Source: Dehalococcoidia bacterium
GTDB lineage: Bacteria > Chloroflexota > Dehalococcoidia > Plut-88900
Assembly: GCA_965197645.1 (NCBI GenBank)
Contig: OZ240219.1
Location: 608,001 to 672,000, forward strand
Reading direction: 5' to 3'
DNA: 64,000 bases
Translations under genes and position numbers: made by a program
The notes under the pieces: model-generated
The model's input: the letters and a program-made list of their open reading frames with translations, nothing else
Told to the model about the DNA's origin: nothing
Databases searched by the model: none
In this document: piece by piece, positions 1 through 64,000 of the stretch
How positions within the stretch are numbered: position 1 is the first letter of the stretch
How the letters are laid out: every line of letters starts with the position of its first letter

Positions 1-1
1 G

Positions 2-820
2 ACCGCCGGCACCATGTTCCTGGTCTGGCTTGGAGAACTGATAACGGAGCGGGGCATAGGAAACGGCATCTCGATTCTCATATTCGCCGGCATCGTCTCC
101 GGGCTGCCCAGCCTGCTGGGGCAGAGCTTCCTCCAGAAGGGTAACCTGGGAGGGCTGGCGGTGTTCTTCGCCATAGCCCTGGCTACGATCTATTTCATCG
201 TGATGTTCACCGAGGCCCAGCGACGAATCCCGGTGCAGTACGGACGGAGCACCTTCCGCAGCGGGCGGATGTACCGCCAGACCGGATCAACTCACATACC
301 GCTGAGGGTCAACTCGGCGGGAATGATTCCCATTATCTTCGCCTTTTCTATAATGATCTTCCCCGGCCTGGTGGCCAGCTACTTCGTGACCAGCGATCTC
401 GGATGGCTGGCCACGGGGGCCCGGCTCGTCAGAGATTTCTTCGATACGACGGGTGCGGTCTATTGGGTCATAACCTTCCTTCTCGTAGTCGCGTTCGCAT
501 TCTTCTACGCACTGGTGGTGTTCCAGCAGCAGAACATAGCGGAAACGCTGCAGAGAAACGGTGGGTTCGTTCCCGGCATTCGGCCGGGCAAGCCCACACA
601 GGACTACGTAACCCGGGTGCTGCTGCGCATAACCTGGGGCGGGGCGTTGTTCCTGGGAATAGTGGCAGTGATGCCCTTCTTCTCCAGCGGCCTCACCGGT
701 GTCAAAGGACTGCAGCTCACCAGCACAGCCATGCTCATTGTCGTCGGCGTGGTGCTGGATACCATGAGACAGCTGGAGGCGCAGCTAACCATGCGCCGCT
801 ACGAGGGCTTCATACGTTGA
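2..820 (+). CDS. secY: Preprotein translocase SecY (C-terminal part, truncated by window start)
   Basis: WLGELITERGIGNGISILIF, RIPVQY, NSAGMIPIIFA and GGFVPGIRPG motifs; frame is open to the window edge. Confidence 0.98.
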   Translation, partial: TAGTMFLVWLGELITERGIGNGISILIFAGIVSGLPSLLGQSFLQKGNLGGLAVFFAIALATIYFIVMFTEAQRRIPVQYGRSTFRSGRMYRQTGSTHIPLRVNSAGMIPIIFAFSIMIFPGLVASYFVTSDLGWLATGARLVRDFFDTTGAVYWVITFLLVVAFAFFYALVVFQQQNIAETLQRNGGFVPGIRPGKPTQDYVTRVLLRITWGGALFLGIVAVMPFFSSGLTGVKGLQLTSTAMLIVVGVVLDTMRQLEAQLTMRRYEGFIR

Positions 821-900
821 TGAACCGATGGATATCAAAGGCGAGGGATTCGAGAGAACACCTTCCCTTTCCGGGGAGCCTGCATCGGAACCACGCCAAA

Positions 901-992
901 AGGGAGTCCAGAGGGAAACTTCCCTCTGGCAGAGGGCTAGGGGGATGTGCCCCCTGCTACAAAACCGTCCGAGGGCGGGCGGTTGGGACAAA
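901..992 (+). repeat. Palindromic intergenic repeat, module B
   Basis: Hairpins CCAGAGGG-aaactt-CCCTCTGG and GGGGG-atgtg-CCCCC; near-identical inverted copy at 28283-28374. Confidence 0.85.
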
Positions 993-1032
993 GACATCCG
1001 CCTTAACTGGATAAAATGCAAAAGGAACAGAG

Positions 1033-1692
1033 TTGTACTTGATACTGTTGGGCGCACCCGGCGCCGGTAAAGGCACCCAGGCGGATACCCTGTCCGGGGA
1101 GTTGGGCCTAGCCCACGTAGCCTCGGGCGATCTGTTCCGAGAGGCGCTGAAAAAGGGCACCCCACTGGGTCTCGAGGCGAAAGGGTACATGGACAAGGGT
1201 GAGCTGGTCCCGGACGGGCTTACCGTTAAGATGGTGCTGGAGCGATTGGAGAAGCCCGATGCCGCCGAGGGTGTCATCCTCGATGGCTTCCCCCGCACCC
1301 AGGCGCAGGCTGTGGCCCTGGACGAGGCGCTGGAGAGCAGCAACCGGGGCATCGACTCAGTGCTGTACATCAAAGTCTCCGACGAGGAGCTGGTAAAGAG
1401 GCTGAGCGGTCGCTGGATATGCAGGAGCTGCCAGACCCCCTACCACACCGTCAACTTGCCTCCCAGGACCGTGGGGGTCTGCGACCGGTGTGGCGGCGAG
1501 CTGTACCAGCGCTCCGACGACACCGAGGAGACCGTCCGGAACAGGCTTCAGGTCTTCATGGAGAACACAGCGCCCCTTATTGACTATTATGTCAATCGTA
1601 ATAAACTGGTAGAGGTTAAAGGTGAGCAGGAGATAGAGGCCGTGGGCCGGGAGATGATCGACGCCCTCAAGTCTCGAGTCCCCCAGAGCTAA
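1033..1692 (+). CDS. adk: Adenylate kinase
   Basis: GAPGAGKGTQ P-loop, LDGFPRT, Cys-containing lid; TTG start. Confidence 0.98.
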   Translation: MYLILLGAPGAGKGTQADTLSGELGLAHVASGDLFREALKKGTPLGLEAKGYMDKGELVPDGLTVKMVLERLEKPDAAEGVILDGFPRTQAQAVALDEALESSNRGIDSVLYIKVSDEELVKRLSGRWICRSCQTPYHTVNLPPRTVGVCDRCGGELYQRSDDTEETVRNRLQVFMENTAPLIDYYVNRNKLVEVKGEQEIEAVGREMIDALKSRVPQS

Positions 1693-1697
1693 GGTCA

Positions 1698-2510
1698 ATG
1701 GGCAACCTATTCAACAGAGACTCGTCGGAAGCACCGGGCAGACCTTCGGTGACCATCGAAGAAGGTATGGTGGTCAAGTCAGCCCGAGAGTTGGACGTGA
1801 TGCGTCGGGCGGGCCGGGTTGTAGCCAAGACCCTCGCACTTCTCCAGGAGAGTATAAAGGCGGGAATGACCACAGCCGACCTGGACACTATCGCCGAGGA
1901 CTCTATCCGAGGTCAGGGCGCCATACCCTCCTTCATAGGGTACCGGGGCTTTCCAGCCTCGGTGTGCGTCTCCATCAACGAAGAGATAGTCCACGGCATC
2001 CCGGGAAGCCGGGTGATAGAGAACGGCGACGTGGTTGGGATGGACGTGGGCGCCATCGTAGATGGCTATCACGGCGATGCGGCGGTAACGGTGGGAGTTG
2101 GAGATATCACCCCCGAGGCCCGGAAGCTGATCGGCACAACCCGGGACGCTCTCAACATGGGCATAGCGGCGGCCAAAGTCGGTGCCCGGCTGGGAGACGT
2201 GGGCGCCGCGGTGCAACAAACGGCCGAGGCTGGAGGCTACTCGGTAGTCCGAGAGTATGTTGGTCACGGCATCGGGCGGAGAATGCACGAAGAGCCGGCG
2301 GTGCCCAACTACGGCAAGCGGGGAAGAGGGATACTCCTGCAGCCCGGAATGGCCCTCGCCATCGAGCCGATGCTGAACATCGGCGGGTGGAAGACGAGGC
2401 TGCTGGACGACGACTGGACTGTCGTAACCGAGGACGGCAGCCTTTCCGCCCACTTCGAGCACAGCATGGCAGTTACAGAATCGGGCCCGGAGATACTGAC
2501 CCAGCTTTGA
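1698..2510 (+). CDS. map: Methionine aminopeptidase type I (start may be ATG at 1767)
   Basis: SINEEIVHGIP, GHGIG..MHEEP, AIEPM and SAHFEH motifs; canonical position after adk. Confidence 0.97.
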   Translation: MGNLFNRDSSEAPGRPSVTIEEGMVVKSARELDVMRRAGRVVAKTLALLQESIKAGMTTADLDTIAEDSIRGQGAIPSFIGYRGFPASVCVSINEEIVHGIPGSRVIENGDVVGMDVGAIVDGYHGDAAVTVGVGDITPEARKLIGTTRDALNMGIAAAKVGARLGDVGAAVQQTAEAGGYSVVREYVGHGIGRRMHEEPAVPNYGKRGRGILLQPGMALAIEPMLNIGGWKTRLLDDDWTVVTEDGSLSAHFEHSMAVTESGPEILTQL

Positions 2511-2560
2511 CGGAGGTCTCTAGCCGAGCAAAGGCGCCCAAGCCAAACAAAGGTAGTTAA

Positions 2561-2794
2561 ATGACACAGGAAAAGACGGGCAAGAAGGATACGATCGAGG
2601 TCGAGGGCACCATCGTGGAGACGTTGCCCAACGGGATGTTCCGGGTGGAGCTGGCCAACGAACACAGGGTGCTGGCCCACATATCGGGAAAGATGCGCAT
2701 CCACTTCATACGCATCCTTCTCGGGGATAAGGTGCTGGTGGAGCTCTCTCCCTACGACCTCACCCGGGGCCGTATCACCTATAGATTCAAGTAG
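2561..2794 (+). CDS. infA: Translation initiation factor IF-1
   Basis: [10 protein letters not shown]...SGKMR...[10 protein letters not shown]. Confidence 0.98.
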
Positions 2795-2801
2795 GACCGC
2801 A

Positions 2802-2915
2802 ATGAAAGTCAGAGCATCAGTAAAAAAGCTTTGTGATAGGTGCAAGATAGTTCGCAGGCACGGAATAGTCCGAGTGATCTGTCAGAATCCCAAACATAAG
2901 CAGCGGCAGGGATAG
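2802..2915 (+). CDS. rpmJ: 50S ribosomal protein L36 (absent from the ORF track)
   Basis: Manual translation [37 protein letters not shown]. Confidence 0.98.
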
Positions 2916-2960
2916 TGTGTTGGCAGCGACGGGAACAGCAGGCGGGCGATAGGAGGTATC

Positions 2961-3344
2961 ATGCCTAGAGTAGCCGGCGTCGACATTTCCGGAGACAAGA
3001 AGATAGACATCGCGCTTTGTTCCATATACGGGATCGGGTCGACCATAGCCCTAAAAGTGGCGACGGACGCGGGCATCGACCCCGAATTGAAGGTGCGGGA
3101 CCTCTCCGAGGAGGAGCTCAACAAGGTCCGCGAGATCATCGATAGGGAGTTCATGGTCGAAGGCGACTTGCGCCGCCAAGTGCAGCAGAACATCAGGCGT
3201 CTCGTAGACGAGAACACCTATCGGGGCTTGCGTCATCGCCGAGGCCTGCCCGTGAGGGGTCAACGGACCAAGACCAACGCCAGGACCAAACGGGGCGCCA
3301 GAAAGACCGTCGCCGGACGCAGGCAGGTCAGAGCCAAGAAGTAG
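2961..3344 (+). CDS. rpsM: 30S ribosomal protein S13
   Basis: [29 protein letters not shown]. Confidence 0.98.
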
Positions 3345-3373
3345 TCTGTATAACAATAATTAGAGGTTGTTTG

Positions 3374-3760
3374 ATGGCTGAGAAAAAGGGACGCAAGAAA
3401 CGAGAGAAGAAGTTCATTCCCCAAGGACGAGCTTACATACAGTCGTCCTTCAATAACACCAAGATCACCTTGACCGATCCTAACGGAAACGTCATAGCTT
3501 GGGGCAGCTCGGGAACCATGGGGTTCAGGGGTTCCCGTAAGGGGACCGCCTTCGCAGCCCAGAGGGCCGCGGAACAGACGGCTCGCAAGGGCATGGACCA
3601 CGGTCTAAGACAGGTGGAGGTGTTCGTCAAAGGGCCGGGCAGCGGCAGGGAGGCGGCTATCCGCACCCTGCAGGCATCGGGCCTCAACATAGTCAGCATA
3701 CGGGATGTAACGCCCATTCCCCACAATGGGTGCCGACCTCCCAAGAAACGCAGAATCTAG
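3374..3760 (+). CDS. rpsK: 30S ribosomal protein S11
   Basis: [30 protein letters not shown]. Confidence 0.98.
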
Positions 3761-3775
3761 CTTTCGGAGGAGAGA

Positions 3776-4402
3776 TTGGCACGTTACACAGGTCCGGTTT
3801 GCAGGCTATGCAGGCGCCAAGGAGAAAAGCTTTTCCTAAAGGGCGATAGATGCCTCACGCCCAAGTGCGCCATCGAAGGTAGGGCCGGTCCTCCGGGGCC
3901 CAGGGGCACTCGCAGGCGAAGGGTGTCCGAACGGGGCGTACAGCTTCGGGAGAAGCAGAAAGTCAAGCACATGTACGGCCTCATGGAGAAGCAGCTGTCA
4001 AGACACTTCGATCAGGCGAGGGAGATGACGGGCGTTACCGGCGATAACTTCCTCCAGATCCTGGAAAGACGGTTGGACAACGTGGTCTTCAGGCTCGGCT
4101 TCGCCAACTCCAGGCCCCAGGCCCGGCAGATAGTCAGGCACGGCCACTTGATGGTCAACAATCGTCCCACGGACATCCCCTCCTTCATCACATCGGAGGG
4201 GGACCAGGTAAGCTGGACCGAATCAGGAAAGAAGACCGAGTATTTCAAGATGGTGACCGAAGACATACGCGGCAGACCAGTCCCCGAGTGGCTGAGTCTG
4301 AACATCAACTCCATGGAAGGCCGGGTCGTAACCAAACCCTCTCGGGACCTGGTGGGCACCAGGGTCGAGGACCGGCTCATCATTGAGTACTACTCCCGCT
4401 AA
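3776..4402 (+). CDS. rpsD: 30S ribosomal protein S4
   Basis: ARYTGPVCRLCRR, LERRLDNVVFRLGF, IEYYSR. Confidence 0.98.
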   Translation: MARYTGPVCRLCRRQGEKLFLKGDRCLTPKCAIEGRAGPPGPRGTRRRRVSERGVQLREKQKVKHMYGLMEKQLSRHFDQAREMTGVTGDNFLQILERRLDNVVFRLGFANSRPQARQIVRHGHLMVNNRPTDIPSFITSEGDQVSWTESGKKTEYFKMVTEDIRGRPVPEWLSLNINSMEGRVVTKPSRDLVGTRVEDRLIIEYYSR

Positions 4403-4414
4403 GGAGGCAATGCT

Positions 4415-5467
4415 TTGGACGGCATTGTAAAACCAGCAATAGAAACCCTGGAGTCTGACGACTCCTACGGCAAGTTCAGCATCGAGCCCCTGGAGCGGGG
4501 CCTGGGCGTAACCCTGGGCAACTCCATGAGGCGAGTTCTACTGAGCTCCATCAGCGGCGCCGCCGTTACCTGGGTCAAGATAGACGGCGTTCAGCACGAA
4601 TACTCCACTATCCCCTACATCATCGAGGACGTTACCGAGTTCCTGCTCAACGTGAAGGGAGTTCGGCTCCGAAGCAACACCGAGGACCCGGGGAAGCTGG
4701 TCCTGGACGTTCAGGGACAGGGAGAGGTCTGCGCCGGTGACATCAACGCCTCGGCGGAATACGAGGTGGCCAACCCAGAGACCCATCTGGCTACGATAGA
4801 TTCGGATGACGGCCGGCTCTCGGTGGAGTTCAACGTGGAGCGGGGCCAAGGTTTCATTCCGGCCAACAACGCCAACGGCTTGCCCATAGGCGCCCTGCCC
4901 GTGGACGCTATCTTCACACCCGTTCGAAAAGTGAACTACGAGATAGAGCACGTCAGGGTCGGGCAGGCCATCGACAAGGAGCGCCTGGTGCTGGAGGTAT
5001 GGTCCGACGGTACCATCTCGCCCCTGGACGCGATCCGGGAGGCGGGAGAGGCCCTGGTGGACTATTTCTTCCTGTTCGCCAACGTGGACAAGGTGTTGGA
5101 GCAGGGCCGGGAGAAGCGGCCGTTGGCCCTCACCATCCCGCCCGACCAGTACAACATGCCCATCGAGAACATGGGGCTGTCGGCTCGCACGCTAAACTGT
5201 CTAAAGCGGGCGAACATCAACAGGGTGGGCGAGGTGCTGGAGACCAGCCAGGAGGAGCTGCTCGCCATCCGTAACTTCGGTGAGAAGTCCCTCTCAGAGC
5301 TCGACGAGGCCCTGGACGCCAAGGGCCTGTTGGCCGCTCCAAAGGCCGAGGAAGAGGCGGAACCAGAGGAGGAGCAGGACGAGACCGTATCCGAAGGCGA
5401 AGAGGAGACGGCCGAGCAGCCGGAGGAACAGGAGCAGCCCCCCCAGGAAGAAGAGGACAAGGAGTAG
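4415..5467 (+). CDS. rpoA: RNA polymerase alpha subunit with acidic C-terminal tail
   Basis: EPLERGLGVTLGNSMRRVLL, DAIFTPV, RNFGEKSL. Confidence 0.98.
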   Translation: MDGIVKPAIETLESDDSYGKFSIEPLERGLGVTLGNSMRRVLLSSISGAAVTWVKIDGVQHEYSTIPYIIEDVTEFLLNVKGVRLRSNTEDPGKLVLDVQGQGEVCAGDINASAEYEVANPETHLATIDSDDGRLSVEFNVERGQGFIPANNANGLPIGALPVDAIFTPVRKVNYEIEHVRVGQAIDKERLVLEVWSDGTISPLDAIREAGEALVDYFFLFANVDKVLEQGREKRPLALTIPPDQYNMPIENMGLSARTLNCLKRANINRVGEVLETSQEELLAIRNFGEKSLSELDEALDAKGLLAAPKAEEEAEPEEEQDETVSEGEEETAEQPEEQEQPPQEEEDKE

Positions 5468-5533
5468 GGCGGGCCAGGCGTCGGCCACACCGAGTTTCAG
5501 AGCCTATCAGGTTGAATTTCAGGCATTGGAATC

Positions 5534-5887
5534 ATGAGACACAGAAAATCCGGCAGGACCCTGGGAAGGCCAACGGGCCACAGGATAGCTATGTACCGCA
5601 ACCTGGTCACCGACCTGCTGCGCAACGGGCATCTGGCCACCACCGAGGCAAAAGCCAAGGAGGTGCGCAGCATGGCCGAGAAGATCATCACGCTGGGTAG
5701 AAAGAAGAGCCTCCACGCCCGGCGTCAGGCCCTGTCCTTCGTACCCGATAAGAAGGTGGTGTCCAAGGTCTTCAGCGAGCTATCGGAGAGGTACGCCGAG
5801 CGGCCCGGCGGATACACCCGGACCATCAAGCTGGGCCCCCGCATGGGCGATTCCGCACCGATGGTCCGCCTGGAGCTCCTGCAGTAG
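5534..5887 (+). CDS. rplQ: 50S ribosomal protein L17
   Basis: [27 protein letters not shown]. Confidence 0.98.
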
Positions 5888-5919
5888 GTACAGTCCAGTA
5901 GAACTTTAACAACGTAAAT

Positions 5920-6726
5920 ATGGTTGATCGGGATGCGCGTCGGTTGGCCCTGTTGGTCGAGTACGATGGCACTCAGTACCGGGGATTCCAGCTCCAGCCC
6001 AACGGTCCCACCATTCAGGGCGAGTTGGAGACGGCCATCGAAAAGGTGACCGGCGAAACGAGACGGGTGGCAGGCGCCAGTCGCACCGACTCGGGGGTAC
6101 ACGCCGAAGGGCAGGTGGTCAGCTTTACCACCGGGTCCAACTTGTCGGCTGGTACCTTCGTCGAGGCGCTGAACTACTATCTACCCTCGGATATCGCCGT
6201 TCAGAAGGCCCTGGCGGTGCCCAGCGAATTCGATGTCCGGCGTCGAGCCGCCAGCCGGGAGTATCGATACTCGATATTGAACCGTCGTCCGCCTTCGCCC
6301 CTGAGAGGCCGCTTCCACCATCGGATCGGAGATCCGTTGGACGTGGATGCGATGAACACCGCCGCCAGGCTCTTGATAGGCGTGCGGGACTTCGCCTCCT
6401 TTACGGCGCCTCAGAGGTCCAAGGAGGGGAGCACGGTCCGACAGGTGATAGAAGCGGGAGTGACCAAGGAAGGAGAGCTTGTGCTCCTCGATATCGAAGC
6501 CAACGCTTATCTGTACCAGCAGATCCGTAGAACGGCGGGGACGCTGGTAAGTGTGGGACTGGGGAAATCAAGCATCGACCAGTTCGAGGAGTTGCTCAAA
6601 AAACCCAGTCCGGGCGCCGCAGGACCTACGCTACCGGCCAAAGGCCTGCGCCTGAAGAGGGTCAACTACCCCGATACCATAGCAGTGAAACCCGGTGCAA
6701 CCAGAGCAATCGTATCAAGAACCTAG
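5920..6726 (+). CDS. truA: tRNA pseudouridine(38-40) synthase
   Basis: YDGT.Y.GFQ.Q, SRTDSGVHAEGQV, DFASF. Confidence 0.96.
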   Translation: MVDRDARRLALLVEYDGTQYRGFQLQPNGPTIQGELETAIEKVTGETRRVAGASRTDSGVHAEGQVVSFTTGSNLSAGTFVEALNYYLPSDIAVQKALAVPSEFDVRRRAASREYRYSILNRRPPSPLRGRFHHRIGDPLDVDAMNTAARLLIGVRDFASFTAPQRSKEGSTVRQVIEAGVTKEGELVLLDIEANAYLYQQIRRTAGTLVSVGLGKSSIDQFEELLKKPSPGAAGPTLPAKGLRLKRVNYPDTIAVKPGATRAIVSRT

Positions 6727-6742
6727 CGATCGAAGACTGAAA

Positions 6743-7687
6743 ATGAGAACGAAAACATACAGTCCGAAAGCGGCCGACCTGAGGCCTCAGTGGCACGTCA
6801 TAGACGCCTCCAGCGAGCCTTTGGGACGGCTCGCGTCCCGGATCGCCCAGATCCTCAAGGGCAAGAACACGCCGCTGTACAGTCCGCACATGAACACCGG
6901 CGATTTCGTCATCGTGACCAACACCAAGCAGGTCGTGGTCACAGGGCGGAAGAAAGAGAAGAAGGTCTACTACCGGCACACCCAGTACCCGGGCGGGTTG
7001 CGGGAGACCAGCCTGGCTCGAATGTCGGAGCAGCATCCCAACCGGGTGGTTTTCAAGGCGGTCAAGGGGATGCTCCCTCACAACCGTCTCGGCCGGGCGA
7101 TGCTGCGGCGACTAAAGCTGTATTCGGATGCAGAGCATCCCCACGAGGCCCAGGTCAGCGCCAGCATCAAGGCGGCGGAGAAGGCAGAGGCCGAAGGCCC
7201 GGTCTACATCGGGCTGCCCAAACCGGTAATCCGTCGCAAACCGAAGAAGAAGAGAGCCAAAGCCCCAGCAGTCGAAGCCGCGGCCGAGACCGCTGTGGCG
7301 GTCCCTGAAGGCGAGGAGACGCCGACGGCAGAGATGGCCGCAGAAGCAGCAACCGGTGAAGTGGTCTCCGAGCCGGCGGTCGAAGAGGCCCCGGCCGAAG
7401 ATGCAGAGGCGGCTGCAGCGCCCGTCGACGAAGCTCCGGGACCCGTCGAGGAAGAGGGACAGGAATCGCCTGCGGCCGACGAAGCCCCATCTGACGCGGC
7501 AGAGCCGATGGCCGAGCCTGAGCCGGCGGAAGAACCCGCGGAAGCCGCCGTTGTGGAGCAGCCCGAAGCCACCGCGGACGAAGCTCCGGTAGCTGAAGAG
7601 CAAGCCATCGAGGAGCCTGAGCCGGAGTCGGCGGCAGAAGAACAAGAGAAAGCATCGGAGACCGAGGACAAGAAGGAGCCCGGGTAA
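6743..7687 (+). CDS. rplM: 50S ribosomal protein L13 with long acidic C-terminal extension
   Basis: WHVIDA...LGRLAS, TGDFVIV, AVKGMLP, HPHEAQ core, then about 175 aa of E/A/P-rich sequence. Confidence 0.96.
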   Translation: MRTKTYSPKAADLRPQWHVIDASSEPLGRLASRIAQILKGKNTPLYSPHMNTGDFVIVTNTKQVVVTGRKKEKKVYYRHTQYPGGLRETSLARMSEQHPNRVVFKAVKGMLPHNRLGRAMLRRLKLYSDAEHPHEAQVSASIKAAEKAEAEGPVYIGLPKPVIRRKPKKKRAKAPAVEAAAETAVAVPEGEETPTAEMAAEAATGEVVSEPAVEEAPAEDAEAAAAPVDEAPGPVEEEGQESPAADEAPSDAAEPMAEPEPAEEPAEAAVVEQPEATADEAPVAEEQAIEEPEPESAAEEQEKASETEDKKEPG

Positions 7688-7710
7688 TACTGAGCGGAGG
7701 ACGGTGATCA

Positions 7711-8112
7711 TTGACTACCACTGAGCAGCGATATTTCTACGCAACGGGAAAACGGAAAAGGGCCATCGCCAGGGTACGGTTGTTCCCGGGCAGTGGCGCC
7801 CTAGTGGTCAACGGCAAGCCTCTACAGGAGGCATTTGCGGGCACCACCCTTCAGGACATCATTCTCGAGCCTCTCCGTGTCACCCAGCTCCAGGACAACT
7901 ACAACGCCAGCATCAAGGTGTTGGGCGGCGGGTTTGCGGGCCAGGCCCACGCAATTCGCCTGGGCATAGCAAGGGCCTTGCTGGTAGCCAATGAGGAGCT
8001 GAGACCCGTTCTCAGGAAAGCGGGCCTCCTCACCCGAGATTCCCGGATCAAAGAGCGCAAGAAGTACGGCCTCAAGAGGGCTCGGAAAGCGCCTCAGTAC
8101 ACCAAGCGCTAG
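7711..8112 (+). CDS. rpsI: 30S ribosomal protein S9
   Basis: TGKRKRAIARV, LLTRD.R.KERKKYG, APQYTKR. Confidence 0.98.
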   Translation: MTTTEQRYFYATGKRKRAIARVRLFPGSGALVVNGKPLQEAFAGTTLQDIILEPLRVTQLQDNYNASIKVLGGGFAGQAHAIRLGIARALLVANEELRPVLRKAGLLTRDSRIKERKKYGLKRARKAPQYTKR

Positions 8113-8137
8113 TCAGCAGACAGTAACGACGCCTTCC

Positions 8138-8450
8138 GTCATCGCGAGCCCCGACAAAGTCGGGGTGTGGCAGTCTAGCCAGGGCGGTTAGACCCACCTC
8201 TTAAGTGGGTTAAGCTTGGTTTCAAGTGAGTTGGGCTTGTGTTGTTGGAAGGAATCCCCACCTCAGGTGGTTCTTCCCTCCCACCCGCCCCGGATCGCAT
8301 CCGGCGGCGCCCCTCCCCTAAACTGCCGACGGCAAGTCGACAGAACAAGGGGTGTGCAGGGGGGCGAACTCCTTTCGGGAGTCTGAGCGTGCTCCTCAGA
8401 AACTACCTCCTTTTGCCCATTCCTGGCCGGGAAGAGGGCCAGGGGGAACG
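8138..8450. repeat. Mosaic of palindromic repeats: A (reverse, 8138-8190), B tail (reverse, 8256-8292), C (8349-8448)
   Basis: Each module recurs at 13.9-14.2, 20.9, 25.5, 34.6 and 52.4 kb. Confidence 0.85.
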
Positions 8451-8474
8451 TCGCGTGAAAGAGATGTCCGGCGC

Positions 8475-8885
8475 TTATCGGAAATTGTTGGCCAGAGCGT
8501 TCAGGGCGGCCTGGCAGACGTCCAGGTCCTGCTGATCCGACGCCCCGGCAGCGCCTATGCCCCCAACCACCTCTCCACCTATCGTAATGGGCAGCAGACC
8601 ATCGGCCGGCACCAGCCTGCCCTGCATGCGGGTCACCATGCTCTGGAACCAGGGCTCGGAGGCAAAGGGCATCACCTCCTGGCCGGGCGCCTTGAACATA
8701 GCGGCGGTGAAGGCCATGTCCTCGGCTATTTTCAGGTTGAGAGGGCCCGAATCGTCCATGCGAGACCCCGTTATGAGAAACCCTCCGCTGTCCACCACGG
8801 CCACGCTCAGAATGCAACCCATATCTGTAGCCTTGGCCTTGGCTGCCTGGACCATCTTCTCAGCCACGTCAAGCGTAAGCGACAT
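8475..8885 (-). CDS. GlcG/HbpS family putative heme-binding protein
   Basis: SVAVVDSGG...RMD, GLLPI...VVGGIGAAGA...D. Confidence 0.85.
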   Translation of the reverse strand: MSLTLDVAEKMVQAAKAKATDMGCILSVAVVDSGGFLITGSRMDDSGPLNLKIAEDMAFTAAMFKAPGQEVMPFASEPWFQSMVTRMQGRLVPADGLLPITIGGEVVGGIGAAGASDQQDLDVCQAALNALANNFR

Positions 8886-8922
8886 GTTCTCTCCTTCTGA
8901 CACTCTGTACGACCGGCTGCTT

Positions 8923-10107
8923 CTAGTCCCTGGGAAGCCCCAGACCCCTTCTGGCTATGATTCCCCGCTGTATCTCGGAGGTTCCGCCGGCAATGGTAGC
9001 CGATACCGAAAGGAGATAGTCCTTACCGTAGATGCCGCCGGCCGGGGCGTGCTTGGAGTCCTGGTCGAGAAGGCCATAGAGGCCCAACATCGCCGTGGCG
9101 GCCCTGGCCTGCCGTTGCTGGGCCTCGGTGGCGAACAGCTTGCACATGGAGGCCTCCTGGTTGGGGACCAGCTTCTGGCCCTGCATCCAGGCTATCCGGT
9201 AGCACATGAGACGGACTATCTCGATATCGATGGCGATGTCTGCCAGCCGTGCCCGGTTCTTCATGTCCAGGCCGCCATTCCCGTTGGACTCCTTGACCAG
9301 CTGCAACAGGTCATCGAAGCCTCGCTTCATGCTTGCGGCCTGGGAAATGTATGACCGCTCGTAGTCCAGGGCCACCGCGACGTAGTACCAGCCCCTGTTC
9401 TCATCGCCGACGCGGTTCCGCTTGGGCACCCTTACGTCCTCGAAGAAGATCTCGTTGAAGTGGTGGCTGCCGGCCATGTTCACGATGGGACGCACTGAGA
9501 TACCAGGGCTCTTCATATCGACGAGCAGCAGGCTGATCCCCTTGTGCTTGGGCGCCTCGGGGTCGGTGCGAACGGCCAGCCAGCACCAGTCCATTTTGTG
9601 CCCGCCGCTGTTCCATATCTTCTGGCCGTTGACCACGTAGTCGTCGCCGTCGGAAACGGCCCGGGTCTGCAGCGACGCTAAATCCGAGCCCGATTCGGGC
9701 TCGCTGTAGCCGGTGCACCAGAACCGTTCGCCCGCTCCGATCTTCGATATGTGTTCCTTCTTCTGTTCTTCATCGCCATAGATCATCAGGGTAGGCCCGA
9801 CCCAGCTTATCCCACCTACTCCCATGTCCATGCAGGCGGAAGGCATGCGGTTGTATGCCATCTCCTCCAGGTAGACCACCTGCTCCATGATGGGCCGGTC
9901 CTGGCCGCCGTAGTCCTTGGGCCAGGAGATGGTCAGCCAGCCCTTGTTGGCCAGCTTCTTGGCCAAGCCTCGGGTGTACTCCCACCCCTCCTCGTACTCT
10001 TCACCCTCGGTCAAGAAGCCTCCGCCGTCTCCAAATTTCTCTTTCTCGATAAACTGCTTGACTTCCGTGCGAAACTTCTCTTCTTGTTTTGTGAATACGA
10101 AGTCCAT
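8923..10107 (-). CDS. Acyl-CoA dehydrogenase family protein
   Basis: WPKDYGG, GYSEPESGSDL, NGQKIW, TIAGGTSEIQR; start taken at MDFVFT. Confidence 0.95.
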   Translation of the reverse strand: MDFVFTKQEEKFRTEVKQFIEKEKFGDGGGFLTEGEEYEEGWEYTRGLAKKLANKGWLTISWPKDYGGQDRPIMEQVVYLEEMAYNRMPSACMDMGVGGISWVGPTLMIYGDEEQKKEHISKIGAGERFWCTGYSEPESGSDLASLQTRAVSDGDDYVVNGQKIWNSGGHKMDWCWLAVRTDPEAPKHKGISLLLVDMKSPGISVRPIVNMAGSHHFNEIFFEDVRVPKRNRVGDENRGWYYVAVALDYERSYISQAASMKRGFDDLLQLVKESNGNGGLDMKNRARLADIAIDIEIVRLMCYRIAWMQGQKLVPNQEASMCKLFATEAQQRQARAATAMLGLYGLLDQDSKHAPAGGIYGKDYLLSVSATIAGGTSEIQRGIIARRGLGLPRD

Positions 10108-10175
10108 ATCGAGCTTTCTCCCCCTGTTTGCTCTTGTGATGCGCTGACACTGTTGATTATACCAGACCCGCCGTA

Positions 10176-11591
10176 TCAGACTTGGGCTAGTCTCCTGCCC
10201 TCTTCCAGCAGCCTGCTCACCTGCTCCAGACTCTCGCTTTCGGCGTAGATGCGCATGAGCGGCTCGGTGCCCGAGAACCGGACCAGGAGCCAGCTGCCGT
10301 CCTCCAACGTGAACTTCAGTCCGTCCGTGACATCGAAGTCGGTGACGGCCCAACTATCCAGCTCGAGTGGTGGGTCCGCCGACACTCTCTCCACGATGCG
10401 GCCCTTGTCTTCAGCCTCCAGGTGCAGGTCTATCCGGCTGTAGTGATGAGGGCCGACGACGTCGTAGAGGTCGGAAAGCAGGCGGGACACGGATTTTCCG
10501 GTGCCGGACATCATATCCAGGATGTAGAGGGACGAGAGTATCCCATCCCGCTCCGGGATGTGGCCCCGGAACCCGAAACCCCCGCTCTCCTCACCCCCTA
10601 TCAGGGCGTTCTCCCTCATCATGACCGGACCGATGTGCTTGAAGCCCACCGGAGTCTCGTGGACGGTAACACCGTAGATCTCGCCCAGCCGGTTGATCAT
10701 CCTGCTGGAGGTGATGGACTTGACCATGGGCCCCCGCTCCCCTCGAACCTCCAGCAGGTAGTAGGCCAGAAGCCCGAAGATCTGGAGCGTGGTGAGGATG
10801 TTCCCGTTTTCGTCGGCGAGGCCCACCCGGTCGGCGTCCCCATCGGTGGCCAAGCCCACGTCGTATCCCAGGCGCCTCACGCGGCGGCTGAGCTGCCCAA
10901 GGTTACGATCGATGGGCTCGGGCTGGGCCAACCCCGGGAACCGGGGGTTGTGGGCCCCGTGGATCTCGCTCACGGTGGTAGCACCGCCCGCCAGCAGCGA
11001 TTTCAGATAGCCGGCTCCTGCCCCGTACATCGAGTCCACCACAATCTTGATCCCACTGCTGCTCAGTCGTTCCAAGTCCACCAGGCGGGATAGCTGGTCC
11101 GCATACTCGGCCCTCAGGTCCACCCGCTGCACGTCGCCGTCTTCGATCCGCGCCGGTGGAGCGCCGCCCGCCTCCAGCACCTTTCCGATGTTCGCCTCCA
11201 GGGCCTCCACGATCTCCGGCGAGGCGCTGCCGGCATACTCGGGCTTGTACTTGAAGCCGTTCCACTCGGGTGGGTTGTGGCTGGCAGTGATGATAACGGC
11301 CCCGGCGGCCCTGCGGGTCACGATTCCATAGCTGACTACGGGGGTTGGGGTGGGCCGGTTGCACAGGTAGCAGGGGATGCCGTTGGAGGCCAGAACACCG
11401 GCAACGGCCTCGGCGAACTTGTCCGACAGGAAACGGGTATCGAACCCTACGACAACGCCTCGCTCTGCTAGCCCAAGCTGCATGACGTAGTCGGCGACCC
11501 CTTGGGCGCAGGCTCGAACGTTGGAGAAGGTGAAATCATCGGCTATGACGGCTCGCCACCCATCGGTGCCGAACTTTATCGGGCTGGACAT
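10176..11591 (-). CDS. Phosphoglucomutase/phosphomannomutase family protein
   Basis: FGTDGWR, TASHNP, DGDADR, GGEESG, RFSGTEP. Confidence 0.95.
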   Translation of the reverse strand: MSSPIKFGTDGWRAVIADDFTFSNVRACAQGVADYVMQLGLAERGVVVGFDTRFLSDKFAEAVAGVLASNGIPCYLCNRPTPTPVVSYGIVTRRAAGAVIITASHNPPEWNGFKYKPEYAGSASPEIVEALEANIGKVLEAGGAPPARIEDGDVQRVDLRAEYADQLSRLVDLERLSSSGIKIVVDSMYGAGAGYLKSLLAGGATTVSEIHGAHNPRFPGLAQPEPIDRNLGQLSRRVRRLGYDVGLATDGDADRVGLADENGNILTTLQIFGLLAYYLLEVRGERGPMVKSITSSRMINRLGEIYGVTVHETPVGFKHIGPVMMRENALIGGEESGGFGFRGHIPERDGILSSLYILDMMSGTGKSVSRLLSDLYDVVGPHHYSRIDLHLEAEDKGRIVERVSADPPLELDSWAVTDFDVTDGLKFTLEDGSWLLVRFSGTEPLMRIYAESESLEQVSRLLEEGRRLAQV

Positions 11592-11617
11592 CTGTACCTC
11601 AGGGCAATAATCAGGTC

Positions 11618-12292
11618 CTATTCTCCATCGGAAAGGATGCGAAAGGTCCCCAACAGGAACTGGATGTGCCTGGTGGTGAACGGGGTATTCTCCAGGCCTC
11701 GAGACCGGGTAACGGTGACCAGATAGACGTCGTCCTGGTGGGTGACGAAAGCAGCGAACTCCTCGAAGGGAAAGTCCGCTCCCCCATAGGCGTAGGCCAT
11801 GATAACGGTCTCTCGACCGTCCTGTGTCGTCAGGGCCGGATCAAACAGTACATCCACTTCGGAGACCCTGGCTACGGCGCCCAAGTGCTGGTCTACAAAA
11901 TCCTCCAGGGGTATGGTGGTCAGTAGAGACGGTACGACCAGTACCCTGATCACTCCGAAGAACTCTTCGCTGATGATCTGCACACTTTGACCATCCGCCG
12001 ATTCGGTCAGCTGCCAACCTTCGGGGTGCAGAATTGCGTAGGGAAACTCGGCGTTTCGATACTCGACGCCATCCAGCTCTCCGCTGATGCCGGAAGGAAC
12101 GGTTGGTACAGGCGTCTCCGTCCCGGCGACGGGGGTGTTCTGCTCCGGGATAGAGGTGGCCGTTGGCGTCATGGCAAGGGGAGTATCCTGGTCAGGGACC
12201 GGAGTGGCCGTTGGCGTCGAATCGGTGGGCCGGCAAGACAGGGCGACAACAATGACGATCAAGAGAACTGTCAGCCTTAGATAAATGGGCAC
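11618..12292 (-). CDS. Hypothetical lipoprotein (Pro/Thr linker, PsbP-like domain)
   Basis: Hydrophobic signal peptide ending ALSC (lipobox), PT-rich linker, Y.I.HPEGW; GTG start inferred. Confidence 0.65.
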   Translation of the reverse strand: MPIYLRLTVLLIVIVVALSCRPTDSTPTATPVPDQDTPLAMTPTATSIPEQNTPVAGTETPVPTVPSGISGELDGVEYRNAEFPYAILHPEGWQLTESADGQSVQIISEEFFGVIRVLVVPSLLTTIPLEDFVDQHLGAVARVSEVDVLFDPALTTQDGRETVIMAYAYGGADFPFEEFAAFVTHQDDVYLVTVTRSRGLENTPFTTRHIQFLLGTFRILSDGE

Positions 12293-12477
12293 GATGCTTC
12301 CACTGTTACGGATTTCCCCTTCGCCTCTTGAGGCGCCGGACGTTGGAACGATTCTATCAGGGTGAACGCCGACTATGAAGATGTCCCGCTCACTAGCCCA
12401 GAGCTGCCGCGGTGAACACGCCGGCCCCTTTACCGTTGTCAGATGGGATATCATTACGTCCTGGGAGGTGTAATGAG

Positions 12478-13890
12478 ATGAACAGTGAAGATCTGGCCTT
12501 CGTGCCGGCCTGGCAGCTGCGGGATATGATCGCATCCAAAGAGGTCTCGCCCGTCGAGCTGGTAGACCTGTATCTACGGCGTATCGAACGGATCAATCCC
12601 CAGTTGAACGCCTACCTCACGATAGTAGAGGATCTGGCCCGGTCTGAGGCCAAGAAGGCGGAGGAGGCGGTCTCCCGTGGCGAAACCCTGGGACCGCTTC
12701 ACGGCATGCCCATTGCCATCAAGGACCTGGAGCAGACCAAGGGCATCCGGACCACGATGGGTTCGCTGATCTACAAGGACTCCGTGCCCGACGAGGACTC
12801 CATCGAGGTCGAGCGGCTGCGCGCCGCCGGCGTCATCATTCTGGGCAAGACCAACACGCCCGAGTTCGGCCTGCTGGGCGAAAGCAAGAACCGGCTAGGA
12901 GACGACTGCCGGAACCCGTGGGATGTCCGCTGCACCACCGGCGGCTCCAGCGGAGGTTCGGCCGCGGCCATAGCCTCGGGGTTGGCGCCCCTGTCCACCG
13001 GCAGCGATTCGGCAGGCTCGATAAACAACCCCGCCGGATTCTGCGGGGTCTACGGCATCAAGCCGACCCTGGGCCGGATACCCTGCTGGCCGGTGGGCGC
13101 GCCCTATCTGCTCACCCACTATGGGCCCCTCACCTGGACAGTGAAGGACGCCGCCCTGATGCTTCAGGCTGCGGCCGGCCACGATAGCCGGGACCCGATG
13201 GCTATGCGAGAGACGCCGCCGGACTTTCTGGCTGCCCTGGAGGCACCCCTGGGGGAGCTGAAGATTGCTTGGAGCCCGGACCAGGGATTTGCCCCGGTGG
13301 ACGGAGACGTGGTATCGGTATCTCGCAAAGCGGCTTTCGCATTCGAGGCGCTGGGCTGCAACGTGGAAGAGGTCAAGCTCGACCACGGCGATCCCTTCGA
13401 GTTCTATCTCCCCGTCAACTGGGGAGAAGGCTACGAAGGATCGGGCGACCTGCTGGCGAACCACCTCGATGAACTGCACCCCGAATCGGTCGAGGAGCTC
13501 CAAGCCGGTAGAGCACTAACCGTGGACCAGTACTCCGCAGCCCTCACCCGTCTGTGGCACTTCCGCAGCGAGATGGCCGATTTCTTCGAAGAATACGATC
13601 TGCTCATCACCCCCACCAACGCCGTGACCGCTTTCCCGGTGGGCGAGCAACCTTCGGAGATCGGCGGAACACCGGTGCGGCCCCACTGGACCACCTTCAT
13701 GCCCTTCCAGGTGTTCTGGAATCTGACGGGGCATCCGGTGGCGTCGGTGCCGTGCGGCTTCGGCTCGGACGGCCTGCCGGTGGGAATAATGATCGCCGCC
13801 CAGTGGGGGAGAGAAGACCTGGTACTGAGGGCATCGGCTGCGTTGGAGGAGGCCCACCCCTGGGCTGGCAAGCGCCCGCCAGTGTCCTAG
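12478..13890 (+). CDS. Amidase signature family enzyme
   Basis: IAIKDL, GKTNTPEFG, GGSSGGS, GSDSAGSI. Confidence 0.95.
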   Translation: MNSEDLAFVPAWQLRDMIASKEVSPVELVDLYLRRIERINPQLNAYLTIVEDLARSEAKKAEEAVSRGETLGPLHGMPIAIKDLEQTKGIRTTMGSLIYKDSVPDEDSIEVERLRAAGVIILGKTNTPEFGLLGESKNRLGDDCRNPWDVRCTTGGSSGGSAAAIASGLAPLSTGSDSAGSINNPAGFCGVYGIKPTLGRIPCWPVGAPYLLTHYGPLTWTVKDAALMLQAAAGHDSRDPMAMRETPPDFLAALEAPLGELKIAWSPDQGFAPVDGDVVSVSRKAAFAFEALGCNVEEVKLDHGDPFEFYLPVNWGEGYEGSGDLLANHLDELHPESVEELQAGRALTVDQYSAALTRLWHFRSEMADFFEEYDLLITPTNAVTAFPVGEQPSEIGGTPVRPHWTTFMPFQVFWNLTGHPVASVPCGFGSDGLPVGIMIAAQWGREDLVLRASAALEEAHPWAGKRPPVS

Positions 13891-13908
13891 AGGGGTGCTG
13901 AAAAACCC

Positions 13909-14265
13909 GTTTCGCGACCATCCCCCTGGCCCCCTTCCTGGCCAGGAAGGGGGAATAAGATGAGATAATTTCTGAGGGCCACCCTCAGACTCCCGGCAAA
14001 GGGGCTTTGCCCCTCTGCACACCCCTCGTACTTTGGCCTCAACCGGGGAGTCCAGAGGGCTTCCCTCTGGCAGGGGGCTTGGGGGGCGTGTCCCCAATAC
14101 ACTAAACGTCTCAGGGCGAGTGGGAGGGAAGAACCACCTGGAGTGGGGCAACGGCCAGACCTGGCTAGATTGCCACGCCCCGACTTCGTCGGGTCTCGCA
14201 ATGACGAGGTTGTCGCTGTCGGCGACGGGTGAGCCGGTCCTGAGGGGGTCGAAGGGAGCGAAGTG
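13909..14265. repeat. Mosaic of repeats: C (reverse, 13909-14025), B (14046-14148), A (14150-14205), CCTGAG..GTCGAAGG module
   Basis: Multi-copy similarity within the window; several perfect hairpins. Confidence 0.88.
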
Positions 14266-14271
14266 AAGGTC

Positions 14272-15531
14272 TTAGCCGGCCTGTTCCTCGACCTGGGGAC
14301 TCACCTCGCCCTTTAGTCCCGCCTCGAACCTCAGCGCAGCCGCTTTGTCGGTGCGCTCCCAGGGCGCATCGATATCGTTCCGGCCGAAGTGACCGTAGGC
14401 TGCCGTGGGCCGGTAGATGGGACGGCGCAGGTCCAGGTCCCTGATTATCGCTGCCGGTCTCAGATCGAAGTGCTTGTCGATCAGCTTCTCGATCAGAGCG
14501 TCCTCCACCTTGCCCGTGCCGAAGGTCTCAACGCTCACGGATATCGGGTGGGCCATTCCTATAGCATAGGACAGCTGTATCTCCAACCGGTCCGCCAGTC
14601 CTGCGCCCACCAGGTTCTTGGCCACGTAGCGGGCCGCGTATGCCGCCGACCGGTCCACCTTGGTCGGGTCCTTGCCCGAAAACGCTCCGCCTCCGTGTCT
14701 GGCCACTCCTCCGTAGGTATCGGCGATGATCTTGCGTCCCGTAAGCCCCGCGTCCCCCATGGGCCCGCCGGTAACGAACCGGCCGGTGGGGTTAACGTAG
14801 AACTTGGTGCTGGGCCTGAGGAGCTGCTGGGGGATGACGTCGACGATGACGTGCTCCTGAAGGTCGTCGCTTATGACGCTCTGCGGCACTCCGGGATCAT
14901 GCTGAGTGCTCAGCACCACCGTATGCACGGACTGGGGCACACCATGCCGGTACTCCACCGTGACCTGGGACTTTCCGTCCGGCCTGAGATAGGGCAACGT
15001 GCCGTCCTTCCGAATGGCAGCCATCCGTTTGCACAGCTTGTGGGCAAGAGAGATGGTCAGCGGCATCAGCTCGGGGGTCTCATTGCAGGCGAACCCGATC
15101 ATCATCCCCTGGTCACCGGCGCCTATCTGGTCGAAGTTGTCCTCATCGTCGAAGGGGATCTCCTGCTCTTTGGCCTCGGCCGAGCGGTCTACGCCGAGGG
15201 CGATATCCCTGGACTGCTCCTTCAGCGAAACGATGACGCCGCAGGTCTCGTAGTCGAACCCGTACTCCGAGTGGGTGTATCCGGTGCTCCGGATGGTGTC
15301 CCGGGCCAGCTTGGGGATATCGACGTACGTATCGGTGGAGATCTCTCCCGCGATGAGCACCAGGCCGGTGGTGACCGAGGTCTCACACGCCACGCGTCCG
15401 TTGATGTCGTTGGCTATGACCCCGTCCAGCACTGCGTCCGATATCTGATCGCAGATCTTGTCCGGGTGCCCCTCGGTTATCGATTCCGAGGTGAACAGTA
15501 GGCTGGGGGAGCTCATGAAGGTCGTGGTCAT
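14272..15531 (-). CDS. metK: S-adenosylmethionine synthetase
   Basis: [35 protein letters not shown]. Confidence 0.98.
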
Positions 15532-15582
15532 ATCTCTTCTCCTGTGGAATGGGGAGTCCGAAGGGTTGGATGTCCTATGCGT

Positions 15583-16863
<1,281 letters not shown>

Positions 16864-16915
16864 CTATGACTGCTATCTATCTAAACGTGCCGGTGTAGCC
16901 GGGCACGGACGGCCC

Positions 16916-16944
16916 ATTATGATACTGGAAGGGCGCTTAGTCTA
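16916..16944 (-). promoter_or_regulatory. Putative sigma70 promoter of ahcY-metK
   Basis: TAGACT-17-CATAAT on the minus strand. Confidence 0.5.
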
Positions 16945-17036
16945 CCCTCGTAGCGTAGGGAGGGCGGGTCGGAGGTCGTTTGGCTGGCACTAAAGATTCG
17001 AGGTGAATCCTTCATTCCTGTCGGGACGAGGCCGGC

Positions 17037-17387
17037 TTACTTTTCGACGGGATACTCGCTGTCGATCCACCCCTCGGTGCCGCCCTCAAGGTTGTACAGG
17101 TCGGAGTGGCCGTACGCAGCAGCGACCTCGCAAGCCAGCGCGCTGCGGACGCCGACGGCGCACACGAACAGCAGCTGCTTGCCGCTTTCCAGCTCGTCCA
17201 CCCTGTTGAACAGGTCGTCCACCGGAATCAGCTTGGCGCCGGGCACGTGGCCCGCTTCGTATTCATCGGGGTTCCGTACGTCGATGACCTTCACGTCGCC
17301 TCCTTCGATAAGCTCCTTGGCGGCGACGGTGTTGATCCTCTTGAAGGGCTCCCCCTGCTCCTGTCTGATCTGGGCTTCCATCTCCAT
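17037..17387 (-). CDS. Single-domain rhodanese
   Basis: IDVR...EYEAGHVPGA, CAVGVRS active loop, NLEGG...W. Confidence 0.93.
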   Translation of the reverse strand: MEMEAQIRQEQGEPFKRINTVAAKELIEGGDVKVIDVRNPDEYEAGHVPGAKLIPVDDLFNRVDELESGKQLLFVCAVGVRSALACEVAAAYGHSDLYNLEGGTEGWIDSEYPVEK

Positions 17388-17498
17388 CTTCTCTCCTCGG
17401 TCTAGGTCTCAAGCTCCACGCAGCGCCTGACGTAAAGGCGTAACCTCTATTGTAACTTCTAAGGGAAGCCGTAGCCAGTGGTTACGCCTCGTGCTTGC

Positions 17499-18359
17499 CT
17501 AAACGTACTTACCGACAAGGAGCCCGAGGGACTGCTTGATCTCCGGAGGAATGCGGTCGGGAGCGGTGATGATCGCGCTTGAAAGGGCGCTGCCGCAGCC
17601 GCAGGCGTCCCGACCGGGCATCCTCGAAGTAAGGTCCCGCACTATTCGCTGCGAGACGGCGACGTTCTTCAGCAGGTTGTTCACCACCATCTCAACGCTC
17701 ACCGATTCGTGGGTCTGGTGCCAGCAGTCGTAGTCGGTGGCGCAAGCCAGGGTGGCGTAGCACAGCTCGGCCTCCCTGGCGAGCTTGGCCTCGGGAAGGG
17801 CCGTCATTCCAATGACGCTGGCGCCCCAGGACCGGTAGAGCTCGCTTTCGGCCCGGGTCGAGAAGAGGGGCCCTTCCATGACGACGTATGTGCCCCCGTT
17901 GTGGGTCCGCGCCCCCGCGGCCGAAGCAGTTTCGTACAACGCATTGCTGAGGCTGGGGCAGAAGGGGTCCGCGAACTGGGTGTGGACGACCAGGCCCTCT
18001 TCGAAGAAGGAGTTGACCCGGCTCTTGGTGCGATCGATGAGCTGGTCAGGCACCACCAGGTCCATGGGCCTTATCTCCTCTTTCAGACTTCCCACCGCGC
18101 TCACCGAAACGACCCACTGCACTCCCAGCGATTTCAGGGCAAAGATGTTGGCCCGGGCCGGAATATTGGTGGGATTGATACGGTGGCCCCTGCCGTGGCG
18201 AGGCAGAAACGCCACCCGTCGGCCTTCCAGCGTGCCTACTACGATGGCGTCGCTGGGCTCTCCGAAGGGAGTCTCGGGCCTGACCTCCTCGGTATCGGCG
18301 AGCCCGTCCATGCGGTACAACCCGCTGCCCCCGATGATGCCTATCTCTGCTTGTGCCAA
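17499..18359 (-). CDS. mtnP: S-methyl-5'-thioadenosine phosphorylase
   Basis: IGIIGGSG, FLPRHG, EGP.FSTRAES, GMT..PEA.LARE, TDYDCW. Confidence 0.95.
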   Translation of the reverse strand: MAQAEIGIIGGSGLYRMDGLADTEEVRPETPFGEPSDAIVVGTLEGRRVAFLPRHGRGHRINPTNIPARANIFALKSLGVQWVVSVSAVGSLKEEIRPMDLVVPDQLIDRTKSRVNSFFEEGLVVHTQFADPFCPSLSNALYETASAAGARTHNGGTYVVMEGPLFSTRAESELYRSWGASVIGMTALPEAKLAREAELCYATLACATDYDCWHQTHESVSVEMVVNNLLKNVAVSQRIVRDLTSRMPGRDACGCGSALSSAIITAPDRIPPEIKQSLGLLVGKYV

Positions 18360-18382
18360 CGGTCGCCTCGCGATTCCTGTCT

Positions 18383-19411
18383 CTAAGCCCCTGCCACCAG
18401 GTCCTTCAACGACTCGGAGTAGGGCTCCCCGACGATTCCCTGCTCCGTGATGATAGCGGACACATACCGGTGGGGCGTCACGTCGAAGGCGGGGTTCGCC
18501 ACCGACACCCCTTCCGCCGCTACGCGCTGGCCGGCGAACTGGACGACCTCCTCCTCGCTCCGTTCCTCTATCGGTATCGCCTCCCCCGAGGGCATCGAGA
18601 GGTCCACGGTGCTTATGGGAGCGGCCACGTAGAAGGGGACCTGGTTCTCATTGGCCAGCACCGATATCGAGTAGGTGCCGATCTTGTTGGCTACGTCGCC
18701 GTTGGCGGCGATCCGGTCGGCACCGACGATGACGCAGTCGACTTCGCCTCTGCTCAGGAAGTGGCCAGCCATCGAGTCGGTGATTAGGGTCACGTCGATG
18801 GAGTCCCGGACCAGCTCCCAAGCCGTTAGCCGGGCGCCCTGGAGGAAGGGGCGGGTCTCGGTGGCTATCACCTTAAGATCAGTCCCCATTTTCACCGCGC
18901 TGCGGATTACTCCGAGAGCGGTGCCGTAGCCTGCCGTGGCCAGAGCGCCGGCGTTGCAGTGGGTCATCACCCGGCTCTTGCCCAGGAGAAGCTCTGCGCC
19001 CAGTGCCCCCATGCGACGGTTGGACTCTTCGTCCTGCCGTTGGATGGTGAGGGCCTCGTTCAGCAGCGCCTCCCTCATGCCCCTCATCTCCGTGTTCTCT
19101 ATCACTCGCTCCATCCGCTCCAGTGCCCACCGGAGGTTCACAGCGGTGGGCCGGGACGAGCCCAGGGCCTCAATGACCGGCTTCATCTTCCGGGTGAAGG
19201 ACCCTTTATCGGCTGCATCTATCGAGCTTGCGCCCAGGACCACGCCATAGGCGGCGGCCACCCCAATGGCCGGAGCCCCCCGGATGCGCATCTCCTTGAT
19301 GGCCCGGACCACGCCCTGGTGGTCGGACAGCTCAAGGTAGACCTCCTCCAGAGGCAGCCTGGTCTGGTCCAGCATCCGGACCTTGTTATCGACCCACTCG
19401 ATGGTTTTCAT
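18383..19411 (-). CDS. mtnA: Methylthioribose-1-phosphate isomerase
   Basis: LDQTRLP, RGAPAIG, THCNAG.LAT, ETRP.LQGARLT, NKIGTY, NPAFDVTP. Confidence 0.97.
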   Translation of the reverse strand: MKTIEWVDNKVRMLDQTRLPLEEVYLELSDHQGVVRAIKEMRIRGAPAIGVAAAYGVVLGASSIDAADKGSFTRKMKPVIEALGSSRPTAVNLRWALERMERVIENTEMRGMREALLNEALTIQRQDEESNRRMGALGAELLLGKSRVMTHCNAGALATAGYGTALGVIRSAVKMGTDLKVIATETRPFLQGARLTAWELVRDSIDVTLITDSMAGHFLSRGEVDCVIVGADRIAANGDVANKIGTYSISVLANENQVPFYVAAPISTVDLSMPSGEAIPIEERSEEEVVQFAGQRVAAEGVSVANPAFDVTPHRYVSAIITEQGIVGEPYSESLKDLVAGA

Positions 19412-19476
19412 AGCTGAATCGCGGCCAGTATAAGGGAACGCCACCGGCTCGACAATTGGCGTGCGGTGCAGGCGCG

Positions 19477-19505
19477 TTGACGAAACTTTACATATTTGCT
19501 ACTTT
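19477..19505 (+). promoter_or_regulatory. Putative sigma70 promoter of the amidohydrolase gene
   Basis: TTGACG-17-TACTTT with TG extension, in an AT-rich patch. Confidence 0.55.
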
Positions 19506-19670
19506 ACCTTTGCCTGCCGAGATGTGCGGATCCCATGGAGGACTGAGCGTCCAACGTCAGCCAACGCAGCGGCAACAGCCGGGACAATGGATACCGGCAC
19601 TCCACAAAATGAAACTATCTTCCACGTCAGCGACACCGGCAAAGGCAATCTAGGATAGGGAGGCGTCGAA

Positions 19671-20792
19671 ATGGGACGGAACGGATACAAAGTAATGGAC
19701 TCGGACCTGCACGTGCAGGAGCCCGCGGACCTGTACACCAACTACATGGACCCCAAGTGGGGTGACCGGATACCCAGAATAGAAGGGAAACGGAGCAGCG
19801 AGGAGGGCACCTACACCACCTCCGAGGGAACCCCTGTACGACGGTCTCAGGCGCAGAGTTTCCCGCCCATAGGCGCCCGGGAGGGGCATCGCTTTCAGGT
19901 AGGGCGGGACACCAACTTCGATTCGACCTCCCAGATCAAGGCGATGGACATAGAGGGAATCGACGTTGCCGTCATGTTCCGGACACTTCCCCTCTACACC
20001 GACGACGCTCACGAGCCCGAGTACGCGCTGGACCTGTGCAAGGCCTGGAACGACTGGATCACCGATTTTTGCAACGAGGACCCGGCCCGGATGAAGGGCG
20101 CAGGCCTGGTCCCTCTCCACGATGCGAACCTCGCTGCCGGTGAGGTACGCCGGATAGTCAAGGACCTCGGGCACGTTGGCATCTGTCTCACCCCCGAGCC
20201 TGCGGTGGGACGGCAGCTGCCGGATGCCTATTTCGATCCCGTGTGGGCCGAGTCCCAGGACCTGGACACGCCCATCTGCTTCCATCCCAGCTTCTCGCCC
20301 AACCAGGTCCACTGGTCGAACCGGTTCGCCGATATGTCGGGCCTCACCTGGCTGGTCGAGACCTTCGATCAGCCCATGGAGCAGATACTGGCGGTGGTGT
20401 ACATGACCGCCGGCGGCATCATGGACCGGTTCCCCAACATGAAGGTGGCCTTCCTGGAGGGCAACTGCACCTGGCTGCCCTGGCTACTCTACAGGCTGGA
20501 CGAGAGGTATGAGCTGTACGAAGGGCTTGAAGGTGTCATAGACCTTTCCCTCAAACCCAGCGAGTATTTCTTCCGGCAAGGCTTCATCTCGGTGGACGTG
20601 GACGAGTACCTGGTAACCGATGTCATCGCCCGATACGGTGACGATCATCTCGTCTTCACTACCGACTACCCCCACACCGACTGCAAGTTCCCCGAGGCCA
20701 CCAACACCTTCCTATCGATGGAGGACCTGCCCGACGAGACCAAGCGAAAGATCCTCTGGGACAATTGCGCCCGCCTTTACAGCATGAACTAG
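19671..20792 (+). CDS. Amidohydrolase_2 family protein
   Basis: DSDLHVQEP, FHP, FLEGN, TDYPHTD, ILWDN. Confidence 0.92.
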   Translation: MGRNGYKVMDSDLHVQEPADLYTNYMDPKWGDRIPRIEGKRSSEEGTYTTSEGTPVRRSQAQSFPPIGAREGHRFQVGRDTNFDSTSQIKAMDIEGIDVAVMFRTLPLYTDDAHEPEYALDLCKAWNDWITDFCNEDPARMKGAGLVPLHDANLAAGEVRRIVKDLGHVGICLTPEPAVGRQLPDAYFDPVWAESQDLDTPICFHPSFSPNQVHWSNRFADMSGLTWLVETFDQPMEQILAVVYMTAGGIMDRFPNMKVAFLEGNCTWLPWLLYRLDERYELYEGLEGVIDLSLKPSEYFFRQGFISVDVDEYLVTDVIARYGDDHLVFTTDYPHTDCKFPEATNTFLSMEDLPDETKRKILWDNCARLYSMN

Positions 20793-20816
20793 GCGCATTT
20801 GCCTAAAAGACGCGTC

Positions 20817-20856
20817 GGGGCGGCCAAGATGTATCTTGGCCGCCCCTTCTGTGTTT
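20817..20856 (+). terminator. Intrinsic terminator
   Basis: GGGGCGGCCAAGAT-gt-ATCTTGGCCGCCCC followed by TTCTGTGTTTTT. Confidence 0.8.
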
Positions 20857-20876
20857 TTGCCGTTGACCGAGTGGAT

Positions 20877-21235
20877 GGGGTGTGCAGAAGGGCGAAGCTC
20901 CCTTGCCGGGAGTCTGAGGGTGTCCCTCAGAAATTATCTTGATTTTTGCCCCCTTCCTGGCCAGGAAGGGGGTCAAGGGGATGGTCGCGAAAGGGTTGGC
21001 TTTGCCCTCCCACCCACCCCGAGACGTTATATCTGGGGACACATCCCCCATACCCCCTGCCAGAGGCAAGGCGAGGCCCTGCACCGATAACATGAAAGAA
21101 GAGGGGGGTGAAGCTCCGCACCTGCGGCAGGCGGAAGATAGAGCTGGCTTATGTCAAAGGGTCAACGGGTTCGGGGTAGAGTGTTAGCAGGCCGATAGAA
21201 TAAGGAGTGTGCAGAGGGGCGAAACCCCTTTACCG
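20877..21235. repeat. Mosaic of repeats: C (20877-20992), B (reverse, 21005-21066), half C (21204-21234)
   Basis: Matches the copies at 8349, 13909 and 14046. Confidence 0.82.
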
Positions 21236-21237
21236 CG

Positions 21238-22170
21238 TTAGCTGGTGGCGACCTTGGAATAGGCCGGGGTGCACCAGTGCTGGTACTCCTCGTTCTTGCC
21301 CTTGATGATGTCCACGTACAGGCTTCGAAGCTTGTCTGTGATCGGCCCGACCTTGCCATCGCCTATGGGCCGGTGGTCCAGCTCGACGACTGGGGTGATG
21401 TGGGCCGCCGTTCCGGTGAGGAAAAGCTCGTCGGAGGCGTATAACTCGCTGCGGTCCACCTGCTTCTCGATGGTCTCGATGCCCAGCTCCTCGCTGGCGA
21501 TCTGGATCACAGTGCTGCGGGTGATCCCCAGCAGTACGCTGTCGGAGGTCGCCGGGGTCACCAGCTTGCCGTCTGAGACTATGAACAGGTTCTCACCGCT
21601 CCCCTCGGAGACGTGCCCCTCCTGGGTCAGCATGATCGCTTCTTCGAAACCGTTCTTCATGGCCTCGGTCTTCGCCAGGGCGCTGTTGACGTACAGCCCG
21701 GTCACCTTGGCTCTTGGCGGTATCATCGTGTCCATGGGCCGTCGCCAACTGGAGATGCAGCACCGAATTCCGTCGTCGCCCCCGAAGTAGGGGCCGAAGG
21801 GCGCCACGAACATGAAGAAATCGTTGTCCACGTCATGGGAGCGGACACCGAGCACCTCCGAGCTTTGGTACACCATCGGCCGCACGTATATGTCTTCGGT
21901 GAAACCGCACATATCCACCAGCTTCACGGCCATCTCACACAGCTCTTCGGTGGGGTACTCGAGGCTCAAGTTCATAATGCGGCAGCTCTTCCTCAGCCTG
22001 TCGAAATGCTCGGCGGAGCGGAACAGGTAAATCTGCTTGTCCTCTTCGTTCCAGTTGCCGCGAATACCTTCGAACACCGCCGTGCCATAGTTCAGGGCGT
22101 GGGTCATAATCCCCACTTTAGCTTCGGAAAGTGGTACGTAGTCCCCCTTGAAGAAGGCGAAAGGCGGCAT
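21238..22170 (-). CDS. ilvE: Branched-chain amino acid aminotransferase
   Basis: HALNYGTAVFEGIR, AK..G.Y.NS, EGSGENLF, L.GITR, FLTGTAA. Confidence 0.95.
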   Translation of the reverse strand: MPPFAFFKGDYVPLSEAKVGIMTHALNYGTAVFEGIRGNWNEEDKQIYLFRSAEHFDRLRKSCRIMNLSLEYPTEELCEMAVKLVDMCGFTEDIYVRPMVYQSSEVLGVRSHDVDNDFFMFVAPFGPYFGGDDGIRCCISSWRRPMDTMIPPRAKVTGLYVNSALAKTEAMKNGFEEAIMLTQEGHVSEGSGENLFIVSDGKLVTPATSDSVLLGITRSTVIQIASEELGIETIEKQVDRSELYASDELFLTGTAAHITPVVELDHRPIGDGKVGPITDKLRSLYVDIIKGKNEEYQHWCTPAYSKVATS

Positions 22171-22251
22171 GCGAGTGTTCTCCTGTCCCAGCTACCAGAA
22201 CGTTCAACGTATGATAAATGGCTTTCGGTGAAATGACAAACTCCCCAACGT

Positions 22252-22279
22252 TTGACAGCCAAAAAGGCCCCACTATAGT
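22252..22279 (+). promoter_or_regulatory. Putative sigma70 promoter of comEA-comEC
   Basis: TTGACA-16-TATAGT. Confidence 0.6.
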
Positions 22280-22374
22280 CTTTGCCTGTTCTAAGTCCCG
22301 TGGAAGGAGAATCGGGATGATCGGGTATGAGCAGCGGGCCGGTCTCTTGGCGGACTGACGGTGGCATAACCGCA

Positions 22375-22923
22375 ATGACGCATCGAAGCATCCCTCACAC
22401 ACTGCTCCTCATTCTCGTTTCTTGCAGCGTCGTGGCTATTGCCGCGGTCTCCGGCTGCGGTGACGGCAATGGGATAGAGATCATCCTCCCTTCCCAATCG
22501 ACACCCCAGGAACTGGTGGTCTACATCACCGGCGAAGTGGTCAACCCAGGCGTCTATACCCTCGACCCGACCTCGGACCGCGTTGTCCACGCCATCGAGG
22601 CGGCGGGAGGCTTCACTGGGTCGGCGGACGTAGATGGCATCAACCTGGCAGCGAGGCTGACCGATGGCCAGCACATCAAAGTGCCGGCCGTCGGCGATAG
22701 CCCATCTCCGGCGGAGCAGACCGAGGGTTCGCTGATCGATATCAACACCGCCTCCCCGGAACTGCTGCAGACCCTGACGGGCATCGGCCCGGCCAAGGCC
22801 CACGCCATAATCGACTATCGAGAGGTCCACGGCCCCTTCGCCCGCATCGAAGACATAATCAACGTCCCGGGCATCGGAGAGGCCACCTTCGAGTCGATCA
22901 AGGACCACATAACAGCGAGATGA
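22375..22923 (+). CDS. comEA: Competence DNA receptor ComEA
   Basis: SLBB domain (GEVVNPGVY...INLA) and helix-hairpin-helix repeats (INTAS...GIGPAKA...GIGE). Confidence 0.93.
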   Translation: MTHRSIPHTLLLILVSCSVVAIAAVSGCGDGNGIEIILPSQSTPQELVVYITGEVVNPGVYTLDPTSDRVVHAIEAAGGFTGSADVDGINLAARLTDGQHIKVPAVGDSPSPAEQTEGSLIDINTASPELLQTLTGIGPAKAHAIIDYREVHGPFARIEDIINVPGIGEATFESIKDHITAR

Positions 22924-25388
22924 AGCTGGTCTATCTCAGCGCAGCGTTTCTGCTGGGGGTATTCGCCGCCTCCAGGTTGGAACCGCCAGGCCTTCCCTTC
23001 CTGATCGCCGCCGCAGCCCTGGCACCCGTGCTGTCAGGCCTCATCATAATCCGGAAACGCCCGGCGGCCCTCTGTGCTGCCGCGGCCCTGCTCCTGGCCT
23101 TTGGTCTCGCTCGTGCGGCCAGCGACGTTCCTAGCGAATCCGCACTACACCCGTATATGAATCTACCCCAGACCCAGGTGCGAGGCATCATAGATAGCTA
23201 TCCGGTGCCCCGAGACGGCCTGAGTCAGTTCTTGTTCGACGTGGAAGCGGTGAACATCGACGGCACGTGGGCCGAGGTCTCCGAGTCGGTCCTGGTGAGG
23301 GCCCGCCCCACTCCCGAGCTTGTCGGCATACGAGACCTGCCCTACTTCCGCTATGGCGACTCGTTAAGGCTCACAGGCACACTCGAGACTCCTCCGGTAC
23401 TGGGCGACTTCGACTGGCGGGACCATCTCGCCCAGGAAGGCGTCCACTCGATAATGTTCCGGCCCGAAGTAGTCTACCTGCAGGACGGCCAGGGGTTCCC
23501 GCTGATGACCTTCCTGTTCGACCTGCGAGCCCGTCTAGCTAGGAGCTTAGGCCGGACGCTGCCCGAGCCCCAGGCCTCACTCTCTCAAGCTATGGCGTTG
23601 GGACTTCGCGGCACCCTCCCCACCGAGCTGAAAGAGGACCTGGCCCGTACCGGCACCACTCACATGGTGGCTATTTCGGGACTGCACGTAGGGACTGTGG
23701 TTGGCATGGCCGGCCTGCTGCCCCGATTCCTCTTCGGCCGTGGCAGAGGCCGGGAGGTGTTCGTAGCCCTTCTGCTGCTGGTCTGGGGCTATGCACTGCT
23801 GACGGGTCTCGCTCCGCCGGTCATGAGGGCGGCGATAATGGGCAGCATCTTCCTATGGGCCACGTACTTGGGCCGCCAGCGAAGCGCCCTGCCCGCGCTG
23901 GCCGCTGCAGCGGCAGTCATGGTACTCATAGACCCGGGATCCCTGGACGAAGTCTCCTTCCAGCTCAGCTTTCTGGCGATGGCAGGCCTGATCTTGCTCG
24001 CTCCCTGGTTCAGGGTCTCCGGTCGTGCTCTCGTATCCAAGTTCCTACCTTCGGAAGGAACTGCCGCCGGCCTGGGAGTCCTGGCCATCGACGCCACAGC
24101 GATATCCCTGGCCGCCATTCTTGCTACCCTACCCGTCATAGCCTTCAACTTCCAGCAGGTAGCCCTGGTCGGTCTGCCCGCCACCCTGGCGATTCTACCC
24201 GTCCTGCCCTTTATCCTCGGCACGTCTCTGCTGGTGGGTTTCGCTGGGCTGGTCTCATCGGCACTGGCCCAGGGCCTGGGCTGGGCGGCCTGGCCGTGGC
24301 TCACCTATATGGCCGGCGCCGTCGAGCTTTTCGCCTGGGCCCCTTCCCTGTCCGTCGATGCCGGTCCCGCCTCCACCTATCTGGTATGGGCCTACTACGG
24401 GGTCGCCGCGGCCCTGCTCTGGCTGCTGAACAGAAAGCGGGGTAGATGGGTCTCAAGGCTCGGCGACCTCGACTCCGCCTGGCCTGACGTCCCTCACTCC
24501 GTGTCCGGAAGCGGGGGAGCATGGAGGTTCGCTCCCCTCTTGCTGGTCATCCCTGTGATTCTGTTCGTATCCGTCGGCCTCAGCCAACCCTCAGACCGGC
24601 TCAGGGTCACCTTTCTGGACGTTGGGCAAGGAGACGCCATCCTGGTGCAGTCGCCATCGCAAAAGACGGTCCTGATCGATGGCGGCCCCTCGCCCGCAGT
24701 CCTGGCTCTGGAGATCGGCCAGCGGCTGCCGCCGTGGGAGCGAGAGCTGGATCTCGTCATGCTCACCCACCCCGACCGGGATCACCTGGCGGGCCTCCTG
24801 GAGCTGATCACTCGATACGATGTCGGTCTGGTCGTCCAGTGTGGCCTCGACTGTGCCACCGAAGGCAATCTTTCTGGATACAGGTCCTGGCGAACCGTGC
24901 TGGATAGAGAGGGAATCGGGGTCATCGAGGCGGAGAGGGACCAGATCATCGACCTGAAGGACGGGGCCCGCATACTAGTCCTCCACCCACCACCCAATCC
25001 TCTCAGCGGCACCGAGTCCGATGGCAACAACAACTCGGTAGTCCTGCTTCTCAGCTACGGCGACGTGGCCTTCCTGCTACCCGGTGACATCGAGGCCTTC
25101 GCCGAGAGGTTCCTGGTCCGCTACAGCGACGACCTCTCGGCAACGGTGCTCAAGGTCCCTCACCACGGTAGTCGCACCTCCACAACCGCTGAGTTTCTGG
25201 CCGCGGTGGACCCCCTCTTTGCTGTGATCTCAGCCGGAGCCGACAATCCCTTCGGGCACCCCCACCCCCAGACTCTGGCGACTCTAAGGGAGCAGCTTTC
25301 CGATGCCCAGATTCTCCTCACCTCCGAACACGGCTCCATCCGGTTTGAGACCGACGGCTCCAGCCTCTGGCTATCCAACGAACGATAG
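22920..25388 (+). CDS. comEC: DNA uptake channel ComEC/Rec2
   Basis: HMVAISGLHV, SFQLSF, MBL domain DVGQGD, THPDRDH, KVPHHGS. Confidence 0.96.
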   Translation: MKLVYLSAAFLLGVFAASRLEPPGLPFLIAAAALAPVLSGLIIIRKRPAALCAAAALLLAFGLARAASDVPSESALHPYMNLPQTQVRGIIDSYPVPRDGLSQFLFDVEAVNIDGTWAEVSESVLVRARPTPELVGIRDLPYFRYGDSLRLTGTLETPPVLGDFDWRDHLAQEGVHSIMFRPEVVYLQDGQGFPLMTFLFDLRARLARSLGRTLPEPQASLSQAMALGLRGTLPTELKEDLARTGTTHMVAISGLHVGTVVGMAGLLPRFLFGRGRGREVFVALLLLVWGYALLTGLAPPVMRAAIMGSIFLWATYLGRQRSALPALAAAAAVMVLIDPGSLDEVSFQLSFLAMAGLILLAPWFRVSGRALVSKFLPSEGTAAGLGVLAIDATAISLAAILATLPVIAFNFQQVALVGLPATLAILPVLPFILGTSLLVGFAGLVSSALAQGLGWAAWPWLTYMAGAVELFAWAPSLSVDAGPASTYLVWAYYGVAAALLWLLNRKRGRWVSRLGDLDSAWPDVPHSVSGSGGAWRFAPLLLVIPVILFVSVGLSQPSDRLRVTFLDVGQGDAILVQSPSQKTVLIDGGPSPAVLALEIGQRLPPWERELDLVMLTHPDRDHLAGLLELITRYDVGLVVQCGLDCATEGNLSGYRSWRTVLDREGIGVIEAERDQIIDLKDGARILVLHPPPNPLSGTESDGNNNSVVLLLSYGDVAFLLPGDIEAFAERFLVRYSDDLSATVLKVPHHGSRTSTTAEFLAAVDPLFAVISAGADNPFGHPHPQTLATLREQLSDAQILLTSEHGSIRFETDGSSLWLSNER

Positions 25389-25445
25389 CGGCTAGGTGGG
25401 GTGTCTACTGATGCATCCGGGGGGAGGAAACGACTCTGCCGGGTT

Positions 25446-25735
25446 AACAGCCAGCCTGGCAGGATTGCCACGCCCCGACTTCGTCGAGCCTCGCAATGAT
25501 AGAGGGGGTCGTTGCGAGCGACGAGCCTGCCCGATGTCCCGCTTTCGGGGAGTCCGGAGGGCTTCCATCTGGCAGGGGATTTGGGGGATGTGCCCCCAAC
25601 TACTAACTCATTCCAAGGCGGGTCGGAGGGAAGAACCACCTGGGGTGGGGTGGGGCGAGACGATACGACTCTCCTGGGTCAACGTCCTGACCGGCTGGAT
25701 TGCCACGCCCCGACTTCGTCGAGCCTCGCAATGAC
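25446..25735 (+). repeat. Mosaic of repeats A-B-A
   Basis: GATTGCCACGCCCCGACTTCGTCGAGCCTCGCAATGA occurs twice, flanking module B (25547-25650). Confidence 0.88.
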
Positions 25736-25744
25736 AAGAGAATG

Positions 25745-25780
25745 AAAAGGGGCGGCCCCGACTAGTCGGGGCCGCCCCTT
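25745..25780 (-). terminator. Intrinsic terminator after the micro-ORF
   Basis: AAGGGGCGGCCCCGAC-ta-GTCGGGGCCGCCCCTT, ending in TTTT on the minus strand. Confidence 0.8.
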
Positions 25781-25802
25781 GAACGTACCTCAGCTATGTC
25801 GC

Positions 25803-25856
25803 CTACCTGTCCTTGGGTTTGTCGTCCGCCTTGGTGCAACCACAGCTGTCACACAT
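25803..25856 (-). CDS. 17-aa CxxCGC micropeptide MCDSCGCTKADDKPKDR (putative metal-binding)
   Basis: Purine-rich RBS AGGAAGGGGAG upstream, extended -10 TGgTATACT, terminator about 20 nt downstream. Confidence 0.7.
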   Translation of the reverse strand: MCDSCGCTKADDKPKDR

Positions 25857-25897
25857 CGCTTCCACTCCCCTTCCTAGGTAATCTGGACTAACCATAA

Positions 25898-25924
25898 AGT
25901 ATACCAACCGGCCGGTAAACTCAA
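25898..25924 (-). promoter_or_regulatory. Extended -10 promoter of the micropeptide
   Basis: TGgTATACT; TTGAGT lies 15 bp upstream (suboptimal spacing). Confidence 0.55.
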
Positions 25925-25961
25925 CCTTCGGTTAAGGAAACTGTTCGATACCGGTTTCGAC

Positions 25962-26062
25962 CCTCCCCCTGACCCCCTCCCTAGCCAGGGAGAGGGAAGA
26001 TGTTAATTCTGGGGGATACCCCCTGACCCCCAACAAAGGGGCTTCGCCCCTCTGGACTCCCC
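25962..26062 (-). repeat. Palindromic repeat, module C variant
   Basis: Reverse complement reads GGGGAGTCCAGAGGGGCGAAGCCCCTTTG...; similar to 13909-14025. Confidence 0.75.
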
Positions 26063-26135
26063 TATCAAGTCGAGTCGTCACACACCCTCGGATTAGCCAA
26101 GCGGGCAGTTCGCGGTATGCCGCTGAGCTCGTTCT

Positions 26136-27242
26136 TCAGTCCTGAAATATGTCCAGAGGCAGGAAGGCCGACACCACCACGTTCGGCAGGTCCACAACCT
26201 CGCTCAACTTCAAGTCCACCGCCACGCTGCAGATCACATACGCCTGCTCCCGGGACCAGCCCCTGTCCACCAGCACGTCGATCATGTTCACCAGCGCCTG
26301 ACGGGCCGCCAGGGTCACGTTCTCCGACTCGTTTCTACCGCCTCGAATCGGCATGCCGGTGGTTGCCAGGAACCGCTTGGGCGCCGCCATCTCCGGCGAG
26401 ATGAAGTAATCGTCCGCCTCGAACATGGGAAACCGGACTCCCTTTCGCTCGGCTTCTCCCCCTCGAACGCTGAACCGCACCGTCGGCGTGGCCGACATCT
26501 CCACCGCCGTACCGCAGCACTCGCTGTCTCCCTGGGCGAAGTGTCCATCTCCCACCGAAAACAGGGCCCCTTCGACGAACACGGGGCACAGCAATCGTGT
26601 GCCGGCGGTCAGATGTTTGATGTCCAGGTTCCCACCGTTCTCGCGGGGCGGCATGGTGCGCAGCCCCTCATTGGCGACAGGCCCTGTCGAGGGCACGGCC
26701 CCGGCCGGGTCGGGAGGCAGTGCGATCTCACCCCGCTCCTCCGTTTCCCTCTCCCTTCTGGTCGCCTCCTCCAGCAGCTCCCTGGAAGGTGCCACGCCTA
26801 TCGTGCCCATGAACGAACCGTTGGGCACTCTCACGCCGGGCAGGTCCGGTGACGTGGCGTATTGACCATCGATGTCCCACTTGACCAGGAAGGGCTCCAG
26901 GTAGAGGTCGCGCAGGAACCCGAAGGAGGGCAATATGCTGGTGAACCCCCAACGGGCCGGCTCGACGTGCCTTATCTCGATCTCCAGCAGATCGCCGGGC
27001 CGGGCGCCCTTCACATAGACGGGACCCGTAAGGGGGTGCACCACCCCTCGGTCGATGCCGTTCAGGTTCGCAGCTGTGGAATCGGGGCCTATCTGGCCGT
27101 CCAACGCGTCCCGGCACTGGAGGGCCGCCTCTTCCCCCTGCTCCACCTCCACCACAGGCGTGACGTCCGGGTGCCAGCGGTTGTGCCCCTTGTCCGGCTC
27201 ATCGGCGGCCTTCTTGGCCAGGTCCATCTCGATGGTCTTCAT
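26136..27242 (-). CDS. Acetamidase/formamidase family protein
   Basis: HNRWHPD, HPLTGP, PRENGGNLD, GDGHFAQGD.E. Confidence 0.93.
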   Translation of the reverse strand: MKTIEMDLAKKAADEPDKGHNRWHPDVTPVVEVEQGEEAALQCRDALDGQIGPDSTAANLNGIDRGVVHPLTGPVYVKGARPGDLLEIEIRHVEPARWGFTSILPSFGFLRDLYLEPFLVKWDIDGQYATSPDLPGVRVPNGSFMGTIGVAPSRELLEEATRRERETEERGEIALPPDPAGAVPSTGPVANEGLRTMPPRENGGNLDIKHLTAGTRLLCPVFVEGALFSVGDGHFAQGDSECCGTAVEMSATPTVRFSVRGGEAERKGVRFPMFEADDYFISPEMAAPKRFLATTGMPIRGGRNESENVTLAARQALVNMIDVLVDRGWSREQAYVICSVAVDLKLSEVVDLPNVVVSAFLPLDIFQD

Positions 27243-27309
27243 GCATTCCTCCATTCAGGAGATAACGGGAGCGTTCTCCAACCTTCGCACCGGACCCGTC
27301 CGATCCTCG

Positions 27310-28251
27310 CTAAAACACGGCGATGGGGTTGATCGGCGACCCTGTGCCCGCTTTGATGCGTAACGGCGCAATGTTCAGCATGAACTCCCACCTGTTTCTC
27401 TCCGCACACGCCTCCCCTACCTGCTCCAAGTTCATGTTGTCGATGAGCCAGATGCCCAGGGTGGGGATGCCGATCTGGTGGACCGCTTCGTCCAGGCCTT
27501 CGTATCCGCTGGGGTCCATGTCGTTGTTGGTGTCGGATCCCAGCATGGCGATGTCCCGCTCTCGGAACCAGGGGATGCAGGCGGCATGGGTTCCGGGGTG
27601 AGGCAGCGTCAGGTCGAGAGGGCCGTCGCCGTAGTGCCTGCCCAGGTGCCCGGTCCTGACCATCAGGATATCGCCCGGCTCCACCCGTACCCCCTGGGCC
27701 TCCTCCGCTGCCTCCAGGTCTTCGGGCAGAATGGCTGCCGCTCCTTCGAGCCACTTGACGCCTCGAAGCCGGGCTATGTCCAGCAGCACGCCCCTCGTCA
27801 CCACCCCATCTTCCAGCAGCTCCACCGACTCCACCTCCGCCCCGTCGGCGACGTTCACCAGTTTGGCCGAGTGGCCATTGTACGTTTGGCCGTCTCGGAA
27901 GACGTGGCAAATGGCGTCGACGTGGGTCACGCTGTAGCCGTGATACTCGATGCCGAAGAAGTCACCCGACCAGCCATGAGACCCCTTTTCGCCCGGATTG
28001 AGGGCCTCTCCCGTGTCGGTCATGTAGTGGATGAACTTGGACATCGGTTCGCCGGGCATGCTCTTCTGTATCGGCCAGGCGCAGGACACAGACACCCCGT
28101 CCCGGACGAGGCCAGCGGCCTGCTTGCGCTTTTCGGGGGTAACCAGGTTTACCGTCCCGAGCTGGTCATCGGGTCCCCACCTCCCCCAGTTGGAACAGGT
28201 ATCGGTGTAGGCCAGTACGTCCTCTTTCGTAGGCAATGCTCTGTCGTTCAT
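27310..28251 (-). CDS. Cyclase family (kynurenine formamidase-like) metal hydrolase
   Basis: NWGRWG.DD.LGT.N, HG...THVDA..H, RGVLLD, TGSP.NP.A. Confidence 0.9.
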   Translation of the reverse strand: MNDRALPTKEDVLAYTDTCSNWGRWGPDDQLGTVNLVTPEKRKQAAGLVRDGVSVSCAWPIQKSMPGEPMSKFIHYMTDTGEALNPGEKGSHGWSGDFFGIEYHGYSVTHVDAICHVFRDGQTYNGHSAKLVNVADGAEVESVELLEDGVVTRGVLLDIARLRGVKWLEGAAAILPEDLEAAEEAQGVRVEPGDILMVRTGHLGRHYGDGPLDLTLPHPGTHAACIPWFRERDIAMLGSDTNNDMDPSGYEGLDEAVHQIGIPTLGIWLIDNMNLEQVGEACAERNRWEFMLNIAPLRIKAGTGSPINPIAVF

Positions 28252-28282
28252 GGTCAATCCCTCCTTGATAGGGGAGTAGCAA

Positions 28283-28374
28283 TTTGTTCCCACTCGCCCG
28301 CCCTGGGACGGTTTTGTGACTGGGGGCACATCCCCCATGCCCCTGCCGGAGGGAAGTTTCCCTCCGAACTCCCT
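28283..28374 (-). repeat. Palindromic intergenic repeat, module B
   Basis: Inverted near-copy of 901-992. Confidence 0.85.
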
Positions 28375-28419
28375 CAATGAATGATTCCGACACAAGTCCT
28401 CAGGGAAGATTCTGATTCC

Positions 28420-29613
28420 TTACTTGCTCATCACCACCGTCGGCAGCTTGGACAGCATCTCCAGGCCGGTCTCCGTCATAACGAAGGTATCGATGAGGCC
28501 CACGGCTCGGGTGTCCTCATCGCTGGAGAAGATTTCGTAGTTGGTCACGAAACCGGGCTCCATCGGTTCGTCCACGAACCCTCCGCCGACGACCCGAGTG
28601 TGTCCCACCCAGTCCGGCGGCAGCGATAGGCCCACGTCGTACCCACCCCGGGCCACCTCGCCGGTAAGGCCCAGCGACGCCAGATACTCGTCGATGGCCC
28701 TACCGATGGCGGTGGGAGGATCGCCCCGCTTCACCTTGTCCTGCACGTAGGGGATGCTGTCCGCCAGCGCCTTCATCCGGTCCGTGGCCCTATCGCTGGG
28801 CTGGCCCAGGCACAGGAATCGGCACAGATCGGCATGGTATCGATTGTAGACGCCGCAGACGTCGGCGAACAGGGTCTCGCCCGCCTGCATTTGCATCCGC
28901 GTCGAAGGCTTGTGGGGCATCCTGAACCCCTCTTTGCTGACGACACACCTGATGGCCGTTTCCTCGCCTCCCGCTTTGGCCATGGCGTACTGCATCGCGC
29001 CGTTGAGCTCCAGCTCCGATACCCCCGGCTCGGCGGCGTCCAGTCCGGCCTGGATGCCGATGTCCGCTATCTCCGCCGCCTTCCTGACGCAGGCTACCTC
29101 CAGCGGCGATTTGGTCAACCCCACCGTGTCCACTATCCAGGAGCCGTCCACCACTTTGGCTCCGGCCTCCGACATCCGCTCTTCCATCCTCTGCATCATC
29201 GCCGGTGACGGAGCGAAGGCCCACTTCTCCAACCCGATGGTGCCCTTCAGCAGCCCACGGTCCTTCATCGAGTCGATTACCGTGTCCAGCTGGGGGCCCG
29301 TTGGATGGAAGGGAAAGGTGGCATAGAAGACCGCCTCGTCTATGTAGCAGAACTCGTTGGCCATCCTATCGTGGTAGGAGTCGAAGAAGAGGACCTTCTC
29401 CGAATCGGCCCGGATGATGACGCCAGTCGGCGAGGCGTGGTAGAACCAGATGATATCGAACCCGGTCAGATAGGTGATATTCCTCGGCGAGCTGACGTAC
29501 AGGGTATCGATCCCCCGCTGCGACATCCTCTCCCGCACCTTTCGCCTGCGCTCGTCATACTCTTCGTTTGGGAAGACCGCTCCAAAGGGTCTCTCGTTGG
29601 GAAGCTCAGCCAT
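28420..29613 (-). CDS. M24 (Xaa-Pro peptidase/creatinase fold) hydrolase, ectoine hydrolase-like
   Basis: NITYLTGF, KSPLEV, RYHADLCR, GY.VGL..PPDW. Confidence 0.85.
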   Translation of the reverse strand: MAELPNERPFGAVFPNEEYDERRRKVRERMSQRGIDTLYVSSPRNITYLTGFDIIWFYHASPTGVIIRADSEKVLFFDSYHDRMANEFCYIDEAVFYATFPFHPTGPQLDTVIDSMKDRGLLKGTIGLEKWAFAPSPAMMQRMEERMSEAGAKVVDGSWIVDTVGLTKSPLEVACVRKAAEIADIGIQAGLDAAEPGVSELELNGAMQYAMAKAGGEETAIRCVVSKEGFRMPHKPSTRMQMQAGETLFADVCGVYNRYHADLCRFLCLGQPSDRATDRMKALADSIPYVQDKVKRGDPPTAIGRAIDEYLASLGLTGEVARGGYDVGLSLPPDWVGHTRVVGGGFVDEPMEPGFVTNYEIFSSDEDTRAVGLIDTFVMTETGLEMLSKLPTVVMSK

Positions 29614-29732
29614 ATCGCACCTCCTGGTTATCGTTCCGGCAAGCTGAAGTATATCCGGTCGAAACAGCGCTATCCAGGCCTTTCGAGCGGGACGCCCGCC
29701 CCGATATGCTATCCTATCGGCGGTGCTCCTCC

Positions 29733-30830
29733 ATGCCCGATCAGCTCAAAACCACCCCTCTCCACTCCACCCACACGGCTCTGGGCGCCCAGATGATCGA
29801 TTTCGCCGGGTGGGAGATGCCGGCCCAGTACGATAGCGCGGTGCGGGAGCACCGCTCCGTTCGCGCCCACGCCGGCGTGTTCGACGTCTCTCACATGGGC
29901 AGAATATACGTTGAAGGCGAGGGGGGCGCCCGGCTGCTGGACCGGGTCCTGACCGCCAACGTACTCGCGCTGGAGGAGGGCCGGGCCAAATACTGCTTCG
30001 CCTGCCGGGAGGACGGAGGCGTGCTGGACGATATGATCGTATACCGGCTCGGCCCGCAGCGGCACCTGGTAGTCCCCAACGCCTCCAATCGAGAGAGGAT
30101 ACTAGCAGCCCTCGAGGAACAGGAATCGGGTATCGGAAACTGCACCATCTCCGACCGCAGCGAAGAGACGGCCATGATCGCCCTCCAGGGGCCTCGATCG
30201 CTGGATATCCTGAAGAGCATCACCTCAAAGCCCCTGGACATCCCTTCCCCGTTCCGCTGTACCTGCACCGACGTGATGGACACGAACATGCTTGTGGCCA
30301 GGACCGGCTACACCGGCGAGGATGGGGTCGAGCTGGTCATGGACTCCCAAGCGGCACCCCGGCTGTGGCAGGCCCTGACCGATGCCGGCGCCGCTCCCTG
30401 TGGCCTTGTGGCCCGGGACAGCTTACGTCTGGAGGCTGCCCTTCGTCTCTACGGCAACGATATGGACGCTAGCACCAACCCCTACGAGGTAGGCCTGGGA
30501 AGGTTCGTGGACCTGGACAAGGGGGACTTCGTGGGGAAGGAGGCGCTGGCCAGAGTCAAAGCGGCGGGGCCCTCCAGACGGCTAGCCGGCTTCGAGATGG
30601 TAGGCAGAGGGGTGCCCAGGCACGGCTTCGACATCATTCTGGGAACCGAGGTGGTGGGGCAAGTCACCAGCGGCGGGTACTCGCCCACCCTGAACAAGAA
30701 CATCGGGCTGGGCTTTGTGCCTCCCACCGCTGCCGAGAAGGGCACGGATCTGTCCATCGATATCCGCGGCCGCCAAGTGGAGGCGCGAGTCGTCTCACTC
30801 CCCTTCTACCGACGGCCCAAGCCCGCCTGA
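29733..30830 (+). CDS. gcvT: Glycine cleavage T protein
   Basis: FAGWEMP, FDVSHMG, RTGYTGEDG, RDSLRLEA. Confidence 0.96.
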   Translation: MPDQLKTTPLHSTHTALGAQMIDFAGWEMPAQYDSAVREHRSVRAHAGVFDVSHMGRIYVEGEGGARLLDRVLTANVLALEEGRAKYCFACREDGGVLDDMIVYRLGPQRHLVVPNASNRERILAALEEQESGIGNCTISDRSEETAMIALQGPRSLDILKSITSKPLDIPSPFRCTCTDVMDTNMLVARTGYTGEDGVELVMDSQAAPRLWQALTDAGAAPCGLVARDSLRLEAALRLYGNDMDASTNPYEVGLGRFVDLDKGDFVGKEALARVKAAGPSRRLAGFEMVGRGVPRHGFDIILGTEVVGQVTSGGYSPTLNKNIGLGFVPPTAAEKGTDLSIDIRGRQVEARVVSLPFYRRPKPA

Positions 30831-30831
30831 A

Positions 30832-30860
30832 TTGACAGCGGCCCCCCTGCTTGTCATTCT
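30832..30860 (+). promoter_or_regulatory. Internal sigma70 promoter for gcvH
   Basis: TTGACA-17-CATTCT with TG extension. Confidence 0.55.
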
Positions 30861-30937
30861 GTCCAGTGACGCTGCGGTCATCTCCAGGGAACACTTAGCC
30901 GGCGGGCTGCTCTGAACCGTGCAACGTGGGAGGCGCC

Positions 30938-31324
30938 ATGAATCCTGCAGACTGTAGATACTCCAAGGACCACGAATGGGTGAAGATGGAGTCCGACAAC
31001 CTCGCCATCGTCGGCATAACCGATTTCGCCCAGGACCAGCTCGGCGACATCGTCTTCGTCTACACTCCCGAAGACCTCTCGGAGGTGGAGCAGTTCAAGG
31101 CGTTCGGAGAGGTGGAGTCTCCCAAGGCCGTGTCCGAGCTGGTTGCACCCGTCAGCGGCAAGGTAATCGAGATCAACGGCGATCTTCAGGACAGACCTGA
31201 GGTAGTCAACGAGGACCCTTACGGAAACGGCTGGATGATCAAGGTAGAGCTATCGGATGCCTTGGAGCTCGACAACCTGATGTCCGCCCAGGAGTACGAG
31301 GCCATGCTCGCCGATTCCTCCTAG
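30938..31324 (+). CDS. gcvH: Glycine cleavage H protein
   Basis: HEW, GITDFAQDQLGD, ES.KA lipoyl lysine, N.DPY..GW. Confidence 0.97.
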   Translation: MNPADCRYSKDHEWVKMESDNLAIVGITDFAQDQLGDIVFVYTPEDLSEVEQFKAFGEVESPKAVSELVAPVSGKVIEINGDLQDRPEVVNEDPYGNGWMIKVELSDALELDNLMSAQEYEAMLADSS

Positions 31325-31479
31325 GGCATCAGTTGTAGAATTTCAACCCACTCGCTTCCAACGGCTTTCCAAGAACGGTTGGAGAGCCTATCCTAGCCCC
31401 GACCCGAAAACTAACAATTCTCCACGACTTCCGCTAGAATAAGGCCCAGGGCCAGCCGGCTAAAGGTGGACCAGCAATC

Positions 31480-32781
31480 ATGGCTTCACCCTACATTTCC
31501 AATACGGAGGCCGACCGCCAGGAGATGCTCCGGGCCATCGGCGTCCAATCATCGGACCAGCTCTTCCTCGATATCCCCGAGCTCCATCGAGACCCTCACG
31601 TCGATGTACCAAAGCCCCTCTCCGAGTTGGAGCTGCTCCGAGAGCTGAGGGCTGCCAGCCGGTTGAACGCCAGCCTGCAGGACTACGCCTGCTTTCTCGG
31701 CGCCGGGTCCTACAACCACTACGTGCCCAGCGTCGTCAAGCACGTGGTGGGCCGCAGCGAGTTCTACACCTCCTATACTCCCTACCAGGCCGAGATTAGC
31801 CAGGGCACCCTTCAACACACCTTCGAGTTCCAATCCTTGGTCTGTGATCTCACCGGCATGGACGTGGCCAACGCCGGCATGTACGACGGGTCTACGGCCA
31901 TGGCTGAAGCCGCCCTGATGGCCTGCCGCTCCACGAAACGGCGACACGTCAGCGTCTTGGATACCGTGTCGCCCCTGTACCTGGAAATCCTGCGCACCTA
32001 CCTGAACGCCCAGGACATACAGATAGACGTCCAGTCTCCCGGCTCCCTGGCCCTAGACGCGAGCACCGCTTGTCTCATAGCCCAGTATCCCAACTACTAC
32101 GGCTGTATCGACGACCTTTCGACGTATGTCACGGCCGCTCACGATGCGGGAGCGCTGATGGTGGTAGCGGTCAACCCCATAGCGCTTGGTCTGCTGCGGG
32201 CACCGGGCAGCTTTGGCGCCGACATCGTGGTTGGGGAAGGTCAGCCGTTGGGGTCGTCGACCAACTTCGGCGGGCCCTATCTCGGGTTGTTCGCCTGCAA
32301 CGAGAAGCACCTGCGACAGATGCCGGGAAGGATCGTCGGGAAGACTACGGATACCCAGGGGCGGGAGGGCTATGTGCTCACCCTACAGACCCGGGAGCAG
32401 CACATCCGCCGCGAGACCGCCACGTCCAACATCTGTACCAGCGAGTCCCTGGTCGCCCTGGCGGCAACGGTCTACCTATCGGCGCTCGGTCCTGGGGGGC
32501 TGAGAACGGTGGCTGAGCAGTGCTATCACAAGGCCCACTACGCTGCGCAACGCATATCGGAGCTACCCGGCTACTCCCTGCCGATGGAAGGCAGCTTCTT
32601 CTCCGAGTTCGTGGTGCGGTGCCCGAGGCCCCCAGCCGAGATCAACGCCACTTTGGCCGAGCATAACGTCATAGGAGGCCTGGACGTCAGCGATCAGATC
32701 GAAAACGGCATGCTCATATGCGTCACCGAGATGAACCCCAGGGAGCAGATCGATTCCCTGGTAGAGCTCCTAGCGGCGTGA
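31480..32781 (+). CDS. gcvPA: Glycine dehydrogenase subunit 1
   Basis: FLGAG.Y, YTPYQ.EISQG.LQ, REQHIRRE.ATSNICT. Confidence 0.96.
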   Translation: MASPYISNTEADRQEMLRAIGVQSSDQLFLDIPELHRDPHVDVPKPLSELELLRELRAASRLNASLQDYACFLGAGSYNHYVPSVVKHVVGRSEFYTSYTPYQAEISQGTLQHTFEFQSLVCDLTGMDVANAGMYDGSTAMAEAALMACRSTKRRHVSVLDTVSPLYLEILRTYLNAQDIQIDVQSPGSLALDASTACLIAQYPNYYGCIDDLSTYVTAAHDAGALMVVAVNPIALGLLRAPGSFGADIVVGEGQPLGSSTNFGGPYLGLFACNEKHLRQMPGRIVGKTTDTQGREGYVLTLQTREQHIRRETATSNICTSESLVALAATVYLSALGPGGLRTVAEQCYHKAHYAAQRISELPGYSLPMEGSFFSEFVVRCPRPPAEINATLAEHNVIGGLDVSDQIENGMLICVTEMNPREQIDSLVELLAA

Positions 32782-32823
32782 TCCCAGGGCTATTGAGACC
32801 GACGGCCGATAAGACTGCAGCCC

Positions 32824-34290
32824 ATGACCACAACGACAAAAAAGCAAAGCCTCACCCTTAAGGACCTCCACGCCCCCGGTGTAGTAGGCACTACTCTGCC
32901 GGAGCTCGACGTTCCAGCCGCCGAGCTGCCCCCGGACGACCTGCTGCGCTCCGACCTTCCGCTGCCCGAGGTCAGCGAACTGGATATCGTTCGGCACTTC
33001 ACCCGCATCAGCCAGCTGAACTTCGGCATCGATAGCGGCTTCTACCCGCTGGGCAGCTGCACCATGAAGTACAACCCCAAGTGGCACGAAGAGGCGGCAC
33101 GGCTGCCGGGCTTCGCCGAGGTCCACCCCCTGCAGTCCCAGGCCCTGTCCCAGGGCGCCCTGAAGGTGATGTACGACCTCCAGTCCATCCTGGCGGAGAT
33201 CACCGGCGCCAAAGCGGTGAGCCTGGCTCCCCTGGCCGGCGCCCATGGAGAGATGGCCGGTCTCCTCATGATCAAGGCCTATCAACAGGGCCGGGGTGAA
33301 GGCCACCGAGACCGGATCATCATCCCCGATACTGCCCATGGCACCAACGCCGCCTCGGCCCGCATGTGTGGCTACCAGGTCGTCACCGCGCCCTCGGACT
33401 CCGAGGGGAACATGGATCTTGACGCCCTCCGAGAGCTCTGCTCGGAGCAACTGGCCGGAGTTATGATCACGTTGCCAAGCACCTTGGGCCTGTTCAATCC
33501 CAACATCCTCGAGGTCTGCGACACCGTCCACCAGAACGGCGGCATGGTCTACGGCGATGGCGCCAACCTGAATGCCCTATTAGGGCGGGCCAAGCTGGGC
33601 GACCTGGGCTTTGACGTCATTCACTCCAACCTGCACAAGACCTTCAGCTCGCCCCACGGGGGTGGCGGACCGGGGGCGGGGCCTGTCTGCGCCGCCGATA
33701 CCCTAGCCCCCTTCCTCCCTGCCCCAGTAGTCCAGCGTGCCAACAACCCCGACGACTCAAACACCCCGGAATACTATCTGGGCAGACCGGAACGCTCCAT
33801 AGGCAAGATGAGCGCCTTCCACTGCAACTTCGGCGTCATCCTGCGCGCTTACGCCTACATCCGGCTCCTCGGCGAACCGGGCCTGAAGGAGGTCAGCGAG
33901 AACGCCGTCATCAACGCCAACTACGTCATGGCCCGGCTCAGAGAGGACTACGATCTGCCCTACGACCGTACCTACACCCACGAGGTGGTCTTCTCCGCCT
34001 CCAGGCAGAAGGCGCTGGGCGTCCGGGCCCTGGACATCTCCAAGCGCTTGATGGACTTCGGTTTTCATCCACCCACGATGTACTTCCCCCTCATAGTGCC
34101 TGAGGCCCTGATGATCGAACCCACCGAGTGCGAAAGCAAGCGCACCCTGGACCAGTTCATCGATGCGATGAAGACGATCTCACGGGAGGCCGAAGAAGAC
34201 CCCGAGGTGGTAACCTCCGCCCCCCACACCACCCCTCTCTCCCGACTGGACGAAGCTCACGCCGCTCGCCACCCGATCCTTCACTGGTAA
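32824..34290 (+). CDS. gcvPB: Glycine dehydrogenase subunit 2
   Basis: YPLGSCTMKYNP, NLHKTF..PHGGGGPG, HPPT.YFP. Confidence 0.96.
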   Translation: MTTTTKKQSLTLKDLHAPGVVGTTLPELDVPAAELPPDDLLRSDLPLPEVSELDIVRHFTRISQLNFGIDSGFYPLGSCTMKYNPKWHEEAARLPGFAEVHPLQSQALSQGALKVMYDLQSILAEITGAKAVSLAPLAGAHGEMAGLLMIKAYQQGRGEGHRDRIIIPDTAHGTNAASARMCGYQVVTAPSDSEGNMDLDALRELCSEQLAGVMITLPSTLGLFNPNILEVCDTVHQNGGMVYGDGANLNALLGRAKLGDLGFDVIHSNLHKTFSSPHGGGGPGAGPVCAADTLAPFLPAPVVQRANNPDDSNTPEYYLGRPERSIGKMSAFHCNFGVILRAYAYIRLLGEPGLKEVSENAVINANYVMARLREDYDLPYDRTYTHEVVFSASRQKALGVRALDISKRLMDFGFHPPTMYFPLIVPEALMIEPTECESKRTLDQFIDAMKTISREAEEDPEVVTSAPHTTPLSRLDEAHAARHPILHW

Positions 34291-34378
34291 ACTGTCCCTC
34301 GCCACAGCCCTTCTTTCGCCCATCGGCGGCGCTATAACGTATGCCAGGCCAGCAAAGACCCGGGACAGGAGTAATTCC

Positions 34379-34579
34379 ATGTGCCGCAGCATCAAAGTCC
34401 TCAGAAGTCCCGATGCCCCTGCCTCCGAAGAGGAGGTCCGGGTCGCCGCCCTCCAGTTCGTGCGGAAGATCAGCGGCTACCGTAATCCCTCCAAGGCCAA
34501 CACCCTCGCCTTCGATACCGCCGTGATGGAGGTCTCCGCCGCCTCAAGCAAGCTGCTGGCCTCGCTAAGGAGGGGCTAA
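34379..34579 (+). CDS. DUF2277 family small protein
   Basis: MCR.I..L...P...EEV..AALQFVRKISG pattern. Confidence 0.8.
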   Translation: MCRSIKVLRSPDAPASEEEVRVAALQFVRKISGYRNPSKANTLAFDTAVMEVSAASSKLLASLRRG

Positions 34580-34629
34580 CCGCCCCTGCTAGATTGCCAC
34601 GCCCCGACAGAGTCGGAGCTCGCAATGAC
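34577..34629 (+). repeat. Palindromic repeat, module A (solo copy)
   Basis: AGATTGCCACGCCCCGACagaGTCGGAGCTCGCAATGAC. Confidence 0.85.
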
Positions 34630-34700
34630 GAGGGCAGGGACTCAGTCTAACTGTCGCGCTCAGCTTGCTCCACCCGGTGGAAAAGAGATATCTTAGGTGC

Positions 34701-35375
34701 ATGGGAGAGTCACCGCCGTTTCAGGACCACCTCAGAGCGTTGGCCGACCCTATCTGGGAGGCCCAGCACAACCACCCGTTCATCACCGGTATAGGCGCGG
34801 GCACCCTGGACATGGAGAAGCTGAAGTACTGGGCCAGGCAGGACTATCTCTACCTCATCGACTACGCACGAATTCTGTCCATAGGCTCCGCCAAGGCGCC
34901 TGACACGGACTCGTTGAAGTGGTTCGCCAGCCTGGCCAAGAACGTGTCCACGGAGATGGAGCTCCACCTCTCCTACGCCAGGGACTTCGGCATCTCACTG
35001 GCCGAGATGGAGGCCGAAACCAAAGCGCCCTCCTGCCAGGGTTACACCGACTTCCTTCTCCGTACCGCCGCCATCGATCCCTTCGAGGTGCTGGTGGCCG
35101 CCCTGTTGCCATGCTTCTGGGGCTACCACGAGATCGGCACGCGACTGGAGGACCGGGGCCTGCCCGAGAACGATCTCTACGTCCGCTGGATCGAACAGTA
35201 CACGGATCCCGACTACGCCCAACAAGTACGCTACTGCCGGGACCTGATCGATAGGCTGGGCACTGAAGCCACCGAAAGCGGGCGTCGCCGGATGGAGCTG
35301 GCATTCGTTACCAGCAGCCGCTACGAGTACCTGTTCTGGGAGATGTGCTATACAGAGGAGACTTGGCCCGTTTAG
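34701..35375 (+). CDS. tenA: Thiaminase II / aminopyrimidine aminohydrolase
   Basis: HPF...G.L, QDY.YL, LLPC.WGY (catalytic Cys), WIEQY, EY.FW. Confidence 0.88.
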   Translation: MGESPPFQDHLRALADPIWEAQHNHPFITGIGAGTLDMEKLKYWARQDYLYLIDYARILSIGSAKAPDTDSLKWFASLAKNVSTEMELHLSYARDFGISLAEMEAETKAPSCQGYTDFLLRTAAIDPFEVLVAALLPCFWGYHEIGTRLEDRGLPENDLYVRWIEQYTDPDYAQQVRYCRDLIDRLGTEATESGRRRMELAFVTSSRYEYLFWEMCYTEETWPV

Positions 35376-35435
35376 GCCCGTCGGTTCCCTGCACGTGTTA
35401 AGATTGTCGGGCCAGCCCAATCGAGAGGCGCCCCA

Positions 35436-35843
35436 GTGACCCAATCGATACCTCCCCAGGACAAATTCCCCCAGGTGATGGAAAGGACGATCCAGCTCAC
35501 GGGTGAGAAGCTGCCGGCCAAGAACGTCAAAGGCCTCGCCCAGATATTCCACTCGCTGTGCTGGGAGTTCCCCGACTACCAGGTCCAGGTCTACACCGTG
35601 CTGGACGATGAGGGCAACTTCGAGTACGCCGGTAACATAGACGGCGAGGCCGACGCCCAGATCACCATGAACGCGGAACAGCTGCACAGCGTCGTTTACG
35701 GCCGGGCCAACATGCCCAAGATGTTCCTCACCCGCCAGATCAAGGTCCGCGGACTTCCCACCCTGAAGCTCATGAAGTTCGCACCCCTGCTCGGCCCTTT
35801 CCTGGACAGCTACAAGGAGGCTTGCGATGCCCTGGCCAGCTAA
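35436..35843 (+). CDS. SCP2 sterol-binding-like domain protein
   Basis: C-terminal ADAQITM...MFLTRQIKVRG resembles SCP2. Confidence 0.6.
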   Translation: MTQSIPPQDKFPQVMERTIQLTGEKLPAKNVKGLAQIFHSLCWEFPDYQVQVYTVLDDEGNFEYAGNIDGEADAQITMNAEQLHSVVYGRANMPKMFLTRQIKVRGLPTLKLMKFAPLLGPFLDSYKEACDALAS

Positions 35844-35871
35844 CCTGGCCCTCCCTGACGCATCGTTTCGC

Positions 35872-35902
35872 TTGACACTTTCAAACATCTTTGCGGTATA
35901 AT
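35872..35902 (+). promoter_or_regulatory. Putative sigma70 promoter of the IscA-family gene
   Basis: Perfect TTGACA and TATAAT, but a 19-bp spacer. Confidence 0.55.
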
Positions 35903-35960
35903 AAACCCACCTACCGATATAGAAACTGTCGCAGTCACACGACTAGGAAACGGTATCCAG

Positions 35961-36305
35961 ATGACCACAGCCACTGTCCCGACCATCCACGTCACCGAGA
36001 AAGCCGCCAAGCAGATAGAGAAGCTGGGTGAGAAAGAGGGTATGACCGACTTCGGCCTTCGAATGTCGGTCAAGGGCGGCGGCTGCTCCGGTCTTACCTA
36101 CAAACTCGTCTTTGCAGAGCAGCCCAAAGAGAACGACAAGATCATCGAGGAGCACGGGGTAAAGCTGTTCATAGATTTCAAGAGCATGTTCTACCTGGGC
36201 GGCACCGTCCTCGAGTTCTCCGACGGCCTTAACGGCAAGGGGTTCGAGTTTACCAACCCCAACGCCACGGCCACCTGTGGCTGCGGCAACTCCTTCTCCG
36301 TCTAA
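35961..36305 (+). CDS. IscA/HesB A-type Fe-S carrier
   Basis: GGGCSGLTY and NPNA..TCGCG.SF. Confidence 0.95.
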   Translation: MTTATVPTIHVTEKAAKQIEKLGEKEGMTDFGLRMSVKGGGCSGLTYKLVFAEQPKENDKIIEEHGVKLFIDFKSMFYLGGTVLEFSDGLNGKGFEFTNPNATATCGCGNSFSV

Positions 36306-36471
36306 GCCACCTCGCGTCCATCCCTCCAGCAGGGCGCCCTCTCGTCTACGCCGGAAACGACGCGCGCCTTGAGGCTATCGCGAGCTCCACCTGTTCCCGC
36401 CGAGCCGGAAGCTTTGGAAAACTACTATAATAGTGGGGCACGAGCACACTTCAGCCGGACGGGGACCAAGA

Positions 36472-37512
36472 ATGACTAGAAGCAGCCTGTACCAGGTCCA
36501 TAGCGACGCCGGGGCCACCTTTGGTGAGCTCCACGGCTGGGAGTTGCCCTTACGCTTCTCTTCCATCGAGGAGGAGTACGGCGCCGCCAAAACCGGGGCC
36601 GCACTGATCGATAGGTCCCACCTCGGTCGCATCAAGATGACCGGAGAGGACTCCCTGGACCTGCTGAACCGGCTCAGCACCAACGAGGTGATGGGCCTCG
36701 CTGCCGGCACCGGCCTCTCTACGGTCCTCACCACCAACAAGGGCCGGGTGGTAGACCTGTTGACCGTCTACTGCCACGGAGACGAGCTTGTCGTTCTCAC
36801 AGCACCCCAGAACCGTGAGAGGGTGCCGTCCTGGATCGACCGGTTCGTCTTCGGTGAGGAGGTCGAGCTACAGGACATTACCGAGTCGGTGGCCATGCTC
36901 ACCCTGCTCGGGCCCCGGGCCACCGAGATACTGGACGATCTCACGGATCTCAACGTGGGTGACCTCGATGAGCACCACGGGCTTCAGGCGTCGCTTTCAG
37001 GGTCCGAAGTGTACGTGGCCCGTGAGAGCCTGCTGTGGGGTGCGGCCTACAACATCCTGGTCGAAGCGGATTCCGCCGCCGGGGTCTGGGACCTGTTACT
37101 GGGGGCAGGGGCTTCGCCGGTGGGGATGGAGGCCTACGAGCTTCTGCGCATCGACTCGTGCGTCCCCCAGTACGGCTCCGAGCTAAGCGAGGACTACAAT
37201 CCCCTCGAAGCAAAGCTCGACTCTTCGATCAACTTCTCCAAGGGGTGCTACGTAGGCCAGGAGGTTGTCGCTCGCCTCAACACCTACGAAAAGGTCAAGC
37301 GGTATCTGGTGAAGCTCCAGTTCGATAACGGGACTGCTCCTCAGCCGGGGACTACCCTCTTGGCCGGTGAGAAGGAGGTGGGCGCCGTCACGTCCATCAC
37401 CTCGATACCCGGCAACGGCATGTCCATCGCTCTGGGCTACGTACGAAAGGCCCACGTGCAACCGGGAACAACCCTAACCGCCAACTCCTCCACCGGCCGG
37501 ATAGTGGCTTAA
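36472..37512 (+). CDS. YgfZ/GcvT-like folate-binding protein
   Basis: YgfZ signature KGCYVGQE on a GcvT-like fold. Confidence 0.88.
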   Translation: MTRSSLYQVHSDAGATFGELHGWELPLRFSSIEEEYGAAKTGAALIDRSHLGRIKMTGEDSLDLLNRLSTNEVMGLAAGTGLSTVLTTNKGRVVDLLTVYCHGDELVVLTAPQNRERVPSWIDRFVFGEEVELQDITESVAMLTLLGPRATEILDDLTDLNVGDLDEHHGLQASLSGSEVYVARESLLWGAAYNILVEADSAAGVWDLLLGAGASPVGMEAYELLRIDSCVPQYGSELSEDYNPLEAKLDSSINFSKGCYVGQEVVARLNTYEKVKRYLVKLQFDNGTAPQPGTTLLAGEKEVGAVTSITSIPGNGMSIALGYVRKAHVQPGTTLTANSSTGRIVA

Positions 37513-39629
37513 GACCGGGGCGGCTCCGCCACACCGAAGCTCTTCAACGTCGACTCCAGCTGGTCCAGGTCCGCGGTGGGCATGGCGCAGGTGTTGCCTG
37601 CGCACACGTATGCCAGCGGCTCTTCGGACTTTTGAAGCATTGCACGCAGAGCCGGCGGCAACCTCTCCTCGTTCCCTACCGAGGGGTCATGGAGGGATAC
37701 TAGCTTCTTGGGTCGATAGGTGGACAGGGCCTTGCGCCACAGCCGCTGTGTCCGCTCGTCCTGCCTGGGACCGACAACCACCGCATGGGCCGGCGGAGCG
37801 ATGTGGCGGTCCAGGGCGATGAAGTAGGTAGCGGCGAAGATGCCGTACTGGCTGCACCTCTCTCCGAAGGCCCGCAAAGACCGTTCCGACTTGTCCCAGT
37901 ACTCCCGGTCCTGGGTGAGCTGGTACAACCGGTCCAGCACCAGAATCGCTACGGCGTTGCTGCTGGGACTCGGCGAGTCCTGTATCGGTTTGTCACTAAC
38001 CTCCAGGCCTATGGAAGAGTTCCTATCGATGGGGATATCGAAGAACCCGCCGAAATCAACGTCCCAGAACGATTCCGTAACGTAGTCCATAACGTCTACG
38101 GCGGTCTCCAGGTACCTGGCTTCGCCCGTCGATTCGTGGGCATCGAGGAGGGCCTGGGCCATCTGCACCTGGTCATCGAGCAGCCCATCGATCTTTGCCC
38201 GACCGTCAGCCAGGCTGTGGTAGAACCCCCGCCCGGGAACGTAGGTCTCTTTCATCAGCAGCTCGATGGTCCTGATCGCCTGATCCCGGCACTCGGAGTT
38301 ACCCAGCACCCGGTGGGCTTCCAGGAACGCCGAGGCCATCATGCCGTTCCACCCGGTGTATACAGTGGGGTCGATGAAAGGAGTGGGCCGTGCTGTTCGG
38401 GCCTCTAGCATCTTGCGAGCGCCCGAGGCTAGCAGCTCTTCTACCTCCGACTCATCCACGTCCAGTGTGCGGGCTATGGCCGGAAGCTCCTGGTCCACGA
38501 ACAGAACGTTCTTGGCCGGGTTGTGGTGCATCTCGCCCCGGGGCTCCACGTTGTACCGAAGGGCAATGGCCTGGGCCTCCTCGAGCGAGACGGCCTCCTT
38601 TACCTCGTCCAGAGTCCAGGTGAAGTAGTCGCCGTCGTCGTGCAGGTCTATGTCGGCGTCCTGGCTGGCGTAGAAACCCCCATGCTCAGTGTCCGAACCG
38701 ACCTCCAGAACGTAGGCTGCGATCCCCTCGGCGGTCCTTCGAAACAGCTCTTTGCCCATCGCCTGGTAGCCGTGAAGGTAGTTCTTCAGCAGCTCGGAGT
38801 TGTCGTAGGACATCTTCTCGAAGTGGGGCACTATCCACTTCTCGTCCACCGAGTACCGGTGGAACCCACCGCCCAGCTGGTCGTACACCCCGCCCAGGGC
38901 CATCTTCTCCAACGTCTTCTCTATCGTGACCTCCAGCCACCCTTCTTTGGTCTCGAAGTAGCGGGCCAGCATCAGCTCTATGGCGCCGGTGTGGGGAAAC
39001 TTGGGCGCATTGCCGAACCCGCCGTTCACAATGTCGAAGCTCTTGCCCATCGTCTGCAGCGCGTCCTCGACGGCTTGAGGAGTGATCTCGAAGGCACTGT
39101 CGGAGGGAGCGGACAGCTTCTCTATGTGCTCGACGATCATTCTGGCGTTGTCCTGCACCTTGTCCCGCTCCTGGGCGTATATCTCGCTGATGCGAGTGAG
39201 GACGGTCTTGAAGCCGGGGCGTCCGTGCATGTCCTCGGGAGGGAAGTAGGTGCCGCCGAAGAAGGCCTGGCCATCGCTGGTGAGGAAACCTGTCAAGGGC
39301 CACCCTCCCTGCCCTGCCACGGCGCCGACGGAGTTTTGATATCTCCTATCGATGTCGGGCCTTTCGTCCCGGTCCACCTTCACCGCTACGAATTTGCTGT
39401 TTATGAGATTGGCTATCTCGTCGTTCTCATAGCTTTCGCCGTCCATGACGTGGCACCAGTGGCACCAGACGGCGCCGATGTCCAGCAGGACGGGCTTATT
39501 TTGCTCCCGCGCCAGGCTAAAGGCCTCTTCGCCCCAGGGGTGCCAATCGACGGGTTGGTGGCCCGCACTCCTCAGGTATGCGCTGGACTCCTTTGCCAGC
39601 CTGTTTTCCGTCGGTTTCTTGTCAGTCAT
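37509..39629 (-). CDS. Thioredoxin-domain protein, YyaL/SSP411 (DUF255) family
   Basis: WCHWCHVM..ES, DR.ERPDID, GGWPL, PHFEKM.YDN. Confidence 0.92.
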   Translation of the reverse strand: MTDKKPTENRLAKESSAYLRSAGHQPVDWHPWGEEAFSLAREQNKPVLLDIGAVWCHWCHVMDGESYENDEIANLINSKFVAVKVDRDERPDIDRRYQNSVGAVAGQGGWPLTGFLTSDGQAFFGGTYFPPEDMHGRPGFKTVLTRISEIYAQERDKVQDNARMIVEHIEKLSAPSDSAFEITPQAVEDALQTMGKSFDIVNGGFGNAPKFPHTGAIELMLARYFETKEGWLEVTIEKTLEKMALGGVYDQLGGGFHRYSVDEKWIVPHFEKMSYDNSELLKNYLHGYQAMGKELFRRTAEGIAAYVLEVGSDTEHGGFYASQDADIDLHDDGDYFTWTLDEVKEAVSLEEAQAIALRYNVEPRGEMHHNPAKNVLFVDQELPAIARTLDVDESEVEELLASGARKMLEARTARPTPFIDPTVYTGWNGMMASAFLEAHRVLGNSECRDQAIRTIELLMKETYVPGRGFYHSLADGRAKIDGLLDDQVQMAQALLDAHESTGEARYLETAVDVMDYVTESFWDVDFGGFFDIPIDRNSSIGLEVSDKPIQDSPSPSSNAVAILVLDRLYQLTQDREYWDKSERSLRAFGERCSQYGIFAATYFIALDRHIAPPAHAVVVGPRQDERTQRLWRKALSTYRPKKLVSLHDPSVGNEERLPPALRAMLQKSEEPLAYVCAGNTCAMPTADLDQLESTLKSFGVAEPPRS

Positions 39630-39703
39630 CCTGGGTATTATAACGTTGTACGCCAGCCATTCCTCTTGCGTGTTATATTATCCTCACACGGAGGAGGCGT
39701 CCA

Positions 39704-40498
39704 TTGAGCACAACTTCTAACCACAAGACACCCGGAGAAGTGAGGGAGGAGGCCCGAAGCGGCCGCTTTGCCGCCGTGACCGCCGGCCTTGCACCCGGTT
39801 ACACCCAGACCAACCTGGCCATTCTGCCGAGAGAGCAGGCCTTCGACTTTCTTCTGTTCTGCCAACGCAATCCCAAGCCCTGCCCGCTCATCGAGGTGCT
39901 GGAACCGGGCGTTCCGGAGCCCGTGATGTCGGCGCCGGGCGCCGACATCCGGACCGACCTACCCAGATACAGGGTTTATAGGGACGGCGTACTGGAGCAG
40001 GAGGTAGAGGAGATAAGCGAGGTGTGGCGGGACGACCTGGTCTCGTTCCTGCTGGGCTGCAGCTTCACCTTCGAGGAAGCGCTGGTTCGGGCGGGCATCC
40101 CCCTGAGACACATAGACCGGGGCGAGAACGTCTCCATGTACATCACCAACATCGAGACCCAAAGCGCAGGGGCTTTCTCCGGGCCCATGGTGGTGAGCAT
40201 GCGGGCCATAGACCACAAGAAGGTGGTGAGGTCGGTCCAGATCACGTCCCGGTACCCGGACGTCCACGGCGCCCCCGTCCACGTCGGCGATCCCGAGGTC
40301 ATAGGCATCAGGGATATCTCGAAGCCGGACTACGGCGACCTGACGGAGTTCAAGGAGGGCGAGGTGCCGGTGTTCTGGGCCTGCGGCGTTACCCCCCAGG
40401 CCGTGGCGGTCAACTCCAGGCCCCCGCTGATGATTACCCACGCTCCGGGCCACATGTTTGTTACCGACCTTCTGAACGAGGACATCGCAGCCCTTTAG
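39704..40498 (+). CDS. DUF1445 putative hydro-lyase (D-glutamate cyclase N-terminal-like)
   Basis: [43 protein letters not shown]. Confidence 0.9.
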
Positions 40499-40509
40499 TC
40501 GGAGGCGCT

Positions 40510-41352
40510 ATGACTATAGAAGACATCATTCTAGGCAACGACGTACGGGGCATCTCCCAGCTCAGGGACAAGCTCCCCGCCGATTTCTGCGACCAGGCGG
40601 CCAGGTTCATACTCGAAAGTCCGGGGCCCGTCTTCATCATCACCGGCTTCTTCGTGAAGAAGAACTGGGAATCGGATGGCCCCGTCGGCGCCCTGGTGCT
40701 GGGCCAAGCGCTGGAGCGTCGCGGGTTCCAGGTCTACTACGTTACCGATGGCTGCACCGACATGATGCGGGAGCTGGTGGGCGCCGGGGAAAAGGTGATC
40801 GACTTCCCCAACCTAGACCACGAAGCCAGCAAGGAGCAGGCAAACAGGCTCCTGGACGAGTACAAACCGGGACTGGCCGTGGCCATCGAGCGGTGCTCTC
40901 TCACCGAGGAGCAGAAGTACCGCAACATGCGCGGCAAGGACATCTCGGAGCATACGGCCAAGATCGACTACCTGTTCCGCGGCGTCGACCGGACGGTCGG
41001 CGTGGGCGACGGCGGCAACGAGATAGGCATGGGCAACCTGTTCGACGAGATCCCCAAGGTGGAGTCCCTGGTGCGGCTGCCCGCCACCACCTCGGCAACC
41101 CACCTGGTCATCGCCGCGGTGTCCAACTGGGGCGCCTACGGCCTCGCCGCCAGTATCTCCGTCCAGACGGGCCAGAACCTGCTGCCCTCCATCGACGGGG
41201 AGCAGGACATGGTGAAGAAGTGGGTCGATATGGGCGGCGTCGATGGGTTCAGCGGAGAGCAGATCTACAAGGTCGATGGCTTCTCCCTGGAGGAGAACAG
41301 CGCCGTCCTGGAGGCCCTGCATAACGACGTGGAGGCGGCCATAGGGGCCTGA
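40510..41352 (+). CDS. DUF4392 protein (D-glutamate cyclase C-terminal-like)
   Basis: ITGF...E.DGP.GA, IER, Y.NMRG, GDGGNEIGMG, VSNWG; GGAGG RBS before ATG 40510. Confidence 0.88.
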   Translation: MTIEDIILGNDVRGISQLRDKLPADFCDQAARFILESPGPVFIITGFFVKKNWESDGPVGALVLGQALERRGFQVYYVTDGCTDMMRELVGAGEKVIDFPNLDHEASKEQANRLLDEYKPGLAVAIERCSLTEEQKYRNMRGKDISEHTAKIDYLFRGVDRTVGVGDGGNEIGMGNLFDEIPKVESLVRLPATTSATHLVIAAVSNWGAYGLAASISVQTGQNLLPSIDGEQDMVKKWVDMGGVDGFSGEQIYKVDGFSLEENSAVLEALHNDVEAAIGA

Positions 41353-41356
41353 CCCC

Positions 41357-42301
41357 ATGCGCATCTGCTCCCTACTACCCAGCAACACCGAAATCCTGTT
41401 CTCACTAGGTCTCGGGGACTCCATCGTAGGCGTAACCCACGAGTGCGACTATCCTGAGGAAGCTGCTACCAAGCCGGTAGTGACCTCCAGCGTGGTGGAT
41501 GGCGACAACATGGCCAGCCGGGAGATCAGCGCCGCCATCAGCAGCCTGCTGCACAAGGGCAGCTCCATCTACCACCTGGACGAGGACCGGCTTCGCGAGT
41601 CCGGCACCGAGCTCATTCTCACCCAGGAGCTCTGCGACGTCTGTGCCGTGTCCTACAAGGAGGTCAAGGCCGCCGCACGGGTGCTGGACTCGGACGTTAA
41701 GGTGGTCTCCCTGGAGCCGAACACCATTCAGGACATCCTGGACAACATCATGTTCGTTGGGGAGTTGACCGGTTCGCTGGAGAGTGCCGAAAGGGTTGTC
41801 GCCGGCCTCGCCAGAAGGATCGAGACGGTCAAATCCCAGGCATCCCAGCCCCAGACCCGGCCTCGGGTACTCTGCATGGAGTGGCTGGACCCGATATTCG
41901 TCGGGGGACACTGGGTGCCGGAGATGGTCGATCTCGCCGGCGGAGAGGATGGGCTGGGAGAGGCCGGTAGACCCTCCATCCAGGTGGACTGGGACCTGGT
42001 GGCAGCCTACGCCCCCGAGGTCATCGTGCTGATGCCCTGTGGATTCGGTGTGTCACGGGTGCTGCAGGAGCTGGAGCATATCCGCTTCCCCGAACAGTGG
42101 GAAGCGTTGCCCGCCGTGCAGCAGGGCAATGTCTTCGCAGTGGACGGCTCCTCCTATTTCAACCGGCCCGGCCCGAGGATCATAGACGGGCTGGAGATAC
42201 TGGCCGAGATCATTCACCCGGAGCTGTTTCCCAGGAAGCGGCGGACACGCCAGGACTACGTTAGGCTTCCGGCTCCTTACACGGTCCAGTCGGCAGGATA
42301 G
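41357..42301 (+). CDS. BtuF-like binding-fold protein without signal peptide
   Basis: SLLPS.TEI..LGL...VG.THECDYP, TQELC.VC, GHWVPEM, FNRPGPR. Confidence 0.85.
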   Translation: MRICSLLPSNTEILFSLGLGDSIVGVTHECDYPEEAATKPVVTSSVVDGDNMASREISAAISSLLHKGSSIYHLDEDRLRESGTELILTQELCDVCAVSYKEVKAAARVLDSDVKVVSLEPNTIQDILDNIMFVGELTGSLESAERVVAGLARRIETVKSQASQPQTRPRVLCMEWLDPIFVGGHWVPEMVDLAGGEDGLGEAGRPSIQVDWDLVAAYAPEVIVLMPCGFGVSRVLQELEHIRFPEQWEALPAVQQGNVFAVDGSSYFNRPGPRIIDGLEILAEIIHPELFPRKRRTRQDYVRLPAPYTVQSAG

Positions 42302-42311
42302 CAGGGTCCAA

Positions 42312-42713
42312 GTGCAGGACATGGACGCTCCGGCCCAGGAGGTCATCAAGGCCAACGACGGTTTCTACCGCGCCTTCGAGAGCCTGGACATCGAGAATAT
42401 GGCCCAGGTCTGGGTCCAGGACGATACAGCGAAGTGCATTCACCCGGGTTGGCCGGTAAAGCTGGGCTGGGAAGCCGTCAGGGACAGCTGGATCGCCATA
42501 TTCCAGAACACGGAGTACATGGAGTTCACCATCACCGACGTCAAGGCCCTTGTCACCGGCGACTTTGGTTGGGTCACCTGTACCGAGAACCTTCGAAGCG
42601 TGGCCGGGGGTCAGGAGAACATTGGCGTTGTCCAGACCACCAACTTGTTCGTCAGGCGTGGGGAGTCCTGGTTGATGGTCCACCACCACGGCTCTCCCAT
42701 CTACACCGGCTAG
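42312..42713 (+). CDS. SnoaL/NTF2-like protein
   Basis: N..FY.AFE..D...M..VW, CIHPGW, W.MVHHHGS. Confidence 0.88.
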   Translation: MQDMDAPAQEVIKANDGFYRAFESLDIENMAQVWVQDDTAKCIHPGWPVKLGWEAVRDSWIAIFQNTEYMEFTITDVKALVTGDFGWVTCTENLRSVAGGQENIGVVQTTNLFVRRGESWLMVHHHGSPIYTG

Positions 42714-42725
42714 CTCCCCTTACCC

Positions 42726-43781
42726 TCAGTCCCAGATGCCCGGCAGCCGGGTGGCGCACTCAGGGCAGCGGCCTCCCGGGGCCAATCGATTCTCCAAGAC
42801 CCTGAATCCGAAACGCTCGATTACCGGGGTGCTGCAGCCGGGGCAGTAGGTGTTCTCGTAGCGGCCGACCATCCCCGGCAGGTTCCCCGCATACACAAAC
42901 TTCAGCCCCGCTTCGTACCCGATGTCCGCCGCGCGCACCAGCAGCCGTGCCGAGGTGTTGTCGGGGTCGGTCATCCTGTAGTCCTTGTGGAAAGCGGTCA
43001 CGTGCCACGGTATGTCCACCGAAAGGGAGGCGATGAACTCCGCCGCTTCCTTGATCTCCTCCGGGGAGTCGTTGAAGCCGGGCACCAGCAGAGTCACAAT
43101 CTCGACCCAGAAACCCATGCGTACCAGCGTCTCCAGCGTTTGCAGGACGTTGTCCAGCCGTCCCCCCAGCGACCTGTAGCCCTCTTTGGACATCGATTTC
43201 AGGTCGACCTTGTACCCGTCGACCCAGGGCTTCAGGTACTCCAGCACCTCTGGGGTGCCGTTTCCGTTGGACACGAAGGCCGTTCGAAGTTCCTGCTCTC
43301 TCGCGAGCTTGAACACCTCCACCGACCACTCGGCGGTTATCAGCGGCTCGTTGTAGGAGCTGGCGATTACCGGCGCCCCCAGGTCTACCGCATGCCGCAC
43401 CAGCTGCTCCGGGCTCGTTTCCTTGGGCGGGACCACCGCGACCGGGTCACGGATGGTCTGGGAAGTTAGCCAGTTCTGGCAGTAGCCGCAGTGGAAATCG
43501 CATCCCAGCATACCGAAGGTGAGGGTGTTGGAACCGGGCAGCAGGTGGTAGAAGGGCTTCTTCTCGGTGGGGTCGCACTGGAGGGCGCCTACGTAGCGCG
43601 TCGGAACTCGGAGGATGCCGCCCCGGTTGAACCTGACCTTGCAGATACCCCTGTGCCCATCGAAGATGACGCACCGGTGCCCGCAGGCGAAGCAACGCAG
43701 CTTGTCATTGGGCAGCTTCTCGTACAGCTCCCCCTCTTTGGTGAGGGCATCTATGACGCCGGCGAGGGTAGTAGTGGTCAA
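42726..43781 (-). CDS. amrS: AmmeMemoRadiSam-system radical SAM enzyme
   Basis: DP.EKKP.YH..PG, GCDFHCGYCQNW, YNEP, PWHVTAFH.DY.M. Confidence 0.9.
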   Translation of the reverse strand: MTTTTLAGVIDALTKEGELYEKLPNDKLRCFACGHRCVIFDGHRGICKVRFNRGGILRVPTRYVGALQCDPTEKKPFYHLLPGSNTLTFGMLGCDFHCGYCQNWLTSQTIRDPVAVVPPKETSPEQLVRHAVDLGAPVIASSYNEPLITAEWSVEVFKLAREQELRTAFVSNGNGTPEVLEYLKPWVDGYKVDLKSMSKEGYRSLGGRLDNVLQTLETLVRMGFWVEIVTLLVPGFNDSPEEIKEAAEFIASLSVDIPWHVTAFHKDYRMTDPDNTSARLLVRAADIGYEAGLKFVYAGNLPGMVGRYENTYCPGCSTPVIERFGFRVLENRLAPGGRCPECATRLPGIWD

Positions 43782-43936
43782 GTCCCGTGCCGCCTCCCTA
43801 CTGAGCCTAGAGCTACTCTAGCCGACAGGGATATGGGCCGTAAAAGATCGAGTTGGTCGTGTCGGTATCGCCGTCGGACGTTTCCAGGGCGTCTCCGGCA
43901 GTCATGGGTCTCCCCCTGAACGAGCCGATGCGCCGG

Positions 43937-45367
43937 CTACTCTTCTATCTTTAGCTGGCGGCGCACCTTCTCCGCCGCTCCCTCCCAATCGTACCCGCCG
44001 AAGGCCATCATCTTCTGGGCCTGGGGAGAGCCGGCCCCGTGGAGCTCCAGCACGTGGTAGTGGCCGGCGTACTCATCGGCCGCCTTGTCTCGGACGTAGT
44101 TGTACAGGCGGAGCCGCTGTTCCGCCGTCGCCGAGTCGCCGCCGTCCAGGTACTTCCTGAACGCGTCGTGCAGGTCGGGGTGCTTGTAGTCCGTCTCCCA
44201 AGGCTGGGTGGTGATGATGGCGCCACCGATATCGATCAGGTACTTGTACATCTCCATGATCTTATCGGTGAACAGGTACTTGCCCACGTTGGTGATAACC
44301 CCGTTGGGCACGGCCATGTTGTCCTGGTAGGTGGAGGTGATGGCCGCGGTCTGAACGAAGGCGGCCAGTGAGCTGGCCAGCATCGCCATCTCGAACAGGT
44401 GGTCCTTGATATGGGGTGCGCCCAGTACGCCGTTGTACTTGGCAAGGAGGTAACCGGTGCCGGCCATCATCTCGGCTTCGTGGGCCTGGCTGCACAGGGC
44501 CGAGTACCGGAGCAGCACGCCCAGCGTCCTGGCGATGTCCGAGGACAGCCAGTCCTCGCCATTCTGGATGACCCGCTCCCAGGGCACGAACACATCGTCG
44601 AACCAGACGAAACACTCTCCGCCGACGTTGCTGTGGCTGACGGGGTACTCCCACTCGGTGCCCGTCATCCTGCGGGGCCTCATGATCATCTTCACGCCGG
44701 GGGCATTGGGCGGTACGGCACAGCTAATCGAGTAGTCGGACTCATCCGGCTTCATCCGTTTCGTGGGCATGACGATGAGCTCGTGCATGAAGGCGGCATC
44801 GGTGATGTGGGCCTTCATTCCCCTGATCACGATGCCGTCGTCCCTCTCAGCCACCTTGTGGACGTACATGTCCGGGTCGTGCTGTTCCCCGGGGTGCTTG
44901 GCACGGTCCCCCTTGGTGTCAGACATGGCGATGGCCATTATCAAGTCTTCTTCTCTGAACCGACGGTAGAGCTTATCGACGTTCTCCTTGTACTGGGGGT
45001 AGGCTTCAGCCAGTTTGGGCGACACCAGGAACAGGGATAGGATGCTATCGCTGAGACCCAGGGCGCTGCTATAACCGTTCTCAGCGCCGATGGAGAAGGC
45101 CTTGGCCCGCCGGAGCAGGTCGTCCGAGTTCTGGGGCGGGATCAGGAACAGGTCGGAAGGCTCGCCCGTCTCCGGGTCGTCGGATATGAAGGTATCCCTG
45201 ACCTCGGGATTGTGGAACCGGGTGTAGGCGTGAGCCTGGTGGAGGGCGCCTTTCCTGGTGACGGGGTGCGTGACCACGTTATCGATCTTTTCACCATCGG
45301 CGTAAACGACCCGGCCGTCCTGGATGCTTTCCAGGTAGTCTTCAGGGGTCTTGAAGGTCTTTGCCAT
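43937..45367 (-). CDS. 4-hydroxyphenylacetate 3-hydroxylase / 4-hydroxybutyryl-CoA dehydratase family flavoprotein
   Basis: YLESI.DGR, SD.KGDR, GIVIRG.K.H.T, FDDVFVPWERV, HGAGSPQAQK. Confidence 0.88.
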   Translation of the reverse strand: MAKTFKTPEDYLESIQDGRVVYADGEKIDNVVTHPVTRKGALHQAHAYTRFHNPEVRDTFISDDPETGEPSDLFLIPPQNSDDLLRRAKAFSIGAENGYSSALGLSDSILSLFLVSPKLAEAYPQYKENVDKLYRRFREEDLIMAIAMSDTKGDRAKHPGEQHDPDMYVHKVAERDDGIVIRGMKAHITDAAFMHELIVMPTKRMKPDESDYSISCAVPPNAPGVKMIMRPRRMTGTEWEYPVSHSNVGGECFVWFDDVFVPWERVIQNGEDWLSSDIARTLGVLLRYSALCSQAHEAEMMAGTGYLLAKYNGVLGAPHIKDHLFEMAMLASSLAAFVQTAAITSTYQDNMAVPNGVITNVGKYLFTDKIMEMYKYLIDIGGAIITTQPWETDYKHPDLHDAFRKYLDGGDSATAEQRLRLYNYVRDKAADEYAGHYHVLELHGAGSPQAQKMMAFGGYDWEGAAEKVRRQLKIEE

Positions 45368-45415
45368 CGGGCCTCCTCCGCGCAGGCGTGGAATGAATAC
45401 TGACTAGCGGAGTTC

Positions 45416-45483
45416 ATTGTAGTCTCGCCTTCTCGACCGTGTCAAAGCAAATTCTTGACCCTCTAACCTCGCCCACCTATACT
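45416..45483. promoter_or_regulatory. Back-to-back sigma70 promoters
   Basis: Minus strand TTGACA-18-TACAAT (45416-45445); plus strand TTGACC-17-TATACT (45455-45483). Confidence 0.65.
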
Positions 45484-45518
45484 CGACGAAAGGCCGTCCA
45501 GGCAGGAAGGGGAGACCG

Positions 45519-46265
45519 GTGAAGCCGCTAAGCTACTCCAAGATATCCACGTACCTCACTTGTCCCCTCAACTATCGATTCCAGTACATCGATAAGCTGC
45601 CCCGTAAGCCCAGGCACTACTTCAGCTTCGGCAACACGTTGCACCGGTGCGCTCAGCATTTCTTCAAGAAGGGGCGCAAAGCGCCTCCCAGCCTTGAGGA
45701 CTTGCTCGGCTACTACGAACAGACGTGGACTTCGTCGGGGTACAGGACCCGGGAGCACGAGGAGGCCGACAAAGAGCTGGGCCGGGAGATCCTGACCAAG
45801 TTCTGGGAGACCAACTCGAAGAGCTACCAGCCGGCCTTGGCCACCGAGCAATGGTTCGTCATCGATATCGACGGAGTGAGCTTTCGAGGATACATTGACA
45901 AGGTGGACATCTCTCCCAACGGCGGCCTGGTAATCATCGACTACAAGAGCGGCAAAGCGGAGATATCGAGGGAACAGGTGGAGAACAGCCTCCAGCTAAG
46001 CCTGTACCAGCTGGGGGTCGGCGGGCTCTGGCTCCTTCCCGTCGAGAAGCTGTCTCTCTACCACCTGCGAAGCAACTCCATGGTGGACGTCGGGCCGCGA
46101 GATCAACGGACGCTGGAAGAGACCCGGGAAACGGTGCACACGGTCTCGGAGTCGATCAAAGAAGAGAAGTTCGAGCCCCGGCTGAACTACTCCTGCCCCT
46201 GCGAGTTCGCCCAGTTCTGTCCCCTGTTCCAGAAGGAAGCGGCGACGGCCAATTCAACCGGCTAG
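45519..46265 (+). CDS. PD-(D/E)XK RecB/Cas4-like nuclease
   Basis: LSYS.I..Y..CP, G..LH, G.IDKVD, IIDYKSG, QL.LY, C-terminal Cys cluster. Confidence 0.9.
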   Translation: MKPLSYSKISTYLTCPLNYRFQYIDKLPRKPRHYFSFGNTLHRCAQHFFKKGRKAPPSLEDLLGYYEQTWTSSGYRTREHEEADKELGREILTKFWETNSKSYQPALATEQWFVIDIDGVSFRGYIDKVDISPNGGLVIIDYKSGKAEISREQVENSLQLSLYQLGVGGLWLLPVEKLSLYHLRSNSMVDVGPRDQRTLEETRETVHTVSESIKEEKFEPRLNYSCPCEFAQFCPLFQKEAATANSTG

Positions 46266-47074
46266 GCCATGGCTTTTCGCAGGCGGGACCAGAGCCGGCG
46301 TCCACGTTCGCTGAAGGCGAGTGCCCCGTCGGCCAGACCGGCCATCTCTTGAATCCGTCTCGCCGTATCCACCACCTCAAGGGCGGCAACCGGAGACCGA
46401 CTTCGCTCTCCGGGACCGGCTAGGGCCTCGGCTAGCTTGCCCAGTAGTCCTCGCTTGGTTCCTGGGCCCTCGCTCAGCTCTTTCCAGATCTCATCGATGG
46501 TGGTGCCCCTGACAAACGCGCCGCCCACCAGGACGGCGGCAACCAGGGGAGCGGGAGCCAGCACCAGCGAGTCCTTAAGCAGGTGTGGGGCGAGACGAAC
46601 GTAGCGTTTCGGTTCCTCGAAGAGCAGCGTACCGTCGGTGAGCAGGAGCTCGGCGATGGCTCGGACACCTGGAGATGCGGCGATGACTCTTGCCGCGGCC
46701 CATCGGCCCGCCTCGGGTAGGCGTTCCTCTACGACGGTTGAACCGACGATCTGGGCCACCGCGGCGCCGGTCAGATGGCTCAGGTCGAGGGTCAGAAGCT
46801 CCAGCGCTACTCGGCCCTTGTCGGCCCAGGCATCCCCGTCCAACAGGCTTACCAAGAATCTCCACCGGCCCGGAATAGCGGCATTGGCTGCGGGCACGAT
46901 CAATCGAAGGGTGACGTTTTCGAGGGAGGCGGTGGCATCGGGCGGGGGGGATATGCGGTCCAGGGAGTGTTCAAACCTCTTGGGAGAGGTCGTCAATGAT
47001 CCGTCGGTGTGTTGCTCGGAGAAGAGCAGGTCCAGAACTTGTGCCTGGGCCAGTATCCACAGTTGAGACCGCAT
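46262..47074 (-). CDS. Hypothetical protein
   Basis: 270-codon ORF filling the gap, helical Leu/Ala-rich, no recognised motif; start uncertain. Confidence 0.55.
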   Translation of the reverse strand: MRSQLWILAQAQVLDLLFSEQHTDGSLTTSPKRFEHSLDRISPPPDATASLENVTLRLIVPAANAAIPGRWRFLVSLLDGDAWADKGRVALELLTLDLSHLTGAAVAQIVGSTVVEERLPEAGRWAAARVIAASPGVRAIAELLLTDGTLLFEEPKRYVRLAPHLLKDSLVLAPAPLVAAVLVGGAFVRGTTIDEIWKELSEGPGTKRGLLGKLAEALAGPGERSRSPVAALEVVDTARRIQEMAGLADGALAFSERGRRLWSRLRKAMA

Positions 47075-47151
47075 TCTACCCCTCTGGGAGATGGAGAAGT
47101 CAGTACTTCGCCTGGGCCAGTATATCAAGAAAAGGGGTGTGGAGGGACGGC

Positions 47152-48363
47152 TCAGCCGCATACGTCCAGCGCCGTCAGAGCCAATACCCGGCTGCACAGC
47201 ACCATCTCATCGATGCTGCTGTAGTCGTTACCATAGCTGCCGCCACCCGGCCCGTAGATAGGGGCGGGGATGCCGGCCAGCCAGAGGTGGGCATCGTCGT
47301 CGCCGTAGCGTGCGCTGAGTTCCGAGGCCGGCAGCCCAATGGTGTTCGGCTCTTGGCCTGTCACCTTCCGGTAGCTGGCCGTCAGCGTCTGGACTATCTC
47401 CTCTTCCACTGGCATGTCCATGGGCGGGTGGTCCATGATCCAGGTGTTGAACCTCCGCTCGATGGGGTGCACCAGCTCATACTCGAAGTTGGGGGCCTCT
47501 CTTCGAAGCCGGTCCAGCGTCGCCTCGAGGTCTCTTCGGATGGTCTCGGCCGTCATTCCCGGCACGGTGCTGACGGCGATGAAAGCCGTGCACAGATCGG
47601 CGTTACGGCTGACGGACCTCATGTCGTAGGTCTCACCTCTCCCGCCGATTATCGACCCCACCTTCAGCCAGGGCAGCCCATTGACGTCCCAGGGCTCGAA
47701 GGTAAGCGGGGTACCGTAGATGGCGTCTATCGCCTTCATCATCTGGGGAATTGCGTCGACTCCCGTCACGTCGTCGCCCTCGGGATGCCGCCCTTTGACG
47801 TGCAGGGAAAATTTGGACATGCCGCCATGCTTGGTGACGATGTTGTGGGCGCCATAGGGCTCGGTTACCACGGCCATGTCGGTCCTGTAGCCCGATTCCA
47901 TCAGGTGGACCGTGCCGAGGCCACCCTGCAGCTCCGCCAGGACGCACCCGACCACCAGATCGCCTTTGAGCTGCGTTCCCGACCGACGAAGGGCCTCGGC
48001 GGCGTGGACCATCGAGGCGACGCCGCTCTTCATGTTGCGAATTCCCGCCCCGTACAGCCTGTCTCCTTCTACCCGGGGCTCGAAGGGGTTGCCGGTCTGC
48101 CCCGAAGCCAGGGGATTGTTGTCCAGGTGGCCGTTGAACATCAGGCTCCGGCCTCCCCCAGATCCCTTCAGGACGGCGACGGTCTGGTACCAACCCGGCT
48201 CCACCTCCTGGAGCTCGACCTCGTAGCCTCGTGCCGAGAAGTAGCTCGCCAGCCAGCGGGCCAGCGGCGTCTCGTCCCCTATCATGCTGGGAATCCGTAT
48301 CAGGTCCTTGCCCAGTTCAACCAGCTCCTGCCGGTCGATGTGCCCCAGTACGTCTTCAGACAT
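47152..48363 (-). CDS. M20 (ArgE/DapE-like) family hydrolase
   Basis: LIRIPS, NGHLD, LYG.G...MKSG, VTEP, YGPG. Confidence 0.88.
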   Translation of the reverse strand: MSEDVLGHIDRQELVELGKDLIRIPSMIGDETPLARWLASYFSARGYEVELQEVEPGWYQTVAVLKGSGGGRSLMFNGHLDNNPLASGQTGNPFEPRVEGDRLYGAGIRNMKSGVASMVHAAEALRRSGTQLKGDLVVGCVLAELQGGLGTVHLMESGYRTDMAVVTEPYGAHNIVTKHGGMSKFSLHVKGRHPEGDDVTGVDAIPQMMKAIDAIYGTPLTFEPWDVNGLPWLKVGSIIGGRGETYDMRSVSRNADLCTAFIAVSTVPGMTAETIRRDLEATLDRLRREAPNFEYELVHPIERRFNTWIMDHPPMDMPVEEEIVQTLTASYRKVTGQEPNTIGLPASELSARYGDDDAHLWLAGIPAPIYGPGGGSYGNDYSSIDEMVLCSRVLALTALDVCG

Positions 48364-48492
48364 AATCTGCCGCTTTCTTCGAGGATGGAGGCATGATACT
48401 ACAACGGATTCCTCGCCTGGGTACAGGCATTGGCACACCGCGGTTCGAAGAGCACAAGGTGACGAGACCACCTTCCAAGAGGTTTGGCCGCG

Positions 48493-49242
48493 CTAGAAGG
48501 GGATCAGGGCCGTCCCCAGGGCGATATCGGACATCAGAGCGAAGCCGAAGGCGACGCTGAACATCCCTGCGACGCCCGCCACGGCGGAGTTAATCCTCTT
48601 GAAACCGGCTCCGAGGGCGAAGGGCACTCCCAGAACGAGGGTGATGACCCCCATGGACAGAATGGTGCCGACGCCGAACATGAGAATGTAGCCCAGGCCC
48701 ACCCAGAAGGAGGAGATCTTGGGCAGCAGGAGCAGCATTACGGCGGCGCTGCCGGCTAGGCCGTGGACGAGACCTATCACATAGGACTTGGTGCGGAAGA
48801 AGGGCTTGCCCGGACTGAAAAACCCGTGAGGCGACTCCACCTCGGGTGCGTCGGTTCGATCGTGGGTGGCGTGGATGTGAACGTGGGGACCGCTATCGTG
48901 GCTGTGTTTGTGCACGTGGAGACGTCCCCGGCGCAGATTCCAGAACACCTGGGCGCCGAGGAATACCAGCATAATAGCCACGCCGAACTCGAACAGCGGG
49001 GCGACGGCATCGTACCGGTCCAGTACCGACTCTTTGAACAGGAGGATGATCACGCCCAGCACCAGCAGGGGCGTCGAGTGGCCGAGACCCCATGACCCCC
49101 CGACCCATATGCTCTTCCAGGCGTTACGGTGCTCGCCGGCTATAGTAGAAACGGCGACGACGTGGTCGGCATCGGTGGCGTGCTTCAAGCCCAGTAGGAA
49201 CCCAAGCGCCAGCGCCGCCAGGGCACCCGACTCGATATCCAC
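48493..49242 (-). CDS. His-rich Ni/Co-type (NiCoT/UreH-like) permease
   Basis: GLKHATDADH, WGLGHS, HVHKHSH...HVHIH loop, GLVHGLAGS. Confidence 0.85.
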   Translation of the reverse strand: MDIESGALAALALGFLLGLKHATDADHVVAVSTIAGEHRNAWKSIWVGGSWGLGHSTPLLVLGVIILLFKESVLDRYDAVAPLFEFGVAIMLVFLGAQVFWNLRRGRLHVHKHSHDSGPHVHIHATHDRTDAPEVESPHGFFSPGKPFFRTKSYVIGLVHGLAGSAAVMLLLLPKISSFWVGLGYILMFGVGTILSMGVITLVLGVPFALGAGFKRINSAVAGVAGMFSVAFGFALMSDIALGTALIPF

Positions 49243-49275
49243 GGCTCAGTCCTCCCTCGGTTTTGCTATAGTCAA

Positions 49276-49331
49276 AATGCTCCTGCAACAAGTTGCAGGA
49301 GCATTCTAGTGCAACAGACACTTCGAGTCAA
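49276..49331 (-). promoter_or_regulatory. Promoter with overlapping perfect palindrome (candidate operator)
   Basis: TTGACT-17-TAGAAT; AATGCTCCTGCAAC-aa-GTTGCAGGAGCATT at 49276-49305. Confidence 0.7.
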
Positions 49332-49354
49332 CTGGTCTTCAGGGACAGCTTACC

Positions 49355-50575
49355 TCAGATAGCCCCCTCTTCTCGCAGGGCGGCCACGTCCTCGACAGAG
49401 TACTCGAGGAGGCCGGTCAGTATCTCCTCGTTGTGCTGGCCCAGGAGGGGAGCGTGGTCGAACACCTCATCCGTTCCGGGCATCTTTATCGGGTTGCCAG
49501 CGGCTTTGTACCTGCCGCTGACCGGGTGGTCTATCTCCACCACCATGTTCCGATGCAATATCTGGGGGTTTGAAGTAGCTTCGGCGAAGTTGTTGACCTT
49601 GCTGGAGGGCACGTCGCCGGCCTCCAACTCGGGTATCCACTCGTCTACGGTCTTCGTCCGGAACGCCCTGGACAGGGCCTCCTCCAACTCTTCCTTGTGC
49701 TCGATCCTCGACATCGGGGTCTCGAACCGGGAATCGTTGGGCAGGTCTTCGAACCCATCCACGCGAGATATCACCCTGGCCAGGTTTTCGTAGAACCGCT
49801 GTATGGGACAGCTGATCTGAACGTGCCGGCCGTCCTTGGTCTCGAAGGCGCCGATGGGCACGTTGGTCTGGTGTCCCGATCCCAGCGGCTCCGGCAGATT
49901 CCCGGAGACCAGGAAAAGCTGGCCGATGTGGGCCTGCAACGCGATCTGAACGTCCAACAGACTGACCGATATCTCTCGGCCCACTCCCGTCTGCTCACGA
50001 GCATACAGGGCCGCCAGAATGCCCTGGACGGCGTACAGTCCTCCACCGGTGTCTCCCATGGGATAACCCATAAGAAACGGCGGCGTGTCCCTGGTGCCGG
50101 TGATGCTCATCACCCCGCCCATAGCCTGGATCATGCCATCGAAGGCGGGCCTGTCCTTCATGGGCCCGCTGGTCCCGAAACCAGATATGGCGCAGTAGAT
50201 GATGCGGGGATTGACCGCCTTCATCACCTCGTAGCCCAGGCTCAGCTTGTCCATCACCCCCGGCCGAAAGTTCTCGAAGACCACGTCGGATACCGTCACC
50301 AGCTCCTTGAATATCTTCTTGCCCTTCTCGTGCTTCAGGTCCAGGGTGACGCCCTTCTTGTTGCGGTTGATGCCCAGATAGTAGGCGCTCTCGCCCTCCA
50401 GGAAGTAGGGTGGAAACCGACGGCTGGAATCGCCAACTCCGGGCTGCTCGATTTTGATGATCTCGGCGCCCAGGTCGCCCATAACCCTAGCGCCGAAGGG
50501 CCCGGCGAGAGCCTGGGTCAGATCGAGTATTCGCACCCCTTTCAGGGGACGTTGGAGGTTGCTATCGTTTGTCAT
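49355..50575 (-). CDS. Family III (CaiB/BaiF) CoA-transferase
   Basis: LAGP, DLGA..IKIE, NRNKK, ENFRPG, catalytic Asp in PMGDTGG. Confidence 0.95.
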   Translation of the reverse strand: MTNDSNLQRPLKGVRILDLTQALAGPFGARVMGDLGAEIIKIEQPGVGDSSRRFPPYFLEGESAYYLGINRNKKGVTLDLKHEKGKKIFKELVTVSDVVFENFRPGVMDKLSLGYEVMKAVNPRIIYCAISGFGTSGPMKDRPAFDGMIQAMGGVMSITGTRDTPPFLMGYPMGDTGGGLYAVQGILAALYAREQTGVGREISVSLLDVQIALQAHIGQLFLVSGNLPEPLGSGHQTNVPIGAFETKDGRHVQISCPIQRFYENLARVISRVDGFEDLPNDSRFETPMSRIEHKEELEEALSRAFRTKTVDEWIPELEAGDVPSSKVNNFAEATSNPQILHRNMVVEIDHPVSGRYKAAGNPIKMPGTDEVFDHAPLLGQHNEEILTGLLEYSVEDVAALREEGAI

Positions 50576-51368
50576 CTTTGTGTCTTGTCAGCCTCTTGGC
50601 CTCCTGCCACAGCCCCTCCTGCTCCGATTCGGAGAGCTGTTTCAGGTCCAGGCCCCGTTCTCTACACATCTTTTCCATCGTGGTGAACCGGCAGTAGAAG
50701 CGGTCATTGGCCCCGCGTAACGCCGATTCCATATCGATCTCCAGCTTGCGGCCCACGTTTACCAGCGTCGCCAGGATATCCCCCATCTCCTGCTCCTGCT
50801 CGTCCTTGGAGCCGGCTTGTTGAAGCTCCTCCACCTCTTCTCTCACCTTGTCCAGCACCCCGTCCATGTCCTTCCAATCGAACCCGGCGTTGGCGGCCCT
50901 GCGGTGTATCGATTGGCTGTGGGCCAGCGCGGGCATCTGCTTGGGGACACCGTCCAACACGGATCCGCCGCCCCTCTCTCGTTTCTTGTTGGCCTCCCAG
51001 TTGGACTCGACCTCTCGTGCGGTGGATGCGTCATCATCGCCGAAAACGTGGGGATGACGGCGCACCAGCTTGTCGGTCAGGCCGGTGACCACGTCGTCGA
51101 TGGTGAACTCGTCGGCCTCGGCGGCTATCTGCGAGTGGAGCATTACCTGCAAGAGGAGGTCGCCAAGCTCGTCTCTCAGCTTACCCGGCTCGCCTTCATC
51201 CAGCGCCTCCAGGGCCTCGTAGCACTCTTCGAGCAGGTAGTTCTTGATGGATTGGTGCGTCTGGTCCCGGTCCCAGGGGCACCCTTCGGGCGAGCGAAGG
51301 TGGGAGATGACCCCGGTCAGGGCATCGAAAGGGGACTGCTGGGCGTTAGTAGACAATGATAAGCTCAC
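50562..51368 (-). CDS. mazG: Nucleoside triphosphate pyrophosphohydrolase MazG
   Basis: GCPWDR.QT, EE.YE, ELGDLL, KL.RRHPHVF, GFDW. Confidence 0.95.
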   Translation of the reverse strand: MSLSLSTNAQQSPFDALTGVISHLRSPEGCPWDRDQTHQSIKNYLLEECYEALEALDEGEPGKLRDELGDLLLQVMLHSQIAAEADEFTIDDVVTGLTDKLVRRHPHVFGDDDASTAREVESNWEANKKRERGGGSVLDGVPKQMPALAHSQSIHRRAANAGFDWKDMDGVLDKVREEVEELQQAGSKDEQEQEMGDILATLVNVGRKLEIDMESALRGANDRFYCRFTTMEKMCRERGLDLKQLSESEQEGLWQEAKRLTRHKDDKR

Positions 51369-51399
51369 TCAGGGTGCAGGTGCTGGGGAACGTAGCCAG

Positions 51400-51428
51400 A
51401 TTATAGATAGCGGGCAATTGGGGGTCAA
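51400..51428 (-). promoter_or_regulatory. sigma70 promoter of mazG
   Basis: TTGACC-17-TATAAT. Confidence 0.7.
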
Positions 51429-51506
51429 CCCGAACGGTTTTGCTCTATTCTTTACAGGTCGAATAAGGCCTGCTCGATGTGATCCCCGGCCGGTACGGTT
51501 CGAGTT

Positions 51507-52250
51507 ATGATATCCGACATACAGCGAAACCGATTGCTCAGCTACGCCAACGTCGTGGCGACGGTACTGGTGGTGCCGGCCATCGCCATCCTGCTTACCA
51601 CCACCAGCCTCCGGTTCACCATCAACCTGCCTCGCCTCTACGAGTACGGTTTCGAGGAGTACGACATCAGCCGGCGCACGGGCATCAAGGATGAGGAGCT
51701 GATCAGGATCGGTGGTGAGATCCGAGACTACTTCAACTCCGACGAGGAGCTCATCGATATCAGAGCCATCATATACGGAGAAGAGCAACCCCTGTTCACC
51801 CAGCGGGAGATCATCCATATGAAGGATGTGAAGGGGCTGGTGCAGGGGACGTACACGGTGCAGTGGATAACTTTCGGGTTCGTCGTGGCGTACGGTATGA
51901 CGTGCCTGGCCGTCCTGAGACTATCTGCGTCAGCGATGCTGGCCAAGCGGCTCCTCTGGGGCGGGGGGTTCACCCTGACGGCCATAGCGGTCCTTGGACT
52001 GGCCTCCCTCATCGGTTTCGACGCCGTGTTCCTCAAGTTTCACCAGATAGGCTTCTCCAACGATTTCTGGCAGCTGGACCCCCGGATTCACAACCTGATA
52101 GCGATGTTTCCCCAGGGCTTCTTCCTGGACGCTACGCTGTTCATCGCGTTCTTGACCATGGCCAAGGCCGCGCTGCTCATGGCCATAGGCGGCGGATATC
52201 TGCTCTGGCGCCGGAGAACGCTGTCCAACGAAAGGACGGGAGTCGGGTAA
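51507..52250 (+). CDS. TIGR01906/DUF1461 membrane protein (Lit-like)
   Basis: E..HM.DVK.L and F..FH...F.ND.W..DP...LI..FP..FF; four TM segments. Confidence 0.8.
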   Translation: MISDIQRNRLLSYANVVATVLVVPAIAILLTTTSLRFTINLPRLYEYGFEEYDISRRTGIKDEELIRIGGEIRDYFNSDEELIDIRAIIYGEEQPLFTQREIIHMKDVKGLVQGTYTVQWITFGFVVAYGMTCLAVLRLSASAMLAKRLLWGGGFTLTAIAVLGLASLIGFDAVFLKFHQIGFSNDFWQLDPRIHNLIAMFPQGFFLDATLFIAFLTMAKAALLMAIGGGYLLWRRRTLSNERTGVG

Positions 52251-52260
52251 AACAGCCCGG

Positions 52261-52309
52261 TGTAACCCATGTCTTCGAACATGTGTAACCTATGTCCCCG
52301 GTCTGTACA
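52261..52309 (+). mobile_element. Orphan IS481-like terminal repeat remnant
   Basis: TGTAACCYATGTC repeated with a 23-bp period, ending ...CCCCGGTCTGTACA; no transposase nearby. Confidence 0.6.
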
Positions 52310-52615
52310 GCAATGACGAAGCCGTCGTTGCGAGCGACGGAGGAGGTAGTCCTGAGGGGGGTCGAAGGGAGCGAAGCAATCTGGAGCGGTGGAGTATACA
52401 TCCCTGCCAGTCAACGGTCAGACCTGGCTAGATTGCCACGCCCCGACTTTGTCGGGTCTCGCAATGACGGAGGTGCGGATTCAGACGTTGCCCTCTCTTC
52501 TATCATGTTATGGGTGCAGGGCCCGCCCTGCCTTTAGCAGGGGGTTGGGAGACGTGCCCCCAAAGTATTCGAACCTCCCAGGGCGGGTGGGAGGGAAGAA
52601 CCACCTGGGGTGGGG
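52310..52615. repeat. Mosaic of repeats: truncated A, inverted A-like arm with nested CCTGAG..GTCGAAGG module, A (52412-52468), B tail (52537-52615)
   Basis: Matches the copies at 14046-14265 and 25446-25735. Confidence 0.85.
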
Positions 52616-52641
52616 AGCTTGACGTCCCAATTGCTCCCGAC

Positions 52642-52673
52642 AAAAGAAGGCGGCCCGACAAGTCGGGCCGCCT
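52642..52673 (-). terminator. Intrinsic terminator after the zinc-ribbon gene
   Basis: AGGCGGCCCGAC-tt-GTCGGGCCGCCT followed by TCTTTT on the minus strand. Confidence 0.8.
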
Positions 52674-52699
52674 CTTAACGTTTGCTTGTTAGCTAGACC

Positions 52700-52930
52700 T
52701 CAGCGACACCCACATCCAGTGGGACCACAACCCCCTCAGGTGGGGCCCGACGAGGGAGCGGGCATCGGGTCTCCGGCCCCAACCGTCGAGAAGGAGGCGA
52801 AGGTGGATACGGTCCTCGAAGCGCCGTTGTGGCACGATGGGCAGGAGACCGCTTGGTCAGACTTGCTCATCGGCATCAACAGCTCGAACTCGGACTCACA
52901 CGTGGTGCACTTGTACTCGTAAAGGGGCAT
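52700..52930 (-). CDS. FmdB-family zinc-ribbon protein, probable selenoprotein (76 aa if UGA 52736-52738 is read as Sec)
   Basis: MPLYEYKC..C...FE...CP.C; in-frame TGA followed by GGCGPTGCGCR*; GGAGG RBS. Confidence 0.8.
52703..52728 (-). promoter_or_regulatory. Candidate bacterial SECIS hairpin
   Basis: CCCAC-UGGAU-GUGGG stem starting 12 nt after the UGA, extendable by GUGGU/GUCGC. Confidence 0.6.
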
Positions 52931-52956
52931 GGTTTTCCTCCTGCGTAGTCGGTGAC

Positions 52957-52986
52957 ATCCTAGTGGTGTTTCCCGCCCGATGTCAA
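52957..52986 (-). promoter_or_regulatory. sigma70 promoter of the zinc-ribbon gene
   Basis: TTGACA-18-TAGGAT. Confidence 0.6.
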
Positions 52987-53085
52987 GGCTTGGCCTGGAT
53001 ATGCAGTGTATTGTTGTCTTGCTCAGCCGGTTACCGGTGGGGTATCTTAGGAAACAGCCGCTACCCAATCAGGAGGAGTCCCGTC

Positions 53086-53538
53086 ATGCAGAAAAGCAAG
53101 ACCGAACCCTGGATGCCCGCCGACGAGTACGGTCGCTCGCTGCCGGTCTTTACCATCAATCTCCTGGTCACCGACGTCGCCCGGGAGGTGGAGTTCTACG
53201 AGGCGGTGCTGATGGCCAAGTGCCGCTATCAGGACGTCGACTTTGCGGCTGTGAACGTGCAAGGCATCGAGTTCATGCTCCACGCAGACCACACCTACGA
53301 CGTGCACCCCTGGCTGGAACCCTTCAAGGCCGGCGATCTCCGGGGCCTGGGCGCCGAGCTACGCATCCTGGGTATAGACCCCGACGAGGTGGAGAAGGCG
53401 GCGCGAGGGTTTGGTGCGGACATTATTCAGGAGGCCAGCGACAAGCCCCACGGCTGGCGGGAGGTCATGGTCGCCGACCCCGAGGGCTACGTCTGGGCGG
53501 TAGGGGTAAAGTTCTACGGGAACGGCGAGTCCGAGTAG
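53086..53538 (+). CDS. VOC/glyoxalase family protein
   Basis: L.V.DV....FY..VL, DKPHG.RE....DP.GY.W. Confidence 0.85.
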   Translation: MQKSKTEPWMPADEYGRSLPVFTINLLVTDVAREVEFYEAVLMAKCRYQDVDFAAVNVQGIEFMLHADHTYDVHPWLEPFKAGDLRGLGAELRILGIDPDEVEKAARGFGADIIQEASDKPHGWREVMVADPEGYVWAVGVKFYGNGESE

Positions 53539-53589
53539 CCCCGGCTCCCGCAGCAGGCTGATGGAATAACCCTGTCAGGGGTAAAAGAG

Positions 53590-54795
53590 CTAGCAGATAG
53601 CCGTATCGGGGCCTATGGCCTCCAGCCCGTCTTTGACGGACCTGAGAAACGCCGTCGCGTTGCTGCCGTCCAGGATTCGGTGGTCGAAGGAGAGGCACAC
53701 GTTCATCATCGAGCGTATCGCTATGGCGTCGTTCACCACCACGGGCCGCTTGACCACCGCCTCGGAGGTTATTATCCCGCACTGAGGCGGATTGATTATC
53801 GGGCCGCTGAGCACGGAGCCCAGCGCACCCGTGTTGTTCACGGTAAACGTCCCACCCTGAACGTCCTGCACGGCCAGCTTGTTTCCCCTGGCCTTCTCCG
53901 CCAGCTCCTGGACCTCTCTAGCGAGGGCAGCCACCGGCTTCCGGTCGGCTTCCTTGATCACCGGCACGATCAGCCCCTCTTCTCGCGCTACGGCAACACC
54001 GATGTTCAGCTCCTTTTTCAGGGCGATCTTGCCCTCTGTCCAGGTGGAATTGACCAGGGGATGCTCTTTCAGGGCGTTCACCACAGACTGGATGAAGAAG
54101 GGCAGGTACGTAAGGTTGACGCCCTGCTGTCGGTGAAACTCCTCCTTGGCGCCTTTCACCAGCGCCACCAGCCCCGTAACGTCGGCCTCCATCATCGTCC
54201 AGGCGTGGGGTATCTCCCGAACGCTCTGCTCCATCCGCTGCGCAATGGCCCGCCGTACCGGGCTATCGATGATTTCATCACCCTCGGGCGCCTCCGACTG
54301 AGCATGGACAGCGGCTTCCCGTTGCTCGACGTGCTGAAGGACGTCGGCCTTGGTGATTCTACCTGCGGCGCCCGTGCCCTGGACGGCATCCAGATCGACG
54401 TTGTGGTCACTGGCAAGCTTCAACACCAGTGGGGAGTATCGCTTGTCCCGCCGGCCCGATGCTCCGTCCCTGCGGCTAACGGGCGCCGGTTCCGCCCGTG
54501 TGGGGACGGTTTCGGCCTCCGCCGGCCTTGCTTCCTCTACCTCGACAGGGAGACCACCTTCGGACTCCATCAGAGCCAGAGGTGTACCGACGGGCACGGT
54601 CTCTCCCTCGGCGACGAGGATTTCGGTGAGAACGCCGGTGGCCGGAGAGGGCAGCTCCACGTTCACCTTGTCGGTGACTACCTCCACCAGCGACTCGTAC
54701 AGCTCAACGCTATCGCCGGGCCTTTTCAACCACCGGGAGATGGTGCCCTCGACGACGGTCTCGGCAACCTCGGGCATGGTCAGGGTAACGGTCAT
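53590..54795 (-). CDS. 2-oxoacid dehydrogenase E2 (dihydrolipoamide acyltransferase)
   Basis: Lipoyl TDKV, GTG..GRITK.D, FDHRILDG. Confidence 0.95.
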   Translation of the reverse strand: MTVTLTMPEVAETVVEGTISRWLKRPGDSVELYESLVEVVTDKVNVELPSPATGVLTEILVAEGETVPVGTPLALMESEGGLPVEVEEARPAEAETVPTRAEPAPVSRRDGASGRRDKRYSPLVLKLASDHNVDLDAVQGTGAAGRITKADVLQHVEQREAAVHAQSEAPEGDEIIDSPVRRAIAQRMEQSVREIPHAWTMMEADVTGLVALVKGAKEEFHRQQGVNLTYLPFFIQSVVNALKEHPLVNSTWTEGKIALKKELNIGVAVAREEGLIVPVIKEADRKPVAALAREVQELAEKARGNKLAVQDVQGGTFTVNNTGALGSVLSGPIINPPQCGIITSEAVVKRPVVVNDAIAIRSMMNVCLSFDHRILDGSNATAFLRSVKDGLEAIGPDTAIC

Positions 54796-54804
54796 ATCGA
54801 TTCC

Positions 54805-55788
54805 CTAGTAGCTGGCCAGCTCCCGAAGAGCGTTGGCGATCTTCTCGGGGCTTGGCAGGCAGTGGAACTCCATGTTGGGGTGGAAGGGCATCGAGGGCAC
54901 GTCGGGAGCGGCCACCCTCATCACCGGCCCGTCGAGGTACTCGAAGGCCTCGGAGGCCAGGATGGCGGCAAGCTCGGCCCCGTAGCCGAGGGTCAGATTG
55001 TCCTCGTACACCACCAGGGCCTTGTTGGTCTTGCGCACCGATTCCAACACGGCCTCCTTGTCGAGGGGAAGCAGCGTCCGCAGATCCACCACCTCGACGC
55101 TGATCGATTCCTCCTCGACCGTAGCGGCGGCTTCCATAACGTGATGGACCATCAGACCATAGGTCAGGACGGTGATATCGGAGCCTTCCCGCACCGTGTT
55201 GGCGGTACCCAGGGGTACGTCATAGTCCTCCTCTGGCACCTCACCCTTGATCGAACGGTAGGTTTTCTTGTGCTCCAGGAAGATCACCGGGTCATGGTCT
55301 CGAATGCTGGACTTGATAAGGCCCTTGGCGTCGTATGGACTGGAGGGGGCCACCACCTTCAGACCTGGAATATGAGCAAACTGTACCTCCACGCTCTGGG
55401 AGTGGTACAGACCTCCATGTATGCCGGCGCCGTACGGGGCCCTGACCACCAGGGGGCAACCGTAAGCCCCGGCGGAGCGATAGCGCATCTTGGCCGCTTC
55501 GTTGACGATCTGGTCGTAGGCGGGGAATATGTAATCGGCAAATTGTACCTCAGCGATGGGACGCAACCCGTTTACCGCCATTCCTATGGCGATACCCACA
55601 ATGCCGATTTCGGCCAGTGGGGTATCGATGACTCGTTCGTCACCAAACCGGCTGTGAAGGCCTTCGGTGGTGCGAAACACTCCTCCCAGCCCTCCCACGT
55701 CCTCACCGAGGAGAACGACGCTGTCGTCCCGCTCCATCTCCTCGGCCATCCCCTCGCGAATCGCCTCCAGCACCGTCCTTTCAGGCAT
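54805..55788 (-). CDS. 2-oxoacid (probably branched-chain) dehydrogenase E1 beta
   Basis: GEDVG..GGVFR.T, DTPLAE, QFADYI, HGGLYHSQ. Confidence 0.95.
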   Translation of the reverse strand: MPERTVLEAIREGMAEEMERDDSVVLLGEDVGGLGGVFRTTEGLHSRFGDERVIDTPLAEIGIVGIAIGMAVNGLRPIAEVQFADYIFPAYDQIVNEAAKMRYRSAGAYGCPLVVRAPYGAGIHGGLYHSQSVEVQFAHIPGLKVVAPSSPYDAKGLIKSSIRDHDPVIFLEHKKTYRSIKGEVPEEDYDVPLGTANTVREGSDITVLTYGLMVHHVMEAAATVEEESISVEVVDLRTLLPLDKEAVLESVRKTNKALVVYEDNLTLGYGAELAAILASEAFEYLDGPVMRVAAPDVPSMPFHPNMEFHCLPSPEKIANALRELASY

Positions 55789-56815
55789 GTTCTTCTCCCT
55801 GATCGGCGTATACGCCCGTCAGAGCGTCCTCCGGCCTGGGGTCCTCGCTGGCCTCCGCTTCGACCACCGCCTCAGTGACCACCTGGTCCACCTCCGATTG
55901 AATGTCCGAGTCCTGGTTCTCGGAGATGATGGAAGCGTCCAGCAGGAAGTCCCGAAACCGGGGAATGGGATCGGCGGATCTCTCCCTATCCAGCTCCTCG
56001 GGCTGGCGGTACTGGGCCTGGTCATCGTTGCTGCTGTGAGAGGTCAGCCGGAAGACCTTCGCCTCTATCAGGGTAGGCCCCAGGCCGTCCCTTGCCCTCT
56101 TGGCCGCGTTCCGGGTAGCTTGGTAGACCGCGAGAGGGTCGTTCCCGTCGACACTCACGCCGGGGAGGCCGTATCCTTCGGCCCGGGCGGAGATGTCCTC
56201 TACGGCCATCTGCTTGGCCTGGGGGACCGAGATGGACCACCCGTTGTTCTCGCAGAGGAAGATGACGGGCAGGCTATGAATCCCGGCAAAGTTCAGCGCC
56301 TCGTGGAAGTCCCCCTTGCTGGTGGCGCCGTCGCCAAAGTAGGTGATAGTAACGGCCTCTTCCCTTCGGAACTTGGAGGCGTAAGCAGCTCCCACGGCGT
56401 GGAGGACCTGGGTGCCCACGGAGCTGGAGCCGGATATTATGTTCAGGTCCTTCCGGCTGGGGTGGCCCGGCAGCTGGCGTCCGCCGCTGTAGGGGTCGGC
56501 CCGCTTGCCTAGGCCGTGGAGGAACACGTCCAAGGGGGTAGAGCCCGCGGCCAAGGCCACTCCCAGGTCTCGGTAGTAGGGGACGAAGATATCCTCGCCT
56601 CGCCGCAGAGCATGTACGCTCCCGACTTGGGCAGCCTCATGACCATCGCAGGGAACGAGGAAGTATATCTTGCCCTGCCGGCCCAATAGCCACAGCCGTT
56701 TGGAGACAGCGCGGGCGGTGAGCATGTCCCGATACATATCCACCACCTGGGACCTGCTCAGCCCCAGCTCTTTGAGTGGGGCCGCTACACCCTCCGTGTC
56801 ACTCTTCAGGGTCAT
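55781..56815 (-). CDS. 2-oxoacid (probably branched-chain) dehydrogenase E1 alpha
   Basis: PYYRD, SGGRQ.P.H, GDGATS.GDFHE..N, RL..HSS.DD. Confidence 0.95.
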   Translation of the reverse strand: MTLKSDTEGVAAPLKELGLSRSQVVDMYRDMLTARAVSKRLWLLGRQGKIYFLVPCDGHEAAQVGSVHALRRGEDIFVPYYRDLGVALAAGSTPLDVFLHGLGKRADPYSGGRQLPGHPSRKDLNIISGSSSVGTQVLHAVGAAYASKFRREEAVTITYFGDGATSKGDFHEALNFAGIHSLPVIFLCENNGWSISVPQAKQMAVEDISARAEGYGLPGVSVDGNDPLAVYQATRNAAKRARDGLGPTLIEAKVFRLTSHSSNDDQAQYRQPEELDRERSADPIPRFRDFLLDASIISENQDSDIQSEVDQVVTEAVVEAEASEDPRPEDALTGVYADQGEEHA

Positions 56816-57011
56816 ACGTCGTTTCCCTCATCGCCGGAGACTCGAATTTCGATATGTGATGAAGTATTCACGGCTCACCCGAGTGTGTCCGTCAAGTCCA
56901 AGTTATCATCCGTCCCAGGGCCAGTCAACATTGAACAAACCGGCACAACCGGTCACATTGCAAGGCTAATCCAAATGATATATCCTCTGTCATGCTGTCA
57001 CGGAGGAAGCA

Positions 57012-58055
57012 ATGAAAGCCATAATGTTCGAAGAGCATGGAGGGGTCGAGAAGCTCCAGTACAAGGACGTAGACGACCCGAAAGTCGGGCCCAACGACGT
57101 CTTGTTCAAGGTCAAGGCCGCAGGCTGCAACTACAACGATATATGGGCCCGGAGGGGTCTGCCCGGTGTCGAGATCATCCTACCCCACATCTCGGGAAGC
57201 GATGCTTCAGGGGTGGTGGAGGAGGTGGGCAGCGAGGTCACCGGCTTCAAGGCCGGTGACGAAGTCTTGGTCCACCCGGGTATAAGCTGCCGCACATGCG
57301 AGTCCTGTACCAGCGGACAGGAGTTCTTCTGCCGCGGTTACCGGATTTGGGGATTCCAGACCGGTCCCCTGGACGGCGCCAACGCCGAGTACGCCCGCAT
57401 GCCGGAAGCCAACCTGATGCGCAAACCGGGCAACCTCAGCTACGAGGAGGCGGCGTCCCTTCCACTGATCCTCGTCACAGTGTGGCGGATGCTGGTCACC
57501 CGTGCCCGTATCCAGGCCGGGGATCTGGTATTGGTGTGGGGCGGAGCAGGGGGGTTGGGATCGATGGCGATACAGGTGTGCAACCTCTACGGCGCCAAGG
57601 CCATCGCCGTGGTGAGCTCTGATGAGAAGGCCAAGTACGCCGAGAGCCTGGGAGCGTTCAAGGCCGTCAACCGCAAGACCCAGGACCTTCGGGAGGAGAT
57701 CCGGAGCATCAGTCGCGTCGGAGTCGACATAGTCTTCGAGCACACGGGCGCCGAGACCTGGAAGCAGAGCGTCGCCAACCTGAAATGGGGCGGATCGCTG
57801 GTGACCTGCGGCGCCACGAGCGGGTTCATCGGAGAAACGGACATCCGGTTCCTGTGGAACAAGCAGATGAACTTCTACGGCTCCCACATGGGAAGCAAGG
57901 GGGAGCTCCTACAGGCCCTGAAGTTCGTGCAGAGCGGCCAGATCAAGCCCCTGGTCTCCAAGACCTTCGCTCTCAAAGACGCCGCCAAGGCCCAGGCCCA
58001 CATGGAGGGCGGCGACGTGATGGGCAAGATGATTCTACTTCCGGAGGCGGCGTAA
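57012..58055 (+). CDS. Zinc-binding dehydrogenase/reductase (MDR family)
   Basis: PHISGSD, C..C..C...C structural Zn site, GGAGGLG, CGATSG. Confidence 0.9.
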   Translation: MKAIMFEEHGGVEKLQYKDVDDPKVGPNDVLFKVKAAGCNYNDIWARRGLPGVEIILPHISGSDASGVVEEVGSEVTGFKAGDEVLVHPGISCRTCESCTSGQEFFCRGYRIWGFQTGPLDGANAEYARMPEANLMRKPGNLSYEEAASLPLILVTVWRMLVTRARIQAGDLVLVWGGAGGLGSMAIQVCNLYGAKAIAVVSSDEKAKYAESLGAFKAVNRKTQDLREEIRSISRVGVDIVFEHTGAETWKQSVANLKWGGSLVTCGATSGFIGETDIRFLWNKQMNFYGSHMGSKGELLQALKFVQSGQIKPLVSKTFALKDAAKAQAHMEGGDVMGKMILLPEAA

Positions 58056-58104
58056 CCGCCCCAGGGAACCGGAGGACGGAAATTGGCTGCCCGGAGGACC
58101 GAAA

Positions 58105-58986
58105 TTGGCTGCGTTGTTACGTAGCTCCCTGTTCGTGCCCGCCATCCGCGAGCGGTTCATCGAAAAGGCGCCCGAGTCCGGCGCCGATCTCTTGGTGCTG
58201 GACCTGGAAGACTCTGTGGCCGCGGCGGAGAAGCCCAAGGGCCGGGAGATGGCCCGGGAGGCCGTAGCCTCCATGCCGCGTACCGGCTACGTGATGTGCG
58301 TGCGGGTCAACTCCCTTCAATCGGGCCTCATAGAGGAAGACCTTTCCGCCGTCGTGTGCCCGGAGTTGGATGCCATAAGCCTGCCCAAAGCCGATAGGCC
58401 CGAAATCATAGAGACGGTGGACCGATACCTCACGCTTCTGGAGAAGACCAGGGGCGTTCCCGAAGGCCAGATAGGCATCATCCCCTGGATCGAGACTGCC
58501 CTCGGCATCGTCAACGCTCACCGGATCTGTGCCGCATCGACGAGGCTCATCGGCGCTGCGGTGGGAGGGGAAGACCTGACGGCGGACATGGGAATGGAAC
58601 GGACCAAGGGCGGCAAGGAGATCGAGTACGCCCGGTACACCGTAGCCACCGCCGCTACCGCTGCCGGCATACTTCCCCTCGACGGTGTGTTCGTGGACTT
58701 CCGAGACCCGGACAACTTTCGGAAAGACTGCTTGTTCTCCCGCAGCATCGGGTTCAAGGGCAGGTTCTGCATTCACCCCTCCCAGGTGGAGATGGTCAAC
58801 CAGATGTACCAGCCCTCGGAAGAGGAGATAGAGGAGGCCCGCAAGGTCGTGGCCGTCTACGAGGAGGGTATCGCTCAGGGCCTGGGGGCCGTCAGCCTGG
58901 ATGGCGCCATGGTGGACAAGCCTGTCTACGATCGTGCTCTGGTACTGCTGGAGCGGGTGGAGGCCCTCAAGGAAAGGACGGGATAG
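58105..58986 (+). CDS. CitE-family CoA-ester lyase (citryl-/malyl-CoA lyase-like)
   Basis: RS.LFVP, DLEDSV, VRVN, IETA.G, G.EDL, IHPSQ, G.MVD.P. Confidence 0.92.
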   Translation: MAALLRSSLFVPAIRERFIEKAPESGADLLVLDLEDSVAAAEKPKGREMAREAVASMPRTGYVMCVRVNSLQSGLIEEDLSAVVCPELDAISLPKADRPEIIETVDRYLTLLEKTRGVPEGQIGIIPWIETALGIVNAHRICAASTRLIGAAVGGEDLTADMGMERTKGGKEIEYARYTVATAATAAGILPLDGVFVDFRDPDNFRKDCLFSRSIGFKGRFCIHPSQVEMVNQMYQPSEEEIEEARKVVAVYEEGIAQGLGAVSLDGAMVDKPVYDRALVLLERVEALKERTG

Positions 58987-59041
58987 CCCGGCTTTGGTAG
59001 AATAGCTTTATAGATAGGCTTGGGTATCCTGGAGGACGTTC

Positions 59042-59638
59042 ATGGACGAGATTCCCAGCGCCCTGGATCGGGCTCTGGAACGGGTAGAAAAGCTGGGCAA
59101 GGCCTCATCCGAGGAGTTGCAGCGGGCCAACCGTGTCGAGGATGGCCAGCGGCTGGGCGCCAGGTATGTAAAGGGCGAAGTAAGCCTGCTTACCGAGCTC
59201 AACCTGATTGAGGACGAGCAGACCCGCAAATGGGTTGGCGAGGGTGCCCAGGAGGTGATGATCCGCAACATCGATCTACCCTCCAGCGATTCCGCAAAAA
59301 AGCAGAACAAGGCGTCCATGGAGGGCATCAAGCTGGTCAAGACGGACAAGGCGCGGACGGAGAACGTGTTCAGCAAGATGCGCCAGGTCTTCGACCACTA
59401 TAATGAGATGGGGGAACATCAGCGAAAGCAGGCCTACGAGGACCTGAAGGCCAACATCACGGCCAAGCTCCGCCAGGCGATGCAGCAGCAGAGCGGCGGG
59501 ATGCCCCCCTTGGATCTAGGCAACATCGAGACCAACCCCCAGTTTCAAATGGAGTGGCGTCGGGTCCAGGGCCAGCTGGACTCCCAGTACCTCGTCCTGC
59601 TCAAAGAGTACAAGGAGCAGCTGGCCGCGATCCCCTAG
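59042..59638 (+). CDS. Hypothetical helical protein
   Basis: GGAGG RBS, host-like codon usage, I.SA...ALER N-terminus. Confidence 0.8.
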   Translation: MDEIPSALDRALERVEKLGKASSEELQRANRVEDGQRLGARYVKGEVSLLTELNLIEDEQTRKWVGEGAQEVMIRNIDLPSSDSAKKQNKASMEGIKLVKTDKARTENVFSKMRQVFDHYNEMGEHQRKQAYEDLKANITAKLRQAMQQQSGGMPPLDLGNIETNPQFQMEWRRVQGQLDSQYLVLLKEYKEQLAAIP

Positions 59639-59646
59639 GTAACCCC

Positions 59647-60336
59647 ATGGACTCCTACGACGACCGTCTCCACCACGCCGTTGTCAACACCGAGATCCTC
59701 AGAACGCCTCGGCAGATGCTGTCCACCTTCGGTACCACCAACGTCCGATACTTCCTGCTCACGACCCCGGCTTACGACGATGTCATCAAAGGGCCCGAGG
59801 AGACGGTGATCCGCGAGGGCCGGGTGATCTCGGAGAAGCCCAAAGTCGTCACCCCCAGCTACATGATGCGACTGGATGGGTTTGGGGATAACGCCCGCAA
59901 GTACTTCGAGCAGCTTATAACCGACTACGGCTACGATGCCCCGGGCATCCTGTACCACTACCGCAACGAGCCCAAGGGCCTGAACATCGTGTCGGGCAAT
60001 ATCATGGCCGCTCTGGAGCGGATCGAAAAGGAGACGGGAAGCGATCCGCTGGCGGCGATAATTCGGGGTGTCGACGAGATGTGGGACGTCTCCCTTCTCA
60101 AGTTCATCCAGGAGTACACCGCTCAGTCCGTCGAGAGCAACGTGATGGAGCTGGGAGGGCGGGGACTGATCAGCCCAGACACCTCAGGGGTCCCCGGCGA
60201 CGCCCGCCGTCGCATTGAGGAGATGTTCCGAGACGTGAGGATGAACCGGGAGGACCCGGCTGCACTGAAGAAGGAGCTGGACCGCTGGGACCTCTTCAGC
60301 GAGTACGAGGACCGGTTCCTCAAGCTGTTTCGCTAG
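59647..60336 (+). CDS. Hypothetical protein
   Basis: Tightly coupled to the upstream gene; globular composition. Confidence 0.8.
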   Translation: MDSYDDRLHHAVVNTEILRTPRQMLSTFGTTNVRYFLLTTPAYDDVIKGPEETVIREGRVISEKPKVVTPSYMMRLDGFGDNARKYFEQLITDYGYDAPGILYHYRNEPKGLNIVSGNIMAALERIEKETGSDPLAAIIRGVDEMWDVSLLKFIQEYTAQSVESNVMELGGRGLISPDTSGVPGDARRRIEEMFRDVRMNREDPAALKKELDRWDLFSEYEDRFLKLFR

Positions 60337-60649
60337 CGCCCGCTTCCTCGGCACATCTCTCGCACCCGCAAAGAGACCTCAGCAGGGTAAACGAGTATAT
60401 TCCCGTCTCGTGGGCATCGCTCCACAGGATCTGCACCGCGTACCTGCCGATCTCTATGAAGTCAAGGGCCTGGATATCGTCGGGGATGGTAGCAATCTCC
60501 AGGATCTTCCTGCCGCTCCATTCGTCGACGCAATGGGCACACTTGCACTCATTCCTCAACATCTTGTGGGGGTAAACGCTGCGGTGTTCCGCGTCCCACT
60601 CCACGGTCAACCCTTCGGGGGTAATCTCGATCGATTCCGGTTCTTTCAT
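60320..60649 (-). CDS. DUF971 / GBBH-like N-terminal domain protein
   Basis: W......Y....LR..C.CA.C, G.YA.QI.WSD.H.TGIY. Confidence 0.9.
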   Translation of the reverse strand: MKEPESIEITPEGLTVEWDAEHRSVYPHKMLRNECKCAHCVDEWSGRKILEIATIPDDIQALDFIEIGRYAVQILWSDAHETGIYSFTLLRSLCGCERCAEEAGASETA

Positions 60650-60701
60650 GATGGGTACATCTCTGATTCTAGCAGATTCGACAACCGGCTCCGTCCCTCG
60701 C

Positions 60702-61511
60702 CTACTTCTGGCAGCCCCGGCAGTAGTTGGTCAGGCGCTGATTGGGCTGCACCTGGGAGATATTGGAGCCGCACACCGGGCACTGCTCTTTTCCCTTACC
60801 GTGCACCTTCAAGAAGTCTCGTATCTTCACGTCTATGCGGCCGTTCATCCTCTGCCCCACTATCTCCGTGGCCTCCAGCAGCACGGTATGGACGCTCTTG
60901 TACAGCGCGTCCACCTCGGGCTTGGACAGGGATGTCCTCTTGCGAAAGGGATAGATGCCGGCATCGAACAGGATCTCATCTGCGTAGGCGTTGCCGATGC
61001 CGGCGAGGAAGGTGTCGTTGACCAGGATGTTCTTGACCTGGCCCGGGTGCCTCTTGAGCCGCTTCTCGAATACCTCCAGACTCACCTCTTCGTCCAGCGC
61101 CTCGGGGCCCATCTCGGTGAACCTGGGTACCATATCCAGCTGGTCTCGAGGCACCAGATACACCTTGCCCATCACTTTGCTATCGAAGTAGCGGAGCTGT
61201 TTGCCGTTGCTGAGGGCCAGCACGAAACAGGTCTTGGCCAGTCTCTTCTCACCGGGGTCGACGTACTGGAGCCGGCCCGTCAGCATGGGGTTGACGGCCA
61301 GTACGTGACCGGACTTGAAGCTGAACAGCAGGAACTTGCCCCGTCGCCTGACTCCGGTGAAGGTGTCGCCTCGAAGCGTCTCGGAGAACTGATCGAAAGT
61401 AGGCATGCGGATGACCAGCGGTTGCTTGCCTTCCACCTCTTCCACCGCCACTCCCGATAGCTCTTTGTCCAGAAAGAGCTGTATGTTGTGAAGATCGGGT
61501 AGCTCCGGCAT
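60702..61511 (-). CDS. Fpg/Nei family DNA glycosylase
   Basis: N-terminal PELP, RRGKFL, AGIGNAYADE H2TH motif, C-terminal zinc finger. Confidence 0.93.
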   Translation of the reverse strand: MPELPDLHNIQLFLDKELSGVAVEEVEGKQPLVIRMPTFDQFSETLRGDTFTGVRRRGKFLLFSFKSGHVLAVNPMLTGRLQYVDPGEKRLAKTCFVLALSNGKQLRYFDSKVMGKVYLVPRDQLDMVPRFTEMGPEALDEEVSLEVFEKRLKRHPGQVKNILVNDTFLAGIGNAYADEILFDAGIYPFRKRTSLSKPEVDALYKSVHTVLLEATEIVGQRMNGRIDVKIRDFLKVHGKGKEQCPVCGSNISQVQPNQRLTNYCRGCQK

Positions 61512-61633
61512 CCCGGCTTCCTCCAAGTGGCATTATACTCTTTACCGGGACTCGACCTTCCGGTTGACACCCCAACTAGGCGGTGGGACAATTTAGGCCG
61601 CTTTCCAGGGCTGTAACCTCCATTCCAGACGCT

Positions 61634-62806
61634 ATGCAATCCGCCCTATCCGATATAAGGATCGTAGACCTGGCTACCGATATAGCCGGCTCCTACGCCT
61701 GCATGCTTCTCGGCGACATGGGCGCCGACGTGGTCAAAGTCGAGCTGGCCGGCTCCCCCAACTGGCGAGGCGACCTTCCCTTCCACCTGTGGAACAGGGG
61801 TAAGAAGAGCCTGGGCCTCGACCTGGAAAGGGAGGGCGCCCGTGAGGTCCTGGAAAAGCTGGTCCGCCAATCGGATGTGCTGGTGGAGAGCTTCCTACCC
61901 TCCCAGGCCAAAGCCGCAGTGCTGGACTATGAATCGGTCAGTCGCCTGAACCCCCGGCTGCTCTACTGCGCCATGCCTCCTTTCGGCGAGGAGGGCCCCC
62001 TGAGCGACAAGCCCGCCGACGATGGGGTCGTGGCCGCCTTCGCAGCGATAATGGGCGACCAGACCGGCCCGGACCAACCCCCGGCCTTCATCACCATACC
62101 CGCCTCCAGCTACAGCGCCTCCATCCTGGCCTGCTACGCCATCTGCTCGGCCCTGTACGTAAGGGAGGTGGAGGGAATAGGGCAGAAGATCGAGGTGCCG
62201 CTGCTGAACGGCGCCCTCACCGTGCAGGGCCACCACTTCATCCACGCACCGGACATGACCCGGGAGACGGAAACCCAAGGCGATCAGCAGGGCACCGTCC
62301 CCGCTTACCGGCTCTACGAGTGCAGCGATGGCAAATGGATGTTCATTGGCTGCGGCAACACGGCTTTCTGGACCCGGCTGTGCAATGTCCTGGGGTTGGA
62401 GAGGTACCTGTCCGAACCTCGATACGAGAACGCTCCCTGGGTCTTCGAGGAACAGGACAGGCTGGATATCATCGCACAGCTGACGCCGATCATCGCCCGA
62501 CACCCTCAGGAGTACTGGCTGGACCTGTTCGACAAAGAGGATATCCCCTGCGCTCCCGCCGACACTCGGCACGACTACGCCGCCGATCCCCAGGTGCTCC
62601 ACAACGGCATGATAGTGGACATGGATGATCCGATGCTGGGCAACACCCGGCAGATGGGCTTGCCCGTGGCCATGACCCTTACGCCGGGAGATACCAACAC
62701 GCCGGCATCAATGAACGGTGAGCACGCCGATGGGATACTGGAATCGCTGGGCTACGACGGCCCGGCCCGGGAGGAGCTGAAGAAGAGCGGGGCGCTGACA
62801 TGCTGA
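61634..62806 (+). CDS. Family III CoA-transferase (catalytic Asp apparently replaced)
   Basis: DMGADVVKVE, WNRGKKS, C.DG.W; PASSYS at the Asp position. Confidence 0.9.
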   Translation: MQSALSDIRIVDLATDIAGSYACMLLGDMGADVVKVELAGSPNWRGDLPFHLWNRGKKSLGLDLEREGAREVLEKLVRQSDVLVESFLPSQAKAAVLDYESVSRLNPRLLYCAMPPFGEEGPLSDKPADDGVVAAFAAIMGDQTGPDQPPAFITIPASSYSASILACYAICSALYVREVEGIGQKIEVPLLNGALTVQGHHFIHAPDMTRETETQGDQQGTVPAYRLYECSDGKWMFIGCGNTAFWTRLCNVLGLERYLSEPRYENAPWVFEEQDRLDIIAQLTPIIARHPQEYWLDLFDKEDIPCAPADTRHDYAADPQVLHNGMIVDMDDPMLGNTRQMGLPVAMTLTPGDTNTPASMNGEHADGILESLGYDGPAREELKKSGALTC

Positions 62807-63966
62807 CCCACGCTCTACAGAACGTCAAGGTCGTAGACCTTTCCAGCTACATAGCCGGGGCCTACTGCCCGACTCTGCTGGCCGACCTCGGCGCAGATGT
62901 CATCAAGTTCGAATCGCCCATGGGAGACCCCTTTCGGGCCAACGGCCCTCCATTCCACGTGTGGAACCGCGGCAAGAGGGGGCTGGTCGTTGACCTGCGC
63001 AAGGACGAGGGTAAGGAGGTCCTCTACCGGCTGGTCAAGGACGCCGACGTGGTGGTGGAGAACTACCGGCCCGGCGTGGCCGCCAAGCTGGGCGCCGACT
63101 ACGATACCCTGAAGAAGATCAACCCATCGCTGGTCTACTGCTCCATCTCCGGCTACGGCCAGACCGGGCCCTACAGCAAGAAGCCCGGCTTCGATCCGCT
63201 GCTCCAAGCCCGAAGCGGCGCCATGACCTATCAGGGCGGCCCCGACAATCCTCCCGTGTTCCTCGCCGTCGCCATCTCCGATTACGGCGGCGCCATGCTG
63301 GGAGCGTGGGCCGTGGCCATGGCCCTGTTCGCTCGAGCGCGGACTGGTCGGGGGCAGTGGGTGCAGACCTCCCTGGCAAACTCCGCCATGTCCATGCAGT
63401 CGGACAGGTTCATTCTTCCAAAAGGGGAGACCAACCACAACGATCCGGGCCACCCCCAGGGCCCCACACCCACCTATCGCGCCTACAAGACAGCTGATAG
63501 TTGGCTCTTCATAGGCGTCACTACCGACGACCAGTGGCACAAGCTCGCCAAGGCCCTGGGCAGGGATGACCTAGCCCGCGACGAGAGGTTCGGTTCCGGC
63601 GAAAAACGACAGGTCGCCGATGCGGAGCTGCATGCCATACTGGCAGAGATATTCGCTGCCAACGGCTCGGACCACTGGCTGAAGCTGCTGGAGGCCGAAG
63701 GTGTCCCCTGCTCCAGGGTGAACTACTTCGACAATGATCTGATGCATCACCCCCAGGTCCTGCAGAACGGTCTGCTCGCACAGCATCGTTCCAGGGACAT
63801 CGGTGAGATCGAGCAGATCGGCGTGCCCGTCAAGCTGAGCAAGACGCCGGGCATCGCCCAGCGGGCCGCCCCCGGCCACGGCGAGCACTCCGACGAGGTC
63901 CTGCTGGAAGCCGGCTACACCGCCGACGAGATCAGGTCTCTACGGGACGCCAAGGTGGTCTACTGA
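62800..63966 (+). CDS. Family III CoA-transferase
   Basis: DLGADVIK.E, NRGKR, ENYRPG, ISDYGGA, GEHS.EVL. Confidence 0.95.
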   Translation: MLTHALQNVKVVDLSSYIAGAYCPTLLADLGADVIKFESPMGDPFRANGPPFHVWNRGKRGLVVDLRKDEGKEVLYRLVKDADVVVENYRPGVAAKLGADYDTLKKINPSLVYCSISGYGQTGPYSKKPGFDPLLQARSGAMTYQGGPDNPPVFLAVAISDYGGAMLGAWAVAMALFARARTGRGQWVQTSLANSAMSMQSDRFILPKGETNHNDPGHPQGPTPTYRAYKTADSWLFIGVTTDDQWHKLAKALGRDDLARDERFGSGEKRQVADAELHAILAEIFAANGSDHWLKLLEAEGVPCSRVNYFDNDLMHHPQVLQNGLLAQHRSRDIGEIEQIGVPVKLSKTPGIAQRAAPGHGEHSDEVLLEAGYTADEIRSLRDAKVVY

Positions 63967-64000
63967 GAGCCGGAATCCAGGACAACCCTCACCCCTAGCC

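What the first reader, a model, noticed from the sequence alone, without database searches (positions are those of the whole stretch)
25745..25924. Stand-alone 17-aa micropeptide gene carrying the HypB-type MCxxCGC metal motif
Seen: hidden between repeat modules on the minus strand is a complete tiny transcription unit. It has an extended -10 (TGgTATACT), an RBS (AGGAAGGGGAG), the ORF MCDSCGCTKADDKPKDR* at 25803-25856 and a strong terminator. Established: N-terminal CxxCGC (E. coli MCTTCGC) is the high-affinity Ni(II) site of HypB, using three Cys and the N-terminal amine. Inference: a minimal free metal-binding or buffering peptide (Ni/Zn/Cu), too short for gene callers. No hydrogenase genes or hypB GTPase sequence are adjacent.
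Basis: partly seen in the sequence, partly recalled or inferred. Interest (0 to 1): 0.78.

Follow-up and report, generated by a model that had tools for sequence, protein, structure and literature searches.

The report
Tiny gene with HypB-type cysteine head
A 17-codon gene with its own start signals and terminator encodes a peptide that begins with the three-cysteine nickel-binding tip of the hydrogenase helper HypB, in a bacterium without HypB or hydrogenase; similar unannotated mini-genes occur in other bacteria, archaea and phages, and their job is untested.

Summary
MCDSCGCTKADDKPKDR* lies at 25856-25803 (-), with a GGGGAG ribosome-binding site 8 nt upstream, TGgTATACT further up and a perfect 17+17 hairpin plus T-run 22 nt after the stop. 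It is single-copy between dispersed repeats. The motif alone is not significant (about one chance hit per genome), but its conjunction with these signals is far beyond chance.

It is not a decayed hypB. The genome shows no HypB, HypA, [NiFe]-hydrogenase or UreG above cut-off. The 11 other genomes of the order lack the ORF. Contigs from three other sequencing runs carry the unit with one change in 214 nt, outside the ORF.

Two look-alikes occur in other Dehalococcoidia families, one fused to a SEC-C motif. MCxxCGC micro-ORFs with Lys/Pro-rich tails, ribosome-binding sites and terminators turn up in many phyla and viral contigs. No Pfam or NCBIfam model covers them, and my searches found no paper on them. 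This scan noted the same family before on other DNA.

Best reading (0.45): a real micro-gene for a free metal-binding peptide. Metal binding rests on analogy only, and no RNA data exist. The tail resemblance to the look-alikes is largely compositional (shuffle p = 0.11).

The parts
25919..25924 (-). Weak -35-like hexamer TTGAGT, 15 nt before the -10 hexamer
   Evidence: Read. Not listed by the consensus scan, which needs a 16-18 nt spacer.
25898..25906 (-). Extended -10 box TGgTATACT (inferred promoter). The inferred transcript start is near 25891-25889.
   Evidence: TGnTAYAMT occurs only 174 times on both strands of the genome. The identical box stands before the micro-ORF of L117.
25865..25870 (-). 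Shine-Dalgarno GGGGAG, 8 nt before the ATG
   Evidence: A 4-mer SD is found at 10.5% of all ATGs (5-mer 6.0%) against 35.8% of the first ATGs of 1625 long ORFs.
25803..25856 (-). Micro-ORF of 17 codons plus TAG: MCDSCGCTKADDKPKDR*
   Evidence: It is the only CxxCGC of 17 in all six frames of the genome that follows a Met, and it has an SD. There was no change in the ORF in contigs of runs X3, X5 and X6.
25737..25780 (-). Intrinsic terminator: 17+17 nt perfect hairpin (25780-25747) and T-run. It acts on the minus strand only.
   Evidence: It is one of only 120 terminator-like sites in the genome by my script.
25389..25746 (.). Dispersed repeat modules downstream of the unit
   Evidence: 63, 71 and 72 BLAST hits in the genome for three segments. 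An 81-nt direct repeat pair was reported.
25931..26135 (.). Dispersed repeat module between the fmdA stop and the unit. The 54-nt unit 25965-26018 is absent from the contigs of X3, X5 and X6.
   Evidence: 22 BLAST hits, repeat D2, and contig pieces that join 25964 to 26019.
26136..27254 (-). Upstream neighbour on the same strand: FmdA/AmdA formamidase/acetamidase. It is the last gene of a run M24/creatinase-like, cyclase-like, FmdA. This is context, not shown to be functionally linked.
   Evidence: Pfam PF03069, 373 bits.

Best explanation
A genuine, independently transcribed micro-gene. A transcript of about 150 nt would run from the TGgTATACT promoter to the hairpin terminator. It is translated from the SD-ATG into a 17-residue peptide. 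Methionine aminopeptidase would remove Met1, because Cys is a small second residue (established rule, recalled). That leaves CDSCGCTKADDKPKDR, with a free alpha-amine on the first Cys.

As in the N-terminal tip of HypB, that amine and the three thiolates (Cys2, Cys5, Cys7) would form a high-affinity site for Ni(II), or for Zn(II) or Cu(I). The short, charged, net-neutral tail keeps the peptide soluble. The peptide would act as a free cytosolic metal-binding, buffering or hand-off peptide, independent of hydrogenase maturation.

Shown here: the anatomy, its improbability by chance, single-copy status, absence of hypB, and the existence of look-alikes and of a wide set of similar micro-ORFs. Inferred: transcription, translation, Met removal, metal binding and the physiological role.
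For: - Anatomy.
- Joint rarity of the SD, -10 box and terminator.
- SD use by real genes: 35.8% of first ATGs of long ORFs against 10.5% of all ATGs.
- Uniqueness: it is the only CxxCGC of 17 in six frames that follows a Met. Of 46 relaxed-head short ORFs in the genome, 7 have an SD, and only this one has a hydrophilic Lys/Asp tail.
- No decayed hypB: the six-frame hypB HMM finds only a 27.7-bit hit 2 Mb away.
- Look-alike in G038: MCNACGCSAKAEPQKPKPPKDRQ*, with RBS aaggaggtgaaagcc, 25 nt after the preceding gene, with a hairpin behind it.
- Look-alike in G288: MCEACGCMAKEAPKPDD fused to a SEC-C motif, with RBS gaaggggagtgaatccg.
- Codon variation: the Cys and Gly codons differ synonymously among the three sequences (TGT/TGC, GGT/GGC).
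Five of them show a hairpin plus T-run that I read by eye. The SD-less short ORFs of the same sample mostly have junk-like tails.
- Viral sample: of 118 loci, 67 complete ORFs of 45 aa or fewer were found, many in conserved Lys-rich sub-families.
- Conservation: contigs of X3, X5 and X6 carry 25751-25964 with 1 change (25794, outside the ORF), against 23/1179 in fmdA and 50/692 at the comEC end.
- Chemistry of the motif: PMC12284835 passages.
Against: - No RNA, ribosome or peptide evidence exists.
- The ORF was not found in 11 of 11 other genomes of the same order, whether by DNA search, by pattern, or next to their fmdA orthologues.
- Only 2 look-alikes turned up among 400 other genomes of the class. 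Fifty-two rows were not listed, and the HMM search missed the window's own ORF, so it is lossy.
- The metagenome scan for the KPK...KDR tail found none (0 of 4 hits).
- Tail similarity to G038 is not significant against composition-preserving shuffles (p = 0.11; 0.002 against random 16-mers before correction for about 100 sites).
- Conservation of the unit is not significantly better than that of fmdA (Fisher p = 0.16). X3, X5 and X6 share the same variants, so they give one comparison, not three.
- The terminator could simply be that of the fmdA operon.
- The Cys conservation among look-alikes is partly circular, because the search pattern demanded it.
- The tail here is net neutral (4 Asp, 3 Lys, 1 Arg), unlike the poly-Lys tails of most look-alikes.
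Confidence: 0.45

Rival explanations
1. A real translated micro-gene, but the Cys3 head does something other than hold a free metal ion. Options are a thiol/disulfide redox switch, a ligand for a cofactor on a partner protein, or a substrate for modification.
For: Look-alikes sit beside redox genes: AhpC/TSA and a DsbA-like gene right after the G288 ORF, a peroxiredoxin, flavodiiron protein and rubredoxin near L079, and rubrerythrin near L102. An earlier scan note (e1-5899408) ties one phage sub-family to a radical SAM enzyme; I did not test that.
Against: No redox or modifying enzyme lies beside the window ORF. Contexts of the look-alikes vary widely. The exact N-terminal placement is what the Ni(II) site needs, although my patterns demanded that placement.
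Confidence: 0.2
2. Not translated. The ORF is a chance reading frame inside a small RNA or the 3' end of the fmdA operon transcript, and the hairpin is the operon's terminator.
For: About one MCxxCGC per genome is expected by chance (control; 7 control hits in 41 genomes). The ORF is absent from the rest of the order. The 154-nt stretch folds well (z = -3.44), mostly through the terminator. No RNA data are available.
Against: The SD is at ideal spacing, there is a -10 box, and the tail is hydrophilic rather than junk-like. The same architecture recurs in unrelated genomes. No Rfam family reaches its gathering score; the best is 22.9 bits against 45.
Confidence: 0.2
3. A Cys-codon leader peptide with an attenuator. 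Translation speed over three Cys codons in seven decides whether the hairpin terminates transcription.
For: A short ORF rich in one amino acid, followed 22 nt later by a terminator, is the classical layout. The predicted fold pairs the start of the ORF with the stretch behind the stop. In L117, L101 and L114 a gene follows the terminator on the same strand.
Against: In the window nothing follows on the minus strand except repeats and the convergent comEC end. The conserved Lys-rich or Cys-rich tails of the look-alikes are not expected of leader peptides.
Confidence: 0.07
4. A remnant of a longer gene (hypB, or a SEC-C fusion as in G288) cut off by the repeat elements.
For: G288 carries the same head and linker fused to a SEC-C motif. 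Repeats flank the unit.
Against: No hypB-like sequence lies downstream or anywhere nearby. No Cys codons follow the stop. A proper terminator follows the stop. G038 ends at the same ...KDR(Q) point.
Confidence: 0.05

Closest known systems
N-terminal extension of HypB, the [NiFe]-hydrogenase nickel metallochaperone (CxxCGC high-affinity site)
   Same: The motif is identical, in the identical place directly after the initiator Met. In E. coli HypB it binds Ni(II) with picomolar affinity through the N-terminal amine and Cys2, Cys5 and Cys7. A short peptide copy of the motif was also studied with Zn(II) and Ni(II) (PMC12284835 passages).
   Different: No GTPase domain follows, as the peptide ends after 17 residues. 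There is no hypB, hypA or [NiFe]-hydrogenase large subunit above cut-off in this genome, and no hypB in G038 or G288. NCBIfam HypB_prefix models are not reached.
MCxxCGC-head micro-proteins with Lys-rich tails. I found no paper on them. I saw them, and four earlier notes of this scan mention them.
   Same: The head, size class (13-45 aa), strong SD and often an own promoter-like box and terminator are shared. The L117 unit even has the same TGgTATACT box.
   Different: The tail here is zwitterionic (4 Asp, 3 Lys, 1 Arg), not poly-Lys. Common descent is not shown, since the tail similarity is compositional.
Small SEC-C metal-binding domain proteins (PF02810), such as the 35-aa protein of G288 (NCBI MFQ5924460.1)
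   Same: The same head and a similar Lys/Pro/Asp linker, in the same class of bacteria, with a very similar RBS.
   Different: The window peptide stops before any SEC-C motif.
Bacterial metallothioneins (SmtA/BmtA, MymT; recalled, not searched here)
   Same: Small, gene-encoded, cysteine-based metal binders without enzymatic activity.
   Different: Those are about 50 aa with many more Cys and His and a fold of their own. Here there are three Cys in a 7-residue head. The Cys-rich 37- and 44-aa relatives L114 and L181 are closer to that kind.

Membership tests
HypB (hydrogenase nickel incorporation protein) | CxxCGC directly after the initiator Met | tested here: met
   MCDSCGC at 25856-25836.
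HypB (hydrogenase nickel incorporation protein) | G3E GTPase domain (TIGR00073) behind the N-terminal extension | tested here: not met
   Stop after 17 codons. The six-frame HMM search of the genome gives only 27.7 bits (cut-off 121.2) at 2.64 Mb, and nothing in the window.
HypB (hydrogenase nickel incorporation protein) | Match to NCBIfam HypB_prefix_1/2 at the curated cut-off | tested here: inconclusive
   The 34-aa reading gives no hit at E up to 10. The 17-aa peptide is below the tool's 20-aa minimum. Look-alikes reach 13.7-21.1 bits against cut-offs of 30 and 35.
HypB (hydrogenase nickel incorporation protein) | Company of hyp and [NiFe]-hydrogenase genes | tested here: not met
   PF00374 best hit 19 bits, below cut-off. 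PF01155 HypA has no match.
HypB (hydrogenase nickel incorporation protein) | Picomolar square-planar Ni(II) binding by the motif | not testable with these tools
   Known for E. coli HypB (PMC12284835 passages). It needs the synthetic peptide.
MCxxCGC-head micro-proteins (undescribed) | ORF of 45 codons or fewer that begins MCxxCGC, with an SD 5-10 nt upstream | tested here: met
MCxxCGC-head micro-proteins (undescribed) | Lys/Arg-rich, net-positive tail | tested here: inconclusive
   4 of 10 tail residues are K or R, but 4 are Asp, so the net charge is about 0. Typical members have 35-58% K+R and few acidic residues.
MCxxCGC-head micro-proteins (undescribed) | Sequence relatedness beyond the head | tested here: inconclusive
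   Local alignment of the tails to G038 scores 23, with shuffle p = 0.11.
SEC-C motif proteins (PF02810) | SEC-C motif of the CPCGSGKxYKxCC type | tested here: not met
   Absent from the window ORF and from the DNA behind it. Present in G288 at 36.5 bits.
Bacterial metallothioneins | Many Cys/His ligands in about 50 residues forming a metal cluster (feature recalled) | tested here: not met
   Three Cys in 17 residues.
Attenuator leader peptides | Regulated gene on the same strand behind the terminator | tested here: not met
   Only repeats and the convergent comEC end follow.

The most novel reading that the evidence does not exclude
The HypB nickel head exists as a free, gene-encoded micro-peptide. 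In this Dehalococcoidia lineage it serves as a minimal nickel (or zinc/copper) carrier. The genome has a urease beta-alpha gene pair and a second, lone urease-alpha-like gene, but no UreG, HypA or HypB was found. The micro-gene sits behind an amidase operon.
Probability: 0.12. Interest if true: 0.85.

Novelty: new variant of a known kind. Interest (0 to 1): 0.6.

Why it matters
If real, this is one of the smallest gene-encoded metal binders: a 16-residue mature peptide carrying a site known only as the tip of a large chaperone, in an organism with no hydrogenase to serve. It would show that the HypB head is a portable module.

It would also point to a widespread class of micro-genes that annotation misses. 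Of 7 look-alike micro-proteins looked up, only one was in a 15-billion-protein collection.

The peptide is also directly testable. A short synthetic peptide can be titrated with metals, and the metal handling of ureases that lack the usual GTPase helpers can be examined.

Tried and rejected
- Rfam over 25000-26600: nothing near a gathering score.
- RNA evidence: no RNA holder was listed among 11 runs, so expression could not be examined.
- The search for homologous proteins: it does not take queries under 40 aa, so the large protein database could not be searched for the peptide.
- HMM of three peptides over 401 class genomes: it re-found G038 and G288 but missed the window's own ORF, so its negatives are weak. 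Its marginal hits (E 0.02-0.05) did not carry the motif.
- Metagenome scan for the KPK...KDR tail: 4 hits, namely a long HemN-like ORF, two HypB genes and one 44-aa Cys-rich peptide. There was no close relative.
- Synteny: fmdA orthologues in 11 of 11 family genomes have no CxxCGC ORF beside them.
- DUF3179 lies 1.4 and 2.4 kb from the G288 and G038 ORFs. In this genome it lies at 1.08 and 2.63 Mb, far from the window, so I dropped that link.
- Tail homology test: compositional only.
- ESM Atlas with the G288 protein: only SEC-C clusters at 0.81, a lead-level score.
- Paralogues in this genome: none.
- Literature: 'CxxCGC' anywhere gave 7 papers by listing. By title, four deal with HypB, SlyD or nickel chaperones and three with other subjects, and none has micro-peptides in its title. 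Variant spellings were swamped by primer sequences. HypB combined with small-protein terms gave nothing relevant. Supplements were closed, and Figure S2 of PMC12284835 (HypB N-terminal alignments) was not seen.
- Structure and complex prediction: not applicable to 17 residues.

Full report
**What is there.** On the minus strand the window reads TTGAGT (25924-25919), then 15 nt, then TGgTATACT (25906-25898). About 28 nt further on comes GGGGAG (25870-25865), then 8 nt, then ATG TGT GAC AGC TGT GGT TGC ACC AAG GCG GAC GAC AAA CCC AAG GAC AGG TAG (25856-25803). After another 22 nt there is a perfect 17+17 nt hairpin (25780-25747) followed by a T-run. The peptide is MCDSCGCTKADDKPKDR.

Two longer in-frame readings exist, from ATG 25895 (30 aa) and TTG 25907 (34 aa). 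Both starts lie in or just behind the -10 box and have no SD, so the 17-codon reading is the one the signals point to.

The unit lies in the 747-nt gap between the convergent ends of a ComEC gene (+, 22920-25388) and an FmdA/AmdA amidase gene (-, 26136-27254). The amidase gene closes a run of M24/creatinase-like, cyclase-like and FmdA genes.

The gap is otherwise made of dispersed repeats. Three downstream segments give 63, 71 and 72 BLAST hits and the upstream one gives 22, while 25747-25930 is single-copy.

**Is it more than chance?** The motif alone is not. The genome (3.21 Mb, one contig, 60.8% G+C) holds one MCxxCGC site, and the reversed control pattern also occurs once. In 41 related genomes there were 18 sites against 7 control hits. 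Of these, 12 sites looked like genes (SD, ORF of 17 aa or more) and 6 like junk.

The conjunction of signals is rare:
- Only 10.5% (4-mer) or 6.0% (5-mer) of all ATGs in this genome have an SD in place, against 35.8% of the first ATGs of 1625 long ORFs.
- My script finds only 120 terminator-like sites and 174 TGnTAYAMT boxes on both strands of the whole genome.
That product is my own arithmetic.
- CxxCGC occurs 17 times in all six frames, and this is the only one that follows a Met. The others lie in Arg/Cys/Trp-rich off-frames.
- Of 46 relaxed-head short ORFs, 7 have an SD, and only this one has a hydrophilic tail.

**Not a decayed hypB.** The hypB HMM, read through stops in six frames, finds nothing in the window and only 27.7 bits (cut-off 121.2) at 2.64 Mb. 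HypA has no match. The [NiFe]-hydrogenase large-subunit model gives 19 bits, below its cut-off. G038 and G288, the two genomes with look-alikes, also lack hypB above cut-off (they are 84% and 91% complete).

**Relatives.**
- The order holds 12 genomes in one family, and the ORF was found only in the window's genome (1 of 12).
- A DNA search in 40 relatives matched only the hairpin.
- The fmdA orthologues of all 11 family members have no CxxCGC ORF beside them.
- Contigs of three public runs from two other studies (X3, X5, X6) do carry the unit. The piece 25751-25964 has one change (25794, between stop and hairpin). It joins directly to 26019, so one 54-nt repeat unit is missing. The piece 26019-27197 (fmdA) has 23 changes, and the comEC end has 50 in 692 nt.
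- The unit is thus at least as conserved as fmdA (Fisher p = 0.16) and much more conserved than the comEC end (p = 2e-5).
- The three runs share the same variants, so this is one comparison. Zero changes in 54 nt is expected 35% of the time at the fmdA rate.

**Look-alikes.** Among 401 genomes of the class, I saw two other short ORFs of this kind in the listed rows (52 rows were not listed).
- The class is Dehalococcoidia. This rests on the NCBI name of the G288 protein and on the tool's kinship label.
- G038 has MCNACGCSAKAEPQKPKPPKDRQ*. Its RBS is aaggaggtgaaagcc. It starts 25 nt after a GrdB-like gene, and a hairpin follows it.
- G288 has MCEACGCMAKEAPKPDDPCPCGSGKQYKDCCGMGK*. Its RBS is gaaggggagtgaatccg, and it carries a SEC-C motif (36.5 bits). 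AhpC/TSA, DsbA-like and DUF3179 genes follow.
- The Cys and Gly codons differ synonymously among the three sequences, but my pattern required those residues.
- The tails look alike (K-A-D/E, K-P-K, K-D-R at the end), yet against composition-preserving shuffles the score is not significant (p = 0.11).
- I therefore call them look-alikes of the same architecture, not proven homologues.

**A wider set.** Besides many HypB genes it held micro-ORFs such as:
- MCATCGCRKPKPK
- MCSTCGCRKKKPKK
- MCKTCGCKPKKKKPKKK
- MCKSCGCSSKKEAPKKDTKKK
- three peptides of 27, 29 and 30 aa
- the archaeal MCDTCGCKSKKKP (twice)
- a 37-aa Cys-rich one

All but one have an SD, and several have a -10 box and a hairpin plus T-run that I read by eye. 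L117 carries the same TGgTATACT box. The SD-less short ORFs of the same sample mostly have junk-like tails.

The Lys-Pro in the pattern biases the tails, but the poly-Lys runs and the SDs were not demanded.

No Pfam or NCBIfam model reaches its cut-off on these micro-ORFs; only HypB_prefix_1/2 match, at 13.7-21.1 bits against cut-offs of 30 and 35. Of nine sequences looked up, two were readings of the window ORF and seven were look-alikes. Only the 35-aa G288 protein is in the 15-billion-protein collection.

The scan has noted this family before on other DNA (e1-958199, e1-5966726, e1-6042593, e1-5899408). I reached it independently and checked the phage part.

My literature searches found the motif discussed only as part of HypB.

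**How it most likely works.** By analogy with HypB (PMC12284835, passages read), the motif binds Ni(II) with picomolar affinity in a square-planar site made of the N-terminal amine and Cys2, Cys5 and Cys7. Short peptide copies of the motif respond to Zn(II) and Ni(II). The site needs the motif at the very N-terminus, which holds here.

I infer that Met1 is removed (a recalled rule for a small second residue). The 16-residue peptide would then hold one soft or borderline metal ion, and its net-neutral Lys/Asp tail would only keep it soluble. This differs from the poly-Lys tails elsewhere, which suggest binding to polyanions. None of this chemistry was tested here.

The genome does use, or at least encodes, possible nickel clients. 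It has a urease beta-alpha pair next to a second FmdA-like gene, and a lone urease-alpha-like gene. I found no UreG, HypA or HypB. A NicO-family match lies 23 kb away in the window, just over its cut-off. This makes a nickel role conceivable, but it is a lead and not evidence.

**Rivals.**
- A different use of the thiols, such as redox, a cofactor or a modification. Redox genes neighbour some look-alikes.
- A chance ORF in a small RNA or in the fmdA 3' end.
- A Cys-codon attenuator, although nothing lies downstream to regulate.
- A remnant of a longer gene, although no such sequence is downstream and G038 ends at the same point.

**Verdict.** Function remains analogy. It is a new variant of a known kind, namely cysteine-based metal-binding peptides and the HypB tip. 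It belongs to a broad, unannotated set of micro-genes.

The tallies include one unpublished genome (G243).

Noticed in passing
L027:114-1475 (= G038:C42): The gene just before the G038 micro-ORF is GrdB-like (PF07355, 34.6 bits). It has an in-frame TGA at L027:1203-1205, after which the frame stays open to 1475, so it is probably a selenoprotein.
   Followed up: partly
L012, L013, L016, L017, L026, L100, L139, L151, L173 and many rows: A family of 53-74-aa proteins starts MC[WLIM]xCGC and then has P-D/E-x-x-H/M-G-D/N-P-x-N-I-T. They have good RBSs and are common in this class and beyond. No Pfam or NCBIfam model reaches its cut-off.
   Followed up: no
L014, L015, L018, L024 (also G400, G085, G052): A second family of about 160 aa also begins MCxxCGC, followed by ..EYI..G. 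TorD-like proteins with the same head also occur. The head therefore looks modular in this class.
   Followed up: no
L114:1437-1547 and L181:500-558: Cys-rich peptides of 37 and 44 aa (MCQxCGCSPCxKCGKP...) have the same head and look like mini-metallothioneins. L114 lies between a response regulator and an ECF sigma/anti-sigma pair.
   Followed up: no
window 25389-25746 and 25931-26135: These are dispersed repeat families with 22-72 copies in the genome. One 54-nt unit (25965-26018) is absent from the contigs of runs X3, X5 and X6.
   Followed up: partly
L301:3924-8094 and L302:4602-6317 (own genome, 2.46 and 2.22 Mb): A urease beta and alpha gene pair lies next to an FmdA-like gene and an alpha/beta hydrolase. 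There is also a second, lone urease-alpha-like gene. No UreG, HypA or HypB was found in the single-contig genome.
   Followed up: partly
window 48823-49218 (-): A NicO-family (nickel/cobalt transporter, PF03824) match at 28.6 bits, just over its cut-off of 27.7, lies 23 kb from the micro-ORF.
   Followed up: no
L043:3511-4101 and L044:6160-7593: A DUF3179 gene lies 1.4 kb and 2.4 kb from the micro-ORFs of G288 and G038. In the window's genome the two DUF3179 genes are far away.
   Followed up: partly
window 24800-25491 versus 26019-27197: Against the contigs of X3 and X5, the comEC 3' end differs at about 7% of positions but fmdA at about 2%. That suggests a recombination mosaic across the repeat-filled gap.
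   Followed up: no
L030-L042 (genus g4): The fmdA orthologue is tandemly duplicated in all 9 g4 genomes, with two copies 17-600 nt apart. The window's genome has one copy here.
   Followed up: no

Follow-up and report, generated by a model that had tools for sequence, protein, structure and literature searches.

A probable selenocysteine in the C-terminal tail of an FmdB-family zinc-ribbon protein from a Dehalococcoidia bacterium

A small gene of the FmdB family in the one-contig genome of a Dehalococcoidia bacterium (contig OZ240219.1) very probably encodes a selenoprotein of 76 residues, in which an in-frame UGA at codon 65 is read as selenocysteine (Sec). The gene lies within a stretch of 64,000 nucleotides (positions 608,001 to 672,000 of the contig; the window), and all coordinates below are positions in that window. 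An earlier note on the window had proposed that this UGA is recoded as Sec, and the proposal is supported by the Sec machinery of the genome, the pairing of the codon with Cys among homologues, the conservation of the tail that follows it, and independent assemblies. The placement of Sec in the tail differs from that in the published FmdB predictions; the recoding mechanism is an ordinary one, and FmdB has been on lists of selenoproteins since 2008. The finding thus adds to what is known and overturns none of it.

Gene layout and predicted product

Open reading frame calling ends the gene at the TGA at 52736; the frame itself runs on for 11 codons (GGCGPTGCGCR) to the TGA at 52702-52700, and the read-through product would end in ...SSGPT-U-GGC-GPTG-CGC-R. 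The frame given by the earlier note is thereby confirmed, with TGA at 52736-52738, the tail, a second TGA at 52700-52702, and the terminator only after that. The gene forms a unit by itself, with a promoter-like site, a ribosome-binding site and a strong terminator of its own (Table 1). Around it lie the genes for Lit and MazG, a 150-aa ORF not assigned to a family, and an operon for 2-oxoacid dehydrogenase.

Table 1. Features of the FmdB-family selenoprotein locus, in window coordinates.
Feature	Position	Strand	Basis and remarks
Promoter-like site, TTGACA-18 nt-TAGGAT	52957..52986	-	~27 nt upstream of ATG; consensus match only (10 of 12 positions); the 1-kb region has 2 such sites, where shuffled sequence would give 0.1
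Ribosome-binding site, GGAGG	52937..52941	-	6 nt before ATG; read from sequence
Predicted FmdB-family zinc-ribbon selenoprotein CDS	52700..52930	-	76 residues + stop, UGA65 as Sec; translation, Pfam/NCBIfam matches, full-length orthologues
ATG start	52930-52928	-	Read from sequence
N-terminal zinc-ribbon domain, residues 1-45, C8-x2-C11 and C30-x2-C33	52796..52930	-	Zn_ribbon_8, residues 1-39; TIGR02605, residues 1-45
UGA codon 65 (putative Sec)	52736..52738	-	Aligned to the Cys column of alignment A1; unchanged in contigs of runs X1, X3, X4 and X7
Tail coding region, GGCGPTGCGCR; with U65, U-x2-C-x4-C-x-C	52703..52735	-	Translation and orthologue comparison
SECIS-like hairpin	52703..52728	-	RNA folds; common register in 5/5 Sec-form orthologues
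True stop codon, UGA	52700..52702	-	Orthologues end with TAG or TAA, at this codon or the next
Intrinsic terminator	52638..52674	-	12-bp stem, 9 GC pairs, 4-nt loop, T tract; 26 nt past the second TGA

Proteins of the FmdB family carry two CxxC motifs near the N-terminus, about 17-18 residues apart and close after the initiator Met. They are very common, and to our knowledge have no known function. The product matches the NCBIfam model TIGR02605 with 57.5 bits (cut-off 31.3) and the Pfam model PF09723, Zn_ribbon_8, with 52.7 bits (cut-off 34.4). Both N-terminal CxxC motifs are present, and C8, C11 and C30 are invariant in alignment A1. As read from its translation, the predicted protein consists of an N-terminal four-Cys zinc ribbon, a linker rich in Gly, Pro and Ser, and a C-terminal U65-x2-C68-x4-C73-x-C75 cluster. 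An AF2 model built with 25 orthologues has a mean pLDDT of 65.9, with block means of 74-82 over residues 1-40; pLDDT is about 50 in the tail, and the model therefore says nothing about the fold or the geometry of the Cys/Sec cluster.

Recoding of the in-frame UGA

Orthologues of the gene in the genome studied here (G000, the reference) were found by six-frame genome searches, and the material compared comprised 87 orthologues from one class and 157 distant loci. A wide protein search gave four matches only, all shorter than the query (59-71 aa) and lacking Cys-form tails. The orthologues are positional, since the convergent Lit gene comes next in 25 of 30 loci (L021-L050, including the reference's own L021). 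Among the 12 genomes of the family to which the reference belongs (f1), codon 65 is TGA in five (G000, G001, G002, G004 and G011) and Cys in seven, and the corresponding column of A1 (25 sequences) holds five TGA and 20 Cys codons and nothing else. The Cys/TGA pairing that the earlier note had suggested looking for is thus seen exactly at residue 65, and on these alignments the fall of TGA in a Cys/U column is more than chance.

The tail beyond the codon is conserved as well. The five TGA-bearing genomes span four genera, and all keep the frame, the tail length (11-12 codons) and the three Cys codons. Between G000 and G001 the 11 codons of the tail differ by four synonymous changes and one non-synonymous change. 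From nt 145 to its end, the 3' third, the gene has only 38-65% identity between genera, yet the three Cys codons stay in frame. Throughout A1 the Cys spacing is C-x2-C-x4-C-x(1-2)-C; C68 and C73 do not vary, and every sequence has the fourth Cys, at position 75 or 76. An unconserved tail, which the earlier note had named as a sign against its own reading, was not what we found, and the sequence downstream of the TGA, kept in frame, is under selection.

Independent assemblies carry the same codon. At codon 65, TGA stands in contigs from four runs, namely X1 and X3 (from two samples), X4 and the RNA library X7, so that contigs from other samples and from another study have TGA where the earlier note had allowed that reads might show TGC or TGT. 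The X3 contig, from a different sample, is identical across 52686-52903. The X4 contig, from another study, has 29 differences and two gaps in 501 nt and retains the codon-65 TGA and the whole tail; its final stop is TAA instead of TGA (52701 C>T, plus strand). Run X7 was the sole RNA-library match, with one 216-nt contig covering 52725-52938, which is not proof of transcription.

That translation truly stops at the TGA of codon 65, giving a 64-residue protein whose former tail is the dead remnant of a nonsense mutation, is very unlikely. Such a reading agrees with the gene finders, which end the ORF at 52736, and with the closest database protein, P0002, which is 64 aa long and 94% identical. 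It also sits well with a hairpin that is statistically unexceptional (see below). A dead remnant is, however, hard to square with the persistence of the same TGA, the downstream frame and length, and the three Cys codons in five genomes of four genera, or with the four synonymous changes against one non-synonymous change after the TGA. Further, the X4 relative alters the second stop and leaves the first TGA and the tail untouched, and the terminator follows only the second stop.

Sec machinery, which the earlier note had proposed to look for, is encoded in full: this genome has selA (547.7 bits), selB (346.8 bits), selD (379.7 bits) and tRNA-Sec (66.4 bits; identified by ARAGORN as tRNA-SeC with anticodon TCA). 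Above-cut-off matches to selA and selB occur in all 12 genomes of family f1. The selD gene itself contains one in-frame TGA, in the motif AHCAGU, and one in-frame TGA is likewise found in five of the 11 AhpC-TSA matches of this genome (peroxiredoxin-like genes); none of its five PF00384 matches has an internal stop. These other TGA-bearing genes were identified by family searches. A whole-genome selenoprotein screen by codon-usage score yielded 12,082 candidates and was dropped, as the FmdB tail scored -0.69 and selD fell outside the filters.

Low-level read-through of UGA occurs in bacteria, and the codon could in principle be read by a near-cognate tRNA (Trp, Cys or Arg), or have been reassigned, with no Sec involved. 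The hairpin here also differs from the SECIS elements that other genes of this genome carry, which are stronger. We nevertheless regard this as highly improbable. The terminator-proximal stop is also UGA, and UGA is therefore not reassigned; the full Sec system is kept and is used at the catalytic Cys positions of the selD and peroxiredoxin-like genes; and the codon alternates specifically with Cys, which is the signature of Sec. The chance that an error of sequencing or assembly has put TGA in place of TGC or TGT is negligible: nothing was found in its favour, it was weighed only as a single-base difference from Cys, and the contigs of X1, X3, X4 and X7, as well as four other genomes, carry TGA.

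The putative SECIS element is a small hairpin. Its upper stem, CCCAC/GUGGG, pairs 52723-52719 with 52713-52709 around the loop UGGAU (52718-52714), with its first base 12 nt after the A of the UGA; in a 91-nt fold a lower stem of 4 bp pairs 52728-52725 with 52706-52703. All five Sec forms have a 5-bp stem (CCCAC/GUGGG, CGCAC/GUGCG or ACCAC/GUGGU), a loop start at nt 21-22, and a GG-containing loop (UGGAU, CGGGU or GGUU) with G at the first or second position. The bSECISearch criteria ask for an apical loop some 16-37 nt past the UGA, with a G among the first loop bases, and this geometry fits all five Sec forms.

The stability of the hairpin is not above that of shuffled sequences. The 91-nt fold has z = -0.81, with 36 of 200 shuffles as stable, and over 48 nt the MFE of G001 and of G002 does not beat shuffles, while that of G000 does so by only about 1 sd. 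In the Cys-form orthologues GC-rich Cys and Gly codons also give stems, of 4-10 bp and in many cases equally long, in the same region; we rejected stability as a discriminator because the two forms fold equally well. Covariation analysis with RNAalifold found only one double-changed pair (C-G to A-U), which two near-identical sequences share. Four of the five upper pairs are broken by G002 in the ungapped alignment because its stem is re-formed one base over. Additional Sec-form hairpins for covariation could not be drawn from a related-locus search of metagenome and genome collections, because it gave no close relatives (best identities 38-57%). An Rfam scan of 52400-53200 gave nine matches, all far below gathering scores. 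Of the earlier note's description of the element, the geometry and the 12-nt spacing therefore stand, and its statistical strength on its own is weak; what sets the hairpin apart is its fixed register and GG-containing loop in 5/5 Sec forms, not its stability.

The most probable account is that UGA65 is decoded as Sec by the standard bacterial route. SelB with Sec-tRNA(Sec) would be recruited by the small hairpin 12 nt downstream, inside the last 11 codons; translation would then pass through GGCGPTGCGCR and stop at the second UGA, after which there is no comparable hairpin. Presumably SelB binds the hairpin and selenium is incorporated.

Comparison with known selenoproteins

Selenoproteins of the FmdB family were predicted from two single Global Ocean Sampling (GOS) reads (Zhang and Gladyshev 2008, PMC2398784), in which Sec lies in the first ribbon CxxC, at residues 8 and/or 11, in the form (U/C)xxU (PMC2398784, supplementary file 2). 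Reviews (PMC9312934, PMC13188914) list FmdB selenoproteins under TIGR02605, without a representative accession. The gene described here resembles the GOS sequences (PMC2398784) in belonging to TIGR02605 / COG2331, in its small size, in its MP-x-Y-[DE]-Y start, in the TGA/Cys pairing and in having a SECIS predicted within the ORF. It differs in keeping Cys at residues 8 and 11, as throughout both CxxC motifs of the ribbon, and in having Sec at residue 65, in the UxxC motif that opens the tail cluster. It also differs in its context: in place of two single reads there is a complete genome with the machinery, together with five orthologous genomes. The earlier note's remark that Sec forms had been predicted is accordingly correct for the family and does not extend to the tail site, as the published Sec is in the N-terminal CxxC.

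Like the standard bacterial genes with an in-ORF SECIS to which SelB binds (the prototype being E. coli fdhF and the examples in this genome the selD and peroxiredoxin-like genes), the FmdB gene has a hairpin within about 20-30 nt of the UGA and a G in the apical loop. As is usual for bacterial selenoprotein genes, selA, selB, selC and selD are in the same genome and the UGA pairs with Cys. The selD and peroxiredoxin-like genes have stems of 7-8 bp with loops of 3-4 nt (GUA, GUG or AGUU), whereas the FmdB hairpin is shorter, with a 5-bp upper and a 4-bp lower stem and a 5-nt loop, and lies within the last 26 nt before the stop. Public gene calls stop at residue 64, and the whole Cys/Sec cluster is consequently lost from the annotated protein, as it is in four related genomes.

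Role and exchange of the tail

Since Sec is as a rule retained only at places where chemistry occurs, its presence in the tail points to the tail as a reactive site. We put at about even the chance that the tail is a reactive chalcogen centre, in which U65 and C68 would cycle through a selenenylsulfide and C73 and C75 would be resolving or metal-gating residues. The C-terminal redox arm of thioredoxin reductase (GCUG) is likewise a flexible, Gly-rich C-terminal segment with a Sec/Cys pair, and the zinc knuckles of DnaJ (CxxCxGxG) have closely spaced CxxC pairs binding one metal; both are analogies only.

The tail may instead be a structural or metal-trafficking site with four ligands (for Zn, Fe or a soft metal), in which Se replaces S as a ligand, a possibility that we consider less likely. 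In its favour, positions 65, 68 and 73 are invariant in A1 and the fourth Cys is always kept, with a spacing typical of a metal knuckle. Moreover, in G042 and G369, genomes of two further families within the class, Sec occupies the fourth tail Cys, and a 7-bp hairpin with a GUC loop comes after it; that Sec can be the first ligand, as in f1, or the fourth, as in these genomes, fits four equivalent ligands. A 2026 review also lists a predicted metal-binding selenoprotein with UxxU. Against a metal site, Sec is costly and normally retained where a nucleophile is needed, and there is no metal-handling gene among the neighbours of the FmdB gene. UxxC and CxxU are, in addition, the usual redox motifs, as has been argued for the FmdB family (PMC2398784). 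Other functions of the tail are unlikely.

A wider proposal, in which our confidence falls a little short of even, is that the tail and not the ribbon is the working part of FmdB, and that Sec has been recruited to it repeatedly at different positions: at the first Cys here, at the fourth in G042 and G369, and at a near-terminal [TS]-U-[GA] in other phyla, where 32 of 157 FmdB genes end in [FGS][TSGR]-TGA-[GA] and in most cases a hairpin of 4 to 9 bp comes next. On this proposal Sec tails, together with their SECIS, and Cys tails would be interchangeable cassettes of some 115 nt that recombination exchanges between close species. If this is true, FmdB would rank among the most widespread bacterial selenoprotein families and among the least annotated, and the two tails would be a natural pair of Sec and Cys alleles for studying why Sec is retained.

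In genus g4 the Sec and Cys forms have 92-96% identity over the first 144 nt of the gene and 63% over the last ~90 nt, with identity returning to at least 90% in the flanks. The TGA and the hairpin are, to judge from these comparisons, inherited together. Close species that bear either a Sec or a Cys tail on a gene 92-96% identical, all with the machinery, amount to a natural experiment on the costs and benefits of Sec. On the Lit gene tree four Sec/Cys changes are needed, at least two of them forced by well-supported branches; repeated point mutation was rejected as a reading of these changes, the 3' part of the gene being mosaic.

An FmdB-family gene with an in-frame TGA

The gene under study lies on the minus strand and, with TGA read as U, its product is MPLYEYKCTTCESEFELLMPMSKSDQAVSCPSCHNGASRTVSTFASFSTVGAGDPMPAPSSGPT-U-GGCGPTGCGCR-stop. 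The protein is a member of the FmdB family, scoring 52.7 bits against Pfam Zn_ribbon_8 (cut-off 34.4) and 57.5 bits against NCBIfam TIGR02605 (cut-off 31.3). The earlier note had described an in-frame TGA, a tail running on to a second TGA and a terminator only after that, and both the minus-strand reading and the table-11 ORF list, in which the first TGA is taken as the stop and the gene ends at 52736, bear this out. The nearest database protein, P0002, is 94% identical to the product and 64 aa long, and is therefore cut at the TGA of codon 65. From the positions of the promoter-like site, ribosome-binding site and terminator, the gene is a compact single-gene unit, with the terminator coming after the second TGA, not the first.

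Features of the FmdB gene, its surroundings and other loci of the genome
Feature	Position	Strand	Detail
Promoter-like site	52986-52957	-	TTGACA-18-TAGGAT
Ribosome-binding site	52941-52937	-	GGAGG; minus-strand reading
ATG	52930-52928	-	minus-strand reading
First TGA, codon 65	52738-52736	-	translation with TGA=U
Hairpin upper stem	52723-52719 with 52713-52709	-	CCCAC with GUGGG, loop UGGAU; starts 12 nt after UGA
Second TGA, codon 77	52702-52700	-	translation with TGA=U
Terminator	52674-52638	-	12-bp stem and T tract
150-aa ORF	53086-53538	+	between E2 gene and FmdB gene
Dispersed repeat	52576-52616		about 35-40 nt
selD locus L009	G000:C1 941838-941876		second in-frame TGA
TGA-bearing AhpC-TSA/peroxiredoxin-like genes	G000:C1 1308912-1309280, 422868-423242, 2313118-2313504, 742063-742431, 2802513-2802866		outside window; each followed by a hairpin

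The window's organism uses selenocysteine. Its genome (G000, one contig of 3.21 Mb) holds all of the Sec genes that the earlier note had proposed to look for: selA (547.7 bits), selB (346.8 bits), selD (379.7 bits) and a tRNA-Sec (66.4 bits), called by ARAGORN as tRNA-SeC with anticodon TCA. The selD match itself contains one in-frame TGA, within the motif AHCAGU-ASK; a second in-frame TGA at this locus, 20 codons 5' of the Sec codon, probably sits before the real start (MVTEEE...). Of the 11 AhpC-TSA (peroxiredoxin-like) matches, five likewise have one in-frame TGA within the domain, in contexts such as FTYGUTRE and GSWUDGC, and with a hairpin after each of these the genome is selenoprotein-rich. 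An internal stop is absent from all five molybdopterin-oxidoreductase matches.

Cysteine and TGA at residue 65

When G000 and 60 relatives (61 genomes) were searched in six frames, each of the 12 members of family f1, to which G000 belongs, gave a full-length FmdB match. One internal TGA is present in five of them, from four genera (G000, G001, G002, G004 and G011), and in none of the other seven. In translations and codons alike, this TGA aligns exactly with TGC or TGT of the Cys forms, giving the Cys/TGA pairing at residue 65 that the earlier note had named as a check, and an alignment of 25 orthologues shows no variation at residues 65, 68 and 73 (U counted as C). Gene order marks these as positional orthologues: of the 30 loci L021-L050, 25 have a convergent Lit gene (PF07314) directly downstream and 15 have MazG beyond Lit (G000's own locus, L021, counted in both). 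As selA and selB are above cut-offs in all 12 f1 genomes, loss of the machinery does not account for the Cys forms. In a class-wide sample of 401 genomes, 174 have an FmdB match at E <= 1e-12, and among the matches listed only those of the same five genomes have a TGA inside; this tally takes in an unpublished genome, G243, whose match has no stop and which enters into none of the other results.

Tails of FmdB orthologues and the hairpins of the f1 Sec forms
Genome	Tail	Hairpin
G000	GPT-U-GGCGPTGCGCR	CCCAC-UGGAU-GUGGG
G001	GPT-U-GGCGPTGCGCN	CCCAC-CGGGU-GUGGG
G002	GAG-U-HSCSPHGCACSA	CGCAC-GGUU-GUGCG
G011	GVG-U-GSCSTTGCGCAS	ACCAC-UGGAU-GUGGU
G004	GVG-U-GPCSTTGCGCAS	ACCAC-UGGAU-GUGGU
Seven genomes of genus g4	GVG-C-GGC[GSP]P[AT]GCGCAH	
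G042 (L036, about 840-880)	...CATCGPGGCST-U-HV-stop	
G369 (L235, about 420-460)	...CGSCASSSCST-U-GG-stop	

The tail is conserved past the TGA, as the earlier note's reading requires. G000 and G001 differ there in five of 11 codons, four of the changes being synonymous (GGT/GGC, TGT/TGC, ACT/ACC and GGA/GGG) and one non-synonymous (CGC/AAT). Between genera, DNA identity drops to only 38-65% in the gene's 3' third (from nt 145 on), yet the frame, the length of 11-12 codons and the three Cys codons past the TGA are kept in all five Sec forms.

Public contigs were compared over 52560-53060, and the TGA is kept in contigs of all four runs. A contig from run X1, which may be the source sample, covers 52577-53060 with zero differences, and run X3, another sample, is identical across 52686-52903. 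One contig of run X4, from another study, spans the full interval with 29 differences and two gaps, yet has zero differences within 52703-52756, leaving the Sec codon and tail intact, and a difference at 52701 makes its final TGA a TAA. Run X7, an RNA library, gives a contig of 216 nt at 52725-52938 that crosses the first TGA, though this is no proof of transcription. An unchanging TGA beside a stop that drifts between TGA and TAA is the pattern expected of a Sec codon followed by a real stop.

A candidate SECIS hairpin and two forms of the tail

The CCCAC/GUGGG hairpin of the earlier note is present 12 nt past the UGA, and a 4-bp lower stem lengthens it in the 91-nt fold. Each of the five Sec forms has a stem of 5 bp with its 3' arm at nt 26-30 past the U of the UGA, a loop beginning at nt 21-22, and GG then U within the loop. 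Among them the outer pair is C-G in some and A-U in others, and the G002 stem is rebuilt one base over via two amino-acid changes (Thr to His and Gly to Ala). SECIS criteria in the bSECISearch literature call for a loop 16-37 nt from the UGA with a G early in it, and the spacing in E. coli is 11 nt.

The 91-nt fold is no more stable than its shuffles (z = -0.81); in the 48-nt folds, G000 beats its shuffles by only about one standard deviation, and G001 and G002 do not beat theirs. RNAalifold finds a single covarying pair and scores G002 as breaking four pairs in an ungapped alignment. Stems of 4-10 bp also form nearby in Cys-form orthologues, owing to their GC-rich, repetitive Cys and Gly codons, and no Rfam family was found for the hairpin. 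Stronger SECIS elements occur elsewhere in G000, in selD and the peroxiredoxin-like genes; their stems have 7-8 bp and their loops, at nt 21-31, read GUA, GUG or AGUU. On balance the hairpin fits a SECIS and its placement is consistent, but by itself it is not proof.

UGA65 is very probably recoded as Sec under guidance of the hairpin; machinery, Cys/TGA pairing, tail conservation and independent contigs all agree with this reading, first made from sequence. Sec insertion at UGA65 would be SelB-dependent and guided by the hairpin at 52728-52703, with 11 more codons translated and termination at 52702-52700. The mechanism is ordinary and the original finding correct; the annotation is corrected, the gene extending past the TGA of codon 65, and the family, in which selenoproteins were already known, gains a new Sec site.

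On the Lit-gene tree, the g4 Sec forms G004 and G011 nest among the Cys forms G006 and G009, and the Sec label needs four changes, at least two of them forced by well-supported branches. A DNA mosaic in these four genomes (Sec loci L032 in G011 and L035 in G004; Cys loci L024 in G006 and L027 in G009) explains the nesting. They are 90-98% identical upstream, in the gene's first 144 nt and from the terminator onwards, whereas over about 115 nt, beginning at codon 49 and ending about 25 nt beyond the stop, identity between Sec and Cys forms falls to only 57-68%; G006 and G009 are 100% identical within this block. The two blocks differ at many sites, and TGA and hairpin are therefore inherited together. 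The blocks look like a cassette exchange or an old allele pair, and recombination or old alleles fit them better than point mutation. The g4 Sec block is far from every other sampled tail, its best match being 59%, to G002.

Probable Sec in other FmdB proteins and a possible role of the tail

The 'Putative regulatory protein, FmdB family' was described as a new selenoprotein family with two Sec reads versus 807 Cys homologues (Zhang and Gladyshev 2008, PMC2398784), and in supplementary file 2 of that paper Sec occupies residue 8, residue 11 or both, within the ribbon's first CxxC. The claim that Sec forms of FmdB had been predicted thus stands for the family but not for the tail, the Sec of that file being in the N-terminal ribbon and that of G000 in the C-terminal tail. 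In the available text of two reviews (PMC9312934, PMC13188914) the family appears as TIGR02605, its motif given as U/CxxU or UxxU, and carries no accession. A full-text literature search found neither a published description of Sec in an FmdB C-terminal tail nor a tested function for the family; the 'FmdB' of PMC11227280 is formylmethanofuran dehydrogenase, unrelated to the zinc-ribbon protein.

Across the class we examined 87 orthologue tails, taken from loci L021-L050 (29 of 30) and L219-L278 (58 of 60). TGA stands at the cluster's first Cys in five, all from f1, and at the position of the relatives' fourth Cys in two from other families, G042 and G369; the remaining 80 are Cys-only with various spacings. 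In G042 and in G369 a hairpin of 7 bp, its loop GUC, starts 24-26 nt past the UGA; both genomes have selA, and G042 also selB. Among 157 distant FmdB genes from several other phyla (L051-L210, metagenomes and MAGs), a biased sample retrieved via the peptide MPLYEYKC, 32 end [FGS][TSGR]-TGA-[GA] with at most 12 codons more, and in most of these a hairpin of 4 to 9 bp follows, with loops such as GTC, GGTC and GTG. Such a near-C-terminal Sec type of FmdB may be widespread.

UxxC, in the G000 protein, and CxxU, in the two other families, are classic redox motifs. With a Gly-rich linker that is disordered in the structure model, they lead us to favour a reactive selenenylsulfide centre, which has perhaps an even chance of being the tail's role. 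The four conserved Cys/Sec positions also suit a metal knuckle, and a four-ligand metal site is a somewhat less probable alternative; other functions are unlikely. The neighbours (Lit, MazG, the 150-aa ORF and a 2-oxoacid dehydrogenase operon) give no functional clue. The ORF has no Pfam match at 1e-5, and 10 of the other 11 f1 genomes keep it, at 64-70% identity, beside their FmdB gene. Just downstream of the terminator, the dispersed repeat has 25 further blastn-short matches in the genome, and many unrelated contigs stack on it to a depth of up to 125, versus 15 on the flanks.
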